Positions 1 through 64,000 of a DNA stretch of 64,000 bases are shown here, piece after piece; position 1 is the first letter of the stretch; each line of letters begins with the position of its first letter. The position numbers and the translations under genes were made by a program. This stretch comes from a virus, in IMG/VR virus record IMGVR_UViG_3300048591_000147, positions 1-64,000 of that record; one strand, given 5' to 3'. The notes beneath the pieces are model-generated. The model did not search any database. It worked only from the letters and a program-made list of their open reading frames with translations, and was not told where the DNA came from.

Positions 1-130
1 TTACTCCAACAGTTACTCCAACAGTTACTCCAACAGTTACTCCAACAGTTACTCCAACAGTTACTCCAACAGTTACTCCAACAGTTACTCCAACAGTTAC
101 TCCAACAGTTACTCCAACAGTTACTCCAAC
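1..130 (+). repeat. Perfect tandem repeat of a 12-bp unit ('ttactccaacag', ~10.8 copies), in frame as (TPTV)n inside the fibre gene
   Basis: Exact 12-nt periodicity over lines 1-130. Frame 3 reads TPTVTPTV. The repeat runs off the window start. Confidence 0.9.
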
Positions 131-773
131 TATATCGATTACGCCTACAATTACGCCTACAGAGACTGTGACACCTACAGTAACTCCAACCACTTCGTCT
201 ACGTCCAATGACATTATATTTGATATTGTCCAAACGGTTGGATTAGATTTAAGCAACGCAAACAGAACCGCAACAGTGTCAAATCCGGCATGGTGGGAAT
301 GTCTTTCATATTGTAATAAATTAGTGGATGCGACTGATAGTAATTATATTGAAATAGAATGCACAGTGGTGGATGCAGCGGCGGGTCATATCATGGTGGG
401 CATTGGCAGTGATTACACGTTGGCGTTTCCACACAACTCACCAAATTCATATATGTATTACGCGCATGGGTCTATATGGAATGGGGGTAGTTCATCGTCA
501 TATGGTAGTTCATGGTTATCCGTGGGAACTCACAACATAGGCATATTACTGAAAAATGGTAAATTGTATTTTAGGGTGGATGGGGTTTGGCAAAATAGTG
601 CTGATGTAGACTCTGAAACCGGGTTCGCATTCTCTGGTTTGACTGGTTCGTTTAACGTATTGTTTAGCGTATCTGGAGACACAGATCCAAATGCATATGG
701 TACATTGAATAATACGTCAGGTCTTCTGGTTTATTCATTACCTACTGGCGCTTCCGTCTGGGGGCAGCTATAA
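1..773 (+). CDS. Tail fibre / receptor-binding protein, 5'-truncated by the window edge: (TPTV)n linker plus a C-terminal lectin-like globular domain
   Basis: The open frame from position 3 is continuous with ORF 168..773. The PT-repeat linker resembles those in fibres 12884..13894 and 13973..14908. The C-terminal ~190 aa are non-repetitive and aromatic/Gly-rich. Confidence 0.6.
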   Translation, partial: TPTVTPTVTPTVTPTVTPTVTPTVTPTVTPTVTPTVTPTVTPTISITPTITPTETVTPTVTPTTSSTSNDIIFDIVQTVGLDLSNANRTATVSNPAWWECLSYCNKLVDATDSNYIEIECTVVDAAAGHIMVGIGSDYTLAFPHNSPNSYMYYAHGSIWNGGSSSSYGSSWLSVGTHNIGILLKNGKLYFRVDGVWQNSADVDSETGFAFSGLTGSFNVLFSVSGDTDPNAYGTLNNTSGLLVYSLPTGASVWGQL

Positions 774-833
774 ACTATCTTCTCATATGTTATGGCATAA
801 ATAGTATGAATAATATTTTTATAGGATTAAAAA

Positions 834-1370
834 ATGGCTGACAGTAAAATCTCTGATTTACCATTAAGGGATGCATTAACAGGCGCGGAACAGTTCCCGC
901 TCGATCAGGGCTTAGTGACTGTGAAAGCATCGTTGGATGATGTTAAACAGTATTGTAATACTATACTAACTTTAACTGATGGTACTTGGTCTGGGATATT
1001 CTCAGAATATGGAATTCTAGGCGAAGCAGTGGCATTCGGTGAATTAATTTATCTAAGTGCTGCTGATAGTAAATGGTATAAAGCTGATGCAACAACAGCC
1101 GCTACATCTGGTGATGTAAAAGTTGGTGTATGTGTTGTAGGTGGGGTTTTGGATGCGGTTACAACGATATTATATATTGGTAGTATACGCGCAGACGCAC
1201 TGTTCCCAACATTTACCATTTCTGGCCCAGTAATGATATCAGAAACTCCGGGTGAAATGACACAAACCGCGCCAGTCACGAGCAATTCTGTGACAAGACG
1301 AATAGGATTCGCTAGCACCGCTAATGAAGTCCTGATAAATATCAGTAACGATTATTACACGCACATATAA
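834..1370 (+). CDS. Hypothetical virion/fibre-associated protein (178 aa)
   Basis: ORF with SD 'aaaaatggct'. Lies in the fibre operon. No motif recognised. Confidence 0.45.
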   Translation: MADSKISDLPLRDALTGAEQFPLDQGLVTVKASLDDVKQYCNTILTLTDGTWSGIFSEYGILGEAVAFGELIYLSAADSKWYKADATTAATSGDVKVGVCVVGGVLDAVTTILYIGSIRADALFPTFTISGPVMISETPGEMTQTAPVTSNSVTRRIGFASTANEVLINISNDYYTHI

Positions 1371-1387
1371 CAGGATATAAATTAATA

Positions 1388-2299
1388 ATGACTACACAAA
1401 CGTGGACGACTGCGCTAAATCATGCCAACACCGCTGGTTGGAGAGCAACACATTCTGAATTATCAACACATTTAACAACAGTGGGCGCGCCTAAGTCTGC
1501 CGATACTGGTCAAGTTGATTGGACAACGAATAACATACCAACAACGGCTGGTACACCTAGATATGAAATACGATATCTAAATGATTCATTGCACGCCACT
1601 TCTCCGATTTACTTTAAATTAGAGTGGGATAATGAAACCGCAGGCGGAACAATTCCATATATGTTCCTAACTGTTGGCACTGGGAGTGACGGTGCTGGCA
1701 CTTTAACTGGTGATGTGACTGCTAGAGTTGCAATATCTATTGGTGAATTATTATCATCAAACGTAACTGCAAGGGCTTCATATCTATGTGGAATTTCAGG
1801 TTATTTGGGTTTATCTTATAAAAGATACGCACAACATAACGGTGGCAGCGCCCCAATGGGATTTTCATTTTTTGCTATAAGCAGATTTAGGGATGCTTCG
1901 GGTACGCCTATTGATGGTGGATTTTATGTTTATTATTCATCTGGCGCAAATCATAATGTGTATAGGTATACTGTGAACACAACACTTAACACGGTTTCAG
2001 ACGATGGAAATGCTATTTGTTTCTTCCCCGGCGCAGTTGGAGCGCCCACTTTGGTGGGTGGTGAGGCACAGGTAATGCGCCATTTCGGCATGCAGCCTAC
2101 TGTTACATGTGTACCAGACTTTTTGAGTTACCTAAGTACAGAAATCGGAACTACAAGCACTTTTACGGCTACTCCAGTCGGCGTAACACCAATAACATAT
2201 TTGGCACTTGGTCCTGATGGTAGTGGTAATATAGCAGCACCCGGAATAGCATCTGTGCATGCAAGCCCTTATCACATGCTAGCCATGCGGTGGGAGTAA
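1388..2299 (+). CDS. Fibre-module protein (303 aa), paralog of 11950..12843(-)
   Basis: The N-terminal ~80 aa align with 11950..12843 ('SADTGQ(V/I)(D/N)W', 'YEIRYLNDSLH(A/G)T(S/A)PIY'). Confidence 0.6.
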   Translation: MTTQTWTTALNHANTAGWRATHSELSTHLTTVGAPKSADTGQVDWTTNNIPTTAGTPRYEIRYLNDSLHATSPIYFKLEWDNETAGGTIPYMFLTVGTGSDGAGTLTGDVTARVAISIGELLSSNVTARASYLCGISGYLGLSYKRYAQHNGGSAPMGFSFFAISRFRDASGTPIDGGFYVYYSSGANHNVYRYTVNTTLNTVSDDGNAICFFPGAVGAPTLVGGEAQVMRHFGMQPTVTCVPDFLSYLSTEIGTTSTFTATPVGVTPITYLALGPDGSGNIAAPGIASVHASPYHMLAMRWE

Positions 2300-2300
2300 A

Positions 2301-2648
2301 ATGCCTCATTATAATGCCACACCTGATATATTAGTTGGAGAAGGCGTTCCACTAGTCACGATTAATATCGTGCCAATTTATCAGTTCCCCCTATTTAATA
2401 CTGTGCCTCCCGGTGACAAAAGGATTGCTGCTGATAATCCGGCACGAGTAATTCTGGGTAGTGCTCCAGTGTCTAGAATAATAGACATATTCGATAAAGA
2501 AACTAATGTACATGTAGCTCGCACCACATCATCCGCTATTGACGGTACTTATAGCTTTGGCCAATTACCTAACAGAGAATATTTTGTTATATGTAGAGGG
2601 ATTAATGGAGAAAATGATACAATACACACAAGAGTGGCCCCAGTATGA
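2301..2648 (+). CDS. Fibre-module protein (115 aa), paralog of 11587..11946(-)
   Basis: Shared motifs 'VPPG(D/E)(K/L)R(I/V)A(A/G)D(N/S)P', 'APxSR(I/V)(I/V)D(I/V)FD(K/R)E', 'TTS(S/A)..DGTY.F'. Confidence 0.6.
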   Translation: MPHYNATPDILVGEGVPLVTINIVPIYQFPLFNTVPPGDKRIAADNPARVILGSAPVSRIIDIFDKETNVHVARTTSSAIDGTYSFGQLPNREYFVICRGINGENDTIHTRVAPV

Positions 2649-2884
2649 GTTATACGCCACCATCCGGTGATAGTGTCGGTTTTTTAGTATATCCTGACAT
2701 AGTATTACCAGAAATAAAGAAACAGATAAATGCACAAACTATAGTGGACGGTGAACCGCCCCCACCATATGGTGCTTACGATGCACCATTAGGCGATTCT
2801 GTCGGATTTGTAATAGATCCAGCACCAGTGGTCATAACCATTAGAAAGATAAATGGAATTGATATAGACCAGTTAATAGCATAA
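2645..2884 (+). CDS. Small fibre-module protein with a duplicated 'YTPPSGDSVGF / PLGDSVGF' motif
   Basis: The same 'YTPP(S/N)GDDVGGN' motif occurs twice at the C-terminus of fibre 12884..13894. Confidence 0.5.
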   Translation: MSYTPPSGDSVGFLVYPDIVLPEIKKQINAQTIVDGEPPPPYGAYDAPLGDSVGFVIDPAPVVITIRKINGIDIDQLIA

Positions 2885-2909
2885 ATATATTACTAATGCA
2901 GGAATTGAT

Positions 2910-3179
2910 ATGAAACTAATTGATCTGATACAAGAACATAAAGACGAGAATAAAGACATAAGCAAGGCGCCACCACCAGATTCGGAGTGGATAACAACTG
3001 CGCAAGCCGCGAAGATGTTAGGTGTTACCATGTCTAGAATCAGACAAATGATAATGGATGGTCAGATTTCTTCAAAATCACCGATAAAGGGTAGACGAGA
3101 TAATCTAGTTTCTAGAAAAACCATAACAGCATTATCAAAGAAAGAAAGAAAACCAACCGGACGTCCAGAAGGCACCTAA
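2910..3179 (+). CDS. HTH DNA-binding protein (excisionase/MerR-like helix 'AQAAKMLGVTMSRIRQMIMDGQI')
   Basis: Helix-turn-helix pattern followed by a basic C-terminal tail. Confidence 0.45.
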   Translation: MKLIDLIQEHKDENKDISKAPPPDSEWITTAQAAKMLGVTMSRIRQMIMDGQISSKSPIKGRRDNLVSRKTITALSKKERKPTGRPEGT

Positions 3180-3401
3180 ATGATTAAAATACGTAGTGAT
3201 TTTGGAAATTTAAGTATTGACGAAGACACAATTGCATATTACAGTGTGTATGCTGATTTATCTGCCAAGAAATATACAATAACCTTTTATTTTAAGGAGA
3301 CTGGCAGTTCTATCAACACCACATTATCAACAGTAGATGAACTGGTAAAGATAATAAAAGCTATAGATTTTCAATCAACATTTAAAAGGAAAACATTATG
3401 A
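3180..3401 (+). CDS. Hypothetical protein (73 aa)
   Basis: ORF abutting the neighbouring genes. ATGA overlap with the downstream gene. Confidence 0.4.
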   Translation: MIKIRSDFGNLSIDEDTIAYYSVYADLSAKKYTITFYFKETGSSINTTLSTVDELVKIIKAIDFQSTFKRKTL

Positions 3402-3625
3402 TAGTTGAGGTATATTCAAAAGATGGTTGCTCATATTGTGTCAGAGCAAAGCAGTTGTTAACCAATAAGAAAATTTCGTACAAAGAATACAAGTTGGGTG
3501 AGGATGGTATTGACAGAGCCTTCATACAGGAGAAAGTTGGAAAGCCTATAAGTACGGTGCCACAGATTTTCATTGACGGTAACCACATTGGCGGTTACAC
3601 TGAATTAGAAAAATATCTAAGATAA
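3398..3625 (+). CDS. nrdC: Glutaredoxin-like redoxin (T4 NrdC-like)
   Basis: Active site 'CSYC'. C-terminal 'TVPQIFIDGNHIGGY..L..YL' is typical of Grx/NrdC/NrdH. Confidence 0.7.
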   Translation: MIVEVYSKDGCSYCVRAKQLLTNKKISYKEYKLGEDGIDRAFIQEKVGKPISTVPQIFIDGNHIGGYTELEKYLR

Positions 3626-3633
3626 ATACTGAT

Positions 3634-3679
3634 AAAACCCTCGTAATGGATAAATAATTATAAATTACGAGGGTTTTTG
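3634..3679. terminator. Rho-independent terminator (bidirectional hairpin)
   Basis: 'aaaaccctcgtaat...attacgagggtttttg': 14-bp stem with an A-run on one side and a T-run on the other. Confidence 0.7.
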
Positions 3680-3680
3680 T

Positions 3681-3992
3681 ATGTTCGATATGACAATTTT
3701 ATTACTAATCATCTTTGCGGTCCTATCTTTTGTGGTGTATCACACCATTAAGACTAAGCTCACGTACAAGCCTTCTGAAGTCATTATTGGTAAACAGGTA
3801 TACATCCATCCTGAAACACGCTTGTGCGTCGATGTAGTGGACTTTGATGGCACTTCAGTGTACTTCCGCCTTAGCATCGAATCAGAAATCGCACCAATTA
3901 GTGTCTTACCCAAAAAAGAATTCCTATTACACTATAGTAAAGTGTTAAGACCGTCTACGATAAAATCAGACTACTCTGAAATAGACGATTAA
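3681..3992 (+). CDS. Membrane protein (N-terminal TM), 103 aa
   Basis: Hydrophobic N-terminus 'ILLLIIFAVLSFVVY'. Confidence 0.4.
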   Translation: MFDMTILLLIIFAVLSFVVYHTIKTKLTYKPSEVIIGKQVYIHPETRLCVDVVDFDGTSVYFRLSIESEIAPISVLPKKEFLLHYSKVLRPSTIKSDYSEIDD

Positions 3993-5258
3993 TCACTCAA
4001 AATTTGTGAGCACAAATTTCTTTGATTTAACATCTATGTATCGGTAATAGGGCTCGGTAAGAAACCAATACCAACGTGCTGGCATTTTAGGGTTTACCGC
4101 GTTTCCATACCCGTCAGTAACAATAAATACTGCGCCGGGATATTTCTTGAACTCTTTTAATACGCTAGTCTCTATGATGGAGAAACTTGTACCATATCCA
4201 GAAGGAAGTCTTGCGTCTTTCAAATCAATTTCTTCAACGTATGTAGAGAATCCAAAGAATCGCACATTGAATCTGTCCAATGGCACTGATTTTGCCGCGT
4301 TAAAAAACCGCTGTGTATAGTTTCTACAAGATGGTGAAGTGTCTATGTAGAATGCCACATCTATCTTTTCTGGTTTGATCTTAATAAATTCGTCATCAGT
4401 GGGCAATATAAGCGACTTGTCCAAAGTGGTGAACCGCCTATTAAGCTTCACCCATTGTTGATTCTGATGTTCTGTTTCTTTTAGTTTATTATTGACCCAT
4501 CGGTGTATAATAGTTTCCCATTTCTTCTTCTTTCTGATTTTCTTGTTCTGTAAGTACTGTGATATTTTACCAGAACAATCACCAGCATTTAATCCAGTCT
4601 CTTCACTTACGTCTTTTTGAATCTTGTTAAGAAGCTCAAGCTCTTGCACGGACATATTGTCCAGAATATCGTCTACTAGTTTGTCTGATGCGTCTGTTTG
4701 CTCCCATTGTGCATGATCATCCGCTAGACTTGGAAGTGCCTGATCCGTACTTGTCGAACCATCGGATGACTGACCATCTAGTTTATTGTTGAGCATTTCA
4801 AAATAATATTCAAAATTGTGGTTTGGTTGTAAATCGGGATCGTTTGGAAATACATTTTTTAACCAACATAATTCAGTGTTGGGATCTATTTCTTGCCTCA
4901 CAAAGTTATAGTATTTTACTAGGGATTCATTAATAGTTAGATCCATAGCGATGTTGGCAACGTGCATGGTACTCTTACTCATGCCGTTATTCACCATATA
5001 AATATATCGTGTAATATGGTTAAGCATGACATGCAGACATTCATGTGCGATATAAAATGTTTTTTGGTTTAAATCCAGAGTGTTCCAAAACTTCTCGTTC
5101 AATAATAATTTGAAATTGTTGTTCAACGGGTCGAAGCTGATAGCACAACGCTCAATCTCTTCGGTAAAGTATGGTTGACCCAGATTGAAAAACGTATGGT
5201 ACATATTGCCATACAACTGTAAATTATTTAAGATGTCTTGCTTTTCGTTGTTATCCAT
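3993..5258 (-). CDS. vWA-domain protein with an N-terminal HExxH metallopeptidase-like domain (CobT/DUF2201-like)
   Basis: 'IAHECLHVMLNH' zinc-peptidase motif. C-terminal MIDAS 'IDTSPS' ... 'TDGYG'. Divergent from the MoxR ATPase gene. Confidence 0.7.
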   Translation of the reverse strand: MDNNEKQDILNNLQLYGNMYHTFFNLGQPYFTEEIERCAISFDPLNNNFKLLLNEKFWNTLDLNQKTFYIAHECLHVMLNHITRYIYMVNNGMSKSTMHVANIAMDLTINESLVKYYNFVRQEIDPNTELCWLKNVFPNDPDLQPNHNFEYYFEMLNNKLDGQSSDGSTSTDQALPSLADDHAQWEQTDASDKLVDDILDNMSVQELELLNKIQKDVSEETGLNAGDCSGKISQYLQNKKIRKKKKWETIIHRWVNNKLKETEHQNQQWVKLNRRFTTLDKSLILPTDDEFIKIKPEKIDVAFYIDTSPSCRNYTQRFFNAAKSVPLDRFNVRFFGFSTYVEEIDLKDARLPSGYGTSFSIIETSVLKEFKKYPGAVFIVTDGYGNAVNPKMPARWYWFLTEPYYRYIDVKSKKFVLTNFE

Positions 5259-5320
5259 TTATAACCTTGATTTTTAGAGATTTCTACACATACATATGAA
5301 GACGATGGAATATTTATTGA

Positions 5321-6328
5321 ATGAATAAAAACATAATGAACCAATTGGAGTTTGCGGTCAAGAACAATTATAACGTTCTGCTGATTGGTGATGCTGGAGT
5401 TGGTAAAACAGCAGTCATAAAACAAGTGTTCGAATCGATGAACTTCAGTTATATGTATTTCTCAGCAGCGACCATGGACCCTTGGGTGGATTTCGTTGGA
5501 GTTCCAAAGGAAGTAGAAGATGCTGATGGTAATAAGTATCTGGACCTAATCAGACCTAAACAGTTTGCATTTGATACGGTAGATGCCATCTTCATGGACG
5601 AGTATAATAGGGCAGCGCCAAAGGTAAGAAATTCTACCATGGAGTTGATACAGTTCAAGAGTATCAATGGAAAGAAATATAATAGGCTCAAAATGGTGTG
5701 GGCTGCTATAAATCCATACTCAGAAGATGATAACAAGTATAATGTTGAGGAACTAGACCCAGCACAATTGGATCGATTTGATTTTCATATTGAGATACCG
5801 TACAAAATCAATATGGAATATTTTACATTGAAGTATCCGACAATCGCTAGACCTAGCGCGGAGTGGTGGAACGCTCTACCAGCAGAACAAAAGAAAATAG
5901 TCTCACCAAGACGATTGGATAAAGCATTACAAACATTTACTGAAGGTGGGGACTTATCGTGGGTGATTCCTAAAGGCGTCAATGTATCGCAATTAGCTAT
6001 TAGCCTAAAGTACGGCTGTTACCAAGACAGACTGAAGGAAGTGTTTGAAAGTAAGAATGAGGCTGATATTAAAAAATTGGTCAATGATAAGAATACTCTA
6101 AGTGACTTTGTCAAACATATCGTAAAGAACAAAGATTATTGTAATTTCTTCCTACCGTTTGTGTCAGACGAGCGACTGTCGTCCTTATTGGAACATGAAC
6201 AGATAATAGATTATTTGATGCAGCCAGAAGTTGTCATCATGCGAAAAAATTTGATCCGTAGCATTGTAAACACTAAATCGGTTAAATCAAATATATTGGA
6301 TAAGTTTACTAGTCTGCTGGCACGCTAA
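5321..6328 (+). CDS. MoxR-family AAA+ ATPase (CobS-like)
   Basis: Walker A 'GDAGVGKT', Walker B 'IFMDEYNRA'. 335 aa. Sits beside the vWA partner. Confidence 0.75.
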   Translation: MNKNIMNQLEFAVKNNYNVLLIGDAGVGKTAVIKQVFESMNFSYMYFSAATMDPWVDFVGVPKEVEDADGNKYLDLIRPKQFAFDTVDAIFMDEYNRAAPKVRNSTMELIQFKSINGKKYNRLKMVWAAINPYSEDDNKYNVEELDPAQLDRFDFHIEIPYKINMEYFTLKYPTIARPSAEWWNALPAEQKKIVSPRRLDKALQTFTEGGDLSWVIPKGVNVSQLAISLKYGCYQDRLKEVFESKNEADIKKLVNDKNTLSDFVKHIVKNKDYCNFFLPFVSDERLSSLLEHEQIIDYLMQPEVVIMRKNLIRSIVNTKSVKSNILDKFTSLLAR

Positions 6329-6922
6329 TTATTTTGTTATCAATTTGGCTGGTGTGCCAACGTAAGTGCCAGATTCGGTGATGTGCTTTACGACACCAGA
6401 GTTCAAACCAATAGTAACATCATCACAAATGTTTATTTTCTCTTTAACGCAGGCGTTAGTTCCAAAATATACCCGATTACCAATGTTACAGTTTCCAGAT
6501 ATTTTTGCGCCGGGTGCAGTTGTGAAGAAGTCTCCGATTCGACAGTCATGTCCTATGGTGGTCTGTAGGTTTAGATGACAGTGGTCCCCAATTACTATAT
6601 TGGTGGTTAGAATCGATCCAGCACATATTACAGAACCTTTTCCAACCTTGATAAACTCATCCAACACAATAGCTGAAGAATGTACGAAAGAAAAGAACTT
6701 TGTGGCATCTGGTAACGAATTCAATATCTTTTGGCGGTGATGTGGACTACCCACAGCTATCAACACTTCGTATTCATTAATATCTAGTGTACTCAGAGCG
6801 GCGGACGTTTCATCGGCGTATTCATCATTGACGAAGAATTTTATTTCTGCATCTATGTCACTTAATATGTGGTGATAAACTTCTCTCCCAAATCCACCAG
6901 ACCCTATAATAGCTTTCTTCAT
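6329..6922 (-). CDS. Sugar N-/O-acetyltransferase, NeuD/PglD family (left-handed beta-helix)
   Basis: N-terminal 'IIGSGGFGREV'. Hexapeptide repeats '(I/V)G.....I....(I/V)G'. Confidence 0.7.
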   Translation of the reverse strand: MKKAIIGSGGFGREVYHHILSDIDAEIKFFVNDEYADETSAALSTLDINEYEVLIAVGSPHHRQKILNSLPDATKFFSFVHSSAIVLDEFIKVGKGSVICAGSILTTNIVIGDHCHLNLQTTIGHDCRIGDFFTTAPGAKISGNCNIGNRVYFGTNACVKEKINICDDVTIGLNSGVVKHITESGTYVGTPAKLITK

Positions 6923-6931
6923 ATCGTTTCC

Positions 6932-7816
6932 TTATAATGGTGCGTATTGGCTGTAACTTCTAACGAATGCGTCTGAGTAGGGACACACAGCCGATCCCAT
7001 ATCAATTTGTGTAATATTCTTATACTCGTGATAAAAATCATCTATTAGCTTCTTCGCCACATATGAACAAGCGTATATCAAGACCGTGTTTTCGTTTCTA
7101 TCAAATTTATCTAATAGGTTTTTTATTTCGTCTTGGACTCTATCGCTTTCTTTCCAAACGTCATTATTGTTCAGCGTTTGTACATGAGAAAATGAAAAAT
7201 ATTTACGCATATTTATACAGTAATCTGGCCCAATCACGATCACATTACGTTTCTTGAATTGGTCAAAATACTTCTGCATTTCACCAGTTATACTAAGCCG
7301 CACGAATAGGAATCCATCACAGAGCTTCATCCCATTTAAATGTGGGTATATCTGCTCACTCATATAAGGTTTTTTGTATACTTGTGAAGATATACCAATA
7401 AAATATGGGGGGACTTTCTTTATGATAGGCATAAGATAATCGTCAACATATTTCTGTCCAGATTCGCCCCAGACCCAGTTATTACAATTGTACTCAGTTG
7501 GGGGGCGTGTTATTACACTGTTACCAGTATACGCTATTCGTAGCATAGGAATCCACTCACCGTCATTATATCTGGCAACCGAGAATGGCTTATGGTCTTG
7601 TAATTGGTTTAAAAAATGTGTGTTGATATTTGCTTGTAACACATTTACATTATAATTCTCCGTTAGTGGGAACTGTAATTTTTTAAATGAGAAAATCATA
7701 TCTTGGCAATAAAACTTTGGAGCCAGCGTATAAAGTCTTTGTAGACCTTGTGCCATTTTATTTTTGAATTGTTTGGAGTCTTCTATTGTTATTGATTTAT
7801 ACTGTTCATCTATCAT
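6932..7816 (-). CDS. Putative glycosyltransferase (single-domain, 294 aa)
   Basis: ~55% identical over ~220 aa to the C-terminal half of 7813..9777 ('ARYNDGEW.PML', 'KYFDQFKKRN(V/I)I(V/I)(I/V)GP', 'CSYVAKK(L/M)ID'). The domain class (GT-D/DUF1792-like?) is unverified. Confidence 0.45.
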   Translation of the reverse strand: MIDEQYKSITIEDSKQFKNKMAQGLQRLYTLAPKFYCQDMIFSFKKLQFPLTENYNVNVLQANINTHFLNQLQDHKPFSVARYNDGEWIPMLRIAYTGNSVITRPPTEYNCNNWVWGESGQKYVDDYLMPIIKKVPPYFIGISSQVYKKPYMSEQIYPHLNGMKLCDGFLFVRLSITGEMQKYFDQFKKRNVIVIGPDYCINMRKYFSFSHVQTLNNNDVWKESDRVQDEIKNLLDKFDRNENTVLIYACSYVAKKLIDDFYHEYKNITQIDMGSAVCPYSDAFVRSYSQYAPL

Positions 7817-9777
7817 AGTGGGGTAAATTTATGCCAAGGTCTTATATTTATGCCACAATATGCGCATAGTGCGGCACCTATATCGATCTGGGTGATCATT
7901 TTATACTCATGGTATAAAGCGTCGATCATTGTTTTGGCAACATACGAGCAGCAGTATAATACCACAGGACTGTCTATTTTATTTACATTGTTCTTAAGTT
8001 CATTATAGATTCTATCATGCTCATCCCATACGTTGTTGTTGGTAACAATATGAGTGAATTTAAAATATTTTGTCATCTTGCTCAGGTATTGAGGTCCAAC
8101 TATTATTATATTTCTTTTCTTGAATTGATCGAAATACTTAATCAGTTCACCATTGATACTTAACTTAGCCCACAACCCACCATCAACCAATTGTAAGTCC
8201 TTCAGATATGGCGTTATGAAACTCATCATATAAGGTTTTTGTAATACTTGGGACGCTATACCAATATAATATTTTGGCTTGCTCTTTATCACTGGTAACA
8301 TCCGCTCTTCGGCATATTTTTGCCCGGATTCATTTAATGTCCAATCTTTAAAATTGTATGGTGGGTGATTGGGTGGAACGCTGCTTGAAATGCCGGAATA
8401 TGATATTTTTAACATTGGTGACCACTCACCGTCATTATATCTGGCAAATGAAAATGGTATATTATTCTCTAAGTTATTGAGAAATAATTGATTAACATCA
8501 TTCTCCAGTGTTGTTATATTTGATGGTGTTATTAAAGGAAATTTGACCGTGCAATCATTGATAGTATACACACTATCTTCCGTGAAGAACTCAGGACATA
8601 CCAAGCGATATGCTTGTAAACCATCCTTTATCTGTTTCTTAATTTGATATGCTTTAGGATCTGCTCTTGATTCTAGATAATCAAATATTTTTTGTTGCTG
8701 CACGCCATAATCGAAACGCATAAATGAATGCGATTGAATGTTGGTAGACATTTGATGTAGCAGTTTACGATCAGCTTCTAACTTTTTAATTATATTGCAT
8801 GCTCTATCGACCTCATTATTCTTTATGATGAACATCATATCAGTAGTGTATTTGAACTGATTGTTACTGTTATGGATATCAGTTGTGATTAGCACTACAC
8901 CCTGCAATGCTGCTTCTATACCAAGAGGCCAGCCGTTGAATGCATCACCAGTCTCGGCGTTTATTAGAATGTCAACATGCTTATTATAGAATTCATCGAG
9001 TTCTACTTGTGCCTTCGGACTATAATTTGTTATATTGGCATCTGGGATACAATTACCAATGGATATAAATCTCACATTTAATGATGGAAAGGTCTTTTTA
9101 AATGTCGAGGCTATTTGACGATAACTATCACTTCCCTTACTGGCATTGTGCCCCATGTTAGAGAAGCAAACCGTCAGAGTCGATCTATTTAACTTTTTTT
9201 GTTGTGGCTTTTCATCTTTGTTTAAACATGTACTACCATAGCATGAGATATAGTTAGTGAAGCCATAATTACTCAACCATTTATCAGTCTTTTCTTGTGT
9301 GGAGATTATGTTGGCTTTTTTGTTTATTTTCAATATGTCTTCTTTGCCACCTAGCCCACCACCGGGATACAGATGAATGAACTGTTTTTCGTGCGGTACT
9401 TTAGTATATTCTTTGTTAAATTTTATGTAGTTTGACAAGAAAATGTGATATATTGTCTTATATGAATCTACGTTGAATTCGGTGCCAGTGGTGAAGAGAT
9501 AACTGAATGAACTTAGCCCATTGAATTTAGTACCATCTACCATTGTATTATACTTGTTCAAATGATTATATTGTGGATCAAATATTAGAATGTTGAAACT
9601 AGACAAATTGAAATACTTGGACATCTGTTCATAATCAACGTCATATGATATGTTGGCATAGGACTGTATCTTATTGACTAATATATCACAGTTACCACGA
9701 TCTATGAATGCTTTAGTCTCAGCAATGCGCCACTTTGCGTATTTTGATGGAAACAAAATATCTACTAATAGGTTCAT
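7813..9777 (-). CDS. Two-domain glycosyltransferase: GT-B/GT1-like N-terminal half plus the duplicated C-terminal domain shared with 6932..7816
   Basis: GT1-like 'ETGDAFNGWPLGIEAALQGVVLITTD' (E-x7-E region). The C-terminal 'ARYNDGEWSPML...' domain is paralogous to the neighbouring gene. Confidence 0.55.
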   Translation of the reverse strand: MNLLVDILFPSKYAKWRIAETKAFIDRGNCDILVNKIQSYANISYDVDYEQMSKYFNLSSFNILIFDPQYNHLNKYNTMVDGTKFNGLSSFSYLFTTGTEFNVDSYKTIYHIFLSNYIKFNKEYTKVPHEKQFIHLYPGGGLGGKEDILKINKKANIISTQEKTDKWLSNYGFTNYISCYGSTCLNKDEKPQQKKLNRSTLTVCFSNMGHNASKGSDSYRQIASTFKKTFPSLNVRFISIGNCIPDANITNYSPKAQVELDEFYNKHVDILINAETGDAFNGWPLGIEAALQGVVLITTDIHNSNNQFKYTTDMMFIIKNNEVDRACNIIKKLEADRKLLHQMSTNIQSHSFMRFDYGVQQQKIFDYLESRADPKAYQIKKQIKDGLQAYRLVCPEFFTEDSVYTINDCTVKFPLITPSNITTLENDVNQLFLNNLENNIPFSFARYNDGEWSPMLKISYSGISSSVPPNHPPYNFKDWTLNESGQKYAEERMLPVIKSKPKYYIGIASQVLQKPYMMSFITPYLKDLQLVDGGLWAKLSINGELIKYFDQFKKRNIIIVGPQYLSKMTKYFKFTHIVTNNNVWDEHDRIYNELKNNVNKIDSPVVLYCCSYVAKTMIDALYHEYKMITQIDIGAALCAYCGINIRPWHKFTPL

Positions 9778-10790
9778 GATTTAAATTTTTTGATGGCCGC
9801 ACAGATATAATTAATCTCAAAATCAGTTACATTACAGTGTAATGGAAAATTGATTATTCTGTCATATAAGTATGTGGCGTTATCATGGCCGTCAGCTATA
9901 GGTTTGTAATACTTGTTCGCCTCTATACCTATATCCCTAAATGCGTTTGGTGAGATGGGATTCTCGAATACTACTGGTAGATTACCATAGAAATTTCTGT
10001 CATTGAAATTGAATATTTTGACGTCTTTGTTATCGGTCAAGACCTCACAGTATTTTTTCTGCGCATTAAGATGCTTGTCAATGTCATAATTATCTATATG
10101 TTGTAAGATGAATGCGGCAGATACTTCGGATATCTTGAAGTTTGACGATTTTGGTTTGTGTATTCGGTTATAGTGAAAACCAAATCCACATATAGCCTGT
10201 AGTACTTCATACTCATCGGTGTCAACAACTAAAAATCCACCTTCTCCAAATCCAAATGTTTTAGTGTGATGTAGCGAACCAAATGATGCGTCACCCAATA
10301 AGCAAATGTTGACACCATCTTTATTACATGTTAGAAATGAAGATGCATTGTCATAGATTATGATTTTATCTTTGAATGTATTAATGTCAAAGTCCACTAC
10401 AGTACCAAATAGATTGGTTATTATGATACCATCGGCATCACCAACATCTTCTGGTCTAAGCGTGTATGTATTCAAATCTATATCGACAAGCCTAGTATTA
10501 GTTTCGTTTACTACACAACTTGGAAATGTAAACGATGGACTAACCCATTTCAATTTTCGTTTGTGTTTTGTTTCATAGTGGAATATTAGAGCGTGTAGCG
10601 CAGTGGTCCCATTCGATACGCACAATACCCTCTTGTTAGAAGGGCAATTAATCATTCTTTCTATTTGCTTTTCTAATAGGTCTTTGACTGGACCGTTATT
10701 TGTGAATTGGTTGTGGTCAGTGGATATCTTTAAATATTTCTGTACCAACTCGGAATCGATTGTTTTATGTTGAATATAGCTAATTTTCAT
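9774..10790 (-). CDS. DegT/DnrJ/EryC1/StrS-family PLP-dependent sugar aminotransferase
   Basis: 'GD..SFGSLHHTK...GEGG' (Schiff-base Lys region). 338 aa. Stop/start overlap with the GT gene. Confidence 0.65.
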   Translation of the reverse strand: MKISYIQHKTIDSELVQKYLKISTDHNQFTNNGPVKDLLEKQIERMINCPSNKRVLCVSNGTTALHALIFHYETKHKRKLKWVSPSFTFPSCVVNETNTRLVDIDLNTYTLRPEDVGDADGIIITNLFGTVVDFDINTFKDKIIIYDNASSFLTCNKDGVNICLLGDASFGSLHHTKTFGFGEGGFLVVDTDEYEVLQAICGFGFHYNRIHKPKSSNFKISEVSAAFILQHIDNYDIDKHLNAQKKYCEVLTDNKDVKIFNFNDRNFYGNLPVVFENPISPNAFRDIGIEANKYYKPIADGHDNATYLYDRIINFPLHCNVTDFEINYICAAIKKFKS

Positions 10791-10801
10791 TTACGTTCTC
10801 G

Positions 10802-11587
10802 TCAATTTGGTGGAATATCCATTGTGTCTGCGTCAAACAATGTTTTATATGGTGGATCTTCTCTTGTAACGTCAGTCACTTTTTCCCAAATATCGTCTTG
10901 AGTTCGTATAGTATCCAATCGCAGTTTGATGGATTTTATGAAATTCTGTTTGATGTTGACTGGTGGGCTTAAATAAAACTGCACTCTGAAATTTAATGAT
11001 GTAACTATGACCCGCTTATCAGCGAGTTTTGGGTAATTTTTGTTAAAATCTACATTAACTAGCTCTACGCTAGTGATTTTCGTCAAGTCGTGAAAGTCGT
11101 CAGAAGTTTGAATTTGTAATACAGGATCAAAGATCATTAATATCTGTTCTAATATCTGTAAATGTTGGTCTTCATTACTACAATACATTGAAAGCTCAAA
11201 TAATCCGTCATATGGTATTGGTTGAGCTTGATAGACTACTTTTATGTCATCTGGTAACGATCCGCCCGCTGGTAGCACGCTATGGCGCATGAAAGTTCCG
11301 ACACCTTTTCTTCTAGATGGTACTTGTTCCATTCCGGCAAAATCAGCCGCGAACATGGGCAATCGTATAGGTTTATTTTGTGTATTCTCAGAAAGAATTG
11401 CATCCACTATTCGACTAGAATTACCATACCGGATAGGCACATACATTAGATTCTTAGTAGAATTGAAATTGTTTTTTCCAACAGATACTTGCAGCCCGGA
11501 AAATATGGCCATGAATTGTATTATATAGCTTCTGATTTGTTCGTCATAGAAATAGGTATCTAAGTCTTTCTTGAAATCATTATCCAT
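10802..11587 (-). CDS. Hypothetical protein (261 aa), minus-strand fibre operon
   Basis: ORF with start/stop abutting neighbours. No counterpart in the plus-strand module. Confidence 0.45.
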   Translation of the reverse strand: MDNDFKKDLDTYFYDEQIRSYIIQFMAIFSGLQVSVGKNNFNSTKNLMYVPIRYGNSSRIVDAILSENTQNKPIRLPMFAADFAGMEQVPSRRKGVGTFMRHSVLPAGGSLPDDIKVVYQAQPIPYDGLFELSMYCSNEDQHLQILEQILMIFDPVLQIQTSDDFHDLTKITSVELVNVDFNKNYPKLADKRVIVTSLNFRVQFYLSPPVNIKQNFIKSIKLRLDTIRTQDDIWEKVTDVTREDPPYKTLFDADTMDIPPN

Positions 11588-11946
11588 TAGACTGGGTGAA
11601 CTCCGGGTATAATAACATCCCTTTCATTACTAGCAATAACGCCTCTAATAATTACATCATATCCTTGTGTACGGGCAGACAAATTGGTAAATTCATATGT
11701 ACCATCACCCGCTGATGTAGTTGAAGCGACTAGAACCTTAAACTCTCTGTCAAAGACATCCACAACCCGAGATGCTGGCGCCATTCCAACTAGTACTAAA
11801 CCAGTGGGAGAGTCGCCAGCAACTCTTAACTCGCCGGGAGGTACATATTCATTCACAATAAATGAGGGTGTGAATGTTAATATATTAGATAGCGGGGCTA
11901 CAGGAAATAATACAGTATCTAAATACGCATCAATAATAAGAGCCAT
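11587..11946 (-). CDS. Fibre-module protein, paralog of 2301..2648
   Basis: See 2301..2648. Confidence 0.6.
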   Translation of the reverse strand: MALIIDAYLDTVLFPVAPLSNILTFTPSFIVNEYVPPGELRVAGDSPTGLVLVGMAPASRVVDVFDREFKVLVASTTSAGDGTYEFTNLSARTQGYDVIIRGVIASNERDVIIPGVHPV

Positions 11947-11949
11947 AGG

Positions 11950-12843
11950 TTACTCCCAGATTAACCCGAAATAATCGCGCCATGACATATTATTTTCAAG
12001 CACAATAAATGTTTTTGGTGTAACACCAAGAGTAGTGCAGGTAAATGTTGTTCCTAGTGTTAAACCATCAGTTGATGACAATGATACTACGTTAGATAAC
12101 GGCTGTATTAGTGGCATTGCACAATAATGTCGTGCCACCTGATAATCACCCGGAACACCAGCATGAATAGTCCCTGACGTACCGAGAAGACCGGGCATGA
12201 ATGCATATGCGTTACATCCAAAAATCCCAACATCAGTAGATGACCAAGTGTATCCAGTGGTAAATTCATATGTTGTGACTGAGGGACACACAGTGACAGT
12301 AGCTACATAAACGACAACGCCCTGTGCGGTAGGTGTTCCAGAACTGTCTACTGTACGATGTATTACAAGCCCAGAAACAGCTCCAGATGTAAAAACTACA
12401 TTACACTTTAATGCAAACCATACACACCCTTCTACCATACACGCATAAGTTTGTTTGGCCAGAACTGTAGAATCAAGAACGAATTGAGAAGAATAACATT
12501 GAACACGCGCCACGAATATACCTGTGATGGTGCCGCTTCCATTAGAACCAGTACCCACAGTTATCCATATTGATGGATATGTATGAACAACACCATTACC
12601 ATATTCTATTTTAACATAAATTGGTGCAGTGCCGTGTAATGAATCATTTAAATATCTTATTTCATATCCAGCAGCGGTATCAGTCGATCCTGATTTGTTT
12701 ACAGACGCCCAGTTTATTTGACCAGTGTCTGCGGATTTAATGAATCCTACCGCTGTTAAAGCATTTGAAAACGCCAACCCCCATGCTCTGAAGTTAGCAG
12801 TTGCTGCATGTGAAATTAATGTTGTATAATTATTTGTTGCCAT
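11950..12843 (-). CDS. Fibre-module protein, paralog of 1388..2299
   Basis: See 1388..2299. Confidence 0.6.
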   Translation of the reverse strand: MATNNYTTLISHAATANFRAWGLAFSNALTAVGFIKSADTGQINWASVNKSGSTDTAAGYEIRYLNDSLHGTAPIYVKIEYGNGVVHTYPSIWITVGTGSNGSGTITGIFVARVQCYSSQFVLDSTVLAKQTYACMVEGCVWFALKCNVVFTSGAVSGLVIHRTVDSSGTPTAQGVVVYVATVTVCPSVTTYEFTTGYTWSSTDVGIFGCNAYAFMPGLLGTSGTIHAGVPGDYQVARHYCAMPLIQPLSNVVSLSSTDGLTLGTTFTCTTLGVTPKTFIVLENNMSWRDYFGLIWE

Positions 12844-12873
12844 TTTTATAATACCTTTAGTAGTTCGTTACAT

Positions 12874-12881
12874 TATTTATA
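12874..12881 (-). promoter_or_regulatory. T4-type late promoter motif TATAAATA (reverse strand) upstream of 11950..12843
   Basis: The plus strand reads 'tatttata', ~30 nt upstream of the gene's start codon. Confidence 0.4.
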
Positions 12882-12883
12882 CG

Positions 12884-13894
12884 TTAGGCGCACAAATTAC
12901 CGCCTACGTCATCGCCGCTTGGTGGTGTATATCCAGTGACTATATTTCCACCCACATCATCACCATTCGGTGGCGTGTAAGTGCAACCTACTACATATGA
13001 CGGGCTAGGAGTCACGGTTGGCGTAACTGTTGGTGTTACCGACTCTGTAGGAGTAATAGTTGGAGTGATTGAAGGCGTCACCGTTGGCGTCACGGTTGGT
13101 GTAACAGTCGGCATTACTGACTCTGTAGGAGTAATAGTTGGTGTTACAGTCGGTGTAATTGTAGGCGTCACAGTCGGTGTTACAGACTCTGTCGGTGTAA
13201 TGGTTGGTGTAACAGTCGGTGTTACAGTTGGTGTAATCGTAGGCGTAATTGTAGGCGTTACCGTAGGCGTCACAGTTGGTGTAATTGTAGGCGTCACAGT
13301 TGGTGTAATTGTAGGCGTCACAGTTGGTGTTACCGTTGGAGTGACCGAAGCGGTTGGTGTAACAGTCGGTGTAACACTAATCGTTGGTGTAACAGTCGGT
13401 GTAACTGACATCGTTGGTGTCACTGTTGGTGTTGGTGTTGGAGTTCTAGTTGTTGTAGGTGTAATGGTCACCGTGGGTGTTATTGTAGGTGTTACTGTAG
13501 GCGTCACAGTCGGTGTAATGGTTGGAGTAATAGTAGGTGTGACTGTTGTTGTAGGCGTCACAGTCGGTGTTGGAGTTGGAGTTGGCGTGACGTTTATTAC
13601 ACCATCGTTTAACGGTTTTATGAACAATACATTACAAAAGCCAGAAACGCTTTCTGAAAAATATATGTTAATCGACGAATCAGTTGCTTCGACATAATCT
13701 GGATATATTAATTTGTTATCAGTGTCAAAAACTTGAATTAATAGATTATCGGTATTGAATGTGTGTGAAATGTTCCAAACGCTAGTAGCTACAACTTGTG
13801 TGTTGGTCGCAACAGCAGGATTACTAGAAACGTCGACTGTTTCTAGTTCATTTGTCTTTGTGTTTATATAAATTTTCTTAAAACTAGAATTCAT
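12884..13894 (-). CDS. Tail fibre protein with ~200-aa (TPTV/TPTI)n linker and C-terminal 'YTPP(N/S)GDDVGGN' x2
   Basis: Unique N-terminal ~100 aa, then PT repeats, then a C-terminal motif shared with 2645..2884. Confidence 0.65.
12990..13590 (-). repeat. Imperfect PT-linker coding repeat (codon-diversified)
   Basis: Translates to [11 protein letters not shown]... This produces the spurious antisense ORF 12981..13697. Confidence 0.8.
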
Positions 13895-13972
13895 GGGTCA
13901 TTCACCACTCACTAGTTCTAGTCCACAATATGATTTCATTTTATCACTCTTTAAGATATTTATTAATACCAA

Positions 13973-14908
13973 TTAAATTGGCGTTACAGATGGGGTAACT
14001 GTTGGAGTCACAGATAACGTAGGAGTAACTGTTTCCGTAGGTGTAATCGTTGGGGTCACAGATATTGTAGGGGTTATCGTAGGCGTCACAGATATTGTTG
14101 GTGTGACTGTTGGAGTGATAGTTGGAGTAGGGGTTATCGTCACTGGTACACAAGTAATTAATGGAGATCCAGCCTCCATTTCTATATCTGAATCATCTTC
14201 CATTGTTATCGGGCTGCAATTCTCCATCAACATCGCCTTAATCACATCTGTCGTAGTTGGTGTAATTGTAGGTGTAATAGTTGGCGTAACGGTGACAGTT
14301 GGGGTCACAGTTTCTGTAGGAGTAATGGTTGGTGTTAAACTAATAGTTGGTGTAATAGTTGGCGTGACGGTGACAGTTGGAGTAATAGTCGGAGTAACCG
14401 TAGGTGTCGGTGTAGGTGTTCTAGTTGTCGTAGGTGTCGGTGTAGGTGTTCTAGTTGTCGTTACAGTTGGTGTGACAGTCGCAGTTGTAGTTATTGTAGG
14501 AGTAATAGTCACAGTCGGCGTAATAGTTGGTGTTACGGTCGGCGTAATTGTAGGTGTAATGGTTGGAGTTATTGTAGGTGTAATGGTTGGTGTCACCGTT
14601 GGAGTAGGCGAATTTGTCACCTGTACCAAGGTTACATTAGGAATTGAAAAATGTATTGCTACCGTCCCAGTAACTATATCAGAAAAGTTGAATACTAAGT
14701 GGCTACCAGTGTCTATTACACTATTGGGTATGATGATTTCATTATTAGCGATAACTACGAATGAATAATCAGAAGAGTGTTTCTTGATGGTAACTTGGGC
14801 GGCATTGAATTCATAGATTACATCATTTATGTCGTCTGGTAGCGGACCGTTGAATAAAACGGTATTCCCTGTTTCTATGTCTAATGTGTATCGATACAAG
14901 ATATTCAT
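13973..14908 (-). CDS. Tail fibre protein with two PT-repeat linkers separated by an acidic Cys-containing insert
   Basis: Unique N-terminal domain, then PT repeats ~14263..14596 and 13976..14158. Confidence 0.65.
   Translation of the reverse strand: MNILYRYTLDIETGNTVLFNGPLPDDINDVIYEFNAAQVTIKKHSSDYSFVVIANNEIIIPNSVIDTGSHLVFNFSDIVTGTVAIHFSIPNVTLVQVTNSPTPTVTPTITPTITPTITPTITPTVTPTITPTVTITPTITTTATVTPTVTTTRTPTPTPTTTRTPTPTPTVTPTITPTVTVTPTITPTISLTPTITPTETVTPTVTVTPTITPTITPTTTDVIKAMLMENCSPITMEDDSDIEMEAGSPLITCVPVTITPTPTITPTVTPTISVTPTITPTISVTPTITPTETVTPTLSVTPTVTPSVTPI
14263..14596 (-). repeat. PT-linker coding repeat
   Basis: TPTxTPT periodicity. Produces antisense ORF 14103..14768. Confidence 0.8.
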
Positions 14909-15858
14909 CTGTTTATCAATACTTGGTCAGTGATGTCAACGAATATGCTATTACTGTCTACTATAAAACCTATTCTCTGCATCGAGTACTCATTTGGTAC
15001 GGTAGTGGTTATTTCACCATTTTTCCCAACGAAAACTGTGGTCATTGGCGGTTCACTCCAATTCCAAGAGTTCGGATTTGATATCTTACCAAATTTTATA
15101 AATCTTACTACTTCACCGTTTGAATATGGTGCCAGTGAAACGCCTACACATTGTCGTGTGATATCCGTGCTGGATGCTACACCTAATTTGTTATAGTCCT
15201 TATAACATACACAATAATTTGCTGGGATCGTTTCTATAGCCTTAGCAGTGATTGCATGGCCCTCGGCTTTAGTGGATTGATCTAAAGCGTTCTGGTAGCT
15301 AATAAATGATTCAGTAGTTAAGAACGCACCACTACCAAATTTGTCTAATCTTTTAACAGGTTTTCCAGCATCATCAAATAAGATCTGGCCAGAGTAATTA
15401 CTTTGATTCAGTCCAACTGTAGAGCCGACAGAATATGCATTAACAATCGAACCGCTTTGTAAGTATCCTACAAATAAACGAACCTTATCTACCCAGCGAT
15501 TTCCAACCCTAACCTGCATGACTTTAGTCTTTAAATTAAAGAAGTGCTGGTCAGCGACTGGCGAAGCTGGTATTGTTGACCCGTATGTTGGTGCTACTGT
15601 CGTGTAACCAAAAGTTCTAACTCCAGTAGGAATGTCAATATCTATATAAAGATAATAGTTGTTGCTGCTTGGGAATGACCCAGTCCATGCGGTTAGGTTG
15701 GTTTCTGATTCTACTAATAGGTAATTATGGTTACCGTGGGCAAAAGTTCCGATGAATGGGGTAGAATCACAAATCAAACGAACATTATTACCAACTTTTG
15801 ATAAAAAAGATGGACTTGTTTGGACTTGAACTAGACCTTGGCGAAAAGATAATAACAT
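14905..15858 (-). CDS. Tail fibre / receptor-binding protein (317 aa)
   Basis: First gene of the minus-strand fibre operon. Ser/Thr/Asn/Gly/Tyr-rich, fibre-like composition. Confidence 0.5.
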   Translation of the reverse strand: MLLSFRQGLVQVQTSPSFLSKVGNNVRLICDSTPFIGTFAHGNHNYLLVESETNLTAWTGSFPSSNNYYLYIDIDIPTGVRTFGYTTVAPTYGSTIPASPVADQHFFNLKTKVMQVRVGNRWVDKVRLFVGYLQSGSIVNAYSVGSTVGLNQSNYSGQILFDDAGKPVKRLDKFGSGAFLTTESFISYQNALDQSTKAEGHAITAKAIETIPANYCVCYKDYNKLGVASSTDITRQCVGVSLAPYSNGEVVRFIKFGKISNPNSWNWSEPPMTTVFVGKNGEITTTVPNEYSMQRIGFIVDSNSIFVDITDQVLINR

Positions 15859-15887
15859 TAAGATTCCCTGTTTTGTATATTTATTTT

Positions 15888-16187
15888 TTAATCATTTAAA
15901 ACCGAATTAACCTGTTCATTTGATGTAACTGGTACACAGATATAATTATCTAACTCAAATTCGTTAAGCATTCTCTTATGATTGAAAATGTCAACGAAGG
16001 TTATCTGCATCACTCCAGTGGATTGTGAAAGATATTCTGATTTTTTAGAGTCGTAAAAGACTATGTCATCTTTTACATCATACTTATTAGTGCATGCGGT
16101 AACTGTACCAATAGTGAAGTCTACGGATGGTGAGTCTTTACAACCATATAAGCTAATTGCTAGAATTAATAAAACTATAAACCTCAT
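15888..16187 (-). CDS. Small lipoprotein (lipobox 'LAISLYGC')
   Basis: Signal peptide plus Cys at +16. 99 aa. Confidence 0.55.
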   Translation of the reverse strand: MRFIVLLILAISLYGCKDSPSVDFTIGTVTACTNKYDVKDDIVFYDSKKSEYLSQSTGVMQITFVDIFNHKRMLNEFELDNYICVPVTSNEQVNSVLND

Positions 16188-16226
16188 GATTGCACCAACC
16201 TTTCAAATAATATGTCTATTTATCGT

Positions 16227-16234
16227 TATAAATA
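16227..16234 (+). promoter_or_regulatory. Late promoter motif TATAAATA
   Basis: Exact octamer ~25 nt upstream of the 16259 ATG. Confidence 0.4.
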
Positions 16235-16258
16235 GTTGAAAATAGATAGGTAAAATAC

Positions 16259-16753
16259 ATGATGACACAAGCCAAAAGAAATAATGCTATATTAGGGGCT
16301 TCATGGTTAGCTTTGGGAGTGTTATTGATATTGTATGTGGCTGCGATAACGCTTTCTGGTTTGGGACAATCAGATGAATCTGCCCCAATGGCATCATCTC
16401 CAGCGCCCATGGAGTACACCGAAAGTATTTCTAATGTGTTAGTGAGTAGAGAATCATCACCTAGAGTTATATTAGAACCCCAGTTGATGATAAGTCAATC
16501 CAATTTGGCTTTTAAACTGGATGAGAGTTACATGGTCGCTTATGAAATGTTTAAATCAAAGACCATCGTGAGTGAAAATTCCACCAACACGAAAAAACAG
16601 TTTGAAAATTTTCTAGAACTGTATGGTATAAAATTGGATGACAATGGAATGTTGGTGGATGTTAGGGGGAGTATCGTACCCAGCAAATTAATCGAATGTC
16701 ATATAATGGGCTATTTTCCAGACAAGCCTTATATAAAATCTAATTGCGTATGA
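16259..16753 (+). CDS. Membrane-anchored periplasmic protein (N-terminal TM), 164 aa
   Basis: 'ILGASWLALGVLLILYVAAITL' TM followed by a soluble domain. An i-spanin-like topology is possible. Confidence 0.5.
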   Translation: MMTQAKRNNAILGASWLALGVLLILYVAAITLSGLGQSDESAPMASSPAPMEYTESISNVLVSRESSPRVILEPQLMISQSNLAFKLDESYMVAYEMFKSKTIVSENSTNTKKQFENFLELYGIKLDDNGMLVDVRGSIVPSKLIECHIMGYFPDKPYIKSNCV

Positions 16754-16940
16754 GCTTGTATATTTCTCTTAATTGAGCCGCCATAATCCCTGCTAGCAAT
16801 AAACAAAACACGATAAAAACGCTGTCCACCAAAAAATTGGTGGCAACAAATCCCATTATGGAATAAATCAAAATATAACCAGTTCCGCAAAAAAATAGGG
16901 ATAGTACAAAAACTAGTAACACTTTCATATTATTCTGCAT
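16740..16940 (-). CDS. Small 2-TM membrane protein (~66 aa)
   Basis: Internal start 'MQNNMKVLLVF...'. The longer ORF 16740..17060 overlaps 16930..17181. Confidence 0.35.
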   Translation of the reverse strand: MQNNMKVLLVFVLSLFFCGTGYILIYSIMGFVATNFLVDSVFIVFCLLLAGIMAAQLREIYKLIRN

Positions 16941-17181
16941 CACATTGCCTTTCTCTATAAGCCAACAATTCTGCATCATCCATATATGTGTATGTATATG
17001 CGATATTGTTACTATCCAAATGGCCAAAACACTCATCAAGGAAACCATTGAAGTCTGCATATGCAGAACTGTCGATGACTATAGCACCCTCATGCTCAAC
17101 ATTAATTAATATATATTTTTTAATCATACCGCCTCCGGGATTATGGTATTTATTGACCATATTGTGCGGTGATGATATCAT
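16930..17181 (-). CDS. Hypothetical protein (83 aa)
   Basis: ORF. Acidic C-terminus. Confidence 0.35.
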   Translation of the reverse strand: MISSPHNMVNKYHNPGGGMIKKYILINVEHEGAIVIDSSAYADFNGFLDECFGHLDSNNIAYTYTYMDDAELLAYRERQCDAE

Positions 17182-17216
17182 AAGCCGGATAGTAAAAGAA
17201 TATAGGGTGTTACTTT

Positions 17217-17741
17217 ATGAAATTTAAATTATATGGTGGACAATCTGAAGATGGTAGAGGCGCAGCCAGATACCTAAGAACTACGACCGATGTCAATGTA
17301 GCTAAAAAGCATTATGACAAAGTTTATAACGACCCATATTCTACGGGTAAAGTAGTTGTGCAGTATGATGACAAAGAAGATGATGAAATTGGCCAGTGGA
17401 CTGATTGGGAATCTCTGGGTTTAGTTATCGAAAAGGAAAAGGAAATGCGATATTGGCTTTATAAGGAAGGTACTGATAGATTAGTTCGTGGAAGTCACGG
17501 GGATTCTGGTGGGATGTCGCGTTTCGTGTATTTTGATGCTCTTACAAAAACTTATAAAGTAGAAGAAAACGCTAAGCCGAGAGTCGGTGGTGCCATTCAA
17601 GTAGGTTCGCCATATCCTAGACAATTTTGTGAGCAAGATTTTTGGCAAACTACTTTGATTGTAGAAATTTTGGAAGATTCCGAAAATTATGTTAAATTCT
17701 TAACTGAAAATGGTTCGATCTATGAATGGAAAATTTTATGA
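17217..17741 (+). CDS. Hypothetical protein (174 aa)
   Basis: ORF with SD. No recognised motif. Confidence 0.5.
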   Translation: MKFKLYGGQSEDGRGAARYLRTTTDVNVAKKHYDKVYNDPYSTGKVVVQYDDKEDDEIGQWTDWESLGLVIEKEKEMRYWLYKEGTDRLVRGSHGDSGGMSRFVYFDALTKTYKVEENAKPRVGGAIQVGSPYPRQFCEQDFWQTTLIVEILEDSENYVKFLTENGSIYEWKIL

Positions 17742-17917
17742 AATTTGAAATGCACCAAGGTTTGGTTATATTCTCAGCAGTTATGTTGGTGTTATCAACG
17801 ATAATGTCAGCTTATTTTGTTTATAATCATGGATTTATTGCACCATACTCAACTTTAGCGGGTATGACGGTGTTAGGCCATGTATTCATGGCATATATAC
17901 TCTTAACCGAGAGTTGA
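17726..17917 (+). CDS. Small 2-TM membrane protein (63 aa)
   Basis: Two hydrophobic segments. Confidence 0.4.
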   Translation: MENFMKFEMHQGLVIFSAVMLVLSTIMSAYFVYNHGFIAPYSTLAGMTVLGHVFMAYILLTES

Positions 17918-17967
17918 CGCTCGGGATAAAAGCTGTATAGTAGATGACACAACCAGAAGGAAACAAA

Positions 17968-18069
17968 ATGCCACACGAAAAAATCGAAATGAATAAATCC
18001 AACGATCTGACCGAAATGGCTAAATTGTATACTCAATTGTCATCGGCATTGTCCTCCGCAACGGAGTGA
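17968..18069 (+). CDS. Small ORF (33 aa) preceding the terminator
   Basis: SD 'ggaaacaaaatg'. Ends 10 nt before the hairpin. Confidence 0.25.
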   Translation: MPHEKIEMNKSNDLTEMAKLYTQLSSALSSATE

Positions 18070-18076
18070 ACAAAGA

Positions 18077-18100
18077 GGGGGGGCGCAAGGCCCCCTTTTT
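18077..18100 (+). terminator. Rho-independent terminator (GC-rich hairpin plus T5)
   Basis: 'gggggc gcaag gccccc ttttt'. Confidence 0.8.
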
Positions 18101-18151
18101 CATTGGTAAAATAAAACTCTCCAACATTTATTGTAATTAAAATTACAAGCG

Positions 18152-18159
18152 TATAAATA
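18152..18159 (+). promoter_or_regulatory. Late promoter motif TATAAATA
   Basis: Exact octamer ~24 nt upstream of the 18183 start. Confidence 0.4.
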
Positions 18160-18182
18160 CTCTTAATACTGGAGAGTTTTAT

Positions 18183-19016
18183 ATGAACATATATTACACA
18201 TACATTTACTTAGATCCAAGAATAACTGGCATATGGGAAACAACGTTTGGAGTATTTAACTATGAACCATTCTACGTTGGTAAAGGAAAAGGGCAGCGAT
18301 ATTTAGTCCACCTTAAAGGTTGGGCATATAAGTATAAAAACCCACATTTATATAATAGAATAAGTAATATCAAGTCTGATGGGTTTGAGCCAATTGTAAT
18401 GATATTAAAAAACAACATATTACAAGAGGACGCATTAGCTATTGAGGCTAAATTAATAAATGAATTGGGCACTAGAAAGAATATATCACAAATAAAACTA
18501 GGACCGTTAGTAAATCTAAAATTGGACGGGAAGGTTCAGCGATTTTCAGATGAAACCAAACAAAAAATTAGTGAATCCGCACGAACAAGAAAGAGGAAAT
18601 CACATTCAGATGAAACCAAACAAAAAATGAGACTCGCGTCTGCGAATTTCACCGAAGAACAAAGAAAACAAAAATCAGAAAGAATAAGTAAGAAAATAAA
18701 AGGTAAAAAATTGTCAGAACAGCAATGTGAGCGCTTATCCCTATTACATAAAGGTAAAAAATTATCTGATGAACAAAAAGAGAAATTACGGATAACGTCT
18801 ACTGGCCGAAAACATTCTCCCGAATCGTTATTAAAGATGTCATTATGGCAAATTAAAAAATGGAAAATAGAAAATATAAATACTGGGATTTTTATAACGG
18901 ATAATCTAGCAGATTGGTGTAAATCTAACAATATAAATTATCATACACTCTATAATACATTAAAATCTCAAAAGTTTCACAAATTACATCGGTTGGTAGA
19001 AAAAGTGGCTGATTAG
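18183..19016 (+). CDS. GIY-YIG homing endonuclease with NUMOD3 repeats (I-TevI/SegA-like)
   Basis: 'IYYTYIYLDP...FYVGKGKGQRY' (GIY-YIG motif). Repeated 'SDETKQK(I/M)' and 'LHKGKKLSDEQKEKL' (NUMOD3). Basic C-terminal DNA-binding region. Confidence 0.7.
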   Translation: MNIYYTYIYLDPRITGIWETTFGVFNYEPFYVGKGKGQRYLVHLKGWAYKYKNPHLYNRISNIKSDGFEPIVMILKNNILQEDALAIEAKLINELGTRKNISQIKLGPLVNLKLDGKVQRFSDETKQKISESARTRKRKSHSDETKQKMRLASANFTEEQRKQKSERISKKIKGKKLSEQQCERLSLLHKGKKLSDEQKEKLRITSTGRKHSPESLLKMSLWQIKKWKIENINTGIFITDNLADWCKSNNINYHTLYNTLKSQKFHKLHRLVEKVAD

Positions 19017-19030
19017 GGTATACGAATTTA

Positions 19031-19062
19031 ACCACCCTTCAATCAGAAGGGTGGTAGTTTTT
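19031..19062. terminator. Rho-independent terminator, overlapping the 3' end of the convergent ATP-grasp gene
   Basis: 'accaccctt caatcag aagggtggt agtttttt'. Confidence 0.7.
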
Positions 19063-19954
19063 TCAATAATTCTATATAATTGTCTTTTTGAGGGTCATTA
19101 TTTTTAACCCCATCAATCCACATAGTTACCATTTCTGGAGTTGGTGGCTCAGGTTCTGGTAATTTTTCTACAGGTTCCGCAAATGGATTATATGGACAGT
19201 AGAATGCACCAGCATCTGTTTCTATTTGACATTTATACATAATTGGACCATCAATATTTTTTCTAGGTTCTTTTCTACTGAACTTCTGTTCTAGTGCCAT
19301 AATCAGATCTGTCATGTTGGCTGCGTATAGGCCCGCCGCGTTGAGCGTGTTAATTTCGACGATCTTAATACCGTCTGGCGTTTCGCAAACATCTATCACG
19401 TATGCCTCATGTGGTTGCCAGTCTCTACGATAAGAACAGCACAGGTTGTAAACGAAATTGTCAAATCGTTTATCAACGTCAGATGAGTAATGCACCGTGC
19501 CTCCACGTTTATACATGGATTTCGTTACAATTTTTCTATCTACTATCCAGTACCTATACTCCGCGTAGATTTCTTTAACAGGGCATACTTGGATTAATGT
19601 ATCACCGTTCATAGAAGAACCATAGTCATCACCCATCGTGAGAATACTATGTTGCCAATCTGTAAGCTCTTGATCCGTAAAGACTTTTCCAGCAAATACC
19701 TTGGAATCTTCAATTGGACGAAGGAATGCCGTTCCTGTTACAATCTTGGCATCAGCAAATCTCGACACAACAGCATCAGCATTGAGCATATATGAGCCCC
19801 AATGCTTCATCTGCTCATTGAAATTGACTGGCTCTAGATCGAACACACCGGGATACCAACCTTTCTTTCTTGCAATATGACGCATGGAATAAGATCCCAT
19901 GCATATTACATTAAGTAATAAATAAGAAAAAAGATTCAGTCGAATGACAATCAT
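19043..19954 (-). CDS. ATP-grasp domain protein (DUF4343-like)
   Basis: 'EYRYWIVDRKIVTKSMY' and 'YVIDVCETPDGIKIVEINTLNAAGLY' resemble the ATP-grasp C-terminal lobe. Confidence 0.45.
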   Translation of the reverse strand: MIVIRLNLFSYLLLNVICMGSYSMRHIARKKGWYPGVFDLEPVNFNEQMKHWGSYMLNADAVVSRFADAKIVTGTAFLRPIEDSKVFAGKVFTDQELTDWQHSILTMGDDYGSSMNGDTLIQVCPVKEIYAEYRYWIVDRKIVTKSMYKRGGTVHYSSDVDKRFDNFVYNLCCSYRRDWQPHEAYVIDVCETPDGIKIVEINTLNAAGLYAANMTDLIMALEQKFSRKEPRKNIDGPIMYKCQIETDAGAFYCPYNPFAEPVEKLPEPEPPTPEMVTMWIDGVKNNDPQKDNYIELLKKLPPF

Positions 19955-20007
19955 GGGTTATCTCCTTATACGATAAAACCCCCATAACCGTCGATAAACT
20001 TACTGAA

Positions 20008-20736
20008 TTATATGTGTCTAGGTGCCAGAATGGTATTGGGTTGCGCTGCAAACGCAAATTGCGGGGGTTCGATTCCCTCCCTAGACTCCAAATCTTTAAC
20101 CTTGGCAATCCAGTTTTTAACTTTTTGCCTTTTCATACCCAAAAGGTTGGCGACTTTGGTCACCCAACCATATTTTGTAAAATCTATACCAGATTCGTTT
20201 AGTAATGTTATACGTTCTTGCTGTGATTTAAACCACTCGTTTAAGTGAGTCGCCAACCATTCTTTTCTTTCTTTCTTCTGCGGTTTGATTAATGCCGTTT
20301 TTTTATTTTTAGAACAGTAGTTGGTAGTCTGAGTATGACAATTTGGACACAGCAATCTAAGATTTTCAAATCTGTTATCATCATTTAGACCGTTGATATG
20401 ATCTAATTGTAAAGTTAATGGTAAATTATTATGCGTTCCGGTATTTGCGCATAATGCACACGAGTAATTTGTTAATTCAATAAACCTAGCTTTGACCCTT
20501 TTTCTAGGGACTTCGCAACCTGTAGTAAATAATTCATCATCTGTGTAGTATCTCTTTAAGGCGGTCATATCTCTGCATTTAAAATGTGAAATATCTAAAT
20601 TATATTGTTTTATATATTTGGATAAGGTTCTATAACCTCCACCAGACGTTGAGTTGCAACCCATTTTTGCAATTGCTTCTCTTTTACTTAAACTATTTTG
20701 AATTATTGATTTAATTTCTTCTGCTTTTGTTTCCAT
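20008..20736 (-). CDS. HNH homing endonuclease (Mob-like) with a C-terminal HTH. The 3' end overlaps tRNA-Cys on the opposite strand.
   Basis: 'LQLDHINGLNDDNRFENLRLLCPNCH' HNH motif. Paralog of 48862..49767. Confidence 0.65.
   Translation of the reverse strand: METKAEEIKSIIQNSLSKREAIAKMGCNSTSGGGYRTLSKYIKQYNLDISHFKCRDMTALKRYYTDDELFTTGCEVPRKRVKARFIELTNYSCALCANTGTHNNLPLTLQLDHINGLNDDNRFENLRLLCPNCHTQTTNYCSKNKKTALIKPQKKERKEWLATHLNEWFKSQQERITLLNESGIDFTKYGWVTKVANLLGMKRQKVKNWIAKVKDLESREGIEPPQFAFAAQPNTILAPRHI
20016..20090 (+). tRNA. tRNA-Cys (anticodon GCA)
   Basis: Cloverleaf by eye: acceptor gtctagg/cctagac perfect, D stem ccag/ttgg, anticodon stem ttgcg/cgcaa with loop ctGCAaa, T arm ggggg-ttcgatt-ccctc, encoded CCA. 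Confidence 0.7.
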
Positions 20737-20799
20737 GATTAGATGAACCCCTGTTGTTAATTGTATTTATAATAACTGTAGTTCATCCTCAAATTTGAC

Positions 20800-20960
20800 A
20801 GATACGAATTGGTGTGTTAACATGCTTCACATGAGATCAGGGGAGTTCGACTCTCTCACGAGACTCCAAATAGAATTACTAGTCGAATTGTAAAGGGTTA
20901 TCGCATTCGGAGCGGCTGATATTGGTTCGATTCCAGTGTGTTCCATACAGAGGGACACTA
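20800..20960 (+). other. tRNA-like 3' fragments (T-arm plus acceptor 3' strand plus CCA) lacking 5' partners
   Basis: 'gggagttcgactctctcacgagactcca' and 'attggttcgattccagtgtgttcca'. No complementary 5' acceptor strand lies within 150 nt. Confidence 0.4.
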
Positions 20961-21040
20961 GCTTAATGGATAAAAGCAGCTAAAACATCCTTTCTTAATA
21001 CTTACTAGTATATTAATTTATGTCATAATGAGGAAGCAGC

Positions 21041-21210
21041 ATGGAATGTTACATGGTAGCAAGAAATCCATCAGGTGGAGATTATCTAGTCATGGATTAT
21101 TCATCCTTCGTTAGACAAGGTGGTAACGACCAATCATGGGGTAAGTGTTGGGTAACAATTTACGCTCGCTCCGCGAGTGAAGCTAGAGCTAAGGCATATC
21201 AATACTTATG
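21041..21210 (+). CDS. Small hypothetical protein (56 aa)
   Basis: Strong SD 'gaggaagcagcatg'. ATGA overlap with the next gene. Confidence 0.4.
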
Positions 21211-21468
21211 AAAGTTAATATCAAATTAGAAATTGTCCCATTTACGGTGCCGGATGACGTTGCTTTAAAAGGACCACCAGCACTTAGACAAGATGGATTT
21301 AAACCATTGCAAAGATATCCGCTATCAGCCTTAGACTATGATAGTTTGTCAGAATTATGTTCTAACTTTAGAAAAGAAATTTTCAAAAAGGCTGGAATCA
21401 TTGATCAACAAAATCATAATCCGTATCGCAGTTATGATTCGAATGGTGATCTTGAGGGTGGAAAATGA
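21208..21468 (+). CDS. Hypothetical protein (86 aa)
   Basis: ORF, translationally coupled to neighbours. Confidence 0.45.
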   Translation: MKVNIKLEIVPFTVPDDVALKGPPALRQDGFKPLQRYPLSALDYDSLSELCSNFRKEIFKKAGIIDQQNHNPYRSYDSNGDLEGGK

Positions 21469-21665
21469 CAGACAGATTTCATAGTTTTACAGTGGTTTTA
21501 AAAGAACCGATTCGCGAAGATGACGCAGAAGCATTGATGAATGCCATTAAATGCTTGAAAGGTGTAATTGATGTAGCTGGTAATGTTGCGGATGCTAACG
21601 CATATGTGGCATACTCCAGAGCACGCAGCGAGCTTCGTGATAAATTATGGGATGCACTGAAATGA
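21465..21665 (+). CDS. Hypothetical protein (66 aa)
   Basis: ORF. Confidence 0.4.
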   Translation: MTDRFHSFTVVLKEPIREDDAEALMNAIKCLKGVIDVAGNVADANAYVAYSRARSELRDKLWDALK

Positions 21666-21988
21666 CATCCACAATGGAAAGATTAAAAAAACATCTGGTA
21701 GCGGACAGGCAGAAGAGATTAGATGATCTAAGTGAACAAGATAATACGTTCTTTGATTTGACGAAAACTTCGGCTGAAAGATTTTTAAACAGAGTTAATG
21801 CGCAATTAGATCAAAGATGTCAAGTGATGGAAGCTATATTGCTTAGTCCAACATTTTCCAATGATGACAACAATCAGGAATATATTAACTGTAGCTTGTT
21901 GTTGGATAAGTATGAGAGTTTAATAAAACTTCTTCAACGAGATGATCTACTTGACATACTGGAAAAATGCGGTACAATAGAAGAATAA
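21647..21988 (+). CDS. Hypothetical protein (113 aa; true start possibly at 21662)
   Basis: ORF. Confidence 0.4.
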   Translation: MGCTEMTSTMERLKKHLVADRQKRLDDLSEQDNTFFDLTKTSAERFLNRVNAQLDQRCQVMEAILLSPTFSNDDNNQEYINCSLLLDKYESLIKLLQRDDLLDILEKCGTIEE

Positions 21989-22168
21989 AGAATATTGGTC
22001 GAACGATAAAAGGTTATCTCATTATCAGGGGCTGTAGGAAAGGTTCGAGTCCTTTCTCTTTTCACCAGAATGTAATTTGTGAAGATTATATCCATGTGAA
22101 AAGATGCGCTAGCGGCTGGCGGGCAAAAACATCTTTTTCATTAACTTACCAATTAATTAACAAAGTAG

Positions 22169-22197
22169 TTGACAGCAAGAATAATACGCAGTAGAAT
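22169..22197 (+). promoter_or_regulatory. Sigma70-type promoter TTGACA-N17-TAGAAT
   Basis: Exact -35 hexamer, 17-nt spacer, -10 TAGAAT. Lies inside repeat unit 1. Confidence 0.5.
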
Positions 22198-22380
22198 GTA
22201 CTAAATAAAGAGAACATTGGTCGAACTATAAAAGGTTACCACGTAAAGGGGATGTAGGAATGGTTTAAGTCCATTCGCTTTCCACCAAAATGTAATTTGA
22301 GAAGATTGCATTTCTATGGAAAGCTAGGCGAGGGTCCAGCCGTCCAAAAAAGTCTTTTGTAATAAACTTACCAATTAATG

Positions 22381-22388
22381 TATAAATA
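22381..22388 (+). promoter_or_regulatory. Late promoter motif TATAAATA
   Basis: Exact octamer at the unit 2/3 junction. Confidence 0.35.
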
Positions 22389-22788
22389 GAATAAAAATGT
22401 TGGTCGTTGATAGAAGTTTATCCGATAATCGTCCTAAGTAGAATGAAATAGTTCTGGATCTGGTAGATCTGATGATAAGAAAAATTACTTTTATTGTTAC
22501 ACCTTACCAACGAAAATTAAAATTGTTTAAGTCGAAAATGTAAAGGTTATCACAAACAGTCGTATGTGGGTTCGAGTCCCACCATTGCTGGAAGCAGTAA
22601 TAGTAGGCAAATTGGTTTAGCCAACCGTCAAAAACATCTTTCATTATTACTTACTTGAACATATAATTAGAATAAAATTGTCAGTCGATTTGTAGAAGAT
22701 TATCTTTCGTGAAAAAGGAAATATGGGTTCGACTCCCATCTCGGGCTTGGTGCTATCAAACTCTTTTACTATAACTTATTGACAAACA

Positions 22789-22796
22789 TATAAATA
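22789..22796 (+). promoter_or_regulatory. Late promoter motif TATAAATA
   Basis: Exact octamer before unit 6. Confidence 0.35.
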
Positions 22797-23010
22797 GAAT
22801 TTGTAGTCGATCTGCTAAGAATTATCTTTCAAATGGTGAAGTGGGCTAGGCCCATAATTTCTTGCTAATAACTTACTACAATAATTTTGAATTTATCAGT
22901 CGATAAATGATCATTATCACTCCGCCAAAACTTGGAGATTAGATGGTTCGAATCCATCACTAGCGTCGGTTCGCACTTGGTCGTTGACAACTTACTGGTA
23001 ATATATATTT

Positions 23011-23102
23011 GGATAGGTGTTCGAGCGGTTTAAGAAACTTGCCTTGAAAGCAAGAGATCCACCTAAAAACTGGGTCCGTGGGTTCGAATCCCACTCTATC
23101 CT
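23011..23102 (+). tRNA. tRNA-Ser (anticodon TGA), type II with a long variable arm
   Basis: Acceptor ggatagg/tctatcc (one G.U), D stem ttc/gaa, anticodon stem cttgc/gcaag with loop ctTGAaa, variable stem gatcca/tgggtc, T arm gtggg-ttcgaat-cccac. Confidence 0.6.
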
Positions 23103-23157
23103 CAGTTTTGTGTCCCCACATAAATAGATAAAGACTATTTAATGTGGGAACATAAGC

Positions 23158-23778
23158 ATGTATTATACGATATATCTAGTAACTAATACTATTAATGGTA
23201 ATGTTTACATAGGTAAACATCAAACGAATGATTTAAACGATGGCTATATGGGATCTGGTAAGATCCTTAAAAATGCCATTAAAAAATATGGACTTTGTAG
23301 TTTTCAAAAAACAATTTTACACATATTTGAAAACGAACAAGAGATGAATAAAAAAGAAGCAGAATTAGTAAATGAAGAGTTTATAGTACGAAAGGATACT
23401 TATAATATCTGTGTCGGTGGTTGTGGTGGATTTGGTTATATAAATAAAAATTTACCGAATGGTATGCTTGGTAAAAAGCAAACCGATTTCCAGAAACAAA
23501 GAGTGTCAGAGTGGCATGAGAAAAACAAACATCTTGTTGATAAAAACAAACACTCTGAAATGATTAAAAATGGATTGAAAAAAATGCTCAAACCTTCCGA
23601 TGGCTTTACAGGAAGGACACATACAGAAGATACCAAAAATAAAATGTGCAAGCCTAAAAATATTGGTGAAAGTAATTCACAGTTTGGTAGTATGTGGATA
23701 ACAGATGGTATAAATAGTATTAAAATAAAGAAGACAGATCTTATTCCAGAAGGATGGTATAAAGGTCGTAAAACGTGA
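23158..23778 (+). CDS. GIY-YIG homing endonuclease (Seg-like)
   Basis: 'MYYTIYLVTNTINGNVYIGKH' ... 'YNICVGGCGG'. Paralogous to 33438 and 47537. Confidence 0.7.
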   Translation: MYYTIYLVTNTINGNVYIGKHQTNDLNDGYMGSGKILKNAIKKYGLCSFQKTILHIFENEQEMNKKEAELVNEEFIVRKDTYNICVGGCGGFGYINKNLPNGMLGKKQTDFQKQRVSEWHEKNKHLVDKNKHSEMIKNGLKKMLKPSDGFTGRTHTEDTKNKMCKPKNIGESNSQFGSMWITDGINSIKIKKTDLIPEGWYKGRKT

Positions 23779-24103
23779 AAATGTTTTCTTTTTGGCGTGT
23801 CGTGTTACTGTTTAGTTGGGCTAAAGATGGACTTTGGTTCACTAGACGAAAAGATGGTGACAATGAGAAGCACTTAATAAGTTTTTGTTTTGTAGATAGA
23901 AAAGAAGGTCGCGTGTATACATTCATATGTTGGCGCTTCATGATTAAATTAGGTATTGTATAATTTTCACAGTCGATTAATCTGGTTTACCTTGGAGAAA
24001 CGTCCGACCTAAAAATCGGGTGCGAGTCTGGTTCAAACCCGGACAAAATAGCGAAAGCTATGCTGTATAAAACCATTTTAGCAACTTATTGTGATTTATA
24101 AGA

Positions 24104-24131
24104 AAAGGCCAGCGAAAGCTGGCCTTTTTGT
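24104..24131 (+). terminator. Rho-independent terminator
   Basis: 'aaaggccagc gaaa gctggccttt ttgtttg'. Confidence 0.75.
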
Positions 24132-24194
24132 TTGCGCTTGACAGTGGATCACTGTGACGCTATCATTGCTTCATAGATCAAGAGCCATCATATT

Positions 24195-24344
24195 ATGGAT
24201 GTTAAAAAACAGATAGAAGATGCTAAAGCTGAGATAGCATCTTGGCCGCAATGGATGCAGGATGCGGCGGTGACAGCGTCAGCGACATTCCCAAAAGTTC
24301 CAGAAAGTCTTTCCAAGCCTGATGAAGACGAGTGGATTATATGA
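24195..24344 (+). CDS. Small hypothetical protein (49 aa)
   Basis: ORF with SD. Overlaps the start of the next gene. Confidence 0.3.
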   Translation: MDVKKQIEDAKAEIASWPQWMQDAAVTASATFPKVPESLSKPDEDEWII

Positions 24345-24529
24345 AAATTATCAAACGTGGTACGGTCCCAACCCCAGAAGGTGAAAAGGTACACAAAGCC
24401 ACATGCCGTAATTGTAAAACAAAAATAGAATTCCAACAGAAAGAAGCAAATGTTGATGGGCGTGATGGTGATCGTTCCTTGTCCATTGCTTGTCCAGTCT
24501 GTAATACCTCAATTTATAAGAATCTTTAA
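24341..24529 (+). CDS. Zinc-ribbon protein (CxxC...CxxC)
   Basis: 'CRNCKTK...CPVCNTS'. Confidence 0.45.
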   Translation: MKIIKRGTVPTPEGEKVHKATCRNCKTKIEFQQKEANVDGRDGDRSLSIACPVCNTSIYKNL

Positions 24530-24531
24530 CC

Positions 24532-24876
24532 ATGCTTGATGCATTAAAACAGAAAGCGCTGGAGGCGTTCAAACACAATTGCCATAGCGGCATTCAAGCA
24601 TATGCAATGGTTGAAGAGTTCAAAGGCGACTATAGCGTTGAACGTGCAATGGTGGTCATTGCCCATACTTATTTTAATGTAGCGCAGGCATTCGCAAATA
24701 ATTATGTACTGAGTGATAGCTGTGATGATTTCTTTCCATATGTGGTATTGCGGACATTGGATCAAAGAGGGCAGAAACCAATTCCTGATTGGATTCTAAA
24801 AGTCATTGAAGATAATGATGGAATCATTCCAGACGCAATAGACTGGGTTGATGGTGTGGCAGTAGTTCGCGAGTGA
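24532..24876 (+). CDS. Hypothetical protein (114 aa)
   Basis: ORF. Confidence 0.45.
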   Translation: MLDALKQKALEAFKHNCHSGIQAYAMVEEFKGDYSVERAMVVIAHTYFNVAQAFANNYVLSDSCDDFFPYVVLRTLDQRGQKPIPDWILKVIEDNDGIIPDAIDWVDGVAVVRE

Positions 24877-25202
24877 AACTAATATGGCACCGAGGTAGAC
24901 AAGATTCAGGTTACTTTAAACTGAAATTGTTTGAGATACGCTGGCCGATTGGCATCGATTGCTATCTGTTAAAATTTGAAGACGGAGTGTCAGTACCATC
25001 CCACACCGATCTGGTTGATGATAAAAAACATTATAGAATGAATGTGACAATACGTAAGCCAGTGGATGGTGGCGAATTCATTTGTGAGAAATATGTGTTC
25101 AAATTTTGGCGTGTGTGTCTGTTCAGACCGGATATCAATAAACATAGCTTGACAACCGTTCGCGGAAAACTTATCATGTTTTCACTAGGAGTGGCAGTAT
25201 GA
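24873..25202 (+). CDS. Hypothetical protein (109 aa)
   Basis: ORF, overlapping start/stop. Confidence 0.45.
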   Translation: MKLIWHRGRQDSGYFKLKLFEIRWPIGIDCYLLKFEDGVSVPSHTDLVDDKKHYRMNVTIRKPVDGGEFICEKYVFKFWRVCLFRPDINKHSLTTVRGKLIMFSLGVAV

Positions 25203-25375
25203 TCAAAATTATATTAACAATCGTTGCATTCTTCTGTATCTTCTTCTTCGGTATTGACTATGTCGTCAAGCATGCGTATCATGTAAAACTCAAGAAGAGT
25301 CAGAGACTGACATATGCGGTAATCTGTACCACATTGACAAGCGTTGCACTATATCTCTTCGTTACTCTATTCTAA
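25199..25375 (+). CDS. Small 2-TM membrane protein (58 aa, below the ORF-track cutoff)
   Basis: ATGA overlap with the upstream stop. 'MIKIILTIVAFFCIFFFGIDYVV...LTYAVICTTLTSVALYLFVTLF'. Confidence 0.4.
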   Translation: MIKIILTIVAFFCIFFFGIDYVVKHAYHVKLKKSQRLTYAVICTTLTSVALYLFVTLF

Positions 25376-25393
25376 CCATTTAAGGAAAACAAA

Positions 25394-26200
25394 ATGACCA
25401 AATTTACCAAGTTGTCCCTAGCTATTGCCATTTCAGCTTTTGCTGTCGGTTGTACCCGTATTGAAACGGGTGAAGTGGGAGTGCGCGTTGACTATTTTAA
25501 GCAAGTTCAAAATGAAGAACTGATGGCAGGATCAGTAAACCAGACGCTAATTGGTGACGTACTTACCTTTCCGGTGAAAGACGTTCAGATCGATGTTGTG
25601 GACATGAATCCAGTTGCATCTGATAATAGCACCATGAAAGATTTTGACATGGTTGTCATTTACAGCATCAATGTTGACCAGATTGCTGACATCTATATCG
25701 ATAAGAATAAAAAGTTTCATTTTGTAGATGCAGATGGTGACATTCTACTGATGTATAACTACATCTATCAGGTAGCGCGTAATGCTGCCTATAAGTCTGC
25801 GCGCAAATACGAAGCATTGAAGATGGGTGACAATCGCGAAAGTATTGAGCAAGAAGTTAAAGAAATTATGGTAGCTTCGCTTGAAGCGGAAGGATTATCT
25901 GAGTCCATTTTAATTCAGCAGGTATTGGTCAGAAATATTCTACCAGCAGATGAGATTGTTGATTCTGCAAATGCTCTCGTAGAATCTAAGAACCGTTACC
26001 TCCAGAAGGAAGTGGAAGTACAGACAGCACGCAAGGAAGCGGAGCGTATTGCAGTTTTGAATGCGAATGCTGGGGCAGTAGGCTATATGGAAGCGTCTGC
26101 CACTGTGATGATTGCAGAGGCTGTACGTGATGGTAAGGTCAACACCATTATTATTCCATATGACTTCAAAGGCATCGTTGATACGAGAAAGCCTCAATAA
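25394..26200 (+). CDS. SPFH/band-7 (flotillin/YqiK-like) domain lipoprotein
   Basis: Lipobox 'ISAFAVGC'. SPFH start 'IETGEVGVRV'. C-terminal coiled-coil 'QKEVEVQTARKEAERIAVLNANA'. Confidence 0.55.
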   Translation: MTKFTKLSLAIAISAFAVGCTRIETGEVGVRVDYFKQVQNEELMAGSVNQTLIGDVLTFPVKDVQIDVVDMNPVASDNSTMKDFDMVVIYSINVDQIADIYIDKNKKFHFVDADGDILLMYNYIYQVARNAAYKSARKYEALKMGDNRESIEQEVKEIMVASLEAEGLSESILIQQVLVRNILPADEIVDSANALVESKNRYLQKEVEVQTARKEAERIAVLNANAGAVGYMEASATVMIAEAVRDGKVNTIIIPYDFKGIVDTRKPQ

Positions 26201-26293
26201 GTTATAAAACATACATCATGGATGTTGAGTAAGCTTGACATCCATGATGTAACGTTGTATTGTTACTACATCAACCACCACTGAGATAAAACC

Positions 26294-27382
26294 ATGTCCA
26301 ATACCAAATTAAACATCGCAAAGACCTTAAAGGTCGGCTTCAACACGCGAACTGACACCTATACTGGGATGCTCGCATATATCATCTATTATGATGAAAA
26401 GAATGTGCTGCGAAAAGAAAAAAGTTGGGAATCGTGGCGCGATAAGAAGATTGAAGCACAGGAATATCCGAATGAGCCAACTTCTGGGTTCGTTCTGAAC
26501 AAGAAAGTTGGCGATTATAGAAGTGATTGGAATCACCGATCTGCTGCTGTTCGCGTATACGATCCTCGCGGGTTTGAATTTGAGATTTCCGTAGAAAATC
26601 TCTTGTATATTCTCCAAGAATGTACTTCTACCAAGGGCAAGGGTCTGGAAGGTGACTTTGTATACGCATGGGATGGTTCCAACTTGGTTTTACTCCCTAC
26701 ATCCTCAGTAGAATATCAAGCATCCAAAGTTTTCACTGATCATAAACTGTCAAAGGTTTCGAAGAGTGAAATGGTTCCCGGATGTGTCTACATGAATAAG
26801 GACATGGAAAATGTTCTATATCTGGGCAGAGAGGACTATTACGAGTTCGAAACTAATTATAACGATGGTGGTTTTTACTCTCGTTATTATGCGAACAAGG
26901 GTAAGAAACACATATTCGTCTATATTGATAATGGTAAGACAGGATATTGGGTTCAATCCGGTTTCACCAAGATCGCATCTAAGATTTCTGATGTAATCTC
27001 TACAGATTTCCCAGAACAATACGAGAAGTTTAAACAATCGTTTAACGGGTCACCAGTAACCAAAATCACATTTGAAGAATGTGAACCAGTAATTTGTAAC
27101 CAATATGGATATGCACGTCTAGCAAATAACTATGAGACGGTTATAATGAAGGGTGGTAAATACTACAACTATAACGCTGATAGAATTACAAGCGATTCTG
27201 TAACTATACACGCTAGCGAAGAATGTACTATTGTCGGTGATAAGTTGATGGTCGCTGCTCGAAATTATAATAATTCCTATTATTATGGGCGTAACTTGGG
27301 CGATACTGTACGAATTCAAGATTTAAAGCTGTATGTTCCAACCATTCATAATGAATATGGCAACACCCACAAAATTCGATAA
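26294..27382 (+). CDS. Hypothetical protein (362 aa)
   Basis: ORF. Tyr/Asn-rich. No motif recognised. Confidence 0.5.
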   Translation: MSNTKLNIAKTLKVGFNTRTDTYTGMLAYIIYYDEKNVLRKEKSWESWRDKKIEAQEYPNEPTSGFVLNKKVGDYRSDWNHRSAAVRVYDPRGFEFEISVENLLYILQECTSTKGKGLEGDFVYAWDGSNLVLLPTSSVEYQASKVFTDHKLSKVSKSEMVPGCVYMNKDMENVLYLGREDYYEFETNYNDGGFYSRYYANKGKKHIFVYIDNGKTGYWVQSGFTKIASKISDVISTDFPEQYEKFKQSFNGSPVTKITFEECEPVICNQYGYARLANNYETVIMKGGKYYNYNADRITSDSVTIHASEECTIVGDKLMVAARNYNNSYYYGRNLGDTVRIQDLKLYVPTIHNEYGNTHKIR

Positions 27383-27393
27383 GGAATAAGAAA

Positions 27394-27822
27394 ATGTCAA
27401 ACAATGATACTAAGATTAAAGCCCTGTTAGAAACTATCGCTGTCAAGAAAGAGGCACTAGGCCAAAAGCCTCGAATTAGCTACAAGACCAATGGCGTGTT
27501 TAAGTATGAGAATAATGAGTTTTTCAATATTAACACCATTGTAGATCCACAGAAACTAGTTGACGCGCTATCGTATCTTCTGATCAAACAGAACTTTAAT
27601 GATGTTGCGGCAAATCTTCTATCAGTACCACATAAAGTATTACAGTGGAATGGATATACTCTAGACGAATGGTGTGATGATTTCAAAACCCGTCTAAGCG
27701 TAGTATCTTGGGAATCCAAGAAGAAGGAATTGGAAGCCGCTGAACTGAAACTTAAGAAGTTGGTCAGTGAAGACACCAGAACTGCGATGGAAATTGATGA
27801 AATCGCCAGCCTGTTTAAATAA
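27394..27822 (+). CDS. Hypothetical protein (142 aa)
   Basis: ORF with SD 'aggaataagaaaatg'. Confidence 0.5.
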   Translation: MSNNDTKIKALLETIAVKKEALGQKPRISYKTNGVFKYENNEFFNINTIVDPQKLVDALSYLLIKQNFNDVAANLLSVPHKVLQWNGYTLDEWCDDFKTRLSVVSWESKKKELEAAELKLKKLVSEDTRTAMEIDEIASLFK

Positions 27823-27840
27823 GATCAAGGAAAATCCATA

Positions 27841-28254
27841 ATGAACTTTAGTAGATTTGATTTTTTAGATAATGGCAGTATTTTAGTAATAGATGAAAAC
27901 GGCTCTGCCATTGTACACGGGCCTGATAGCTTGTTTAAAAATTGGAATTGTCCCGAAAAGAGCTTTTCTGTAAGAGTAAAGCAACTATATGATGCGTATA
28001 TCACTCTGCGTGATCAAGCACAAAATACTAAATCAGAAACCATTCAAAAACCAAAACAGTTTCTGATATTCGATTACGAAGATGAAAATGTGGTCGAAGT
28101 AAACGTCGGGGAGAATGAAATCCAGAATGTTATTCGGCGTTATGCTGAAGAAGATTGTGAAGGTTTCGAAGAGGACTTCAGACTTGGAGTTTATGAGTTG
28201 AAGGATAATTACCTTATCTCTCAGGTACAAAAAATCAATATAACCAAGCTATAA
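27841..28254 (+). CDS. Hypothetical protein (137 aa)
   Basis: ORF. Confidence 0.5.
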   Translation: MNFSRFDFLDNGSILVIDENGSAIVHGPDSLFKNWNCPEKSFSVRVKQLYDAYITLRDQAQNTKSETIQKPKQFLIFDYEDENVVEVNVGENEIQNVIRRYAEEDCEGFEEDFRLGVYELKDNYLISQVQKINITKL

Positions 28255-28257
28255 ATC

Positions 28258-28461
28258 ATGAACTTAACCGATCTCAAAGAGAAGAAGCAGAGAGAAGTCC
28301 TCAAGCTAATAGGCGAGAAATTTATAGAAGTTTCTAGAGATGGGTCGGAGGTTGACATTGATATCATTTTAGGATATCTTCAGGATAACTTCCTTGATCC
28401 ATTAGGGAATGATGATTTCTTCGGTACTGAAGGATGGGAACACTGGTTAGGTTTAGACTAA
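28258..28461 (+). CDS. Hypothetical protein (67 aa)
   Basis: ORF. Confidence 0.4.
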   Translation: MNLTDLKEKKQREVLKLIGEKFIEVSRDGSEVDIDIILGYLQDNFLDPLGNDDFFGTEGWEHWLGLD

Positions 28462-28476
28462 AATAAAGGAAAAGCA

Positions 28477-28827
28477 ATGCAGCTATTTATCCCGCCATTA
28501 GGCACTGTACTAAGATTGACAGCTAAATGGGAGTTCAGTTATTATGACGAATATCGAAACACCCAGTTGCGAGAATATCTTGGTCTTCCAAGACCTAGCT
28601 ATTATGAGCCAGATAAAGTTACACAATGTCAGCTACCTAGAGATGCGCTATTAAAAATTGATAGGATCTATATTAAGAAGGGATCACCAGCATATGATAG
28701 CGTTACATTCCTGTGGTTAAAGGAATCAGTTCCGGTGATCAATAACAAAAAGATTACAAAAAGCATCAGGTTTTGGGTAAAATTGCGTGACGCCAACCAA
28801 ATAGAGTGTGAAATTCATGAAAAATAA
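28477..28827 (+). CDS. Hypothetical protein (116 aa)
   Basis: ORF with SD 'aggaaaagcaatg'. Confidence 0.5.
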   Translation: MQLFIPPLGTVLRLTAKWEFSYYDEYRNTQLREYLGLPRPSYYEPDKVTQCQLPRDALLKIDRIYIKKGSPAYDSVTFLWLKESVPVINNKKITKSIRFWVKLRDANQIECEIHEK

Positions 28828-29050
28828 AGTTGAGTTGGTGATTAACGAGGACAATTTTAAGCCATTCTATAAAGTAGAACTGTATGTATCCGTAGAAGGG
28901 TTACAGGACTTGAGGCATTCTAAAATTGCACGTTATACCACGGAAGCATTAGGTACAACAGTTCTCGAAGAAATTGAAAAATTCACTATTCAATTCGAAG
29001 AACATATGAAGGCCCAGATAGCGCGGGAATTAAAGCCGGTTACACCATAA
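28808..29050 (+). CDS. Hypothetical protein (80 aa)
   Basis: ORF. Confidence 0.4.
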   Translation: MKFMKNKVELVINEDNFKPFYKVELYVSVEGLQDLRHSKIARYTTEALGTTVLEEIEKFTIQFEEHMKAQIARELKPVTP

Positions 29051-29080
29051 ATAGTTTTAAGTTCATATAGGAGAAGCACC

Positions 29081-29440
29081 ATGAACAAATTTTTAATGGT
29101 TTTGGTATTGATCACATCACTGTTTACAACTAGTGTTAATGCTGGTAGTGATGTAAGATTGATCTACGATAATGGTAATTTCGCTGTAGCCGTAGATCGA
29201 TATGATGATAGCGGATACTATAATAGAGGAAATTACTATTATGGTGATAGATATGTACCGCCCCAGTACCGCCCATATGATCCTTACGGAAGATATGTAC
29301 CGCCTCAGTATCGCCCATATGGTTATTATGGTATTACTAGATATAATCACCGCTACTATCGTCATGATCGTCGATTTGACAATCGTAGAGAATATAGGCG
29401 TGATAGATATAATAGACGTTATGATAGGTGGGATCGTTAA
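29081..29440 (+). CDS. Secreted Tyr/Arg-rich low-complexity protein with a duplicated 'RYVPPQYRPY' motif
   Basis: Signal peptide 'MNKFLMVLVLITSLFTTSVNA'. The mature part is ~30% Tyr+Arg. Confidence 0.5.
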   Translation: MNKFLMVLVLITSLFTTSVNAGSDVRLIYDNGNFAVAVDRYDDSGYYNRGNYYYGDRYVPPQYRPYDPYGRYVPPQYRPYGYYGITRYNHRYYRHDRRFDNRREYRRDRYNRRYDRWDR

Positions 29441-29616
29441 TTGAGAGAGTTGTATATCGCGCTAAGATATGGCGAGTGGCAATTCGGTTATAGTAACGAA
29501 CAGGAATGGTCGAACAAGAAGTTGTTCGGCTATTTTTCGATGTATTATAATGGGCATCACAAAGTTCTCCATGTGTGGAGATTCTATATCGCTGTTTATT
29601 ACTAAGGATTTGGTCA

Positions 29617-29784
29617 ATGAAGACTATCAATGAAATACTCTCAGGAGGTTGTAAACCCGGTGAGTTAGTGGTACTATTTGCGAATCCTAGCACTGGTAAG
29701 TCAATTTGGAAAGAATTACAAATGGCGAAGTGCTTGGCTGAAGCTGACTCACAACAACCCTCAAATGAGAATGACGATGGATAA
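29617..29784 (+). CDS. Small hypothetical protein (55 aa)
   Basis: Internal start of ORF 29575..29784, with SD. Confidence 0.3.
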   Translation: MKTINEILSGGCKPGELVVLFANPSTGKSIWKELQMAKCLAEADSQQPSNENDDG

Positions 29785-29974
29785 TAATGTGCTAGCTGGT
29801 GGTTTACTTGGCGCATTCATGTTGAAGCATTTGTATGATGAAAACGTCAAACGTGACGAGTTAAACAATCAGCGAATTGTTAACGCAGTCCTCAGTATCA
29901 AGCCGATTGAAGACGTAGTGACTCCAGCAGAGGAAATTTACGAAGCTCCTAAATCTGTCTGGCCATTCGTATAA
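29777..29974 (+). CDS. Small hypothetical protein (~65 aa, one TM)
   Basis: Internal start of ORF 29678..29974. Confidence 0.3.
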   Translation: MDNNVLAGGLLGAFMLKHLYDENVKRDELNNQRIVNAVLSIKPIEDVVTPAEEIYEAPKSVWPFV

Positions 29975-29994
29975 ACCATAAAAGGATAAATGCT

Positions 29995-30267
29995 ATGAGA
30001 GTTTATGAGAAAGACCCGGAATTTCACTATACGGTGTTTGGTAACTCCGTACAGATTAAAGAACAGTGCGAGCATTGGAAAATGGTAGAGCATAAAGAAA
30101 GGCTAGAAGCGGCATGCGAACAAGCATACCAAGTCGTTGGGTTAATTGCGTTGGAAGATAGTGAGCGTTTTAAGAGTTTAAAAACACTACTTGACAATCT
30201 TCTTGCAGCGATGAATAATAGACCACTACCACATTCGGATGTACTACCATGGTCCAAGAAGTCATAA
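29995..30267 (+). CDS. Hypothetical protein (90 aa)
   Basis: ORF. Confidence 0.45.
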   Translation: MRVYEKDPEFHYTVFGNSVQIKEQCEHWKMVEHKERLEAACEQAYQVVGLIALEDSERFKSLKTLLDNLLAAMNNRPLPHSDVLPWSKKS

Positions 30268-30647
30268 CGATACAAAATTTTGAGAAATTCACGGGGCAGG
30301 AAGTCTTTGATTACGTGGTTTCGAAAATCTTTGGACAGGGTGAGCCAGCTTTCGATAACGAACGTGGAATATGTTGTTATCGATTAGGTGATCTGAAATG
30401 CGCCGCTGGACATCTAATACCAGACTCAATGTATAGTCTACATCTAGAAAGTTTTGATTGGCTTAAATTGGTAGCTCTTAAGAGAGTACCTGATGCTCAT
30501 TGCCAACTGATTAAACAGTTACAATCAACGCATGATACGGTTGCCATAAATTTCTCAGGCGAATTATTTTTGAAAAAATTTGATTACTGGTGTGGTGATC
30601 TCGCAAGAGACAATAATTTAACGTATGTGAGAAAATATGAAGACTAA
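30249..30647 (+). CDS. 'KCAAGHLIPD'-family protein, copy 1 (132 aa)
   Basis: Paralog family: 'E(V/I)FDYVV', 'L(K/R)CAAGHLI', 'H....LI.QLQ..HD', C-terminal 'LTY(V/E)RKYED'. Confidence 0.55.
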   Translation: MVQEVITIQNFEKFTGQEVFDYVVSKIFGQGEPAFDNERGICCYRLGDLKCAAGHLIPDSMYSLHLESFDWLKLVALKRVPDAHCQLIKQLQSTHDTVAINFSGELFLKKFDYWCGDLARDNNLTYVRKYED

Positions 30648-31029
30648 AACTATAACAATAAATAATTTACACGAATTCACAGAACAAGAAGTTTTTGATT
30701 ATGTGGTTGAAAAGACCTTTCAACAAGGTGTACCGTCTTATAACGCGAAAGAACATCGTTGTTATTATAGACTTAATGGACTTAAATGTGCTGCTGGCCA
30801 TTTAATACCAGACGATTTTGATGTCGGATTGCTTTCCAATAGCACTTGGACTACACTAGTCCAAGACGGTTATGTTCCAGTCGTTCATAGTTGTTTGATA
30901 CAGCAATTACAAATCGCACACGATAGTGCCGCGATCAGGTCCGTACCATTTTTGCGTGGAATTGATGCCCGTTTGGCACAAGTAGCCGAAGATTTTAACC
31001 TCACCTATGAGCGAAAATATGAAGACTAA
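30637..31029 (+). CDS. 'KCAAGHLIPD'-family protein, copy 2 (130 aa)
   Basis: As copy 1. Confidence 0.55.
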   Translation: MKTKTITINNLHEFTEQEVFDYVVEKTFQQGVPSYNAKEHRCYYRLNGLKCAAGHLIPDDFDVGLLSNSTWTTLVQDGYVPVVHSCLIQQLQIAHDSAAIRSVPFLRGIDARLAQVAEDFNLTYERKYED

Positions 31030-31288
31030 AATTATAACAACAGAAAATCTTGATGAAGTTACGGCTCAGGAAGTTTTTGATTATGTCACAGGTAAGGTTA
31101 TAGAACAGGGTAAGCCTTCTATAGATTTAGAACGTGATACATGCGTGTATAATGACGGCAAATTACGGTGTGCTGCCGGTCATCTTATCCCAAGTTCAGT
31201 GAATACCAAGAAATGGGACTCTCATATGTATACATGGCTTCAACTTATTGAACAGGATCTAGTACCTGACAATCATTGTGATCTGTAA
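31007..31288 (+). pseudogene. 'KCAAGHLIPD'-family copy 3, truncated at 93 aa (frameshift or premature stop)
   Basis: The conserved N-terminal 2/3 is present. The ORF stops at 'DNHCDL*' where the paralogs continue ~40 aa. A +1 frame stays open to ~31444. Confidence 0.4.
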
Positions 31289-31335
31289 AATGTTGAAGGA
31301 AAAGTTCAATATTGATGCTCAAATCATCAGCTTAG

Positions 31336-31599
31336 ATGATGGGGAAGATTCGACTAGATTTGAAGATTACACAAAATTTAAACTGCGTGGTAATTGGCAG
31401 ATCAAAGAGGCACAACTCGCACGAGCATCTATTGATGACTGAACCATGCCCATATTGTTCTCGGGCAATTCTAATCGGGGACGGTTGGAGTATACATGCT
31501 CGCATCATAAAGTGCCCGCATTGTAGGAAAAAGATTTCATTACTGTGGGATGAAGATGGCTCTGGAGAAGGTTGGTTCTATTTTGAAAAGGAAGAGTAA
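31336..31599 (+). CDS. Zinc-ribbon protein (CPYC...CPHC)
   Basis: Two CxxC pairs. 87 aa. Confidence 0.45.
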   Translation: MMGKIRLDLKITQNLNCVVIGRSKRHNSHEHLLMTEPCPYCSRAILIGDGWSIHARIIKCPHCRKKISLLWDEDGSGEGWFYFEKEE

Positions 31600-32093
31600 T
31601 GAGATTAAATGAAGTGCATGATGAAGATGCCAAGGTCATATGCGGGTTTCCCGGAGTAGGAAAGACAACACTATATAAAGAATTGAAAGATACTAAAGCT
31701 AAAGTATTGGATTCTGATAGCAGTCAGTTCGACAAAAAAGAATTCCCCGACAATTATATAAAGCATATAAAAGAGTCTACCAAAAAGGGATACACTGTGT
31801 TAGCATCATCTCACGATGTTGTGAGAGATGCGTTAATACAGAACAAAATACCGTTTATTCTGGTTTACCCTTCGGCAGAATTGAAAGAAGAATACCTGAA
31901 ACGTTACGCTGATCGTGGAAGTCCTACCCCATTCATTACCTTATTAGAAAAGAATTGGGATAAATGGATTGGAGAGTGTGATTCAATTAAAAACGATTTA
32001 GTTAAAAAGATAAAGTTAAAAGCTGGCGAGTATATTTCACTGGACAAGATCAACGAAAAAGGTGATAATGATGGACGATCAAGCAAAAATTAA
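31599..32093 (+). CDS. P-loop NTPase / nucleotide kinase-like protein
   Basis: Walker A 'GFPGVGKTT'. 164 aa. Confidence 0.5.
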   Translation: MRLNEVHDEDAKVICGFPGVGKTTLYKELKDTKAKVLDSDSSQFDKKEFPDNYIKHIKESTKKGYTVLASSHDVVRDALIQNKIPFILVYPSAELKEEYLKRYADRGSPTPFITLLEKNWDKWIGECDSIKNDLVKKIKLKAGEYISLDKINEKGDNDGRSSKN

Positions 32094-32355
32094 ACAATTT
32101 CTTGACTTGTTTGAGAAGCGCACTAAGACCTCTGATAGCTATGCTTCTAGGGCTTTGTATAAATTGCTTAGAGAATATGAATCAAAGCTACCAAATATTG
32201 ATGACTACTTCCATAAAGCATTCCGCCAGATAGATGTTACCGACAGTGGCAATATCGACATGGCTATTTGGCTACTGATCAATGAATCGGATGATTTCTG
32301 GTATTGTTATGGTGTTGTTAATAAAGATAAACCAGAAGAGGATGCAATAGTATGA
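32071..32355 (+). CDS. Hypothetical protein (~94 aa)
   Basis: ORF 32062..32355. ATG at 32071. Confidence 0.4.
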   Translation: MDDQAKIKQFLDLFEKRTKTSDSYASRALYKLLREYESKLPNIDDYFHKAFRQIDVTDSGNIDMAIWLLINESDDFWYCYGVVNKDKPEEDAIV

Positions 32356-32627
32356 GTATGTCAATGCGTGTTGTGGGATTAATCCCAGTAGATGGTAGAT
32401 GGCGAGCAATGAAGGCTGTTTGGGATTCTTGTCTACAATTAAAAATCGAACCACCAGTTGAAGTTGTAAATTTTTTTGAGGGGGAATACCCCGAAGAAGA
32501 AGAGTCCACAGTCACATCATTGGATTATGTCAGAAAATATAATTCTGAGATGCGCGAGGGTCTAGAAGTAGACTTAAAGCATGTGCCAAAAGATGTACAG
32601 ACGATCAGATTCTATTGCTCATGGTAA
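32352..32627 (+). CDS. Hypothetical protein (91 aa)
   Basis: ORF. Confidence 0.4.
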   Translation: MSMSMRVVGLIPVDGRWRAMKAVWDSCLQLKIEPPVEVVNFFEGEYPEEEESTVTSLDYVRKYNSEMREGLEVDLKHVPKDVQTIRFYCSW

Positions 32628-32634
32628 AACAATT

Positions 32635-33021
32635 ATGAATATAACAACAAAAAACTTACACGAATACACAGAGCAGCAAATTTTTGATTATGTGGTAGAT
32701 AAACTATTTACTCAAAATAGAGCTAGTATTAATGAAGATGATCATTGCCAATATCGTGGTGAGAACGGTATTAAATGTGCTGCCGGTCATTTAATAGCAG
32801 ATGAGGATTATGATCGCTCGTTTGAAGGTGCTATCTGGAGTGAATTGGTTGATAATGGTGATGTACCAAAGGAACATTTCAATTTGATTGGAAAATTACA
32901 ACAGATGCATGATTCTGTTGCATTTAACAATAGTGGGTGGTTCGCTAGCATGTTGGATTACGCTGCTGACGAATTGGCTTCAGAACTACATCTGAAATAT
33001 ACCAGAAAAAATTTCAGTTGA
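32635..33021 (+). CDS. 'KCAAGHLIPD'-family protein, copy 4 (128 aa)
   Basis: 'MNITTKNLHEYTEQQIFDYVVDK' aligns with the copy 1-3 N-termini. 'IKCAAGHLIADED'. Confidence 0.55.
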   Translation: MNITTKNLHEYTEQQIFDYVVDKLFTQNRASINEDDHCQYRGENGIKCAAGHLIADEDYDRSFEGAIWSELVDNGDVPKEHFNLIGKLQQMHDSVAFNNSGWFASMLDYAADELASELHLKYTRKNFS

Positions 33022-33046
33022 CAGCAGCACTAAATAGATGTAAGAT
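33018..33046 (+). promoter_or_regulatory. Sigma70-type promoter TTGACA-N17-TAAGAT in front of the tRNA cluster
   Basis: Exact -35 hexamer. 17-nt spacer. Confidence 0.5.
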
Positions 33047-33055
33047 ACACAAACT

Positions 33056-33146
33056 AACTCGTTGTAACATTCAACTGGAAAGAATAAATCGCTACGAACG
33101 ATTTACGTGCAGGTTCGACTCCTGTCAACGGGGCCAGAATTAAGAA
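33056..33146 (+). tRNA. tRNA-Arg(ACG)-like with an atypical 5' region
   Basis: Acceptor ctcgttg/caacggg. Perfect anticodon stem aatcg/cgatt with loop ctACGaa. T arm gcagg-ttcgact-cctgt. Has 4 nt instead of 2 between acceptor and D stem. ~91 nt. Confidence 0.35.
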
Positions 33147-33151
33147 TATGT

Positions 33152-33226
33152 AGCGGTGAAGCTAAATGGTCAAGCACGGTCCTTTGAAGTCCGTATTAGA
33201 AAGTTCGATTCTTTCCACCGTTGCCA
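33152..33226 (+). tRNA. tRNA-Gln (anticodon TTG)
   Basis: Acceptor agcggtg/caccgtt. Anticodon stem cggtc/gtccg (one U.U) with loop ctTTGaa. T arm gaaag-ttcgatt-ctttc. CCA encoded. Confidence 0.55.
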
Positions 33227-33240
33227 AAATTAGAAGTAAT

Positions 33241-33316
33241 GCCACTGTAGCTCAATTGCTAGAGCTTCTGAGTGAAGATCAGAGAGTTGGAGGTTGGAGT
33301 CCTCTCGGTGGCACCA
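33241..33316 (+). tRNA. tRNA-Phe (anticodon GAA)
   Basis: Acceptor gccactg/cggtggc. D stem gctc/gagc. Anticodon stem tctga/tcaga with loop gtGAAga. T arm ggagg-ttggagt-cctct (unusual T loop). CCA encoded. 76 nt. Confidence 0.55.
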
Positions 33317-33325
33317 AAATTCAAT

Positions 33326-33396
33326 GCGGGTATGGTATAGTGGTTGTGCCGTAGCCTTCCAAGCTTCAGACGCGGTTTCGATTACCGCTACCCGCT
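33326..33396 (+). tRNA. tRNA-like gene (perfect acceptor gcgggta/tacccgc and T arm; anticodon arm not resolvable)
   Basis: 71 nt. T arm gcggt-ttcgatt-accgc. Confidence 0.3.
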
Positions 33397-33409
33397 AGTT
33401 TTCAAAACG

Positions 33410-33417
33410 TATAAATA
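33410..33417 (+). promoter_or_regulatory. Late promoter motif TATAAATA upstream of the GIY-YIG gene
   Basis: Exact octamer ~20 nt upstream of the 33438 ATG. Confidence 0.4.
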
Positions 33418-33437
33418 CATAGAAATGAGAATTTTCT

Positions 33438-34313
33438 ATGAAAGTTTATACCGTATATAAAACCACAAACATCGTAAATAACAAATATTATATCGGCGTA
33501 CATAAGACTGCCAATCCAAATGATGATTATCTTGGTTCTGGCACCGTCTTCAAGTTAGCAATCAAAAAATACGGAAAACAAAACTTCAAAAAAGAAGTTT
33601 TGTTTGTATTTGATGATTTAAAAGACGCATATGAAAAAGAATATGAATTAGTTAATGAAGCATTTGTAAAATGTGAAGATAATTATAACTTGCACATTGG
33701 TGGGTCTGGTGGATTAGCTTTTGAATACATCAACAATGATGTTGAATTTAGAAAAGCAAAGAATAGAAAAGCCCAAGCCGCCATGATAGCTACTGGATAT
33801 TATAAAACACCAGAACATAAAGCTAAAATGTCTGAGTTAAGGAAACAAGAATATAAAGAAGGTAAAAGAGTAGTTAATCCAGAATTTCCAAATGCTTTTA
33901 AAGGAAAGAAACATTCTGAAGAAACTTTAAGAAAAATGAGTGAGTCATCGAAAGGTGTAACTGCGGGGGAGAAAAATTCGCAGTTTGGCACTAGATGGTG
34001 TAATGATGGCGTGAATAATATCAAAATATCCAAGGGTGGGGAAATTCCAGAAGGCTACCACTTGGGTAAAGTTAAACTGGCTAAAGAGCAGCGCAAGCCG
34101 CGTATAGTAAAGTCACAAAAGAAACATGATAATTATGATTTTGGTGCACCAAGAAGAAAAGCTACAATAGAAGATATTAAAATTGCATTATTAAAACATG
34201 ATAAAAACATAAACGATGCGATGGTTAGTTTAGGATATAAAGCGAATAGTTCAGGCAACTCTAGATATAGATTTGAAAAGGTGTTAAAAGCACTTGACAT
34301 CAGCACTAAATAG
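33438..34313 (+). CDS. GIY-YIG homing endonuclease (Seg-like) with a C-terminal DNA-binding extension
   Basis: 'KVYTVYKTTNIVNNKYYIGVHKT' ... 'YNLHIGGSGG'. Confidence 0.7.
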   Translation: MKVYTVYKTTNIVNNKYYIGVHKTANPNDDYLGSGTVFKLAIKKYGKQNFKKEVLFVFDDLKDAYEKEYELVNEAFVKCEDNYNLHIGGSGGLAFEYINNDVEFRKAKNRKAQAAMIATGYYKTPEHKAKMSELRKQEYKEGKRVVNPEFPNAFKGKKHSEETLRKMSESSKGVTAGEKNSQFGTRWCNDGVNNIKISKGGEIPEGYHLGKVKLAKEQRKPRIVKSQKKHDNYDFGAPRRKATIEDIKIALLKHDKNINDAMVSLGYKANSSGNSRYRFEKVLKALDISTK

Positions 34314-34336
34314 AAGTATCATAGCAACATATCAAT

Positions 34337-34423
34337 TGGATCGTCACCCAGTGGACGAAGGTAGCGGGCTTTTAACCCGATTGCGAAAGCACAACGTGGG
34401 TTCGAATCCCACCGATCCAACCA
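34337..34423 (+). tRNA. Type-II-like tRNA gene (anticodon loop cuuuuaa; identity uncertain), copy 1
   Basis: Perfect acceptor tggatcg/cgatcca, T arm gtggg-ttcgaat-cccac, CCA encoded. Anticodon stem cggg/cccg. 15-nt variable arm. Confidence 0.5.
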
Positions 34424-34450
34424 TTTTATCCCTCCAAAAATAAAGCCGCC

Positions 34451-34843
34451 ATGCGCATAGTCATCGAAATTCCTGACGACCAAGTTCCACCATCCTTTAT
34501 TACGCCACTATACCCTTCCGGTTATGCCGAGGATAATTTACACGATCTATTAATAAATAATTCCGCATTACACATATTTGATAATAAGATGTTGATGACG
34601 ATATCACAGGATGTCGCAGACGATCATAAATTAGCATATAAAGATGCATGTGATGCTCATTTAGCATTCCTAAAACTCTTACAACAAAACATGAGAATAG
34701 AGTCAGGCGACTCTAAAGAGAAAGTTCTGATTGACGGCTTGACTGAGGTAGCGAAGGATTGGTATGATGGTTGTCCTAAGTCGATGAACTTTGTTTCAAG
34801 AACCCTTAAACTCCTTAAAACATATATGGGAAACCCAAAATGA
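34451..34843 (+). CDS. Hypothetical protein (130 aa)
   Basis: ORF with SD. Confidence 0.45.
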   Translation: MRIVIEIPDDQVPPSFITPLYPSGYAEDNLHDLLINNSALHIFDNKMLMTISQDVADDHKLAYKDACDAHLAFLKLLQQNMRIESGDSKEKVLIDGLTEVAKDWYDGCPKSMNFVSRTLKLLKTYMGNPK

Positions 34844-35034
34844 GTGCTGCATTACAAGTTGGAAAAGCCATTGATATTCTTTCAAAATATGAAGAAATCT
34901 CTATTGCTGCTGATCATGATGAAATTTATTTAGGTGTTGGGTATGAGAATACCGTTTCATTGGAAGATGAAACCGCTTTGAAAGAACTCGGTTTTCGAGA
35001 GAATAGTCACAATTATTGGCGCAAGTACATTTGA
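34840..35034 (+). CDS. Hypothetical protein (64 aa)
   Basis: ORF, overlapping start. Confidence 0.4.
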   Translation: MSAALQVGKAIDILSKYEEISIAADHDEIYLGVGYENTVSLEDETALKELGFRENSHNYWRKYI

Positions 35035-35085
35035 CAGTGGCCGAATGGTCAGGTAAGATACATCCACACTAAATAGGATACACCA

Positions 35086-35361
35086 ATGTTTTTCTTATCA
35101 GCGTTTTTGATATTCTTGACTGTAGTGTTTTTTATAGCGACTCTGAACTCGTACAAATACGATCTTGTCTATATGATATTAACAGTCGTCTTGCTAATAT
35201 CAAGTCTGATGGCTCTAGACATCGCTATGACAGAGCGGTCGTGCACAGTAACGTGGAATATGTCAAATACACCATCACAGTATACAATTCTAACGGGTTG
35301 TATGATTAAAGTAGATGGTAAATGGATTCCTGCTAGAAATTACAGGGCATTCACAGATTAA
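35086..35361 (+). CDS. 2-TM membrane protein with C-terminal 'KVDGKWIPARNY' domain, paralog of 35687..35977
   Basis: Two TM helices. The C-terminus aligns with 'KVNGVWMPDKHY'. Confidence 0.5.
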   Translation: MFFLSAFLIFLTVVFFIATLNSYKYDLVYMILTVVLLISSLMALDIAMTERSCTVTWNMSNTPSQYTILTGCMIKVDGKWIPARNYRAFTD

Positions 35362-35366
35362 TTTAA

Positions 35367-35479
35367 TGGATCGTCACCCAGTGGACGAAGGTAGCGGGCT
35401 CTTAAAATACTTTTACGAGAGTATTTTGAAACCCGATTGCGAAAGCACAACGTGGGTTCGAATCCCACCGATCCAACCA
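35367..35479 (+). tRNA. Copy 2 of the 34337 tRNA-like gene, carrying a 31-nt hairpin insertion in the anticodon loop
   Basis: Identical to copy 1 except that 'ctcttaaaatacttttacgagagtattttgaaa' replaces 'cttttaa'. The insert forms a 7-bp hairpin aaaatac/gtatttt. Confidence 0.45.
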
Positions 35480-35494
35480 ACTTACGAGTGATTT

Positions 35495-35683
35495 ATGAAG
35501 ATCGCACTAGTTCTCATGTTATACTTAGGCACTCAAAATCCTAAAATAGAAGTCATCCACGGGTTTAAACGCATGGATGTGTGTAATACGGCAGGCGAAA
35601 GAATCTTGGCCAAAAGAAATCCAGCACTAAATGATTTCGCCTGTATTATCATCGACAATAACAACCTTGTAGAACAGGAATAA
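35495..35683 (+). CDS. Small secreted or membrane protein (62 aa)
   Basis: Hydrophobic N-terminus 'MKIALVLMLYLG'. Confidence 0.35.
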   Translation: MKIALVLMLYLGTQNPKIEVIHGFKRMDVCNTAGERILAKRNPALNDFACIIIDNNNLVEQE

Positions 35684-35686
35684 GAC

Positions 35687-35977
35687 ATGTTAATCTTGGG
35701 TTTAATTTGTATCATCGTTGGTGGTTATTTATTTCTATATAACGTTAATAACGAGTATAATAGCAGCATTCTCCCAGAGGTAATGGGCATAATTATGGTA
35801 TTTCTTGGAATGCTTTTTACCACTATTGGTGCTGATAAACAGCGCTGTTATGATAAATGGGAAGAGAGTAATATCGAATTTAAATACCAAGGTATGTGTA
35901 AAGTGAAAGTTAATGGTGTCTGGATGCCTGACAAACACTATCACGTATATGATAACAACCAGATTGAGGCAAAGTAA
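35687..35977 (+). CDS. 2-TM membrane protein, paralog of 35086..35361
   Basis: See 35086. Confidence 0.5.
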   Translation: MLILGLICIIVGGYLFLYNVNNEYNSSILPEVMGIIMVFLGMLFTTIGADKQRCYDKWEESNIEFKYQGMCKVKVNGVWMPDKHYHVYDNNQIEAK

Positions 35978-36363
35978 TGAAAGTCATCATGGCATGGATT
36001 TTTTTATTTATTGTAGGTTTTGGACTCTATTACAAAGATCTAGGGTATTTCCAAGAAACTAACAGGGCTTGTATCGTCCTAGACAAGTTAGAATCGACTC
36101 ACATTGGAAAGTACACCGCAACCAATGAGTTCATTTTAGTATTAAGACTACCAGACAATACCGTGACAGACCTTGAGGTTCGCCCTCACGTCTGGTCCCA
36201 GACTAAGGAAGGTGACACATTATACTTCTTATTGTCAGATTTCGAACTACACCGCGATGGGTGGAAGTTCTTCCCCCATTTTTTCGGAATATGTTTGATG
36301 CTGATAAGTGGTATTATGACCTTGTCTCACATCGCTGTAAATAGTTATAGGAAGTTCTCCTGA
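35977..36363 (+). CDS. Membrane protein (N- and C-terminal TM), 128 aa
   Basis: Hydrophobic termini. Confidence 0.45.
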   Translation: MKVIMAWIFLFIVGFGLYYKDLGYFQETNRACIVLDKLESTHIGKYTATNEFILVLRLPDNTVTDLEVRPHVWSQTKEGDTLYFLLSDFELHRDGWKFFPHFFGICLMLISGIMTLSHIAVNSYRKFS

Positions 36364-36364
36364 A

Positions 36365-36682
36365 ATGGCGACAGCACAAAACATGGTCGGATATAAACTT
36401 TTTAGAAAGCGTGTTGACGGCACCTACGGTCCTCTTTTTATCAATAAAAAATTGCAGATGGTGAAAGATGTTGTATATCATGCAGAAGAGCACAGAACAA
36501 AGGGATACGCTTATCGTCCCGGCTGGCATATATGTAGAACTCCTGACGCGCCACACCTATCGACAAAAGGTAGAGTGTGGTGTATGGTAGAGTTTGAGCA
36601 TAAGCAGACACTGAATAGACCAGCACATCAAGGTGGAATTTGGTATCTCGGCAACACGATTAAAATTATAAAGGAAGTATGA
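36365..36682 (+). CDS. Hypothetical protein (105 aa)
   Basis: ORF. Confidence 0.45.
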   Translation: MATAQNMVGYKLFRKRVDGTYGPLFINKKLQMVKDVVYHAEEHRTKGYAYRPGWHICRTPDAPHLSTKGRVWCMVEFEHKQTLNRPAHQGGIWYLGNTIKIIKEV

Positions 36683-36685
36683 TTC

Positions 36686-37036
36686 GTGAAATACAATATT
36701 AAAGAAATGGTAAAGGATAACAAGAGAGTTAAATTCTGTTATTACAGAAGCGGTGAACTCTTTTATAAAACTGAATGCGGCTTCATGTTTCCAGTCCCAG
36801 TAAGTGATACCGGCAACGGAGTCTTTCTGGATGAAGACAAAGCAATGTTCTTTATGCGATATATCCGCAAACAGGTCCAAGCTATTAAAGATGACAACAA
36901 CGAGTTTGAATCGATCAAAGATGCTACACCATTGACACAAGATGAAAGCTTAAAGGTTTTGAGGTCTGCTGGCGTCATCAATGATAAAAACGAATTGACC
37001 GAAACATTCGGTGGTGTTGGAATGGTCACGGAATAA
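36686..37036 (+). CDS. Hypothetical protein (116 aa; GTG start, or ATG at 36707)
   Basis: ORF. SD 'aaggaag' is 8 nt upstream of the GTG. Confidence 0.4.
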   Translation: MKYNIKEMVKDNKRVKFCYYRSGELFYKTECGFMFPVPVSDTGNGVFLDEDKAMFFMRYIRKQVQAIKDDNNEFESIKDATPLTQDESLKVLRSAGVINDKNELTETFGGVGMVTE

Positions 37037-37050
37037 ACTGGAGAAATAAG

Positions 37051-37242
37051 ATGAGTAGAAATATTTGGATTGTTATGTCTGTCGTGATGTTAGTGTGTGG
37101 TATAATTCAAGCTCTTAGTTATTTCACCGGAAACTCCCTTGCGCTTGTCCAAGCATTTGCATCCTTTACATTTTCTTATGCGATGAATATTCAAGTTCAA
37201 GTATATGATCTGCGTGAAAAACTCGCAAAATTAAGTTTGTAA
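37051..37242 (+). CDS. Small membrane protein (63 aa)
   Basis: TM 'IWIVMSVVMLVCGIIQAL'. Confidence 0.4.
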   Translation: MSRNIWIVMSVVMLVCGIIQALSYFTGNSLALVQAFASFTFSYAMNIQVQVYDLREKLAKLSL

Positions 37243-37263
37243 ATATTTGGAGATATAATAATC

Positions 37264-37476
37264 ATGTTTAGAGGCGTAGACGGTATAGGTTATAGCAACG
37301 AAAAGAAGAAATGGTTTATTTACAACACTTCTGTTGACTATGACGCAATTGAAAGAAATGAAAATTACTTTCCGAAACTCCGCAGAGAGATGGAATATAC
37401 CGTATATTTCGATAAGTTTGAAGACGCATCCATTGAGCTTGGTATTATTCAAGAAAAATATAAGGGTAGCCTATAA
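37264..37476 (+). CDS. Hypothetical protein (70 aa)
   Basis: ORF. Confidence 0.4.
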   Translation: MFRGVDGIGYSNEKKKWFIYNTSVDYDAIERNENYFPKLRREMEYTVYFDKFEDASIELGIIQEKYKGSL

Positions 37477-37478
37477 AG

Positions 37479-37745
37479 ATGCGTAATTTGGTTATCTCTC
37501 CAAAGGAACTATCCATCTTAGGTGTGATTGCAATGAAGCCTAAAGTTGATCCCGATATTATAGAAAAAGAGATAGGACAAATCGAGTTAGGCACTGATGC
37601 CACTATAGTTGCTAATATAATGATTCAACAAATGCGTAAAGTTCCAGTAGCCGCTGATAGAAAATATATAAACCTTGCAAATGCTATTAGGGCTTGGGCC
37701 GAAGCAATGCGTAACATGAAAAATAGGAGAGAATATTATGGGTGA
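37479..37745 (+). CDS. Hypothetical protein (88 aa)
   Basis: ORF. Confidence 0.4.
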   Translation: MRNLVISPKELSILGVIAMKPKVDPDIIEKEIGQIELGTDATIVANIMIQQMRKVPVAADRKYINLANAIRAWAEAMRNMKNRREYYG

Positions 37746-37950
37746 TATGTTAGTAATACATGCGTACAATCCAGAAAAACGGGCTGGAGAGGTTCTAATC
37801 GACGATTTTGAAGTAGCGTCTACCGATTACGATGCAACAGGGTGGGCGGGATTAGCTTTGCTCGAAGAATTGGCCAATAATCTTGCAACCTATTTCGGTG
37901 TGACAGTCACTGATCGCGACACGGGTGGATGTGAAGAAGAAAGTGAATAG
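37738..37950 (+). CDS. Hypothetical acidic protein (70 aa)
   Basis: ORF. Confidence 0.4.
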   Translation: MGDMLVIHAYNPEKRAGEVLIDDFEVASTDYDATGWAGLALLEELANNLATYFGVTVTDRDTGGCEEESE

Positions 37951-38009
37951 TTGAAGTAGTCAATCATAGCTGGTATGATTCCCACCACACAATCAAAAAG
38001 GATATAACC

Positions 38010-38525
38010 ATGTCACTCATTTATACTCTATTCATCATATTCGTCATCGGTTGTCTGATCTATTATTTCTTTTCTCTCAGAAATCAAAAGAGTGATTTGG
38101 ACAAGTATAAAATTGCATTGGATGAATATGACAGGCATCTAGAAGAATGCTCAAGAGCTATGGCGCAGCAATACAAGCATACGGTGACAACAATCACCAC
38201 GACTGCGGAACAACCTGCTAATACGCCTGCGAAGAAGGCTAAAAAAGCACCTACGAAGGTGTATGCGGCTAAAAGTGCTCCATACTCGTATGATCGTTCA
38301 AAATCTAATGCAAATAGCAACAACAACGCTGACAATAATATTATTCAATTCCCATATGTGCATCATGCGGTAGTTGATGACGATTCGTGCAAGACTTCAA
38401 ATTCCTCTAGACAATCCTGTGAGTCTCCTGTAGAATCATATTCTGGTTCCAGTTACTCAAGCGATAGTTCAAGTTCATCGTCTTGCGATTCTGGTGGTTC
38501 CTCATGTGGTGGCGGTGGAGATTGA
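38010..38525 (+). CDS. N-terminal TM protein with a Ser/Cys/Gly-rich low-complexity C-terminus
   Basis: TM 'LIYTLFIIFVIGCLIYYFF'. C-terminal 'SSYSSDSSSSSSCDSGGSSCGGGGD'. Confidence 0.45.
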   Translation: MSLIYTLFIIFVIGCLIYYFFSLRNQKSDLDKYKIALDEYDRHLEECSRAMAQQYKHTVTTITTTAEQPANTPAKKAKKAPTKVYAAKSAPYSYDRSKSNANSNNNADNNIIQFPYVHHAVVDDDSCKTSNSSRQSCESPVESYSGSSYSSDSSSSSSCDSGGSSCGGGGD

Positions 38526-38526
38526 A

Positions 38527-39180
38527 ATGTTTGACTTCGACCCCAGTGTTCGTCATTTCTTAAGCATAAGAAAGCGTCTTGGAGATGGTGGACCAGAATT
38601 TATCGCTTACCGTTATGGTAGCAGAGTTTATGGGACTGAATCATATGACTCAGACTATGATTATATCGTAGTCTCTGAAAAAGCAGAGGATGGTAAAGAA
38701 GAATATTTCTACGCTCAGCAGGATCAACTGAACGTTCATTATCATACGCCAGCACATTGGCAACAGATGGTGGACGATCATAAAATTTTCGCTTTGGAGA
38801 GTATCTTTCAATGTGAGCAATCACACCAATATAGAAAGAATTTTAAACTTGATCTAACCAAACTGCGCAAAGAGATTTCTGAAAAGTCAAATCATAGTTG
38901 GGTGAAGGCTAAGAAAAAATTACTGGTCGAACATGACTATAAGATCGGCTTGAAAAGCTTCTTCCATTCCTTTAGAATCATCATGTTCGGCTGTCAAATT
39001 GCAAGGGACGGTCACATTTATGATTATAAGATCGGGCATACCATATGGGAGCCTATCAAAGCCCTTATGCTTGAAATTAACGCGGATAACGTAGAAGAAA
39101 TCTACGCGAAATTGGTTATAGATTATAAGTGGTATCACAATAACCTCATGACAGAATTTAGGAAGTTGGCACCAAAATGA
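38527..39180 (+). CDS. Pol-beta-superfamily nucleotidyltransferase (NTase) with a helical C-terminal domain
   Basis: 'AYRYGSRVYGTESYDSDYDYIVV' matches G[SG]x9-13Dx[DE]. Start taken at the internal ATG after the upstream gene's stop. Confidence 0.55.
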   Translation: MFDFDPSVRHFLSIRKRLGDGGPEFIAYRYGSRVYGTESYDSDYDYIVVSEKAEDGKEEYFYAQQDQLNVHYHTPAHWQQMVDDHKIFALESIFQCEQSHQYRKNFKLDLTKLRKEISEKSNHSWVKAKKKLLVEHDYKIGLKSFFHSFRIIMFGCQIARDGHIYDYKIGHTIWEPIKALMLEINADNVEEIYAKLVIDYKWYHNNLMTEFRKLAPK

Positions 39181-39401
39181 ACAAAGATGATATCAGATTA
39201 GGTATTTACTTAGTTCTCGGATTGCTATGTGGCAATCTACTTGCAGAATTCTTCATATACAAATTGAAAAAATCTCATGAGTATTGTAACGAGGACGGTT
39301 ATTGGGTTAAAACAGGTATGACAGGCAATCCAATTGGTATCGCCATAGACAAGAATGGTAAACAAATTACTTGCGAGTATAAAGTAGAGCGGTCCAATTG
39401 A
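39177..39401 (+). CDS. Small membrane protein (74 aa)
   Basis: TM 'IYLVLGLLCGNLLAEFFIY'. Confidence 0.4.
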   Translation: MNKDDIRLGIYLVLGLLCGNLLAEFFIYKLKKSHEYCNEDGYWVKTGMTGNPIGIAIDKNGKQITCEYKVERSN

Positions 39402-39583
39402 AAACGTATTATACATTAAGCGATGATGGTAGTTGCATCAGAATACGTATAGATGATAATATAGTGGCAATTGTTGAAGACTACCACTATGGCGGTCATG
39501 TCCATGCGGCCATACTTCAGCTATTAGAAGAGCTAGAAGAAATGCACGAAACAGTTAAAATATACGAAGACAAGGAAATGTAA
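39398..39583 (+). CDS. Hypothetical protein (61 aa)
   Basis: ORF. Confidence 0.35.
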   Translation: MKTYYTLSDDGSCIRIRIDDNIVAIVEDYHYGGHVHAAILQLLEELEEMHETVKIYEDKEM

Positions 39584-39584
39584 G

Positions 39585-39929
39585 ATGGAACTTTTCAACA
39601 CAGTATTTACGGATGTATCATCCATTGCATTCTGGATGTATTGGACATCCGTAGTCCTATGCTTATACCATGCAGCAACACACTGGGCGTATTATTACAA
39701 AACGGATTTGGAACGATGTTACAGTTCTAACTATAGACCACGCTTGACCGTTGGATCAATCGTCGGAAAGACATTCGTGGCATTGATTCCTTTCGTTAAT
39801 AGTATATTAGCGGTGTTTGTAACCCTTGACCTCATATCTCTTGTGACGGCTAGATTAGATAGAGTATGGTCTTATGGTCTTATAAAAAAGAAACAACCAA
39901 TTACGAAGGACGCAGCACCGAATGCTTAA
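39585..39929 (+). CDS. Membrane protein (114 aa)
   Basis: Two hydrophobic segments. Confidence 0.4.
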   Translation: MELFNTVFTDVSSIAFWMYWTSVVLCLYHAATHWAYYYKTDLERCYSSNYRPRLTVGSIVGKTFVALIPFVNSILAVFVTLDLISLVTARLDRVWSYGLIKKKQPITKDAAPNA

Positions 39930-40263
39930 TATAAAGAATTTGATTGCAATATATGATAAGATGCTTGATGGTTACGGCACAAAGACCAAAGCAGACCTTA
40001 ATAGTAAATATTTAACAGATCACGAGCGGTTGTCACATCTTATTTTCATGCTCGATAGTATGAAAACTGAGACTGACGAGGGAAAACTGAATCGATGGAT
40101 TGGCTTTATTCAGGGTGTGCTCTGGGCCAATAGCTGGTGTACCATTGATGATTTGCGCAAGCATGTCATTTCATGTACAATCCAACCAGAAACTAAATCA
40201 GCATTAGAGCAATGCTGGTTGGTAGAGCCACAGACTCCGGTTATTGACCTAGAAATGGATTAA
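39922..40263 (+). CDS. Hypothetical protein (113 aa)
   Basis: ORF. Confidence 0.45.
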   Translation: MLNIKNLIAIYDKMLDGYGTKTKADLNSKYLTDHERLSHLIFMLDSMKTETDEGKLNRWIGFIQGVLWANSWCTIDDLRKHVISCTIQPETKSALEQCWLVEPQTPVIDLEMD

Positions 40264-40268
40264 ATTTT

Positions 40269-40562
40269 ATGAGCACAGAAGATAGAATTATGGTAATTCG
40301 CAACATCGAATTGGACGAAGGTGACAACTTGTTAGATATTTTAACAAAGTTGCCCAAGAATGTGTCGTATACGGACTTAAAATTAAAGACGTATGCTGAT
40401 AAGTATGGCGATTCAGATCGTGCGCAGGTTTGGTTTGAATATAAGAGTCTAGAAACAGACGAAGAATATGATACTAGAATCAGATTACAAAAGTTGCGTG
40501 CTACGCAGGAAGAAGAACGTGAAAAGCGTCAGCTAGAATATCTTAAATCTAAGTACGGGTAA
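40269..40562 (+). CDS. Hypothetical protein (97 aa), paralog of 40567..40845
   Basis: Shared 'LETD.E...RI.....E.R..R..Q.(E/K)YL.S.(Y/H)G'. Confidence 0.45.
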   Translation: MSTEDRIMVIRNIELDEGDNLLDILTKLPKNVSYTDLKLKTYADKYGDSDRAQVWFEYKSLETDEEYDTRIRLQKLRATQEEEREKRQLEYLKSKYG

Positions 40563-40566
40563 TGTC

Positions 40567-40845
40567 ATGAGCGAAAAAGTAATGTTTAAGGATAGTATCA
40601 CATTAAATTATGGTGATACTATTGCTGATATTATGGAACGGATTCCGTCTGGCGTTGCTCCGCATGAAATTTATATAGAGTATGATCATGAAGAACGATT
40701 CGTAGCGCTTTCTTACACAAGACTAGAAACAGACGCAGAGATGCAGAAACGAATCGAACAGGAGACACGATTTAAGGAAACACGAAAAAATCGTGAAATC
40801 CAGCAATTAAAATACTTGATTTCTATACATGGAATACCAGAATGA
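40567..40845 (+). CDS. Hypothetical protein (92 aa), paralog of 40269..40562
   Basis: See above. Confidence 0.45.
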   Translation: MSEKVMFKDSITLNYGDTIADIMERIPSGVAPHEIYIEYDHEERFVALSYTRLETDAEMQKRIEQETRFKETRKNREIQQLKYLISIHGIPE

Positions 40846-41078
40846 GCACTGAGGGTAAAATCTACAAAGATATGTTCAATGATCCACCGGAACATGGTGA
40901 AGTAATTGCATACTACTTTGAGCCTTTTGAAAGTTGGCATATTGGAACATACCATGCACCAGAAGTCGGTGATAAGTATAGCGCCTGTGTCTCTGGTAAA
41001 AGTGGGTTTACAACAGTATATCATGAAGTGCCGTATTGGATTAGATTACCTAAATTTGATTTGACTGAGGAAGAATAA
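40842..41078 (+). CDS. Hypothetical protein (78 aa)
   Basis: ORF. Confidence 0.4.
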   Translation: MSTEGKIYKDMFNDPPEHGEVIAYYFEPFESWHIGTYHAPEVGDKYSACVSGKSGFTTVYHEVPYWIRLPKFDLTEEE

Positions 41079-41079
41079 T

Positions 41080-41547
41080 ATGAACACAGTAAAAACGTCC
41101 ACAGTAAGGACCACTAAGGAATTATCAGTTATACAGCAGTATTTTGGAGATAAGATAGTTTCTGAAACATATCGTTATGATAACAAAACTCATAATGATG
41201 TTGGTCCAGCATTTCGTGGTTGGCATCCTAATGGTACTATTTCTCGTGAAGAATATTATCAATACGGAGTTAAAAATCGTGAGGGCGGTCCAGCTATTAC
41301 ACACTATAATGAGGATGGGTCAGTAATTCTCCAATCTTACTATAAAGATAATATGCTACATCGTCTGGACGGTCCCGCATTTGTTCGCTGGTATTCTGAT
41401 TCAGGTGAACTCGCACTCAAGGAATTCTATATTAATGGTAGGGAAATTTCTGAAGAAGATCTTCATAAAAGAAATGCCGTAAAACCATTAGAAGGAAAGA
41501 CGATGGTGATTGATGGTGTTGAATATAAGTTGGTGAGGGTTGATTAG
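41080..41547 (+). CDS. MORN-variant repeat protein (YwqK-like repeats)
   Basis: Repeated 'GPA.R.W..NG....E.YY..G..H(R)..GPA' units. Paralogous repeats occur in 63293..63910(-). Confidence 0.5.
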   Translation: MNTVKTSTVRTTKELSVIQQYFGDKIVSETYRYDNKTHNDVGPAFRGWHPNGTISREEYYQYGVKNREGGPAITHYNEDGSVILQSYYKDNMLHRLDGPAFVRWYSDSGELALKEFYINGREISEEDLHKRNAVKPLEGKTMVIDGVEYKLVRVD

Positions 41548-41778
41548 CAATCATAAATAATAGTGATGTTGGGTAGCACCCAACTGATTTTAGGGAATCG
41601 CAAGTTAGCCTAAAAAAGAATGACAAAAATCTTGCCCAGAATTACCCACTCGGGGTAAACAGTCCTTATACCACGACTATAAACTGGATGCCAGCTATGG
41701 CGGAAATAGTATGGTAACCAGATCAATCCATTGACATTAAGGATGTCAAAAGAGTTTGAGCGATTCTGATCTATAATT

Positions 41779-41806
41779 AAGCCACTGTAACAGGTGGCTT
41801 TTTTAT
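41779..41806 (+). terminator. Rho-independent terminator
   Basis: 'aagccac tgtaacag gtggctt ttttatt'. Confidence 0.75.
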
Positions 41807-41835
41807 TGACCAATATTTTGTGCATGTGGTATGAT
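41806..41835 (+). promoter_or_regulatory. Sigma70-type (early) promoter TTGACC-N18-TATGAT
   Basis: Immediately follows the terminator. Drives 41857 onward. Confidence 0.5.
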
Positions 41836-41856
41836 ACACGTAACGAGGATAATAAA

Positions 41857-42030
41857 ATGACAACACAAGAACTGCTAGAAAATCCGAACCTTACATTAGA
41901 AATGTTAGAACAAAATCTAAAAATTGTAACCCGCGAAGATGCTATTTTAGTTGCTAAATTTATAAAAATGCATTTCGAAAAAATTGGTGCAATTTTTGGC
42001 AAGGCATTTGCAGAACTCGAAAAAGAATGA
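41857..42030 (+). CDS. Small hypothetical protein (57 aa)
   Basis: ATG with SD 'gagga', downstream of the promoter. The longer ORF-track start would read through the terminator and promoter. Confidence 0.4.
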   Translation: MTTQELLENPNLTLEMLEQNLKIVTREDAILVAKFIKMHFEKIGAIFGKAFAELEKE

Positions 42031-42212
42031 GCGTATATAAAGTCGGTGATTTAAGACTTGAAGACAAGTTTCTATGGTGGCCAATGCGTTACAATGGTCG
42101 CTGGCATTGGTGGAAGAAAGTCTGTATCATGAAGCAACTAACCTTGATAACCGTTAACGGTGGTCCCGGTACTATTTGGGTCACTATTAAAGTAATGGAA
42201 TTTCCGAAATAA
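42027..42212 (+). CDS. 'F..P...YW(L)E'-family mini-protein, member 1 (61 aa)
   Basis: 'FLWWPMRYNGRWHWWKKV'. Confidence 0.45.
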   Translation: MSVYKVGDLRLEDKFLWWPMRYNGRWHWWKKVCIMKQLTLITVNGGPGTIWVTIKVMEFPK

Positions 42213-42229
42213 CACATAGGTCAAAGCAG

Positions 42230-42463
42230 ATGGTCTTTAACATAAAACGAAAGCCTGAAGTAACACCAGATATCAATACAAAGCGATTTTATATCAAATT
42301 CGCTTGGTTCCCATTGCTATGGGATGACAAGATATATTGGCTGGAAACGTTATGCATCTCTGAAATATATAAATGTCGCAAAAAGATCAACGTGTATGGC
42401 GGCTATGACTATTATGTTAATGAATGGGAACGAATTAGCGTTTCCATATTGGAACCGAAATGA
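42230..42463 (+). CDS. 'F..P...YWLE'-family mini-protein, member 2 (77 aa)
   Basis: 'FAWFPLLWDDKIYWLETL'. Confidence 0.45.
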   Translation: MVFNIKRKPEVTPDINTKRFYIKFAWFPLLWDDKIYWLETLCISEIYKCRKKINVYGGYDYYVNEWERISVSILEPK

Positions 42464-42939
42464 AAATTGAAAAACGTAATTTATATGAAATGTTGAAAAG
42501 AGCAATGTCCTATGAAATTCTAGGAACAATTGAAATTTTTGACGCTGGTCCATGTGCTGGCATCGCCATTCCCTATGATGATGAGTCTTATAAAGAATTT
42601 CTTAGCGATAATAGCGCTGAAGAGACTTGCTTGGGCCTTAAATTCATGATGGTTGTTAGACAATTTATTGAAAATCCAGCTAATGATATTTGTATAGTTC
42701 CCACACAGTGGCCTTGCACTTCATTGATTCCGCCAGAAGATTACAATACCTACATAAAGATTAATTGTATTGAATATGCACTGGACGAGGATCAAGCTGA
42801 TGAGTATCATAGGCTGATTCGTGAAACGAACGCCATTAAGGCTGGACAGTATCTTGTACAGGTGCTTTCAATTCCATTAGTAACAGCGGTCGCCTTTGCA
42901 AAGAACAATAGATATTTACCGTATAGAGGACTAAAATGA
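42460..42939 (+). CDS. Hypothetical protein (159 aa), paralog of 43153..43587
   Basis: Shared 'EY(H/R)RL(I/M).E(T/S)NAI.A..YL....S(I/L)PL......FAKNN'. Confidence 0.5.
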   Translation: MKIEKRNLYEMLKRAMSYEILGTIEIFDAGPCAGIAIPYDDESYKEFLSDNSAEETCLGLKFMMVVRQFIENPANDICIVPTQWPCTSLIPPEDYNTYIKINCIEYALDEDQADEYHRLIRETNAIKAGQYLVQVLSIPLVTAVAFAKNNRYLPYRGLK

Positions 42940-43152
42940 CCGAAATTCTTACAAGAGTTGACAGATACTGTGTAGAAAAATTATGCGCCAATTGTTATGT
43001 TGGTACTATGATTTTTACTGGGCATATTGTTGGAGAGGTTTTTCGGAGAACCGCGTGACATATATCAACACGCCTGTGTCGAGTGTAGTTATTGCGAGAT
43101 GTATCCGACAAAGTATCCAACCTTCAAAGACATTAAGATACAGTGACCCATA

Positions 43153-43587
43153 ATGAAACTCCGTAAAGAATATTTACATCGCATATTAAGTGACGCATTA
43201 TCTTATGAAATTATAAGATATGTTGACATGACATGTGGGGGCGCGCATTCTGGTGGCATACACGGCTATGATGTTCGGATCAAATTTGATGATTTAGAGG
43301 CTAGACTAGCCCGCAAATTTATAGGGAATATTCGCGAATTTTTGAAAGATAATGAACTGAGTCTGATCGAACCAGAAAGAACTGATTATAACTATAACGA
43401 ACGTGTTGAAATAGATGACGTCCCATATGTTATAACAGAAGACCAGTTATACGAGTATCGCAGACTTATGCAGGAATCAAATGCTATTAATGCGGCGAAA
43501 TACCTATCTAAAATATTTTCATTACCGTTATCAGTAACATATCCGTTTGCAAAAAATAATACACAACTGAAAACGTTATACGAATAA
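43153..43587 (+). CDS. Hypothetical protein (144 aa), paralog of 42460..42939
   Basis: See above. Confidence 0.5.
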   Translation: MKLRKEYLHRILSDALSYEIIRYVDMTCGGAHSGGIHGYDVRIKFDDLEARLARKFIGNIREFLKDNELSLIEPERTDYNYNERVEIDDVPYVITEDQLYEYRRLMQESNAINAAKYLSKIFSLPLSVTYPFAKNNTQLKTLYE

Positions 43588-43595
43588 GAGCAGTC

Positions 43596-43820
43596 ATGAA
43601 ATTCAATATACCAAAACGTGGTGACAAACGAGTTATAAAACATTTTTGTTTATTGCCCAGAACGGTGAACAACGTGAGATATTGGCTAAAATATATTAAT
43701 ATCTCGCAGACCTATGAAATTTGTTATGATTTGATATATGATTATGTCATATTTGATTCTGTGCCAGTGTGTTATGATGGTTGGGTTGATAAAGAAGTCA
43801 TAGAAAATGAAACAGTGTAA
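43596..43820 (+). CDS. 'F..P...YWLE'-family mini-protein, member 3 (74 aa)
   Basis: 'FCLLPRTVNNVRYWLKYI'. Confidence 0.45.
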   Translation: MKFNIPKRGDKRVIKHFCLLPRTVNNVRYWLKYINISQTYEICYDLIYDYVIFDSVPVCYDGWVDKEVIENETV

Positions 43821-44142
43821 ATGTAAACATTGCCAAGCGAAGCTGACAATGGAAGAAGTGAACACATTAAGTGTGATATTTCTGCATCGGGAAAGTATTC
43901 CAGCGGACTACGCTTTACACTATATCAAAAAATATAATCTGAGTGACTATGTTAGAGAACTGTGTACCTTAGCTGCAAAGAAAGAATACCCTAAAGGCAA
44001 ATGCGGCTTAGATTTCTTCAAATTTTATGAAGCATGGGTCGCTAACTGTCGTAGGATTGCGGATGAAAATGCGTTGACTGCAAAGATCAATGACAAGATT
44101 GACAAGATGAAAGAAGCTCACTATAATAGTCGAAAGAATTAA
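43807..44142 (+). CDS. Hypothetical protein (111 aa), Cys-rich N-terminus
   Basis: 'MKQCKCKHCQAKL'. Confidence 0.45.
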   Translation: MKQCKCKHCQAKLTMEEVNTLSVIFLHRESIPADYALHYIKKYNLSDYVRELCTLAAKKEYPKGKCGLDFFKFYEAWVANCRRIADENALTAKINDKIDKMKEAHYNSRKN

Positions 44143-44308
44143 AGAGCGCCGTTGTGGAAAGTACGATGTTATGACGTACACGACCAAGAGGGGTTACAGT
44201 AGGTGTGTCTTGGCCTCAATCATTCGTGGGAATGGTGAAGGGGACTGTAACAGATGGAGAAAGCTAGAACTATCCACCACAACGTTAAATTATAACTAAG
44301 AGAAAAAT

Positions 44309-44854
44309 ATGAATAATTACTTCAAGATCCATAAGCTTACAGATGACAGAAAAGAAATGTTAAAGTCGTTCGGAACGTTGTCGCATATTAATGCGGAGTT
44401 TGTTAAAAACGTGAATAAGTATGATGAATATGTCGATCCGAAATCAGTTGTAGATTTTATCGCACAGATGAAACTTGAAGGTAAGTATTGTGTCTTCGTA
44501 GCGTCAAAGAAAACTGGCACAGAGCGTTTTCTTTCGTGGGAAGAGATCGAAGAGAAAGTAATTAGTAAGCGTGATTCTATCTTAGAAGAAGGTAGAATCA
44601 AATTGGACAAGATTGTGCTTGATCTCAATCAACAGATAATGAACCTTGATGAAAATTATGTACATGCCAATAAGACGTCCCTGTCTTGGAAGCTAGTTTA
44701 TGAGGCTCAGGCGGAAGCGGAGTTCTTACAGGTACATAAGAAGCTTGTACAGCATCAAAAAGAATATGCGAATGGTGATTTCCACCTACATGTGGATGGA
44801 TTTCATAATAATAGGGTCTACCATTACGTTTCGGCGGATGATTTTGTGCTATGA
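44309..44854 (+). CDS. Hypothetical protein (181 aa)
   Basis: ORF with SD 'aagagaaaaatatg'. Confidence 0.5.
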   Translation: MNNYFKIHKLTDDRKEMLKSFGTLSHINAEFVKNVNKYDEYVDPKSVVDFIAQMKLEGKYCVFVASKKTGTERFLSWEEIEEKVISKRDSILEEGRIKLDKIVLDLNQQIMNLDENYVHANKTSLSWKLVYEAQAEAEFLQVHKKLVQHQKEYANGDFHLHVDGFHNNRVYHYVSADDFVL

Positions 44855-45810
44855 AATTAATTCTAAACGATAAACTAACCAAAGCTGAAAAGATATACGA
44901 ATATTCGTTGGGAGATATCATTCGGTCAAATATGACCAAGGTATTGAAACCTGATGAAAAATATCAATTCTTCTATCAGTTTCCTAAAACAAAATTACAT
45001 AATGCGGGGTTTTTGGGCTTTTTGAGCCATGCCTATTCGAATCATGTGAATGTATCTATCTCACCATACGATATCTGGATTGTGATTATTAGTGAAGTGT
45101 CCAAATTTATTGTAGATAAGCCGGAACCATTTAGAGGTTTGTTCACTGATTCTGCCGAAAAGAAAGAAATTTTAGTTCCAACGGATAGTGAATATGAGAT
45201 GCCGATGGATTTATTATCAGAGGCTTTATCGAAGAGCATTAATTTTGATGCGTCTATCCTCTTTCCAGAATTATCAATTGAGAGCGACGAAGCTGTTGGA
45301 ATGATTCAGGCTTTATTTTGTGAAATGGCGTCACCGTATTATTCGTACTCAATGTTTATGTGTGGTCTGCCAGAGATAAAAGTTCTAGGCACCGTAGACG
45401 ATTGGAAAAATATTAGCACGAACTTTGATAAGCTTTTCGAATTACTTGGCAAGTGCTATAATTTTAAGAATTATCCGGTAAGAGTTAAAATAATTCTAGA
45501 CAATATAGTTAACTCATTTGAATCTAGTATGGCGGATAGAATTTCTTTTTGGAAGGACATTTTCACACAAAAGAACGTTGGATCTGGTGGTCAATTAGAG
45601 GTAAACGGTTGGATTACTCATTTCCTAATTGTACAGGAAAAGCCACTAAAGCTTGAAAACTTTACCAACACCATTGGTTATGTCAGATATAAAAATGTGT
45701 CATCTGGTAATAGCTATATAAGTGTTCACGGCGGGTTCGATTACGATCTTGACGAGGAAGACTTTGCGGTGCTAAGATACTCTAAGTACATAGCGATGAA
45801 GCAGCCATGA
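44851..45810 (+). CDS. Hypothetical protein (319 aa)
   Basis: ORF, coupled to the upstream gene. Confidence 0.5.
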   Translation: MKLILNDKLTKAEKIYEYSLGDIIRSNMTKVLKPDEKYQFFYQFPKTKLHNAGFLGFLSHAYSNHVNVSISPYDIWIVIISEVSKFIVDKPEPFRGLFTDSAEKKEILVPTDSEYEMPMDLLSEALSKSINFDASILFPELSIESDEAVGMIQALFCEMASPYYSYSMFMCGLPEIKVLGTVDDWKNISTNFDKLFELLGKCYNFKNYPVRVKIILDNIVNSFESSMADRISFWKDIFTQKNVGSGGQLEVNGWITHFLIVQEKPLKLENFTNTIGYVRYKNVSSGNSYISVHGGFDYDLDEEDFAVLRYSKYIAMKQP

Positions 45811-45983
45811 AAGAAGTATTTGTTGTAACAACTGAAATTGCGACCGATGACGGATACAAATATAAAGTTGAAGGCGTAAGATCAACAATGCAATTGGCCA
45901 GAGAACTTAAAAAGTTAGCTGGTCGCAAACGCCAAGTTACAGATGTAATGATAGAATGTTTCCAAGTTGATGAAGAGTCTTGA
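45807..45983 (+). CDS. Small hypothetical protein (58 aa)
   Basis: ATGA overlap with the upstream stop. Confidence 0.35.
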   Translation: MKEVFVVTTEIATDDGYKYKVEGVRSTMQLARELKKLAGRKRQVTDVMIECFQVDEES

Positions 45984-46008
45984 CAAGAAGTTGGGTGCCA
46001 GTTACCAT
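45980..46008 (+). promoter_or_regulatory. Promoter-like element TTGACA-N17-TACCAT, copy A of a ~45-bp direct repeat
   Basis: 'ttgacaagaagttgggtgccagttaccatagtacaactta'. A near-identical copy lies at 46232. Confidence 0.45.
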
Positions 46009-46044
46009 AGTACAACTTAAAACAGACAGTATCGGAGCATTCAG

Positions 46045-46227
46045 ATGCAATGGAAGCGACCAAAACCACCAGCAGTAGGCGAAGAAAGAAACATATACAA
46101 ATTCTGCTTTTTTCCTACAACGATTGATGATACAACTTATTGGTTGGAGTGGATTAGAGTAGTACAAAAATTTACTAGTTGTAAATTCAGCGAACCAAGA
46201 TGGGTAATTGTGCGAGTCCTGCGATAA
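46045..46227 (+). CDS. 'F..P...YWLE'-family mini-protein, member 4 (60 aa)
   Basis: 'FCFFPTTIDDTTYWLEWI'. Confidence 0.45.
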   Translation: MQWKRPKPPAVGEERNIYKFCFFPTTIDDTTYWLEWIRVVQKFTSCKFSEPRWVIVRVLR

Positions 46228-46231
46228 AGTG

Positions 46232-46260
46232 TTGACAAGAGTTAGTGCATCAGTTACCAT
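46232..46260 (+). promoter_or_regulatory. Promoter-like element, copy B of the direct repeat
   Basis: 'ttgacaagagttagtgcatcagttaccatagcacaactta'. Confidence 0.45.
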
Positions 46261-46398
46261 AGCACAACTTAGAAATTCGGTGATCTCACACCGAACCCCG
46301 GTCAAGGGGTGAATTGACCAGTCTATTTTGGGTGACTTAAAACGACCCGATCACGTCAGGCACATTATGACTTAATAGATGCCATAGCTTGAGCAACT

Positions 46399-46650
46399 AT
46401 GTGGACCTCGAAATCCACGAAGGAATTGAGAAATCCTGCTCAAAAATTATTAGGATCTGGCATGACTAAAGATGCGACCGAAGTTAGATGGATTGTTAAA
46501 TATGGTCCAGAATTAGAATGTGACAGAGAACAGAAGGTGGTGTATGATGAAAAATCCGCCATGGCACTATTTAAGAAGTACCAAGACAAGAATTTTCACG
46601 TAGATGTTTACAAACAATCTACAAAGATTGTAACAGAAAAGTTAACATAA
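46399..46650 (+). CDS. Hypothetical protein (83 aa)
   Basis: ORF. Confidence 0.45.
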   Translation: MWTSKSTKELRNPAQKLLGSGMTKDATEVRWIVKYGPELECDREQKVVYDEKSAMALFKKYQDKNFHVDVYKQSTKIVTEKLT

Positions 46651-46668
46651 TACAGAGATAATATAAAA

Positions 46669-46944
46669 ATGTACCCAGATAAGTTCGTTAGTAAGCCGGA
46701 AGAAATTCCATTAGAAGAACACTTTGCAATTTTTGAAGCTGCGTCTTACTACACTGAAGGGTATGATAAGGGCGATTCGGGAACAAATACGCCGTTTGTG
46801 CAGTATAGAGCGTATTTGACCAAAGAAACTCTTCTTGAGGGTATCAGACAAAGTGAATCTAGTGGATACGGTAAGAAATCTTATAAGGTGTGTAAAATCA
46901 TTCCAATGAGAATTGAAATCAGTATTGATGTTGCTGTACGATAA
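46669..46944 (+). CDS. Hypothetical protein (91 aa)
   Basis: ORF. Confidence 0.45.
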   Translation: MYPDKFVSKPEEIPLEEHFAIFEAASYYTEGYDKGDSGTNTPFVQYRAYLTKETLLEGIRQSESSGYGKKSYKVCKIIPMRIEISIDVAVR

Positions 46945-46959
46945 ACGGAGTTACATGCA

Positions 46960-47364
46960 ATGCAAAAGAAGAAACCGCATGAATTAAAAGAGACTGACAT
47001 CATTATTTACATTCAGGCTGCTATGGGTGTAAAGATATATAAAATCCTATCAATTGATAGGGTGTGGATGCAGATAAAGAATCAGTTTAATGCGTATCCG
47101 AAGGTGAGTAAGGCTATAGACTGGAATGGTTTACCACCATCCGCGAGAGCCAGATCAAAGACATTGTATAGGGATGAATACATCACTATTAATGATGAAT
47201 ACGCAGCGTTATGTGAGTTGAACAAGTTGAATGTCGATAACAATGAAAATGTGGCTCGACAAAACTTGCAGAACATGATACAATCGGTTAAAAGAGAATT
47301 ATACCCTGACGGATGGATTGAAGATTACGCAGAGTATAAAGCTAAAAGAGATGGTGCGCGATAA
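46960..47364 (+). CDS. Hypothetical protein (134 aa)
   Basis: ORF. Confidence 0.45.
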   Translation: MQKKKPHELKETDIIIYIQAAMGVKIYKILSIDRVWMQIKNQFNAYPKVSKAIDWNGLPPSARARSKTLYRDEYITINDEYAALCELNKLNVDNNENVARQNLQNMIQSVKRELYPDGWIEDYAEYKAKRDGAR

Positions 47365-47439
47365 AAACATGTTGCAGATTCTTTGAGTGTGTGATACCAT
47401 ATATACAAGATGTAGGAAATAAAAATTACGGGACTGTCT

Positions 47440-47513
47440 TCTAACTGGCGAAGAATCCTCACTGTCGATGAGTATAATGTGGGTTCGAATCCCATCAGTC
47501 CCGCATAAATAGA
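47440..47513 (+). tRNA. tRNA-Asp (anticodon GTC)
   Basis: Perfect acceptor gggactg/cagtccc. D stem ttct/agaa. Anticodon stem ctca/tgag with loop ctGTCga. T arm gtggg-ttcgaat-cccat. Confidence 0.6.
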
Positions 47514-47536
47514 GAATATCAATATGAGAATTCTCT

Positions 47537-48187
47537 ATGTTTTATACGGTTTATAAAATAACAAACATAAAAAATAATATGGTTTATGTAGGTGTCCATA
47601 AAACACTTGATTTAAATGATAATTATTTTGGGTCTGGACAGTATCTACGTGCCGCTATCAAAAAGTATGGAATATCAATCTTCACAAAGAAGATATTAGC
47701 AGTATTTGATACTCCCGAAGAAATGTTTAACATGGAGCGAAAAATAGTAACTGAGGAATTTGTAAAATCTAAAAATACGTATAACCTTGGAATAGGTGGG
47801 TCTGGTGGTAATAGAGTAGGTAAAGATCATCATACCCATTCGCTCTCCAATATGACAAGCATGTCAGAAAAAGCAAAGGCATCTTGGAATGATGTGACTT
47901 CAAGGGGGGAGAGGGTGAAAAAGTTAGCTACCAGAAATAGTAAGCTACATAAAATTGGCATACTTAAAAGACCTGATTGGACAGGCAGAAAACATAAAGA
48001 AAGTACAAAGCAGAAAATTTCTGAGAAAAATTCTAAAAATAGAACTGGTGAAGCAAACCATAGATTTGGTAAATGCTGGATAACAGATGGTACGATAAAT
48101 CGATCCGTATGTAAGGAAGCGGAATTACCAGATGGTTGGAGATATGGTAGAGTAATGAAAACGAACATAGTTGACAACACTAAATAA
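47537..48187 (+). CDS. GIY-YIG homing endonuclease (Seg-like)
   Basis: 'MFYTVYKITNIKNNMVYVGVHKT' ... 'YNLGIGGSGG'. Confidence 0.7.
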   Translation: MFYTVYKITNIKNNMVYVGVHKTLDLNDNYFGSGQYLRAAIKKYGISIFTKKILAVFDTPEEMFNMERKIVTEEFVKSKNTYNLGIGGSGGNRVGKDHHTHSLSNMTSMSEKAKASWNDVTSRGERVKKLATRNSKLHKIGILKRPDWTGRKHKESTKQKISEKNSKNRTGEANHRFGKCWITDGTINRSVCKEAELPDGWRYGRVMKTNIVDNTK

Positions 48188-48212
48188 GTTGTGTATGATA
48201 CAAAATAAAAAT

Positions 48213-48315
48213 GGGAACCTCGTATAAAGTGTGAGCAAGTGCATTAACCTCACATTTGGAATTATGGACAGCGTAATAACTGTCAGATTATGGTTCGAAT
48301 CCATGGGTCCCGCCA
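48213..48315 (+). tRNA. Over-length tRNA-like gene (100 nt)
   Basis: Acceptor gggaacc/gggtccc (1 mismatch) plus G plus CCA. T arm tatgg-ttcgaat-ccatg. Internal hairpins gtgag/ctcac and gacag/ctgtc (8-nt loop). Confidence 0.3.
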
Positions 48316-48318
48316 AAG

Positions 48319-48326
48319 TATAAATA
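48319..48326 (+). promoter_or_regulatory. Late promoter motif TATAAATA upstream of tRNA-Trp
   Basis: Exact octamer. Confidence 0.35.
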
Positions 48327-48335
48327 AAGTAATAT

Positions 48336-48411
48336 GGGTTATTAGTGTAATCAGGCCGCACGCGAGTCTCCAAAACTCTTAGTCTGGGTTCAAATCCTAG
48401 ATAGCCCGCCA
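48336..48411 (+). tRNA. tRNA-Trp (anticodon CCA)
   Basis: Acceptor gggttat/atagccc. D stem gtgt/gcac. Anticodon stem gagt/actc with loop ctCCAaa. T arm ctggg-ttcaaat-cctag. CCA encoded. 76 nt. Confidence 0.7.
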
Positions 48412-48433
48412 TATAATGTAATAAAAGATAAGT

Positions 48434-48512
48434 GAGCGGTTGGCGGAACGGTAGACGCAGATGGCCTAAAAAACTGTCTCCTTAGTGGTTCGAATCCACT
48501 ACAGGCTCACCA
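48434..48512 (+). tRNA. tRNA-Leu-like gene (Leu-type D arm 'GGCGGAACGGTAGACGC'); acceptor and anticodon arms imperfect
   Basis: T arm agtgg-ttcgaat-ccact. The 5' acceptor gagcggt pairs only 4/7 with the 3' strand. Possibly chimeric or a pseudogene. Confidence 0.3.
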
Positions 48513-48534
48513 GAATAATGTAATAGTATAATGG

Positions 48535-48653
48535 CATGTAGCTTAGAGGCAGAGCGAGTGACTGTGGAAGGAAACGTCAAGGCGTTGATCAGTTCGAATC
48601 TGATAACTTCAAAAGTAATCACTAGGTCGTAGGTTCGATCCCTACCTTGCCAG
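48535..48653 (+). tRNA. Over-length tRNA-like gene (119 nt) containing an internal extra T-arm-like hairpin
   Basis: Outer acceptor tggcatg/cttgcca (1 U.U). Terminal T arm gtagg-ttcgatc-cctac. Internal 'atcag-ttcgaat-ctgat'. Confidence 0.3.
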
Positions 48654-48667
48654 CATAAAATTTAAAT

Positions 48668-48806
48668 GTCTCTTTGGCCGAGTGGACTATGGCAACAGGC
48701 TGTGGGTGTAAGAGTAAAGGCTCTGATCAGTTCGAATCTGAAATCACCGAAAGTAACCTGTCAGATGAAAATCTAATCACTGGTTCGAATCCAGTAGGGG
48801 ACTCCA
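48668..48806 (+). tRNA. Over-length tRNA-like gene (139 nt), Ser-type D loop 'GGCCGAGTGG', containing an internal extra T-arm-like hairpin
   Basis: Outer acceptor gtctctt/aggggac (two G.U) plus T plus CCA. Terminal T arm actgg-ttcgaat-ccagt. 'acagg' and 'cctgt' sit ~70 nt apart. The internal 'tgatcagttcgaatctga' duplicates the one in 48535..48653. Confidence 0.3.
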
Positions 48807-48861
48807 ATATTTTTTAGGACACGACATACATAAATAACATGTATATACAGAGTGTCCTAAA

Positions 48862-49767
48862 ATGAAAAATAACATAACAAACGATATTGAGCTTTTCAAG
48901 CAGATAGTTCTTAAAAGTAAGAGCATAAGACAGGTTTTAAAATTTTTTAACATCTCATCAAATTCTGCTAGATATTTTACAGCCTTCCATGATCTCGTTA
49001 AATTATATGACATTGATATAAATCATTTCATTGCTTATAAAAGACTAATTGTACCAACAGACTTCGATTGGGGGCGGGTTAACTCTATAAAAGATGCCGC
49101 AGAACAATTAAAATTGATCGAACCGGAAGCCAAGCTATGTTCAACGTGGTATGGAAAAATTAAACAATACATTAACAATAATAATGTTGATGTGTCACAC
49201 TTCAACTACAATGGCAGATATAGAAATTTAAATAGAAGATATAATCATGATGATATCTTCATAGAAGACTCCATGGTATCTAAACAAACATTAAAGGCAA
49301 GATATTCAGCGCTGCGTTCAGACAATATCAGATGTGATATGAGCGATTGCATCATATCCGATAATTGGTTAGGTCGTCAGATCACATTACATCTGGACCA
49401 TATTGATGGTAATAATAGAAATAATTGTTTAACAAATTTACGCTTCTTGTGCCCGAACTGTCACAGCCAAACGTCCACATATGCTGGAAGAAACTTAAAG
49501 TTACACTCTAAAAAGCCAGAATATAAAAGAAAATACGTACCAAAACCAAAAAAGCAAAAAACTGAAAATATTATACCGCGTGAGAAGTACAAAAGGCCAG
49601 AACAGTTCACCGTAGATAAAGATGCGTTACAATCATTGATCATGACTAATTCCATGGTGGAGGTTGCAAAACTCTTCAAAGTGTCGGATAATGCGATTAG
49701 AAAGAGATGCAAGAAATTGGGCATTGATTTGTCGCTTTCTAAAAATAAAAGGACTTCAAAAATATGA
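48862..49767 (+). CDS. HNH homing endonuclease (Mob-like) with a C-terminal HTH
   Basis: 'HLDHIDGNNRNNCLTNLRFLCPNCH'. Paralog of 20008..20736. Confidence 0.65.
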   Translation: MKNNITNDIELFKQIVLKSKSIRQVLKFFNISSNSARYFTAFHDLVKLYDIDINHFIAYKRLIVPTDFDWGRVNSIKDAAEQLKLIEPEAKLCSTWYGKIKQYINNNNVDVSHFNYNGRYRNLNRRYNHDDIFIEDSMVSKQTLKARYSALRSDNIRCDMSDCIISDNWLGRQITLHLDHIDGNNRNNCLTNLRFLCPNCHSQTSTYAGRNLKLHSKKPEYKRKYVPKPKKQKTENIIPREKYKRPEQFTVDKDALQSLIMTNSMVEVAKLFKVSDNAIRKRCKKLGIDLSLSKNKRTSKI

Positions 49768-50027
49768 AATTCCCACCGTGGCAATCTATGGAAAACGCTC
49801 CCAAGGATAGAGATATTCTTATGGTGTGGCAATTTACTCACTCTACCGATCCGCGCCACAATTGTAAGCAAATTGGCATAAGTTGGTTCAACGGTGTCTT
49901 TGAAGAGCATCATCCGGGTAGTGGATTCTGGAATGGTTATGTTGTCGGTGGACATATTACAACCAGATCAAATAACTATAAACCAATCGCATGGATGGAA
50001 CTTCCACCAATTGATATAGAACAATGA
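49764..50027 (+). CDS. DUF551-like protein
   Basis: 'NAPKDRDILMVWQ...' and the C-terminal 'PIAWMELPPI' resemble the DUF551 'THWMPLPEPP' motif. Confidence 0.45.
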   Translation: MKFPPWQSMENAPKDRDILMVWQFTHSTDPRHNCKQIGISWFNGVFEEHHPGSGFWNGYVVGGHITTRSNNYKPIAWMELPPIDIEQ

Positions 50028-50236
50028 AAACCCGTAGAGATATTGGCGTTGGTCAAAAATATAACAAACATCAATGCACTTGTTATGTATGTGTGGGTGA
50101 TATCATAGCCTATAGAGACAAAAAATCCCTTGCAGAATACGAAGACTCCGTGTTAGAATATGATCTAACAAAGGATGAAGAACATGAAAGTATTTTGGGT
50201 GTTGGGCTGGGATCAGTATTATCCACGCAGAGATAA
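50024..50236 (+). CDS. Hypothetical protein (70 aa), Cys pairs 'CTCYVC'
   Basis: ORF. Confidence 0.4.
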   Translation: MKTRRDIGVGQKYNKHQCTCYVCVGDIIAYRDKKSLAEYEDSVLEYDLTKDEEHESILGVGLGSVLSTQR

Positions 50237-50354
50237 TTTCTTAGCATCATTTGATAATGAAAAGGATGCGCGACAGTTTATCTACGAGCAAGGCGACTAT
50301 TGGGATAATTATGAAGTCATAAACATCTCCCATAGACTATAGAGTATAATAATC

Positions 50355-50663
50355 ATGATGGTAAATCCTAAAGATACCGTAGTACTAATTGTGCAACATC
50401 TAATAACCAACAAATATAGATTAATCGAATTGGAATCACCAATTGCTAACAAATTGGATGAAGATGAATGCATAGTCGATTCAATTGAAATTGGAAAAAG
50501 TGAACCGTCGCATTTCGTCGCATTCATTACCACTATTCGCTTACAGTATGGTGTTGACTGTAGAATTAGCATTTGTTCTGGAGAACTTGGTTCATATGGT
50601 GAGATACTCTATTTTGAGATTAGAGATGGTAAAAGAAATAAAAATTTCAATCATATCCAATAA
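50355..50663 (+). CDS. Hypothetical protein (102 aa)
   Basis: ORF. Confidence 0.4.
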   Translation: MMVNPKDTVVLIVQHLITNKYRLIELESPIANKLDEDECIVDSIEIGKSEPSHFVAFITTIRLQYGVDCRISICSGELGSYGEILYFEIRDGKRNKNFNHIQ

Positions 50664-50677
50664 ATTGAGAACTGTTA

Positions 50678-50878
50678 ATGAATATTAAGATCGGTATGAT
50701 CGTAGAGTTTGTGGACAAGGTCTATGAGCCGCCATTCTACCCTTATTATGAAGCCTACAAGGGCCATAAATTTAAAGTTGATCACATCTATCACGGTGAC
50801 CATCTTGCGTTAACCTGCACCACTGGGGACGTTCTGGTGAACGGTTACGTGCATGACTTTGATGTGAGGGTTGTATGA
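50678..50878 (+). CDS. Hypothetical protein (66 aa)
   Basis: ORF. Confidence 0.4.
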   Translation: MNIKIGMIVEFVDKVYEPPFYPYYEAYKGHKFKVDHIYHGDHLALTCTTGDVLVNGYVHDFDVRVV

Positions 50879-51261
50879 GCTACGAATTAGACTATTTTCC
50901 ACCAAAACCCTTTAATAGTAACGGGTGGAGTTCAAAGACATTAAATTATAGTCCTTGGCGGAAATCACTATACTTAGGCTCCCCAGCGCAAATTTCATTA
51001 GAAGTCGATCTATTTGATGGCGTATATAAATGGGTCGTGAATGTTACCGATTGGAATTATAAGCATACCCGATATGTTGGAAGAGCTAAGACGGCAAAAG
51101 AAGCATGTCAAAAAGCAGAAGATATGGGCGAAACACAATTATATGTCTTAACTCCCGATTGGATTAAAACAGCGCTACAACATAAATGGCGCCCACCTTT
51201 TATAGAAGGTAATCGTTCTGGGTATTTGGGTGTAGCTGTAGAAATTATTGAGATGGATTAA
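50875..51261 (+). CDS. Hypothetical protein (128 aa)
   Basis: ORF. Confidence 0.45.
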   Translation: MSYELDYFPPKPFNSNGWSSKTLNYSPWRKSLYLGSPAQISLEVDLFDGVYKWVVNVTDWNYKHTRYVGRAKTAKEACQKAEDMGETQLYVLTPDWIKTALQHKWRPPFIEGNRSGYLGVAVEIIEMD

Positions 51262-51266
51262 TACAA

Positions 51267-51551
51267 ATGAATGATGTAACGCTACTACCATGCCCATTTT
51301 GTGGGATGGAACCAGAAGATGATTTAATAGACACGTTATATCGATCTGGAATAATGTGGAGAGATCATCCACATCCAGATGGGTCTACCATGCGTTCTTA
51401 TCACGGTAGAGATAAAGCTCAACCGGGAGATGGTTGGTGTTGGACCATGCATTGCACCGAAAATATTGGTGGATGCGGTGCAGAAATAAGTGCTGATAGC
51501 AGAGAAGAAGCTATCGCACGTTGGAATAGACGACCAAGTCAGGAAACTTGA
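51267..51551 (+). CDS. Lar-family restriction-alleviation protein
   Basis: N-terminal 'LLPCPFCG' and C-terminal 'EEAIARWNRRP', flanking a Cys-rich core ('CWTMHCTENIGGCGAE'). This matches the Lar/RalR family signature. Confidence 0.6.
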   Translation: MNDVTLLPCPFCGMEPEDDLIDTLYRSGIMWRDHPHPDGSTMRSYHGRDKAQPGDGWCWTMHCTENIGGCGAEISADSREEAIARWNRRPSQET

Positions 51552-52012
51552 TTATGAAAATTATAAGATTTGATACACCTAACCATACCGCTGAGCAAGT
51601 CAAAACAGTGCTATCAACCATCGGATGCGGGTTTGAGTCACATGATGAATCGGCTTGGTTGGTTGGTATAGAAGAAGATAATAAAAATAGCTGTCTTACA
51701 GACTTCTTTGAGGCTATTGGCTTCAAGTATGTCATGGTAGTTTCGATTGACGATGTTAAATCTCTCTTCGTTAATTCTCAAGATGATAATACTATTACAT
51801 TAACAAAATATGTATTAGTTTATCGCATGTACGATAATAAGACTTTTTGCTTTTCTGCAATTAACCCCACCTTCAAGGCTAAGGTGAATGCTGATTATAT
51901 CTTTGCTCCGGGAGTTTATCCAATTCCTATGAAAGATAGATATGGCATATTCTCTAATTCTCATCCTCAGATTCCAAGTGATAGTGAACTTATGCGTTTG
52001 ATGGGGCGATGA
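51548..52012 (+). CDS. Hypothetical protein (154 aa)
   Basis: ORF. Confidence 0.45.
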   Translation: MIMKIIRFDTPNHTAEQVKTVLSTIGCGFESHDESAWLVGIEEDNKNSCLTDFFEAIGFKYVMVVSIDDVKSLFVNSQDDNTITLTKYVLVYRMYDNKTFCFSAINPTFKAKVNADYIFAPGVYPIPMKDRYGIFSNSHPQIPSDSELMRLMGR

Positions 52013-52015
52013 GAC

Positions 52016-52270
52016 ATGGAAGAAATAACCAAAGAAACATACGGGGACTTTGTCCGCAAGTATTGGTCACAAGACTTGACTGACGAAGAGTGTGATTTCG
52101 TATTATGGAATTTAACAGGATTTCCTATGGTGCCTATTGAAACCATGAAAGAACAACTCCAAACACAGTATAAAGAAAGTGGTGGAAATATCGATCTTGC
52201 TATGAAGACTTATGATGACTATGTCCGTAGAGAGCTTAAACGATTACGGGAAGAAGAAAATGGATTATGA
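52016..52270 (+). CDS. Hypothetical protein (84 aa)
   Basis: ORF. Confidence 0.4.
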   Translation: MEEITKETYGDFVRKYWSQDLTDEECDFVLWNLTGFPMVPIETMKEQLQTQYKESGGNIDLAMKTYDDYVRRELKRLREEENGL

Positions 52271-52463
52271 TGATATCAGAGTTAAGACACGAGTTGCTTC
52301 AGATCAAGAAAGTGATGCTCTGGATGCTGCTTTAGGATTAAAGAAAGTTGAATTTAGAGTGTCAGAAGACACCTATGATTTGCTAAAACAATTAGCAATA
52401 CACAACGGAGTTAGCCTACCACATCTACTGCGCACGATTATCGAACAAAGGTTAAAGATATGA
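52260..52463 (+). CDS. Ribbon-helix-helix (CopG/Arc-like) DNA-binding protein
   Basis: C-terminal 'VEFRVSEDTYDLLKQLAIHNGVSLPHLLRTIIEQ' has a beta-strand plus two helices RHH pattern. ATG at 52260 inside ORF 52212..52463. Confidence 0.45.
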   Translation: MDYDDIRVKTRVASDQESDALDAALGLKKVEFRVSEDTYDLLKQLAIHNGVSLPHLLRTIIEQRLKI

Positions 52464-52747
52464 ATGATATAAAAGATTGTGCGGAGTTTTATGTATGGAA
52501 GCCATTTGACACTGCACCGAAAGATGGTAGACTAATAGTAATTCGCATGAAGAAATCAGCATTTCCGTTCGTTGCATATTGGTCGCCAGTATTCAAGGCA
52601 TGGGCCGCACCGTCCTTTGAGAAAGAAGAAATTATACAGGACGGAGAATTTACTAGGTTGCGATTTGTGGCTATTATGCCAGAAACTGGTATGGGCGGGT
52701 GGGCACCGATCCCACAAATTACGAGCAGGATGCCATTAGATGATTGA
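52460..52747 (+). CDS. DUF551-like protein (second copy)
   Basis: 'DTAPKDGRLIVIRM...AYW'. Confidence 0.35.
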   Translation: MNDIKDCAEFYVWKPFDTAPKDGRLIVIRMKKSAFPFVAYWSPVFKAWAAPSFEKEEIIQDGEFTRLRFVAIMPETGMGGWAPIPQITSRMPLDD

Positions 52748-53087
52748 ATTAGATAGAGAAGAATATTTTTCTGAAGAAGAATATCAAATCGACGTCCGTA
52801 GGGAACAGATCAAACAACTACAAGCCGAAATTAGAGGGTTGCAGAGTGACGTGCCATGGATTTGTCCGAACTGCGACTATCATAATTTGACGAAACACAG
52901 TACCCTTCATTTATATGAATATTATGTGCCACCATATTCATGCGCCGGTGGCGATTATTATACCCCAGAAAAATATGCAAGAATACAATGTGATAGTTGT
53001 GAACACTATATGCAATTCCTTAGAGCGGAATTAGATATTCCAACTGATTTATTTTTAAGAATTCTGACGCACAAGACAGGTGGATGA
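52740..53087 (+). CDS. Zinc-finger protein (CPNC...CDSCEH)
   Basis: Two Cys pairs. 115 aa. Confidence 0.45.
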   Translation: MIELDREEYFSEEEYQIDVRREQIKQLQAEIRGLQSDVPWICPNCDYHNLTKHSTLHLYEYYVPPYSCAGGDYYTPEKYARIQCDSCEHYMQFLRAELDIPTDLFLRILTHKTGG

Positions 53088-53794
53088 TGGGCTATATTCC
53101 ACCACCACGACCATTGTATTATCCTATGACCAGAAACTCTGTTCCGCCTCCACCGCCTCCAAAAAGAATTATCAGGGAGGATGCTCCGCTATTATTCAAA
53201 CCGAAAAAGAAAGCCAAAGAAATGAAATTAGAAGTCCTTTCCCATGCCCTTGAAGGTGATACTTTAATTATTAGATATGGCAATGCGGATGGATATCGCA
53301 CGATGAAAGTTGGTCGTCATGGGTCATTAACTGACGTTGACATAAATGAAGCGTTAGAGCAGATAGTTGAGCAAAAAGATTTGGCAGAGGTTAAAAAATT
53401 ATATAGCCCATATCTCAGTCCATCATATTCTTCTAAAGAAGAATGGTTTGGGAAAATAGTTGTTGACGAGAGTAAGAAATATTGTAATAGAGTTACTAAA
53501 TACGCGGATGCGGCAGACTACTATAAAAAATTGAGCACAAACCAAAAAGAGCAAATTGAAAAGCCTAAATTTCCGCCAAATATGTTGATTAATGAATCCA
53601 CTGGTAAAGTTACATATGATGTGGATGATCGCGTAATAGTGGAACAGGCACAAGCAGACCATCATGCTGAATGGGGTAATCATGCCCCATCAAAAAGCGA
53701 ATGGTATGATATTTTCCCAGAAAAAAGAAAAAAGAAATCATTGTGGGAAAGGATCATTGACAGAATTATCAAAAATATAGTATGGGGTAAGTGA
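53084..53794 (+). CDS. Hypothetical protein with a Pro-rich N-terminus (236 aa)
   Basis: 'PPPRPLYYPMTRNSVPPPPPPKR'. Confidence 0.45.
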   Translation: MMGYIPPPRPLYYPMTRNSVPPPPPPKRIIREDAPLLFKPKKKAKEMKLEVLSHALEGDTLIIRYGNADGYRTMKVGRHGSLTDVDINEALEQIVEQKDLAEVKKLYSPYLSPSYSSKEEWFGKIVVDESKKYCNRVTKYADAADYYKKLSTNQKEQIEKPKFPPNMLINESTGKVTYDVDDRVIVEQAQADHHAEWGNHAPSKSEWYDIFPEKRKKKSLWERIIDRIIKNIVWGK

Positions 53795-54004
53795 ATGCGT
53801 AAGCTAGAAGGTGAGTGGACAATAGAATATGAAAAGCCGGTTAGGCAATATCATAGTCGGGCATTACGAATGATGGTTAAACAGTTAAAACAAGAGATAG
53901 CCGATGATGCTAAAGTAATTGTTGACAAATATGCGACTGAAGCCGTCTTAAAACATCTGATTAAAGAGCTTCGTAAACAGACGAAAGAGAGATTTAAGAA
54001 ATGA
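53795..54004 (+). CDS. Hypothetical protein (69 aa)
   Basis: ORF. Confidence 0.4.
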   Translation: MRKLEGEWTIEYEKPVRQYHSRALRMMVKQLKQEIADDAKVIVDKYATEAVLKHLIKELRKQTKERFKK

Positions 54005-54333
54005 ATTATACAGTGAATGGCCCATTTATTATATTGGATGGAGTTAATAGGGGAGGTCCGAGCTATAAGCTTGATGCCAATTTTGATTTAGATATATCTT
54101 GGGAGAAAACTTCGAAGCGTAGATTGAATACCAATAGAATCCTACCAAAGAGTAAAAGAAATCATAATATTATTCAACCTTGGCAGTCATCATATAAGCG
54201 GTGGAATAGAAATCCCCATATTATCGAAAGACTTCTCGTTAAGAAATGCGCTAAAGAGATATGTGATGAAATTGATAAGGAGCTTATGGCAGATTTAGTA
54301 AAATTATTTAGAGGGCCATTATTTAATGTATAA
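54001..54333 (+). CDS. Hypothetical basic protein (110 aa)
   Basis: ORF. Confidence 0.4.
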   Translation: MNYTVNGPFIILDGVNRGGPSYKLDANFDLDISWEKTSKRRLNTNRILPKSKRNHNIIQPWQSSYKRWNRNPHIIERLLVKKCAKEICDEIDKELMADLVKLFRGPLFNV

Positions 54334-54730
54334 CATAGCAAACTTGACATATAACTGCAATTTCAAGATTGATTACACGAACTATAAGGGCGAACGTTCA
54401 GTAAGAACTATTCGCCCAATTTGCATATGGTTTGGATCAACAGAATATCACAAAGAGTCGCAATTTCTTTTAAACGCTTTGGATGTCGATAAAAATGAAG
54501 AGAGGGATTTCGCGATGAAGGATATCCACGATCTAGAGCTTGATAACCAAGACGGTTATTACAATCCACTATTGTTACAAGAAGATTACATTTTTCCATA
54601 TCCTTCCAATAGTGGGGCGACAGTTGAAGGTGATAATGTAATTATACTAGACAGAGAAGAATTGCTCAAACAGTTGACAAGGACTCTGCTACCAGATACT
54701 ATAGAGCCATCAAATGAGAAACAAGAATAA
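54326..54730 (+). CDS. Possible WYL-domain protein
   Basis: 'Y.NYKGERSVRTIRPICIWFGSTEYH..SQFLLNALDVD...ERDFAMKDI' resembles the WYL core. Weak. Confidence 0.3.
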   Translation: MYNIANLTYNCNFKIDYTNYKGERSVRTIRPICIWFGSTEYHKESQFLLNALDVDKNEERDFAMKDIHDLELDNQDGYYNPLLLQEDYIFPYPSNSGATVEGDNVIILDREELLKQLTRTLLPDTIEPSNEKQE

Positions 54731-54891
54731 CATATGTAACCGGAAACGGTGTCATTAAAGGCGGTTGAATACTACCCGGCTGAGATTAGACAGAGAGGTT
54801 CGAAACTCTCAAACTATCGAGAACTAAGGAATGGACCGGGTTCGTTATCACAATGTCAACCTGCATATGTTTTACTTATATGTAATAGTAC

Positions 54892-54963
54892 ACCCTGTTA
54901 GTAATAGCGGCTAGAATATCTATATTGATCTGGAAGAGGACGGTTCGATACCGTCACAGGGTG
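54892..54963 (+). tRNA. tRNA-like gene (perfect acceptor accctgt/acagggt and T arm gacgg-ttcgata-ccgtc; degenerate anticodon arm)
   Basis: 72 nt. Only a 3-bp / 6-nt-loop candidate anticodon hairpin. Confidence 0.3.
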
Positions 54964-54979
54964 TATGAAAAAGAATTAA

Positions 54980-55054
54980 GCCCATTTAGCTCAGAGAAAG
55001 AGCAGCGATAGCGTATAGCGGCGAGCGCGGGTTCAAGTCCCGTAGTGGGCTCCA
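54980..55054 (+). tRNA. tRNA-like gene (acceptor gcccatt/agtgggc, D arm gctc/gagc, T arm gcggg-ttcaagt-cccgt, CCA); anticodon arm not foldable by eye
   Basis: 75 nt. The region 'gcgatagcgtatagcgg' lacks complementarity. Confidence 0.35.
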
Positions 55055-55077
55055 AATTATACAGGAATATTGGCTTT

Positions 55078-55488
55078 ATGATGTCTGCAAATGGTTTAAC
55101 AAAATTGATGGAAGAATGTGGTGAACTAGTTCAGATATGCGCGAAGAAAATTGCCTATTATGATAGTGATGATCACCCGGATGGTAAAGGTTCCATGAGA
55201 ACCAGAATGACTGAAGAGATGGGTGATGTGCTTGCAGCAATAGCATTCGTTGTAAGAAAATTTGAGATCAATCAAGACACTCTTGACGCCAGAAAAAAGA
55301 AAAAGCTAGAACTATTTCTAGAATGGGATAACCGTGATTCCAACATTGCTGACGGTTGTGACTTTAATAATGTCAATTTGAAGAAAGTCCTTAAGACGTT
55401 GGAGTTCGAACGAGACAACATAAAACATATGAGTGTGATCAACGCAGAGCTTCGTAAGCGTATCAAAGAGCTTGAGACTGCTAGTTGA
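55078..55488 (+). CDS. mazG: MazG-like nucleoside triphosphate pyrophosphohydrolase
   Basis: 'EECGELVQI' and 'EEMGDVLAAIAF' EExxE/D motifs. ATG chosen downstream of the tRNA-like gene (the ORF-track GTG start lies inside the tRNA). Confidence 0.6.
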   Translation: MMSANGLTKLMEECGELVQICAKKIAYYDSDDHPDGKGSMRTRMTEEMGDVLAAIAFVVRKFEINQDTLDARKKKKLELFLEWDNRDSNIADGCDFNNVNLKKVLKTLEFERDNIKHMSVINAELRKRIKELETAS

Positions 55489-55539
55489 CAACCGCCCTGT
55501 ACGTCTCTATCATGTGTCAACACTTACGGAATCTTAGAA

Positions 55540-55794
55540 ATGTTTACATATTTTTTAATTTGGTACGTCGCACCAGCAATCTTACTATCGATTATCCATA
55601 ATTATGATGTTTTCATAAAAAAGGCAACGAATTATTCAATCAGAGAATACATTATAGGCGTAATTTGGTGTCTAGTACCAGTAGCAAATATTGTCTTTTT
55701 TCTTGGATGTATAATTTCGGATATTCATGCATTCCTCACGAATGGTAGATTTTCAGATTGGTTAGATAAATCTATTAATAACTATAGGAAGTAA
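55540..55794 (+). CDS. 2-TM small membrane protein, tandem family member 1 (84 aa)
   Basis: TM1, 'NY' loop, TM2 with 'PV.N(I/V)', C-terminal 'WLDK'. Five contiguous paralogs. Confidence 0.55.
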   Translation: MFTYFLIWYVAPAILLSIIHNYDVFIKKATNYSIREYIIGVIWCLVPVANIVFFLGCIISDIHAFLTNGRFSDWLDKSINNYRK

Positions 55795-55795
55795 G

Positions 55796-56065
55796 ATGAT
55801 GCTATTTTTTACTTTAATATACGTTATACCAACTGTGTTTATGCTCTGTTTCAACCACTATGAGATCGTATATAGCAGTTGTAGGGCTTACACGAATGCA
55901 GAATACTTGTTCGGTGTACTAATCTCTTTCGTACCAATCATCAATGCTGTAATGATGTTGTCATTACTGTCTATGTATGTAGAAAATTGGAATTTACTAA
56001 GTCGATTTACCAATAAAATAACCAAGTGGTTGGATACTCCAGTTAAAAAAGGAAAGTTGTCATGA
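55796..56065 (+). CDS. 2-TM small membrane protein, member 2 (89 aa)
   Basis: As above. 'WLDTPVKK'. Confidence 0.55.
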   Translation: MMLFFTLIYVIPTVFMLCFNHYEIVYSSCRAYTNAEYLFGVLISFVPIINAVMMLSLLSMYVENWNLLSRFTNKITKWLDTPVKKGKLS

Positions 56066-56325
56066 GTTCAATTGCAATATTTGTAGTAGTTTACCTAATA
56101 CCTTGCGTGATTATTTTATCAATCATGAATTATAGCGTTTTCATTAACAAAGAAGAAGTAACAATCGGCGGGTATATCGGTTTCACAGTATTAGCGCTGT
56201 TCCCAGTAATGAACGTTATTGTGTGTATGGCATTCATAATAATGTATATCGATGAATTTGCCATGAACTGTAAAGCAATAGACAGATTTAAAGCATGGCT
56301 GGATAAGCCGCTACTAAAACGATAG
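56062..56325 (+). CDS. 2-TM small membrane protein, member 3 (87 aa)
   Basis: As above. 'WLDKPLLKR'. Confidence 0.55.
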   Translation: MSSIAIFVVVYLIPCVIILSIMNYSVFINKEEVTIGGYIGFTVLALFPVMNVIVCMAFIIMYIDEFAMNCKAIDRFKAWLDKPLLKR

Positions 56326-56337
56326 GAATAATGTGTT

Positions 56338-56586
56338 ATGATGATGATTGTAGTATTTGGATATATTTTACCACTAATAGTTACACTGGCTTGTCTAAAC
56401 TATTACACATTCGTGTATAAGAAAGAGATCATTACGATAACCCAATACGCTTGTGTGACAGTTGCCGCACTGGCGCCCGTGCTGAATTTGATGGCCGCGA
56501 TTATAGGTACGGGGTTCATAGTTGAAGAGACAACATTGTTTGACGGTATTAAAAAAGTTTTAAGCAAACCAATCAACAGGGATTAA
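56338..56586 (+). CDS. 2-TM small membrane protein, member 4 (82 aa)
   Basis: As above. 'LSKPINRD'. Confidence 0.55.
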   Translation: MMMIVVFGYILPLIVTLACLNYYTFVYKKEIITITQYACVTVAALAPVLNLMAAIIGTGFIVEETTLFDGIKKVLSKPINRD

Positions 56587-56587
56587 T

Positions 56588-56851
56588 ATGATTTTACTTT
56601 CGATATGGCTAGTTCCAGCGATCATTAGCTTGATCTGCCTCTTCATTGCGATAGTCATTCAAAAGATGACAGGATTTAATAGGTTTAATGTAATCGTATT
56701 AGCTTTACTGTCATTTGCGCCTGTAATGAATATGTTTTTAGCTGCAATTGGAATGATTCAAGTTTTGATATCTAGTAGATTCTATCCAAAAATTGAAGAA
56801 TGGAGTGATTCGGCATCTAGTTGGTTGACTAAACCAATAAACAAGGATTGA
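56588..56851 (+). CDS. 2-TM small membrane protein, member 5 (87 aa)
   Basis: As above. 'WLTKPINKD'. Confidence 0.55.
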   Translation: MILLSIWLVPAIISLICLFIAIVIQKMTGFNRFNVIVLALLSFAPVMNMFLAAIGMIQVLISSRFYPKIEEWSDSASSWLTKPINKD

Positions 56852-56852
56852 C

Positions 56853-57023
56853 ATGGACGCAGAAGAGATTAAAGAATTGATAAGAGATTATATTAAAGAT
56901 AGTCTCAGCATAGAAATTAGAAGATCTTACGATTATGGGTTCGGTGGTGATACTGATGTGCGTCTGGAAGTCAAGCTATTTTTAGGTAGCGATCAGATAT
57001 CATCTGATTATATTACATTGTAG
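56853..57023 (+). CDS. Small acidic protein (56 aa), paralog of 57034..57189
   Basis: 'MDAEEIKELIRDYIKDSL' vs 'MDKEELKEYLRDNLKVRV'. Below the ORF-track cutoff. Confidence 0.35.
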   Translation: MDAEEIKELIRDYIKDSLSIEIRRSYDYGFGGDTDVRLEVKLFLGSDQISSDYITL

Positions 57024-57033
57024 TGAGAATACT

Positions 57034-57189
57034 ATGGACAAAGAAGAACTTAAAGAGTATCTTAGGGATAACCTTAAGGTGCGCGTAAAGGCCGAATACG
57101 GTGACTATGATGGCACACCGTCATCATTCTCTGTTAGACTCTTCTTAGAAGATGAAGAGATTTCCTACGATAATGATTCTCTACGCTAA
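57034..57189 (+). CDS. Small acidic protein (51 aa), paralog of 56853..57023
   Basis: See above. Confidence 0.35.
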   Translation: MDKEELKEYLRDNLKVRVKAEYGDYDGTPSSFSVRLFLEDEEISYDNDSLR

Positions 57190-57213
57190 TAATTCAATTA
57201 AGGATTAAGGTAA

Positions 57214-58206
57214 ATGGGCTGCTATAACAACACATGCGGAATCTCACAATTTCCCATCATTGCCGGTGATAAGACTGTAAACTTTATCATTGTATCTACA
57301 TCTTGGAAGACTGATCCTCGTCCTTCCTATATGAATACCGCTTGGAACGTAATTCCAATTCCATTTTATGGAGAGTATGACGATTATGGTTGGCAAAAAG
57401 ATGATAAGAAACAACAACTTAAATACAAGTTTTTGTCAAACTTTTATAAAGGTCAGTTAGTCTGCATGGACGCTGATAGGGCTAGCCGTGATAAGATCGA
57501 AGACCCGTTCAAAGATAATAAATCACTGGGTAGTTCCATCCATGGTAATGTTTGGCATATTAATAATCCATGGCATGAGCAAGACATCGCGAATGAGTCA
57601 CCCACCAGAACAATTTCCAATTTTATGGTGAGCCGTACAGTCCTTGATACCTTAACTGAATCGGTCGTGGAAACGTACCCAACAGAGAAAGTATATACAA
57701 AGGCTGATTTCATCGAAACGTTGGATGAATTTTTTAAGCTGTCTGCAAATAATCCAAACGAACGTAGGTTTCAAGAGCTTTCCGAAAAGAAGAAAGTGCG
57801 TGAACTAGATGAAACAGAAAACAAAGAGTTTTATGAATTGATAGTCGAAAAGCTTCACGGTTTAAAGAAACACAATTTAGTACAAGAATTTCTTACTAAA
57901 AAATATGGTGAGAGAAGTTATTTCAATACGATGGGTGGGCTGTTGCGTTGGGTGACTGAACGTTCCGGTTCAGAGTGGCGCGATGAAATCAGTATGACTG
58001 AATTGTTAGAGGCCAATGTATTATCTTCGGAAGATATTGTTAATATGTTCTTGATGAAGAGTTCCATGGATACTCTTCGTAAGAGTTTTCATCCGATGTC
58101 TGGCTATGGTTCGCAGGAAGGATTTGGTGCTGCACATAGCAAGTTGATTGTAGCCATGCAAAAGATGATAGACTATGATAACGTCAGGTATGCGGAGTAC
58201 GAGTGA
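57214..58206 (+). CDS. Hypothetical protein (330 aa)
   Basis: ORF with SD 'aaggattaaggtaaatg'. Confidence 0.5.
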   Translation: MGCYNNTCGISQFPIIAGDKTVNFIIVSTSWKTDPRPSYMNTAWNVIPIPFYGEYDDYGWQKDDKKQQLKYKFLSNFYKGQLVCMDADRASRDKIEDPFKDNKSLGSSIHGNVWHINNPWHEQDIANESPTRTISNFMVSRTVLDTLTESVVETYPTEKVYTKADFIETLDEFFKLSANNPNERRFQELSEKKKVRELDETENKEFYELIVEKLHGLKKHNLVQEFLTKKYGERSYFNTMGGLLRWVTERSGSEWRDEISMTELLEANVLSSEDIVNMFLMKSSMDTLRKSFHPMSGYGSQEGFGAAHSKLIVAMQKMIDYDNVRYAEYE

Positions 58207-58300
58207 ACATATTTGTAGTAGATTACAATCTAAATTTTTGCATGAACTCACCACATAAAGCATAAATACTCTTGAAGTTGTTCAAAATCAGGAGCATAAT

Positions 58301-58885
58301 ATGAACACATGTAAAGAATGCGGAAAAGAAAGAAGAGAAGGTCGTCAATTTTGTTCTGTTGTATGTTCGAATACACATAAAGGTAGAATAATATTTAAAA
58401 TTAATGATGAAAAAGGTATACACAAAACATGTGTGACTTGCAACAAGTCTAAATGTCTCAACGCTTTTTCTTTCAACATACGAAATAATTTTGAATCTGG
58501 GAAAAAAGACCAGTGTAAACGTTGTGGTGCTAATATCCGAGAAACTAAGAGAAGAGATAGAACTTGGAAAGATGATGCGACACTAATAATGTTGTCCAAT
58601 TCTAGACAACGCGCAAAAAATGCGGGTATGGAGAACACATTAAAAAGATCTGACATCCAAATCCCAGATCTTTGTCCAGTATTTAATGTCCCCCTAATGC
58701 GTGAAGATAAAAGTACATGGCTGTATTCCCCATCGATAGACAGAATAGATAATACAAAAGGGTATACACCCGATAACATAGTAATTGTTAGTAGAAGAGC
58801 GAATATTTTAAAGAAAGACGCTACAATTGACGAATTAAGAATGATGCACGAATTTTACCAAAAATTATGGAGGGATAAGAATTAA
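58301..58885 (+). CDS. HNH endonuclease (HNH_3 type) with an N-terminal zinc finger
   Basis: 'CKECGK...CSVVC'. 'SIDRIDNTKGYTPDNIVIVSRRAN' HNH_3 signature. Confidence 0.6.
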   Translation: MNTCKECGKERREGRQFCSVVCSNTHKGRIIFKINDEKGIHKTCVTCNKSKCLNAFSFNIRNNFESGKKDQCKRCGANIRETKRRDRTWKDDATLIMLSNSRQRAKNAGMENTLKRSDIQIPDLCPVFNVPLMREDKSTWLYSPSIDRIDNTKGYTPDNIVIVSRRANILKKDATIDELRMMHEFYQKLWRDKN

Positions 58886-58946
58886 CATATTCATTGTAAA
58901 CTATAATCCAATTTTAGCTGCGCAACAACTAAATGATAAACATGTC

Positions 58947-59345
58947 GTGCGCATGCCGTTAGAAGGTTCCCAAATGCTATCTACTGTAATGCATCGCTAT
59001 GGTGTTGTGTGTACTTACAAGCCAACGCATCGTAATCATCCCTGTACGCTCTGGGCTGGCAACAGTAAGCAGAATTTCATCTGGCTATGGATTCATACCA
59101 TGGAACTGTTTAAAGAGTATACGCGACGTTACGGAAAGATTCATAAGAGCGAACAGTATATGAAGGAATACACATGCCCTGTGGAGATTCCTAATATTGG
59201 TCTAACTCCGTTTGCGCAGGCTATGCCTGACCAGTATAGACATGAAGATGCGGTCACCGCATATCGTAGTTATTATATTGGTGATAAATCTGGTTTTTCA
59301 ACGTGGAAGCTTGGTAACACTCCAGAGTGGTTCTTGACACAGTAA
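58947..59345 (+). CDS. Hypothetical protein (132 aa)
   Basis: ORF. Confidence 0.4.
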   Translation: MRMPLEGSQMLSTVMHRYGVVCTYKPTHRNHPCTLWAGNSKQNFIWLWIHTMELFKEYTRRYGKIHKSEQYMKEYTCPVEIPNIGLTPFAQAMPDQYRHEDAVTAYRSYYIGDKSGFSTWKLGNTPEWFLTQ

Positions 59346-59389
59346 CCAAATTATCCTATGATTGAGACAAACTCCAAAAGGAATTCACT

Positions 59390-59635
59390 ATGTTTTTCGT
59401 TATATATTTAATACTCGTTATCTGTAGCTTGTTTGGCATTTACAGATTAGTATATTTTAGTGACACCACCTACTTTAATTGGATAGGTTTAATTGCATCT
59501 ATATTTCTCAGTTTCGTTCCGTTTGTTAACTTGGCCATAGCAATTGCTTTTTGCGGAATTGCCATTGGAGAGACAGACCGCTGGAAGCGAATAGCGGAAT
59601 TTCTTGAGTCGTCTGTTAAACTTAAAAAGGATTGA
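59390..59635 (+). CDS. 2-TM small membrane protein, dispersed family member (81 aa)
   Basis: '...FVPFVNLAIAIAF...' and C-terminal '...LKKD', as in 55540..56851. Confidence 0.5.
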   Translation: MFFVIYLILVICSLFGIYRLVYFSDTTYFNWIGLIASIFLSFVPFVNLAIAIAFCGIAIGETDRWKRIAEFLESSVKLKKD

Positions 59636-59847
59636 TCATGAAATTGTCAGTTTCAGAACAGAAAACTAGAGAATTAATACAACCTATGTTGGATTTATTT
59701 GGTGGTGCGGATGGTGGTGTTGGTTTCGTAAGGATGCGTGCATTTATAAATGACATTATCGAGAAGACCGATAAGTCAGCTCTAGAATCACACTTCTTAT
59801 CTGACTTGGAAAGAATGTCAAGATTATGTGAAGGTATGATGAAATGA
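59632..59847 (+). CDS. Hypothetical protein (71 aa)
   Basis: ORF. Confidence 0.4.
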   Translation: MIMKLSVSEQKTRELIQPMLDLFGGADGGVGFVRMRAFINDIIEKTDKSALESHFLSDLERMSRLCEGMMK

Positions 59848-60191
59848 AGGATGATGTCTGGACTTTAAATAATGCTGCGCTGTTTTGCACGCTGCTAGAG
59901 GCTATTGCACCTTCATATGGTTTTCATGTAGCATTGACTGGTGGTTGTCTATACAAAGACGGTCCCCGAAAGGACTGTGATGTTATTTTGTATAGAATTA
60001 GAACAGATGGGCAGCCATCAACTACTCCCGTAGAAGAGCTATTAAAAGCCTTCAAAACTAAGATCGGAATTTCCAGACTGACGGATCATGGATTCGTTGT
60101 CAAGGCCGAATACGAAGGTAGACAGGTAGATTTTTTGATTCCTGAAAGCGAGCCTACGGAAGTTGATTATGCTGGTAACCACGGTGGATGA
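59844..60191 (+). CDS. Possible minimal nucleotidyltransferase (MNT-like)
   Basis: 'FHVALTGGCLYKDGPRKDCDVILY' fits GGx9-13DxD. Weak. Confidence 0.3.
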   Translation: MKDDVWTLNNAALFCTLLEAIAPSYGFHVALTGGCLYKDGPRKDCDVILYRIRTDGQPSTTPVEELLKAFKTKIGISRLTDHGFVVKAEYEGRQVDFLIPESEPTEVDYAGNHGG

Positions 60192-60351
60192 TTTATGTTA
60201 GATTACTATCCAGAATTTTCATGGCGTAAGGCGTCAACTAGACAAAGATTAAGACATTGTGTAAGTCAAGCGTCTTGGTTGTGCCTGCTACCAGTATTAT
60301 ACGTAATTGGAATGACGCAAAAGAAACGTAAACAACGAAGGACACAGAACA

Positions 60352-60702
60352 ATGACTGACGAAATTACTAAAGAATTGGGCAAGATCAAAAACGTGAAGT
60401 TTGGGCATGTTGGCTATAATGACGCAGGGCTGGGAATCCAATTTGAGCTAGGTGGTGAATCATGGGGTGTCTGCGACACCAAATGGACTTGGGATTACAA
60501 TCTAATTAAGCGTGATTCGCATACGCGATGGACAGAAGAAGAACGAGAAAAGCTTCATATTGAAATGCTTAAATTTATCTCTAACCTTCTGAGAGATGCC
60601 AAGGTGGACAGTATCGAAAAATTAAAAGGCAAACCAATTGAAGTGACATTCAGGGGCTTCAATACGCTAGATAGCTGGCGAATTCTTTCGGAAGTGCTAT
60701 GA
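60352..60702 (+). CDS. Hypothetical protein (116 aa)
   Basis: ORF. Confidence 0.45.
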   Translation: MTDEITKELGKIKNVKFGHVGYNDAGLGIQFELGGESWGVCDTKWTWDYNLIKRDSHTRWTEEEREKLHIEMLKFISNLLRDAKVDSIEKLKGKPIEVTFRGFNTLDSWRILSEVL

Positions 60703-60860
60703 AAGCCAGTGAACTAATTGATCGTCTAAAGCTCATGATAGAAGAGCAGGGTGATTACGAGGTTTTCTATTCAGATTACTGGCGTGGTGCTGAAGTTGTA
60801 CATTTTATCAAGATTGAATCTAATATCAGAAATAACGACAAAGTTATTCTATTATCTTAA
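60699..60860 (+). CDS. Small hypothetical protein (53 aa)
   Basis: ATGA overlap with the upstream stop. Confidence 0.3.
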   Translation: MKASELIDRLKLMIEEQGDYEVFYSDYWRGAEVVHFIKIESNIRNNDKVILLS

Positions 60861-60871
60861 AGGAAAGGTAT

Positions 60872-61090
60872 ATGTTTCTATTTTATGTTCTACCAATGAT
60901 TATCGTTCTACTGTCATTGTATTATTTCACATTCGTAGTTGATCCTGTTAAGATTCACAATGGGATGGTGGTGCTTCTATTTGCATGTGCTTTTATGCCG
61001 TTAATGAATATCTTGGTTGTGGGTGGACTGATTATCTTTTGGCTTATAGAAAGTGATTGGTCTAATAGCACGTTCCGAAAGCCATGGTAA
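60872..61090 (+). CDS. 2-TM small membrane protein, dispersed family member (72 aa)
   Basis: 'FMPLMNILVVGGL'. Confidence 0.45.
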   Translation: MFLFYVLPMIIVLLSLYYFTFVVDPVKIHNGMVVLLFACAFMPLMNILVVGGLIIFWLIESDWSNSTFRKPW

Positions 61091-61269
61091 GCGTCTGGGC
61101 GACATCATACAAATGCGCTGCATGCAACGATCAACTGATCAATATAACACAACTACAATATTCAGACCGCCCCGTAGTCAAATCGTTGAACCCGTGTAGC
61201 AACTGTGATAGAATACAGCAGATAGATAAGGACGTTCAAAATGATCTGGGACTCACCGCGCAAGAGTAA
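61084..61269 (+). CDS. Small Cys-containing protein (61 aa)
   Basis: 'CAACND...CSNCD'. Confidence 0.35.
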   Translation: MVSVWATSYKCAACNDQLINITQLQYSDRPVVKSLNPCSNCDRIQQIDKDVQNDLGLTAQE

Positions 61270-61459
61270 TGGCGATATATTTTATAAAACACATTTCTGC
61301 ATCATGCCATTTCCATATAAAGATAAAACATATTGGTTCGAAAAGTTGTACCTGAAAATGGAATACAATAGAACCTGTGGACCGGATGGCGAATGTGGTG
61401 ACAATCACAAAATTCTGGAATTGCGATTATCCCCCGAAGAAGGTGTAATTTACGAATGA
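61241..61459 (+). CDS. 'F..P...YW(F)E'-family mini-protein, member 5 (72 aa)
   Basis: 'FCIMPFPYKDKTYWFEKL'. Confidence 0.45.
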   Translation: MIWDSPRKSNGDIFYKTHFCIMPFPYKDKTYWFEKLYLKMEYNRTCGPDGECGDNHKILELRLSPEEGVIYE

Positions 61460-61656
61460 GTATGACATTTGCGCTCTTACTTGCTCTACATTTCTTATAC
61501 CACCTAATTGCTACTATTACAGTGGTGTACTCACTGTATCACTCTAATACCGTACACAAACGCGCGTGGTGGAAGTTAGCCGCAGCCTTTGCGTGGACTG
61601 CACTATCTGTGTATCTTGCAGTAGAAGTGTTTCTAGGCGCACACAATCATGTCTAG
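61456..61656 (+). CDS. Small 2-TM membrane protein (66 aa)
   Basis: Two hydrophobic helices. Confidence 0.4.
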   Translation: MSMTFALLLALHFLYHLIATITVVYSLYHSNTVHKRAWWKLAAAFAWTALSVYLAVEVFLGAHNHV

Positions 61657-61846
61657 AAAGAACAAAGTCTATAAAGAAAAAGCTAAGAAATCACTAGCAG
61701 ATCATGCGGATATCAATTGTGAAAAATGCGGTGCCGTGGGGTCGGAACATTCTTGCCCATATTCGGAAGAAATGAGTGGTACTGACGAATATTTTGCGTG
61801 TACCTGTTGCAGGGCATGTACCAGACAATGTGCAGAGGATATTTAA
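61649..61846 (+). CDS. Small Cys-rich (putative zinc-binding) protein (65 aa)
   Basis: 'CEKCG...CPY...CTCCRACTRQC'. Confidence 0.4.
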   Translation: MSRKNKVYKEKAKKSLADHADINCEKCGAVGSEHSCPYSEEMSGTDEYFACTCCRACTRQCAEDI

Positions 61847-61847
61847 A

Positions 61848-62072
61848 ATGAAAGTCAAAAACGAAAAGACGATTACGCTATCTGCGAAACAGTTAGAAAT
61901 GATATTGAATAATATGTTTGTGGCTGAATTTGCTCCTAGCACGAAGTTACAAATCTCATTTTTGCTAGAGCCCTATGGCGATGATGAAGACCGATTCAGC
62001 AGATACAGGCTTGACCGTGTCACTGTATCTGGCGTCGAAGAACTCGAATGGAATAAAAATCATGAGCACTAA
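61848..62072 (+). CDS. Hypothetical protein (74 aa)
   Basis: ATG after the upstream stop (internal start of ORF 61776..62072). Confidence 0.4.
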   Translation: MKVKNEKTITLSAKQLEMILNNMFVAEFAPSTKLQISFLLEPYGDDEDRFSRYRLDRVTVSGVEELEWNKNHEH

Positions 62073-62253
62073 ATTCAAATATCTAATCAGAGATTATTCA
62101 AGAGTTAACTATAATAGTATGCTTATTGAACGCAACATCAATATCCTCGGAGATGATGGATGGGAATTAGTAAGTGTTAGATGGGAAGGCGATCTCACGC
62201 AGTGTTTCTTTAAGAAAACTATAAATATTATAGCAAACACTGGACCGAGATGA
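62062..62253 (+). CDS. Hypothetical protein (63 aa)
   Basis: Internal start of ORF 61975..62253. Confidence 0.35.
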   Translation: MSTKFKYLIRDYSRVNYNSMLIERNINILGDDGWELVSVRWEGDLTQCFFKKTINIIANTGPR

Positions 62254-62561
62254 AACGACCATTAAAATTGTCAATTAAATTAGATCTACCTTGCGGATGT
62301 GTGGAAGAACACACCTTTGATGAGGGAGAGATAGTATATTTTATTGAGCGCGAAGATAAATTATTAGATCAAGAACTATTTGGTTTCTGGATCAACCAGA
62401 AGATCAACAAACACCTGTGCGTTGCATCTACCGAAGATGTGGAAAGATATTTATTATTGGTTGTGAACGAAGCTTATAGAGACAGAACTGACTATGAAGA
62501 AGATGTAGTCAGATTTTTAGCCAACATGTACGCGAAGAAAGAGCGTAAGAAAATTGTATGA
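62250..62561 (+). CDS. Hypothetical protein (103 aa)
   Basis: ORF. Confidence 0.45.
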   Translation: MKRPLKLSIKLDLPCGCVEEHTFDEGEIVYFIEREDKLLDQELFGFWINQKINKHLCVASTEDVERYLLLVVNEAYRDRTDYEEDVVRFLANMYAKKERKKIV

Positions 62562-62734
62562 CTTTATTTTACATTCTCCCACTAATAGTATTAATCACAA
62601 TCGCCTGCTCAATTGACCATAGTTCTTTTGATGGTATAATTTTATTTGTTATAGCATTTGTCCCGATCATAAACATCCTTGTTCTGGTCTTCCTACTTTA
62701 TTTGTTTATAACTTCCTACAGAAATCCTAATTAA
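62558..62734 (+). CDS. 2-TM small membrane protein, short family member (58 aa, below the ORF-track cutoff)
   Basis: ATGA overlap. 'MTLFYILPLIVLITIACSIDHSSFDGIILFVIAFVPIINILVLVFLLYLFI'. Confidence 0.4.
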   Translation: MTLFYILPLIVLITIACSIDHSSFDGIILFVIAFVPIINILVLVFLLYLFITSYRNPN

Positions 62735-63258
62735 AAGAATTTCTTGAACCTATCCTTCCATGATGGAGGGGTTGTGCTAGGATCGGATGCTGTCTGAGCT
62801 TTAAGAGAGGCAGCAGCTTCTGGTGATGTATTACGAGGTCCAACATTCAATGGAGCCAATGAACCGACATTTCGCCCGTTGCTGTTCTGTTCCATTTCAT
62901 AATTATATCGGATATTATCTACGATATCATCGACAAGTTTGCCAGCGGTCTGTAGGTTGCTCATGATACGAGAGGTATTCTTTTTGACAGATTCCTTTCC
63001 AGCTTTGTATTTCTCTAGAGCTTCAGGGTCTTTGGCAAACTTTTCTTTATCCATTAAATAGAATTTGCTTAATTTCTTGACCAGTGCCATTCCACGTCTA
63101 GCGGCTTCCAATCGTGCGACAGCTAAATCAAACTGCTGATCTATGTCCATGCCTTCAGGAAGATCGCCTGTACCCTCGTTGATCTTCTCTAATTCATTCT
63201 GAAGGATTTCAACTTGAGTAGAACTCAAGTTGTCCTGTATCTCTTTAATTAAACTCAT
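62731..63258 (-). CDS. Hypothetical protein (175 aa), coiled-coil N-terminus
   Basis: ORF. Confidence 0.45.
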   Translation of the reverse strand: MSLIKEIQDNLSSTQVEILQNELEKINEGTGDLPEGMDIDQQFDLAVARLEAARRGMALVKKLSKFYLMDKEKFAKDPEALEKYKAGKESVKKNTSRIMSNLQTAGKLVDDIVDNIRYNYEMEQNSNGRNVGSLAPLNVGPRNTSPEAAASLKAQTASDPSTTPPSWKDRFKKFF

Positions 63259-63292
63259 TTATCGATTCCTTAGATTTAATATATTTATCACA

Positions 63293-63910
63293 TTATGGAC
63301 TTATTTCGTCTAGAATAACCTGAGTGCCACGAATCGAAGCGATTCTGTATTTCTTAAAATCGATGGTATAAATCTTGTCGTGGAGAAAGGTGTCGTATTC
63401 GTGAGGAAGGTATTTTTTCAAAAATTTGGCTTTTGACATCCTAACACCTTCAACATAATACAAATATTGTGGTTTCTTCTGATCTGGATACTGAGTTATG
63501 GAAGCTGGGCCAGATATATTATGCTGTTTATGTCTAATCCACCACTCCCGATGAACGATTGAACCATCTTCAGCATAATAAATCACAGCAGGACCGTTTT
63601 CTCTATGTAATTTTCCTGCACGGTGCCAACGCTCAACGTCTGGCTGACCATTTCGATGATATGTTATCATTGCGGGTAAATCATTGCCCCTATGAAGAGC
63701 ACCATCAATGTAATATTCTTCTATTATCTTAAAGTTGGGTGTTGTGTGTACACCAAATCGTTGGACGGCTGGACCTGTTTCACAATGAAATATTTCACGC
63801 TCCGCATCTTTATATTTGTTTGCTTCAGCTAATCGCATTGGGTTATCGTAATAAATGTGCCCAACGAAACAACCATCAATAAATCCAAGGTCTTTGTAAA
63901 TTCTAGCCAT
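63293..63910 (-). CDS. MORN-variant repeat protein (second copy)
   Basis: 'GPA...' repeats as in 41080..41547. Confidence 0.5.
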   Translation of the reverse strand: MARIYKDLGFIDGCFVGHIYYDNPMRLAEANKYKDAEREIFHCETGPAVQRFGVHTTPNFKIIEEYYIDGALHRGNDLPAMITYHRNGQPDVERWHRAGKLHRENGPAVIYYAEDGSIVHREWWIRHKQHNISGPASITQYPDQKKPQYLYYVEGVRMSKAKFLKKYLPHEYDTFLHDKIYTIDFKKYRIASIRGTQVILDEISP

Positions 63911-64000
63911 AATGTAATTCCAGTAGTCATTAGTGACGACGAGTCTAGCACAAGATCAAAAATTGCGCTACAATGTGCGTCACAAATCATACAAGGTAAT

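Follow-up and report, generated by a model that had tools for sequence, protein, structure and literature searches.

The window analyzed here, a 64-kb stretch from the genome of a 315-kb phage, contains ten repeat units, all on the + strand, between positions 19933 and 24094, in a region of tRNA and homing-endonuclease genes. Seven of them had been described as direct repeats in the initial annotation, and both repeat finding and MAFFT self-comparison showed that they are real; an eighth (u0) lies near position 20900, where a recurrence of the shared motif had also been recorded, and two more were added. The T-loop at approximately 20840 corresponds to a leftover 3' end of a tRNA-Cys and lies outside any unit. 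A common 5' motif, (A/G)GTCGA..TA(A/G)A(A/G)G(N)TTATC, was recovered in all units, and the composite pattern GTCGAW-N4-WRRRRRTTAYC-N12-40-GGTTYRANTCC occurred five times in the window, against zero expected. When the full signature was required (the 5' motif, YUAYC, MCTTAY and a closing helix of at least 5 bp), exactly the ten units were retrieved (+ strand, 19.9-24.1 kb), with no match elsewhere in the window or on the - strand, and 0.08 matches per window in Markov-random sequence. The repeats are genuine, and their frequency is far above that given by chance.

The units share a general plan, in which a unit-specific closing helix of 5-8 bp pairs the 5' and 3' ends and encloses an internal loop with GUCGA(A/U) on its 5' side and ACUUAY on its 3' side, followed by a second helix and, in a multiloop, by YUAYC and the inner modules. 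The order of these modules is V hairpin, T arm, 7-bp closed acceptor-like hairpin, UA (TG in u1) and D arm in u0, u1, u2 and u4; the remaining six units have a reduced multiloop content, without D arm or acceptor-like hairpin. The features of the region, in positional order, are as follows.

19933-20009, + strand: um1, candidate minimal Y RNA-like stem-loop without tRNA-like domain, ending 6 nt 5' of tRNA-Cys; closing helix GATTCAG/CTGAATT (7 bp), GTCGAATG motif, GGGTTATC, 3' AACTTAC
20016-20090, + strand: tRNA-Cys(GCA), a neighbor and not a unit (ARAGORN; Rfam, 61.8 bits); 5' processing site 6 nt past um1
20877-21010, + strand: u0, candidate full YrlA-like RNA; closing helix TACTAG/CTAGTA, second helix AAAGGGT/ATCCTTT, V hairpin TCGC/GCGG, T arm ATTGG-TTCGATT-CCAGT, acceptor-like hairpin GTGTTCC/GGGACAC, D arm TA-GCTT-AATGGATAA-AAGC, 3' strand AAAACATCCTTT..ACTTAC
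21951-21978, + strand: sigma-70-like TTGACA-N16-TACAAT, a consensus match only (11/12 positions)
21994-22153, + strand: u1, candidate RNA of the complete YrlA-like type, the acceptor-like hairpin being long; closing helix ATTGG/CCAAT, second helix AAAAGGT/ATCTTTT, T stem AAAGG/CCTTT, acceptor-like strand TCTTTTC followed by an encoded ACCA and paired with GAAAAGA downstream, then TG and D arm CGC-TAGCGGCTG-GCG
22169-22197, + strand: predicted sigma-70-like TTGACA-N17-TAGAAT between u1 and u2 (11/12 consensus positions)
22216-22375, + strand: u2, paralogue of u1 with the full YrlA-like layout; acceptor-like strand GCTTTCC plus ACCA, with 7/7 pairs to GGAAAGC downstream, then TA and D arm GGC-GAGGGTCC-AGCC
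22381-22388, + strand: TATAAATA, exact match to the T4-type late-promoter consensus, 9 nt 5' of the u3 closing helix
22398-22512, + strand: u3, reduced, with GTCGTT motif and two inner hairpins, without T loop; closing helix TGTTGG/CCAACG, second helix GATAGAAGT/ACTTTTATT
22524-22661, + strand: u4, candidate full YrlA-like RNA; 8-bp closing helix TGTTTAAG/CTTGAACA, T arm GTGGG-TTCGAGT-CCCAC, tetraloop-closed acceptor-like hairpin ATTGCTG-GAAG-CAGTAAT, D arm TA-GGC-AAATTGGTTTA-GCC, 3' strand AAAACATCTTT..ACTTAC
22678-22785, + strand: u5, reduced, with V hairpin and T arm, without D arm; closing helix TTGTCAG/TTGACAA, second helix GTAGAAGA/TCTTTTAC
22789-22796, + strand: putative late-promoter-like TATAAATA, exact match, 5 nt 5' of u6
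22801-22881, + strand: u6, minimal, with a single inner hairpin TGGGC/GCCCA; closing helix TTGTAG/CTACAA, second helix TAAGAA/TTCTTG
22893-23001, + strand: u7, reduced, with V hairpin and T arm, ending 9 nt 5' of tRNA-Ser; closing helix TTATCAG/CTGGTAA, second helix AATGATCA/TGGTCGTT
23011-23103, + strand: tRNA-Ser(UGA), a neighbor and not a unit (ARAGORN; Rfam, 54.7 bits); 5' processing site 9 nt past u7
23967-24094, + strand: u9, the tenth unit, found by the composite signature; T arm TCTGG-TTCAAAC-CCGGA, closing helix TCACAG/TTGTGA

These limits are shifted with respect to those drawn initially, since AACTTAC and the following 5-7 nt form the 3' end of the preceding unit; ACTTAC had been read as part of the promoter of the next unit, and is instead the 3' strand motif of the unit before it. 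The similarity reported for the first two repeats (over ~180 bp) was also recovered, here as a 112-nt common block of u1 and u2 with 72% identity.

Promoter motifs are present at 22169, 22381 and 22789, as had been pointed out, and promoter-like hexamers or TATAAATA were found between most units. The sigma-70-like motif at 21951 is located within the 3' end of the upstream ORF, approximately 15 nt 5' of u1, and a similar TTGACA..TACACT is found at the end of the homologous ORF preceding the array in L010, one of the related phages described below. In another one, L003, TTGACA-N17-TAGAAT is found in identical form upstream of the u4 orthologue, while the TATAAATA preceding u6 is conserved in both relatives. 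Scans of the region for sigma-70-like promoters and for terminators gave no more matches than chance, and no intrinsic terminators were found after the units. Because the number of TATAAATA copies in the window was not above chance either (14 vs. 9.2 expected), a promoter function for the copy at 22381 is deduced solely from its position.

Folding and conservation of the units

The closing helices differ in sequence from unit to unit, and their pairing is specific: cognate strands form 6.3 bp on average vs. 2.9 bp for non-cognate ones, and none of 37,006 partner derangements reached the cognate sum of 63 bp. The second helices (5-10 bp) also covary, as in AAAGGGT/ATCCTTT of u0, GTAGAAGA/TCTTTTAC of u5 and TAAGAA/TTCTTG of u6. 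Minimum free energy (MFE) folds computed independently for eight units gave the same closed-stem layout in all eight, that of u3 being closed by both of its helices, with modest z-scores (-1.0 to -2.5; -2.5 for um1, -2.25 for u6 and -1.96 for u9). Since MAFFT could not align the units evenly enough over the acceptor and D regions to support a trustworthy covariance model, a nhmmer profile and explicit pair counting were used.

Sequence motifs were shared to different extents. GUCG was present in 10/10 units, GUCGA in 9/10 and GNCGAA in 5/10, the strict form GNCGAAN0-1G being restricted to um1 (GTCGAATG) and u1 (GTCGAACG); four to five units (among them u5, u6, u7 and u9) carry GUCGAU, and u3 carries GUCGUU. 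A YUAY element (TTATC, TTACC or TTTACC) was found in all ten. T stem-loops with a 5-bp stem (5/5 pairs) and a TTCGANT-type loop occur in u0, u1, u2, u4, u5, u7 and u9, and are absent from um1, u3 and u6. The proposal that most repeats carry a T-loop hairpin holds in part: GGTTCGANTCC is found in u1, u4, u5 and u7, whereas u2 has GGTTTAAGTCC and u3 and u6 have none. Both the 7-bp acceptor-like hairpin and the D stem-loop, with GG in every D loop, are confined to u0, u1, u2 and u4. In u1 the hairpin is part of an inverted repeat (22057-22076/22085-22104), and with respect to it the hairpin of u2 shows changes on both strands that preserve the pairing.

The comparison with related phages that the initial annotation had called for was carried out, and the units were found to be syntenic in two related jumbo phages (L003/L018 and L010), with compensatory changes in T stems (u2, u5, u7), acceptor-like hairpins (u0, u4) and a V hairpin (u7). 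The u2 T stem AATGG/CCATT is replaced by TCTGG/CCAGA in L010, while in L003 those of u5 (ATGGG/CCCAT) and u7 (GATGG/CCATC) read GTGGG/CCCAC and GTTGG/CCAAC; the V hairpin is deleted from u5 of L003, and the V stem of u7 changes from CTCC/GGAG to TCCC/GGGA. In L010, the acceptor-like hairpin of u0 is ACGTTCC/GGGACGT and that of u4 is ATTATTA-GAAA-TAATAAT, with another GAAA-capped hairpin in u4 of L003. Among the units with fewer modules, um1 is conserved in both relatives, u3 keeps its outer helices in L010 with a replaced inner hairpin sequence, and u6 keeps its hairpin stem in L003 with a loop changed from TAG to CGCGT. Overall, the units are conserved about as well as the neighboring tRNA-Ser, or better, and their structure appears, from these substitution patterns, to be under purifying selection.

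Unit order and number vary among the window, L010 and L003, and endonuclease genes are inserted at unit borders. A GIY-YIG endonuclease gene lies between tRNA-Ser and u9 in the window; this gene is absent in L003, where the u9 orthologue directly follows tRNA-Ser. Searches of 20700-23200 against 50,697 phage records (megablast and blastn) returned similarity to tRNA-Ser only and no isolate relative, and the upstream 113-aa ORF, used as a synteny anchor, had no match in IMG/VR. Another locus, L001, obtained from a first scan with a short motif, was discarded as a chance match within an RNA-virus replicase gene.

Relation to Y RNAs and other structured RNAs

A pattern derived from the window units only retrieved 29 metagenome loci, and TROVE and/or vWA_Ro60 domains (Ro60/Rsr) were detected in nine of ten tested ORFs adjoining metagenome loci; in one of these loci, L032, the C-terminus of Rsr is followed by an array of similar units. 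A nhmmer profile derived from unrelated loci, most of them Rsr-linked (41 units), placed u0 (E = 8.1e-10), u4 (1e-7), u1 (1.9e-6) and u5 (3.6e-6) as its top four matches in the 64 kb, with u2 at 0.01. The match to u0 spans nearly the whole external profile, while real tRNAs scored lower and matched through their T or D arms only. The Rfam YrlA model (RF02553) gave a local match of 17.2 bits on u0 (model positions 27-81, T-AS-D) and no match at E ≤ 10 across 19800-23300, where nine of the ten units lie; Rsr-adjacent relatives reached 26-40 bits (E of ~1e-5 to 1e-6), also below the gathering threshold of 69. Given a score of 17 bits against this threshold, the units would belong to a divergent Y RNA subfamily.

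The order of the modules agrees with the consensus structure line of Rfam YrlA and with those features that Chen et al. (2014; PMC4201824) describe, namely a 5' GNCGAA, a YUAY opening the V region, and T, AS and D stem-loops. Taken together, the window repeats are probably ten tandem Y RNA-like small-RNA genes of the YrlA/YrlB type, an identity absent from the candidates listed in the initial annotation. Y RNAs of this kind mimic tRNAs and bind Ro60/Rsr, a protein of RNA surveillance; YrlA RNAs are further characterized by Rsr binding in vivo and by tRNA-type modifications (pseudouridine 55, dihydrouridine). For Y RNA-like genes, the size of the array is unusually large.

With YrlA the array has in common the paired termini, 5' G-N-CGA(A), a variable hairpin opened by YUAY, T arm, acceptor-like hairpin (7 bp also in YrlA of M. 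smegmatis), UA and D arm. It differs in being AT-rich, in its frequent GUCGAU and in comprising ten copies instead of one or two; besides, the 3' strand AAACAUCYUU..ACUUAY is recognizable in the array, whereas in YrlA of Salmonella and M. smegmatis only the 5' strand is (Chen et al., PMC4201824). Judged by their published description only, YrlB and the short Y RNAs of S. Typhimurium and M. smegmatis, which have GNCGAA, lie beside YrlA and lack the full tRNA-like domain, resemble um1, u3 and u6, and in part u5, u7 and u9.

Metazoan Y RNAs (such as human Y1) and Yrn1 of Deinococcus share with the units a terminal stem with bulges or an internal loop, GGUC(C)GA in its 5' strand and ACUU within a conserved 3' strand. 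Animal Y RNAs are Pol III transcripts without a tRNA-like domain. Their motif is GGUCCGA, and in Yrn1 the T and D elements have a different orientation (PMC4201824). The internal loop formed by GUCGA(A/U) and ACUUAY appears, by sequence comparison, to correspond to the GNCGAA/GGUCCGA motif contacted by Ro60.

The location of the array is a further difference. YrlA has been reported from Salmonella, Mycobacterium and 22 phages, with published genes less than 4 kb from rsr (PMC4201824), and in Thermus phage phiLo two RNAs, Yrl1 and Yrl2, carry a CGAA motif, lie directly upstream of the Ro60 gene, bind the phage Ro60 and assemble with the host PNPase (PMC12135203). The ten RNAs of the array are located among tRNA genes, and the sequence searched contains no Ro60 gene: a HMM of six Rsr proteins gave no match in any window ORF of 60 aa or longer, and no TROVE domain was found in the ~10 kb of contig that follow the window. 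The array thus has no such gene at a distance of ~4 kb or less, and none over at least 20 kb on its upstream side or ~50 kb on its downstream side. Likewise, no Rsr/TROVE gene was found in the examined parts of three relatives, and the L003 contig was not among the best 80 of 198 loci in Rsr pattern scans of IMG/VR (two protein and one DNA, with few peptide patterns). In one 488-kb phage contig, the motif and a Rsr gene are roughly 90-390 kb apart.

The signature (closing helix, GUCGAW, YUAYC, ACUUAY) also matches Y RNA genes that lack annotation and are located close to Ro-like genes in known phages. In Mycobacterium phage Alice, the match overlaps two ORFs annotated as hypothetical.

Other structured RNAs were compared as well. 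Two-piece tmRNA and permuted tRNA genes resemble the array in that the 5' acceptor strand comes after both the T arm and the 3' acceptor strand, and the Rfam model of cyanobacterial permuted tmRNA matched u0 weakly (16.2 bits), with partial tmRNA T-arm matches of 13-16 bits; tmRNA was rejected, there being no tag reading frame, no ARAGORN tmRNA call and no conserved anticodon arm. The stable RNAs rnaC and rnaD of T4, both of which lack a closing stem as well as the GNCGAA motif, are considered unrelated. Two further candidates, tRNA halves (split or trans-spliced) and small self-cleaving ribozymes of the hammerhead, hairpin or HDV-like types, were discarded, with no core motifs and no Rfam matches.

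Weighing of alternative readings

The relation of the units to tRNAs, already suspected, is borne out by their T arm, acceptor-like hairpin and D arm modules, which are in permuted order. As had also been stated, no unit folds into a cloverleaf. ARAGORN called none of them as a tRNA, and the covariance-model check proposed at that time gave 22.5 bits (20873-20945) and 17.6 bits (22683-22741) with the Rfam tRNA model, below the threshold of 29; the partner of the 3' acceptor strand is located downstream, not upstream, and ordinary tRNAs were rejected. These weak matches, the tRNA-like T loops, the location among tRNA and homing-endonuclease genes and the variable unit content of the relatives are what could be expected of non-functional pseudogenes decaying after tandem duplication of a (class II) tRNA gene, a version of the decayed copies considered initially. 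We regard this as highly improbable: permuted modules (T arm, closed hairpin, D arm) lie within a closing stem kept by covariation between paralogues, changes in related phages are compensatory rather than random, the units are conserved at least as well as tRNA-Ser, and the identical signature marks Rsr loci elsewhere. Another idea, that the 5' motif represents the D arm of a class II tRNA and that the units are tRNAs truncated at their 5' end, was abandoned in view of the closing helices and of the similarity to Y RNAs.

That circularly permuted or interrupted tRNA genes yield working tRNAs, by joining across the stem and opening of the acceptor hairpin, is suggested by the 7-bp acceptor-like stem followed by ACCA in u1 and u2, by the cleavage and CCA addition known for YrlA of M. 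smegmatis, and by other contigs in which the same stem module occurs inside otherwise complete tRNA genes (7/7 acceptor pairing, encoded CCA, normal anticodon loops). Yet the equivalent of the anticodon arm is not conserved, being deleted in u5 of L003 and otherwise having loops of odd length or without U33; six units have no D arm, the tetraloop of the u4 acceptor hairpin leaves no room for a 3' end, and no ligation machinery or splice signals were identified, so that such an origin of functional tRNAs seems very unlikely. The contigs with complete tRNAs also suggested that the module is a tRNA "intron" at position 27/28, which was rejected.

Of the explanations put forward at first, a family of promoter-driven small RNAs came nearest to the evidence; recombination hot-spot repeats explain neither the structure nor the link with Ro60/Rsr loci. 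The promoter-like motifs between most units, the shifting order and number of units and the endonuclease genes at their borders could also reflect mobile cassettes of promoter and stem-loop, similar to the PeSLs of T4-type phages, which punctuate transcription and are shuffled as modules by repeat recombination. As an account of the array this is improbable, as it leaves the GUCGA/YUAYC/ACUUAY motifs, the tRNA-mimic core and the association with Rsr in unrelated contigs unexplained, and no intrinsic terminators follow the units. Such cassettes could, however, hold alongside the Y RNA explanation rather than replace it.

Proposed role and implications

On the Y RNA reading, the units would be transcribed on the + strand from promoters lying among them, some early (sigma-70-like) and others late (TATAAATA), with read-through precursors probably produced too, and RNase P cleavage of the tRNAs after um1 and u7 would trim part of the 3' ends. 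By analogy with known Y RNAs, for which Rsr binding and tethering to PNPase are documented (PMC4201824), the units may bind Ro60/Rsr, either encoded by the phage elsewhere in its 315-kb genome or provided by the host. As described for Deinococcus, Salmonella and phiLo, the RNAs could then gate Ro60 or attach it to an exoribonuclease, for instance PNPase, and might in this way redirect the decay or repair of structured RNAs during infection. With their 7-bp acceptor-like stem and encoded ACCA, u1 and u2 may be cut open by RNase P to give RNAs in two pieces, as the YrlA of M. smegmatis, also with a 7-bp stem, is cleaved by RNase P and receives CCA (PMC4201824).

A bolder scenario, which we consider doubtful, is that this phage lineage has no Ro60 of its own and that its ten differently timed Y RNA mimics capture or re-programme the host Ro60/Rsr-PNPase or other tRNA-binding factors (such as anticodon nucleases), u1 and u2 giving rise to CCA-ended two-piece RNAs; the array and the unpermuted genes combining a tRNA with a Y-stem, found in tRNA clusters of other jumbo phages, would then document the origin of Y RNAs from tRNA genes via circular permutation.

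Y RNAs of bacteria and phages are still little understood, and to our knowledge nearly all of those catalogued are single genes or pairs located beside rsr. A ten-gene array overlooked by standard models would imply that the phage family is larger and more divergent than annotated, and that Y RNA genes can be unlinked from rsr, with forms ranging from a Ro-binding stem alone to a complete tRNA mimic. Located in a tRNA and homing-endonuclease region of a 315-kb phage, and having its own putative promoters, the array may offer a tractable system to address the role of the tRNA-like domain and whether phages subvert host RNA surveillance or repair by means of Y RNAs.

The repeat units and their structure

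Y RNA-like genes form an array at 19933-24094. The direct repeats reported at 21990-23000 by the initial annotation were real: repeat finding and alignment recovered a 5' block, (A/G)GTCGA..TARARG(N)TTATC, common to the seven units and a further copy near 20900, the GGTTCGANTCC hairpin was present in most units, and the quoted promoter-like strings were found in the sequence. That the units are not tRNAs also held, since none was called by ARAGORN (only tRNA-Cys at 20016 and tRNA-Ser at 23011 were called in the repeat stretch) and two of them reached just 22.5 and 17.6 bits on the Rfam tRNA model (threshold 29 bits). AACTTAC, previously read as part of the next unit's promoter, instead belongs to the unit before it and forms that unit's 3' strand.

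Each unit is closed by a helix in which the Y of ACUUAY and the bases after it are paired with the G of GUCGA and the 5-7 nt that precede this motif. The cognate closing helices sum to 63 bp, a value reached by none of 37,006 partner derangements. A second helix of 5-10 bp, in which the purine run before YUAYC pairs with the pyrimidine run of AAACAUCUUU, also covaries between units. The full signature was found in exactly ten units, all on the + strand (expectation 0.08 per random window).

Table. Y RNA-like units: coordinates, strand, closing helix and E-value on the 41-unit profile (see below).
19933-20009 (+), um1: GATTCAG/CTGAATT
20877-21010 (+), u0: TACTAG/CTAGTA; E 8.1e-10, nearly full length
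21994-22153 (+), u1: ATTGG/CCAAT; E 1.9e-6
22216-22375 (+), u2: ATTGG/CCAAT, as u1; E 0.01
22398-22512 (+), u3: TGTTGG/CCAACG
22524-22661 (+), u4: TGTTTAAG/CTTGAACA; E 1e-7
22678-22785 (+), u5: TTGTCAG/TTGACAA; E 3.6e-6
22801-22881 (+), u6: TTGTAG/CTACAA
22893-23001 (+), u7: TTATCAG/CTGGTAA; E 0.08
23967-24094 (+), u9: TCACAG/TTGTGA

Separate MFE folds of eight units gave a common closed-stem layout (z-scores -1.0 to -2.5). Every YrlA element (V hairpin, T arm and 7-bp acceptor-like hairpin, with UA or UG and then a D arm with GG) was present in u0, u1, u2 and u4; the T arm was retained in u5, u7 and u9, while um1, u3 and u6 consisted of the stem and one or two hairpins only, resembling short YrlB-type RNAs.

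Assignment to the YrlA family and constraint between relatives

YrlA RNAs are defined by a 5' GNCGAAN0-1G motif, YUAY opening a variable hairpin, and near-invariant T and D stem-loops with an 'acceptor' stem-loop between them (Chen et al. 2014, PMC4201824). The consensus of the Rfam model (Y RNA-like, RF02553) runs from a terminal stem with cgaA on its 5' strand through T arm, closed hairpin, UA and D arm to the 3' strand, a permuted order already noticed in window units such as u1 and u2. There, TCTTTTC-ACCA and GCTTTCC-ACCA, respectively, follow the T arm and pair 7/7 with the downstream strand, not upstream; UG or UA and the D arm come next. A run of tandem tRNAs may resemble the T-D portion of YrlA (Chen et al. 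2014, PMC4201824); such mimicry was ruled out in the window because no tRNAs were called in the units and the T-acceptor-D block is enclosed by a stem.

The window comes from a metagenomic contig of 314,913 bp whose phage genes (HNH and GIY-YIG endonucleases, PHROG families) and many scattered tRNAs mark it as a jumbo phage. A similarity search of 50,697 phage records found no isolate phage similar to the repeat region. The pattern GTCGAW-N4-WRRRRRTTAYC-N12-40-GGTTYRANTCC, derived from window units alone, occurred five times in the window (0 expected) and at 7 viral and 29 metagenome loci elsewhere. Among these, L003, L018 (identical in sequence to L003) and L010 were syntenic relatives, with flanking genes at 50-97% amino-acid identity and the order of orthologous units conserved; the number of units varied, as did the presence of endonuclease genes at their borders. 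At the remaining loci the motif lay inside tRNA-like genes uncalled by ARAGORN.

The Rfam YrlA model gave sub-threshold, non-random scores on the pattern loci (26-40 bits, E ~1e-5 to 1e-6). TROVE and/or vWA_Ro60 domains were found in 9/10 ORFs adjoining pattern matches, which are therefore Ro60/Rsr, and at an eleventh locus (L032) an Rsr C-terminus was followed by an array of AT-rich units, three or four in number, with the same layout as in the window. A profile HMM was built from 41 units, all from loci outside the window's lineage and most <3 kb from phage Rsr genes; it matched six window units (Table), and genuine window tRNAs scored lower, through T or D arms only.

Changes in stems between the window and its relatives were compensatory.

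Table. Paired changes between the window and relatives.
u5 T stem: window ATGGG/CCCAT; L003 GTGGG/CCCAC
u7 T stem: window GATGG/CCATC; L003 GTTGG/CCAAC
u7 V stem: window CTCC/GGAG; L003 TCCC/GGGA
u2 T stem: window AATGG/CCATT; L010 TCTGG/CCAGA
u0 acceptor hairpin: window GTGTTCC/GGGACAC; L010 ACGTTCC/GGGACGT
u4 acceptor hairpin: window ATTGCTG-GAAG-CAGTAAT; L010 ATTATTA-GAAA-TAATAAT

The hairpin at the 'anticodon' position is dispensable, as that of u5 is deleted in L003. This speaks against both decoding and neutral decay.

Putative expression and the tRNA setting

Promoter-like elements lie upstream of u1 (TTGACA-N16-TACAAT, 21951-21978) and u2 (TTGACA-N17-TAGAAT, 22169-22197), and in u3 and u6 the closing helix is preceded, at a distance of 5-9 nt, by TATAAATA. 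L003 and L010 retain comparable elements. The units may be expressed from these elements, a case that remains positional because promoter-like matches in the region were not enriched over chance. Only 6 nt separate um1 from tRNA-Cys and 9 nt u7 from tRNA-Ser, so that RNase P cleavage of these downstream tRNAs would also generate the 3' ends of um1 and u7. In Mycobacterium smegmatis YrlA, RNase P cleaves a 7-bp stem and CCA is added (PMC4201824); u1 and u2 are similar, but already encode ACCA. Two strong promoter-like TTGACA-N17-TAnnAT sites with a common spacer, CAGCACTAAATAGA, were found just upstream of tRNA genes (33022-33050 and 34295-34323) and may represent a phage-specific early promoter variant.

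Two endonuclease genes lie within the region. Between tRNA-Cys and the remnant of a tRNA 3' end (20838-20868, CAGGGGAGTTCGACTCTCTCACGAGACTCCA) is an HNH gene (20008-20736, -); the remnant matches the 3' end of a different tRNA-Cys allele in L003. A GIY-YIG gene (23158-23778) separates tRNA-Ser from u9, two features that are neighbours in L003. Both arrangements look like traces of endonuclease homing into this stretch of tRNA and Y RNA genes.

Several tRNA genes of the window phage carry short inserts. A tRNA-Lys(UUU) of 87 nt (34337-34423) is unusual among lysine tRNAs in its long variable region and its class II-like D arm (CCCAGTGGACGAAGG); its near copy (35367-35476) has the anticodon loop CTCTTAA plus a ~23-nt hairpin. 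A 122-nt Rfam tRNA match (48532-48653, 50 bits) and a class II-like gene (48670-48800) share a ~45-50-nt insert in or near the anticodon loop, containing a T-loop-like hairpin, GATCAGTTCGAATCTGA.

On other contigs, some with jumbo-phage tRNA clusters and others with Rsr loci, the Y-stem module seen in the window units (here the 3' strand, then a small loop and the 5' strand GUCGA..GGUUAUC) lies between D arm and anticodon stem of otherwise complete, unpermuted tRNA genes (L006 3591-3736, -; L004/L005/L007/L009; L012, L013, L015, L016, L020, L033). In these genes the acceptor pairs 7/7, CCA is often encoded, and the anticodon loops are normal (Cys GCA, Pro UGG, Lys CUU, Ile UAU, plus a UUA predicted to read the stop codon UAA). 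They could be chimeras of tRNA and Y RNA or, in another reading phase, tandem YrlA arrays. A sub-threshold HDV-like ribozyme (F. prausnitzii) match (38.5 bits, threshold 44) was found in the L007 phage tRNA cluster (1519-1585, +).

Proposed Ro60 partnership and known phage Y RNAs

Some features fit the family poorly. The best unit scored 17.2 bits on the Rfam YrlA model (threshold 69), and the strict GNCGAAN0-1G motif occurred in two units only, with a GUCGAU variant in five. No Rsr gene was found in the 64-kb window, the next ~10 kb of the contig or the fetched parts of relatives, and the L003 contig was absent among the matches listed in non-exhaustive IMG/VR scans for Rsr. On one 488-kb phage contig the motif lies in a tRNA cluster roughly 90-390 kb from the Rsr gene, indicating that linkage is not obligatory. 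Ro60 binding and any downstream effect are therefore inferred from what is documented for the family (PMC4201824, PMC12135203). The structural identification is better supported than the putative Ro60 partnership, which is plausible; the two together we regard as fairly likely.

Y RNA-like genes were already known in 22 phages (Chen et al. 2014, PMC4201824) and as Yrl1/Yrl2 in Thermus phage phiLo (PMC12135203); some jumbo phages are reported to encode TROVE proteins, and 359 phage records, mostly of actinobacteriophages, had annotated Ro-like proteins. In Mycobacterium phage Alice, the external Y RNA profile (41 units) matched (E = 6e-15) L188 5676-5815 (NC_028986, about 127057-127196), directly upstream of Ro-like gp220 and overlapping hypothetical ORFs gp218 and gp219, where no Y RNA is annotated. 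A search within 6 kb of the Ro-like gene of Agrobacterium phage Atu_ph07 detected no unit. Tandem sets of three or four units, short and long alternating, lie directly beside Rsr genes on two phage-like contigs (L032 540-1000, L086 1301-1730), so arrays as such are not unique to the window phage. Around phage Rsr genes, whether already known or metagenomic, our searches found zero to four units, and the ten-unit array is therefore a new form within the known phage Y RNA-like genes. Its ten units occur in graded forms with putative promoters of their own, in a tRNA and homing-endonuclease setting, with no adjacent rsr, and are missed by the curated Rfam model.

Follow-up and report, generated by a model that had tools for sequence, protein, structure and literature searches.

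A conserved 26-nt hairpin insert in the anticodon loop of a jumbo-phage long-variable-arm tRNA-Lys gene, a candidate for removal by protein enzymes

How a functional tRNA might be made from a gene whose anticodon loop is interrupted by a hairpin is the question raised by a pair of tRNA genes in the window, the 64-kb stretch analyzed here of the 315-kb genome of an uncultured jumbo phage. To our knowledge, the only tRNA introns that bacteria and viruses are thought to have are self-splicing ones of group I, and short, protein-dependent tRNA introns are regarded as an archaeal and eukaryotic trait.

Both genes lie on the + strand, at the positions given for them in the preliminary description. 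Copy 1 (34337..34423, 87 nt) is uninterrupted and possesses a U1-A72 pair, the discriminator base A73, an encoded CCA, and the anticodon UUU at positions 34371-34373; it is called as tRNA-Lys(UUU) by ARAGORN and scores 49.8 bits with the RF00005 model. Copy 2 (35367..35479, 113 nt) is not called by ARAGORN at its default settings, but is recovered by RF00005 at 35.6 bits, the interruption being placed in the anticodon loop as a 28-nt local insert; both scores lie above the gathering threshold of 29 bits. Because standard annotation misses interrupted tRNA genes, phage tRNA repertoires are undercounted. The 5′ exon of copy 2 (35367..35403) ends in the loop bases CUCUU, which contain the anticodon CUU at 35401-35403, and is followed by the 26-nt intervening sequence AAAATACTTTTACGAGAGTATTTTGA (35404..35429) and by a 50-nt 3′ exon (35430..35479). 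The latter is the same as in copy 1, and supplies A37, A38, the 3′ strand of the anticodon stem, the variable arm, the T arm, the 3′ strand of the acceptor stem, A73, and CCA. The two genes had been described as identical except at one site; their first 34 nt and last 50 nt are indeed identical and the insert is single and clean, but the wobble base (position 34) additionally carries a T-to-C change at 35401, and there is no other difference. The repeated unit is exactly the tRNA including its encoded CCA, and the sequences outside both copies are unrelated.

The earlier assignment of the pair to a type-II scaffold is borne out by a 15-nt variable arm, UUGCGAAAGCACAAC, which forms a 3-bp stem and a GAAA loop and thus has both the length (>10 nt) and the stem-loop of class II. 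Across related genes, this stem covaries from UA to GU. Bacterial class II tRNAs have anticodons for Leu, Ser, or Tyr (or Sec), a set to which UUU and CUU do not belong, so that both copies are non-standard class II tRNAs, as in phiCbK. The anticodon had initially been considered ambiguous in such a scaffold, a doubt that is resolved by the recurrence of long-arm tRNA-Lys genes with UUU and CUU anticodons in phiCbK-like, Ruegeria, and IMG/VR phages. Recognition by the E. coli LysRS depends on U35/U36 of the anticodon and on the discriminator A73. The two copies have UUU or CUU together with A73; a long arm combined with A73 might also make them substrates of LeuRS or TyrRS. There is about an even chance that the two genes encode the UUU and CUU isoacceptors of a phage-specific long-arm tRNA-Lys, whose presumed charging with lysine is read from these identity elements; AAA and AAG together account for 7.6% of the codons in the window.

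The dimensions of the insert differ from those first reported, a 31-nt insertion forming a perfect 7-bp hairpin. The anticodon loop measures 33 nt in copy 2 and 7 nt in copy 1, giving a net insert of 26 nt, and the hairpin has 10-12 bp closed by a UACG tetraloop; in the RNAfold prediction, 35404-35413 pair with 35418-35427 around the loop 35414-35417. The insert lies in the 3′ half of the anticodon loop, which in copy 2 starts CUCUUAA (five exon bases plus two), and MAFFT places the gap as CTYTT|insert|AA. Because of A runs, the exact junction is fixed only to the interval from 36/37 to 38/39, up to 2 nt further 3′. In the predicted fold, the insert pairs both with itself and with the anticodon, generating a long, AU-rich anticodon-arm hairpin. 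Its helix measures 12 bp in copy 2 but reaches 18-19 bp in related phages, whose UUU versions contain a single bulged C32: in both the minimum-free-energy (MFE) and the centroid folds, copy 2 has a 3×2 internal loop, and the versions from two related lineages, L040 and L042, have a continuous helix interrupted by the single bulged C32. The T-to-C change in copy 2 weakens this helix, yet creates the missing CUU anticodon. At 12 bp and 18-19 bp, the helices have the length of about one to two turns that is required of an RNase III substrate.

Several familiar kinds of element were considered for the insert and rejected. It is not a dispersed repeat or miniature mobile element, as its sequence occurs once in the window (0.01 chance matches expected), nor an intrinsic terminator, as the terminator scan raises no flag and the U run belongs to the stem. 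A group I intron would need about 200 nt or more, compared with 26 nt here, and there is no catalytic core; the only Rfam family found at E≤1 is tRNA. Likewise, no known ribozyme or other Rfam family was found in the 26-nt insert or in the 50-nt inserts discussed below. The two 3-nt bulges and 4-bp helix of an archaeal bulge-helix-bulge intron are absent from the MFE and centroid folds.

Nearly the same insert, of 26-27 nt, occupies the same loop site in four related metagenomic lineages (L029, L040/41, L042/43, and L049), on contigs whose neighboring proteins are just 53-74% identical to those of the window. In pairwise comparisons, the inserts differ at 0-4 of 26-27 nt and the exons at 3-15 of 87 nt; between L042 and L049, the insert shows 0 of 26 differences and the exons 10 of 87. 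The insert thus diverges no faster than the tRNA exons. The site is also polymorphic: L042 carries the insert in the tRNA that follows the orthologous endonuclease gene, whereas the corresponding gene of the window, which shares its upstream flank and promoter, has a perfect 7-nt loop. Furthermore, the carrier differs by genome, being the CUU gene in the window and the UUU gene in L040 and L049. Base pairs of the acceptor (1-72), anticodon, and T stems change in a compensatory manner among the tRNA bodies of the insert-bearing genes. Over seven related genes, 95.5% of cells are paired, compensatory changes occur in every tRNA helix, and no shuffle reaches the covariation score; in the same analysis, the insert helix shows no double compensatory changes. 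Conservation of the insert hence appears to act at the level of its sequence, which could equally reflect recognition by a protein, a role at the DNA level, or recent horizontal spread.

Judged from these alignments, the insert appears to be under clear purifying selection, and is neither junk nor a recent accident. Among the readings offered in the preliminary description (a mini-intron, a disabled pseudo-tRNA, or a regulatory mimic), the comparative data favor the first. The second is rejected, as four diverged lineages keep the cloverleaf by compensatory changes and the exons are no better conserved than the insert.

A structured RNA that does not decode would also require that tRNA body and insert both be constrained, and conservation by sequence rather than by covariation is what a protein-binding site would be expected to show. 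These observations raise the possibility, which we regard as unlikely, that the insert is never removed and that the 113-nt tRNA-shaped RNA works as such with its anticodon buried, for instance as a nuclease decoy. Both PrrC and PARIS are anticodon nucleases that have tRNA-Lys as their target. The RNA could be a sponge for a host anticodon nuclease of this specificity, or the binding partner of a phage or host protein. In L042, ordinary tRNA-Lys genes for UUU and CUU coexist with the insert-bearing gene, which is therefore not needed for decoding there, and tRNA-Lys is a documented target of anticodon nucleases (PMC2610378). A decoy, however, should display its anticodon loop to the nuclease, and here the helix hides it. 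The anticodon would moreover be irrelevant to such an RNA, yet in the window, L040, and L049 alike the locus pairs a UUU gene with a CUU gene, and the T-to-C change in the window creates CUU at the expense of the helix. Precise loss of the insert also yields a fully normal tRNA gene.

The surroundings of the two copies bear on how the pair arose. Immediately upstream of copy 1, the uninterrupted one, lies a gene for a free-standing Seg-like GIY-YIG/NUMOD3 homing endonuclease (33438..34313, +; Pfam NUMOD3 and GIY-YIG; PHROG 314, E=1.4e-45). Its L042 orthologue is collinear, with 83% nucleotide identity, and is followed by the insert-bearing tRNA; at this locus, the endonuclease gene is absent from L029, L033, and L040. 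A near-consensus sigma-70-type promoter, TTGACA-17-TATCAT (34294..34322, +; 11/12 matches in the promoter scan), ends about 15 nt upstream of copy 1, and the same hexamers are intact before the insert-bearing L042 orthologue. A second sigma-70-like promoter, TTGACA-17-TAAGAT (35031..35059, +; 10/12), precedes ORF 35086 and probably also drives copy 2 by co-transcription.

Three small ORFs do lie between the copies (34451..35361, +; 130, 64, and 91 aa), as first described. None has a match in Pfam, and the third (91 aa, at 35086) is a predicted two-helix membrane protein. It had been suggested that they form a cassette gained or lost by recombination between the tRNA repeats. Comparison with related phages speaks against this: homologues of the intervening ORFs are found in the same order in L029, L033-36, L040, L042, and L044, whatever the type of the flanking tRNA. 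The homologues of ORFs 34451 and 35086 keep their order even where only one flanking tRNA, or an ordinary tRNA-Lys, exists; the middle ORF varies among relatives, and in one related lineage the site of copy 2 contains no tRNA. As the three genes are ancestral, the copies do not delimit a mobile cassette. The newcomer in the window lineage is a module of a homing endonuclease gene and a tRNA gene, situated just after a tRNA-Gly. This module would have been inserted upstream of the three ancestral genes, and the two tRNA bodies, now 100% identical, would then have been homogenized.

The tRNA-Lys gene is not the only interrupted tRNA gene in the window. With its intron option, ARAGORN identifies an ordinary-length tRNA-Asn(GUU) at 48532..48654 (+; RF00005, 50.2 bits), which contains a structured 50-nt insert (48566-48615) between U35 and U36, and a long-variable-arm tRNA at 48668..48806 (+; RF00005, 36.1 bits), in which the loop reads CUGU|50 nt|UAA (insert 48704-48753) and the anticodon becomes GUU after removal of the insert. 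In the ARAGORN structures, two helices of the latter insert show compensatory changes relative to that of the neighboring tRNA-Asn. The cluster holding these genes is preceded by a second Seg-like GIY-YIG homing endonuclease gene (47537..48184, +; PHROG 314, E=5.2e-42), and an HNH endonuclease gene (48862..49767, +; PHROG 10822, E=3e-40) follows directly downstream of the pair. Homologues of the 48532..48654 insert occur in L028 and in Agrobacterium phage Atu_ph07, where the related insert has 46-50 nt and lies in an unannotated tRNA-Asn (NC_042013, complement of about 323,904-324,023) with a predicted junction at CUGU|UAA. Since Atu_ph07 and its host are a pair in culture, splicing of this insert is directly checkable by RNA sequencing. 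Two explanations for the Asn inserts were rejected: by eye, hammerhead-like motifs lack the core, and the cuts predicted for processing of the tRNA-like inserts by RNase P or RNase Z miss the exon junctions.

The association of endonuclease genes with interrupted tRNA genes speaks for a role at the level of DNA, in which the insert would be a selfish or protective element. By disrupting the sequence that a homing endonuclease recognizes, for instance the one encoded by the adjacent Seg-like gene, it would make its carrier immune, and the interrupted gene would yield no useful RNA. In L042/43, 24 bp separate the Seg-like gene from the insert-bearing tRNA that follows it; in the window, the gene precedes copy 1, and the second Seg-like gene and the HNH gene flank the interrupted tRNA-Asn genes. 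Additionally, an identical insert shared by alleles with 10 of 87 exon differences is as expected after horizontal spread. In cyanophage psbA, a free-standing endonuclease targets the intron insertion site. Nonetheless, L029, L040/41, and L049 have the insert without an adjoining endonuclease gene, and the endonuclease of the window adjoins the uninterrupted copy. The acceptor, anticodon, and T stems of the insert-bearing genes also keep their pairing through compensatory changes, and a consensus promoter is retained, from which it follows that the RNA with the insert is under selection. An element that acts primarily at the level of DNA and spreads along with the endonuclease ("collaborative homing", in which the endonuclease would cut the uninterrupted allele at the insertion site) seems quite improbable; as such a role would be compatible with splicing, it is more a complement than a true rival.

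The position of the junction raises a further alternative. A cut after U35 that releases an insert ending in G would give copy 2 the loop CUCUAAA and the anticodon CUA, that is, a nonsense suppressor, and would give the relatives CUUUAAA and UUA. With its intron option, ARAGORN designates the genes of the relatives "tRNA-Stop(tta)", boundaries of the form U|...G| would agree with those of the Asn-type inserts, and large phages often carry suppressor tRNAs (Lak phage paper, bioRxiv 10.1101/356790). Conversely, the insert-less allele at the orthologous site reads CUUUUAA and not CUUUAAA, and the loop start of copy 2, CUCUUAA, matches the loops of the uninterrupted CUU genes of phiCbK, Ruegeria phage V10, L040, and L049. 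Under the standard code, the window is 86% coding, with 65 ORFs ending in TAA, 52 in TGA, and 11 in TAG. A suppressor function for copy 2 is therefore very hard to credit, and one for its relatives is equally remote.

The preferred reading is instead that copy 2 is a split gene, from whose transcript protein enzymes would remove the insert to give a mature 87-nt tRNA-Lys(CUU); we consider this about as probable as its opposite. In the proposed scheme, an RNase III-type enzyme would sever one strand of the helix after U36 and the opposite strand before A37, releasing a 26-nt hairpin with 2-nt 3′ overhangs and leaving ...CUCUU-OH and pAA... ends. An ATP-dependent anticodon-loop RNA ligase of the T4 Rnl1 kind would then join these ends, restoring a normal 7-nt loop. 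From the fold and the alignment, a staggered cut of this geometry, with 3′ overhangs of 2 nt, would excise precisely 26 nt, 5+2 bases of the loop being left behind; because the junction is ambiguous, this fit is one of three registers giving the same product. The 50-nt Asn inserts contain no long helix and cannot use this cut geometry, so that an RNase III route would not explain all of the inserts in this genome.

RNA ligase, RNase III, and splicing-endonuclease domains are all absent from the families listed for 97 window ORFs at E≤1e-4, which represent 64 of the 315 kb. ORF 31599-32093 (P-loop kinase-like) was considered as a polynucleotide kinase and rejected, its AAA_18/AAA_33 matches being weak and no solved structure giving an informative match. 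Jumbo phages commonly encode Rnl1, Rnl2, or RtcB ligases as well as polynucleotide kinases (reviewed in PMC7824862). It may tentatively be proposed that phages have a protein-dependent tRNA splicing of their own, in which RNase III of the host or phage cuts and a phage RNA ligase joins, although this broader idea is on balance unlikely. If true, the long-puzzling RNA repair enzymes of phages would also work in routine tRNA maturation, and the intron would hide the tRNA-Lys anticodon from host anticodon nucleases until processing.

In the phage collection, no relative was recovered with either the locus or 25 kb of the window, whether close or distant similarity was sought at the DNA level; a 654-aa window ORF gave no match at the protein level, and the downstream Y05C-like protein retrieved only itself. 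Exact and degenerate DNA patterns for the tRNA detected neither a copy nor an insert-bearing long-arm tRNA in IMG/VR, and a single metagenome scan detected five long-arm tRNA-Lys loci, all uninterrupted, the source contig not being among its matches. Insert patterns gave three chance matches in IMG/VR and GTDB genomes, all outside tRNAs. The literature searched for a mechanism or for phage long-arm tRNA-Lys yielded only the report on Lak phages discussed below.

Among known systems, the protein-spliced tRNA introns of archaea and eukaryotes are likewise short, located in the anticodon loop, and paired with part of the anticodon, and their canonical 37/38 position is compatible with the junction of copy 2. 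They differ in possessing a 3-4-3 bulge-helix-bulge, in place of which the phage RNAs have a continuous helix with one bulged C or a 3×2 internal loop. We know of no splicing endonuclease in bacteria or phages, and no EndA/Sen-family member is among the Pfam families listed for the 97 window ORFs at E≤1e-4. The group I introns of bacterial and phage tRNAs also split the anticodon loop and are often tied to homing endonucleases, but exceed 200 nt, compared with 26 nt here.

Closer in form are the intervening sequences of bacterial 23S rRNA, strain-variable AU-rich hairpins that are excised by RNase III. As here, an extra hairpin in the gene of a stable RNA would be cut at its base by a double-strand-specific nuclease; the 23S rRNA fragments, however, stay unligated, while the halves of a tRNA opened in its anticodon loop have to be sealed again. 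We are not aware of any tRNA that is described as losing an insert by an RNase III-type cut and religation. For the second step, ligation, phage T4 offers a counterpart: tRNA-Lys cleaved by PrrC is repaired there by Pnkp and Rnl1, so that a phage ligase seals an anticodon loop of the same substrate class. In T4, it is the host that attacks and breaks the tRNA, which has no insert, whereas cutting and joining would here be normal maturation, and T4 supplies the phage ligase, a domain not found among the families listed for the 97 window ORFs.

The scaffold is shared with the tRNA-Lys genes of phiCbK-like Caulobacter phages, Ruegeria phage V10, and IMG/VR contigs, which are 87-91 nt long, often occur as UUU and CUU pairs, and have in common a 3-bp D stem, a GCGAAAGC-type variable arm, and a GTGGGTTCGA T arm. 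These genes lack the insert, and their discriminator and acceptor sequences differ from those of the window.

The only precedent in the literature searched is the unexplained "enigmatic" short introns in tRNA genes of Lak megaphages (Devoto et al., bioRxiv 10.1101/356790). Compared by description, both are short, non-group-I insertions in tRNA genes of huge phages that are missed by bacterial tRNA finders, both are near-identical across diverged genomes, and in both, alleles with and without the insertion fix the point of excision; for the 26-27-nt insert, the corresponding observations are the 0-4 differences and the orthologous site that is occupied in L042 and empty in the window. Some Lak inserts are tRNA-like, as are the 50-nt Asn inserts of the window, and a mechanism is described for neither. 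The two differ in that Lak phages are Prevotella megaphages with an alternative genetic code, whereas the window phage has T4-like markers, and in that the gene interrupted here is a long-variable-arm tRNA-Lys with a simple 26-nt hairpin that zips up the anticodon. To the Lak introns, the window adds a very simple hairpin insert on which purifying selection appears to be clear, a set of alleles that defines the product of excision, and a specific enzymatic scheme open to testing with commercially available RNase III and T4 RNA ligase.

The two long-variable-arm tRNA-Lys genes occupy 34337-34423 (copy 1, 87 nt) and 35367-35479 (copy 2, 113 nt), as the preliminary description had placed them. 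ARAGORN calls copy 1 as tRNA-Lys(UUU), and the Rfam tRNA model gives 49.8 bits for copy 1 and 35.6 bits for copy 2, putting the extra bases of the latter in the anticodon loop. The copies match without a difference over 34 nt at the 5′ end and over 50 nt at the 3′ end, within flanks that are unrelated to each other, and the repeat unit is therefore exactly one tRNA gene, including its encoded CCA. The copies had been reported as identical except at one site; this holds for the shared ends, but besides the insert there is a T-to-C change at the wobble position, through which the loop of copy 2 starts CUCUUAA. The insert, found once in the window, measures 26 nt net rather than 31, and its hairpin is 10-12 bp rather than 7 bp, closed by a UACG tetraloop. 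Both copies possess a U1-A72 acceptor pair, A73, a 3-bp D stem, and a variable arm of 15 nt, in which a 3-bp stem carries a GAAA loop.

The UUU of copy 1 had been considered ambiguous in a type-II scaffold. The long arm is indeed odd-looking with a Lys anticodon, but the ambiguity is settled, as the pairing recurs in other phages: this scaffold underlies the neighbouring 88-nt and 91-nt tRNA-Lys genes (CUU and UUU) annotated in phiCbK-like Caulobacter phages, one tRNA-Lys of Ruegeria phage V10 is of the same long-arm type, and further examples lie on several IMG/VR and metagenome contigs. Copies 1 and 2 are accordingly best described as presumptive UUU and CUU isoacceptors of a phage-type tRNA-Lys, and from the anticodon and A73 we infer lysine charging of both. 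In the window ORFs, 7.6% of codons specify Lys. Long variable arms also occur, in several large phages, on tRNAs whose anticodons are those of Met, Asn and Cys (loci L004 5834-5920 and 6597-6684; L008 4451-4537; L009 12106-12194; L016 446-532 and 1767-1853), and phiKZ-like 'tRNA-Asn' genes align with the long-arm Lys scaffold. It appears that phages repeatedly combine class II scaffolds with anticodons other than those for Leu, Ser and Tyr.

The window belongs to a 315-kb contig from a JGI metagenome and holds T4-like markers, among them a gp15-like tail protein and Seg-type endonucleases. DNA searches and a protein search found no close relative among deposited phages; related metagenomic contigs were located with two neighbouring proteins as queries and then compared, their versions of the neighbouring proteins sharing only 53-74% identity with those of the window. 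Several HNH and GIY-YIG endonuclease genes are dispersed across the window. Pfam matches to DegT-type aminotransferase, hexapeptide transferase, PglD_N and R2K-clade ATP-grasp domains, listed without ORF assignment, suggest a sugar or amino-sugar modification cluster at about 9.7-15.9 kb (minus strand) and elsewhere, of which only ORF 9774-10790 was individually matched (PHROG aminotransferase).

Among the related contigs, the site directly 3′ of the ORF 35086 homologue, where copy 2 lies in the window, is a hotspot whose content varies by lineage. It holds a single ordinary 76-nt tRNA-Lys(UUU) in L033-39 and L044/45, ordinary UUU and CUU genes in L042/43, nothing in L046/47, and a long-arm tRNA-Lys(UUU) interrupted by 26-27 nt in L029 (where the gene is cut by the contig end), L040/41 and L049. 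Beyond this site, L040/41 and L049 bear an uninterrupted long-arm tRNA-Lys(CUU), adjoined in L040 by a tRNA-like gene (6934-7116) whose acceptor stem and T arm are good (GGGACTTA...TAAGTCCCCCA), with roughly 110 nt extra between them. Insertions a few genes past the tRNA-Lys in the L033-L036 clade, about 1.1-3 kb downstream, comprise a resolvase gene and an IS605 OrfB/TnpB (Cas12f-like) gene, a further sign that the region is a mobile-DNA hotspot. The head of the tRNA cluster retains, in all relatives, a 79-nt tRNA-Arg(ACG) that has additional bases where acceptor and D arm meet and scores low in Rfam (window 33058-33136, 32.6 bits; L029 10465-10543; L031 1379-1457; L042 3708-3786).

Alignment of the insert-bearing genes gives the insert consensus AAARTACTTTT(T)AYGAGAGTATTTTRA, with pairwise differences at 0-4 of 26-27 positions, as against 3-15 of 87 in the exons; between L042 and L049 the insert is identical and the exons differ at ten positions. 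Compensatory pairs occur between insert-bearing genes in the acceptor stem (U-A to G-C at 1-72), anticodon stem and T stem, and the D stem and variable arm also covary once uninterrupted genes are added. Of the cells in the seven-gene comparison, 95.5% are paired, and none of 500 shuffles reached the observed covariation score. Together, these changes exclude a dead gene, and with it the earlier suggestion that copy 2 is a disabled pseudo-tRNA. The insert itself is conserved at the sequence level and not by covariation, as might be expected of an unspliced tRNA-shaped RNA serving as a decoy or protein partner; this explanation is possible, and fits the presence of ordinary tRNA-Lys genes in L042 as well.

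The product that removal of the insert would give can be read from the region in which L042/43 and the window are collinear at 83% nucleotide identity, running from tRNA-Gly through the Seg-like endonuclease gene (33438-34313) to the 130-aa and 64-aa ORFs. Directly after the endonuclease gene, downstream of the same promoter-bearing flank, L042 has an insert-bearing UUU gene and the window has the uninterrupted copy 1; these alleles at an orthologous site define the excision product as a normal CUUUUAA loop. The insert junction is compatible with 36/37, 37/38 or 38/39. A suppressor tRNA with a CUA or UUA anticodon, which a different cut would yield, is at odds with the insert-less allele and with the normal use of stop codons in the window. 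A purely DNA-level role, in which the insert protects against the adjacent endonuclease, may account for its spread, but is weakened as a full explanation: some insert-bearing genes have no endonuclease nearby, that of the window adjoins the uninterrupted copy, and the RNA is under selection.

The mini-intron, one of the possibilities named in the preliminary description, is favoured by the conservation and by the precise insert-less allele, while removal is what we infer from them; an intron is the best-supported reading of the copy 2 insert, held with about even confidence. A group I intron is ruled out, the insert being only 26 nt and lacking an Rfam match, as is a bulge-helix-bulge intron by the fold, and the hairpin was not flagged in a terminator scan. 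In the fold of copy 2, the anticodon stem has 4 bp and is separated from a 12-bp helix by a 3x2 internal loop. The UUU versions form a continuous 18-19-bp helix with C32 as its only bulge, in which U33 to U36 pair with A38, A37 and the final two insert bases. The T-to-C change in the window weakens this helix and creates the CUU anticodon. In the window, L040 and L049 alike, the locus has one UUU and one CUU long-arm gene, whichever bears the insert; this pairing and the creation of CUU are evidence that the insert-bearing gene is used for decoding.

For the removal of such an intron, RNase III followed by a ligase is a specific and testable guess, though a rather improbable one. RNase III cuts helices of such length and leaves 2-nt 3′ overhangs. 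A cut of this type, with the two strands severed 3′ of U36 and 5′ of A37, would have exactly a 2-nt 3′ stagger and free a 26-nt hairpin of 10 bp with its tetraloop and a 2-nt overhang; the CUNUU-OH and pAA left behind would form a 7-nt loop after joining. The halves could be joined by an ATP-dependent ligase of the T4 Rnl1 kind, to which RNase III ends (3′-OH, 5′-P) would be suited, and the natural substrate of these ligases is a broken tRNA-Lys anticodon loop. Such ligases are commonly encoded by jumbo phages (PMC7824862); none was found among the 97 ORFs of the window, which represents about one fifth of the genome. About 1 kb upstream of the tRNA cluster, a small P-loop protein (31599-32093; GFPGVGKTT) with weak matches to AAA_18, AAA_33 and KTI12, and with a match to PHROG 4182 (E=7e-56), might be a nucleotide or polynucleotide kinase.

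The two copies had also been taken to flank a mobile cassette of three small ORFs (34451-35361). This must be rejected, since the outer two ORFs have homologues in the same order in relatives with different flanking tRNAs: L029 lacks the upstream tRNA, and L033, L042 and L044 have an ordinary tRNA downstream. The middle ORF is variable: some relatives encode 64 aa there, others a 126-aa membrane protein. Compared with L029, the window shows a gain that begins where tRNA-Gly ends and runs through copy 1, and so comprises the endonuclease gene and a tRNA. The exons of copies 1 and 2 are 100% identical, whereas copy 2 differs at nine exon positions from the L042 gene at the copy 1 position, which indicates that the copies were homogenised recently. 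The gene pair most plausibly represents a tRNA module, linked to a homing endonuclease, beside resident genes, and not the recombination sites of a mobile cassette. About 20 nt upstream of the Seg-like start codon, in both the window (about 33410-33417) and L042, a TATAAATA motif fits the consensus of T4 late promoters. Distant paralogy (21% identity) links the ORF immediately preceding copy 2 (35086-35361) to the second ORF after it (35687-35977); they encode small proteins with two predicted membrane helices each and a common tail, C...W..SN....Y....C..K....W.P...Y.

With intron detection on, ARAGORN identified two further interrupted genes in the window, both with Rfam support and both missed by default ARAGORN: an ordinary tRNA-Asn(GUU) (48532-48654) and a long-arm tRNA that reads GUU after removal (48668-48806), each with a 50-nt insert between U35 and U36. 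These inserts are homologous and structured, with a common T-arm-like hairpin (TCAG TTCGAAT CTGA), an AAGG motif, compensatory differences in two helices, and an end in ...AAAG ahead of UAA. This cluster is flanked by an HNH gene and by the second Seg-like gene of the window. Three genes outside the window have homologous inserts of 46-49 nt at the same position of the loop. One is a tRNA-Asn, unannotated, of Agrobacterium phage Atu_ph07 (NC_042013; locus L026, 2996-3115), a cultured jumbo phage that offers an experimentally tractable system; the others are a tRNA-Lys(UUU) and a tRNA-Asn of the 208-kb IMG/VR contig L028 (3279-3404 and 3560-3682). Two odd tRNA-like stretches were also seen in the window, one at 48425-48510 with a good T arm, a loop that contains CCTAAAA and the ending GCTCACCA (only 16.7 bits), and one at 54980-55051 (40.6 bits in Rfam, no ARAGORN call). 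In two neighbouring tRNA genes of the IMG/VR contig L006 (minus strand, 3155-3374), it is the D loop and not the anticodon loop that holds insertions, of about 27-37 nt (GTAGCTCAG[...]GGTAGAGC).

The copy 2 insert is real and not ordinary. What is new is a hairpin-type insert in a long-arm tRNA-Lys; short non-self-splicing inserts in huge-phage tRNA genes are known, if barely described. Literature searches found no mechanism for such inserts and a single precedent, the highly conserved 'enigmatic' tRNA introns of Lak megaphages, presented with no mechanism (Devoto et al., bioRxiv 10.1101/356790). The Lak introns and the inserts described here are both conserved short tRNA insertions in huge phages, and some of those in Lak are themselves tRNA-like.
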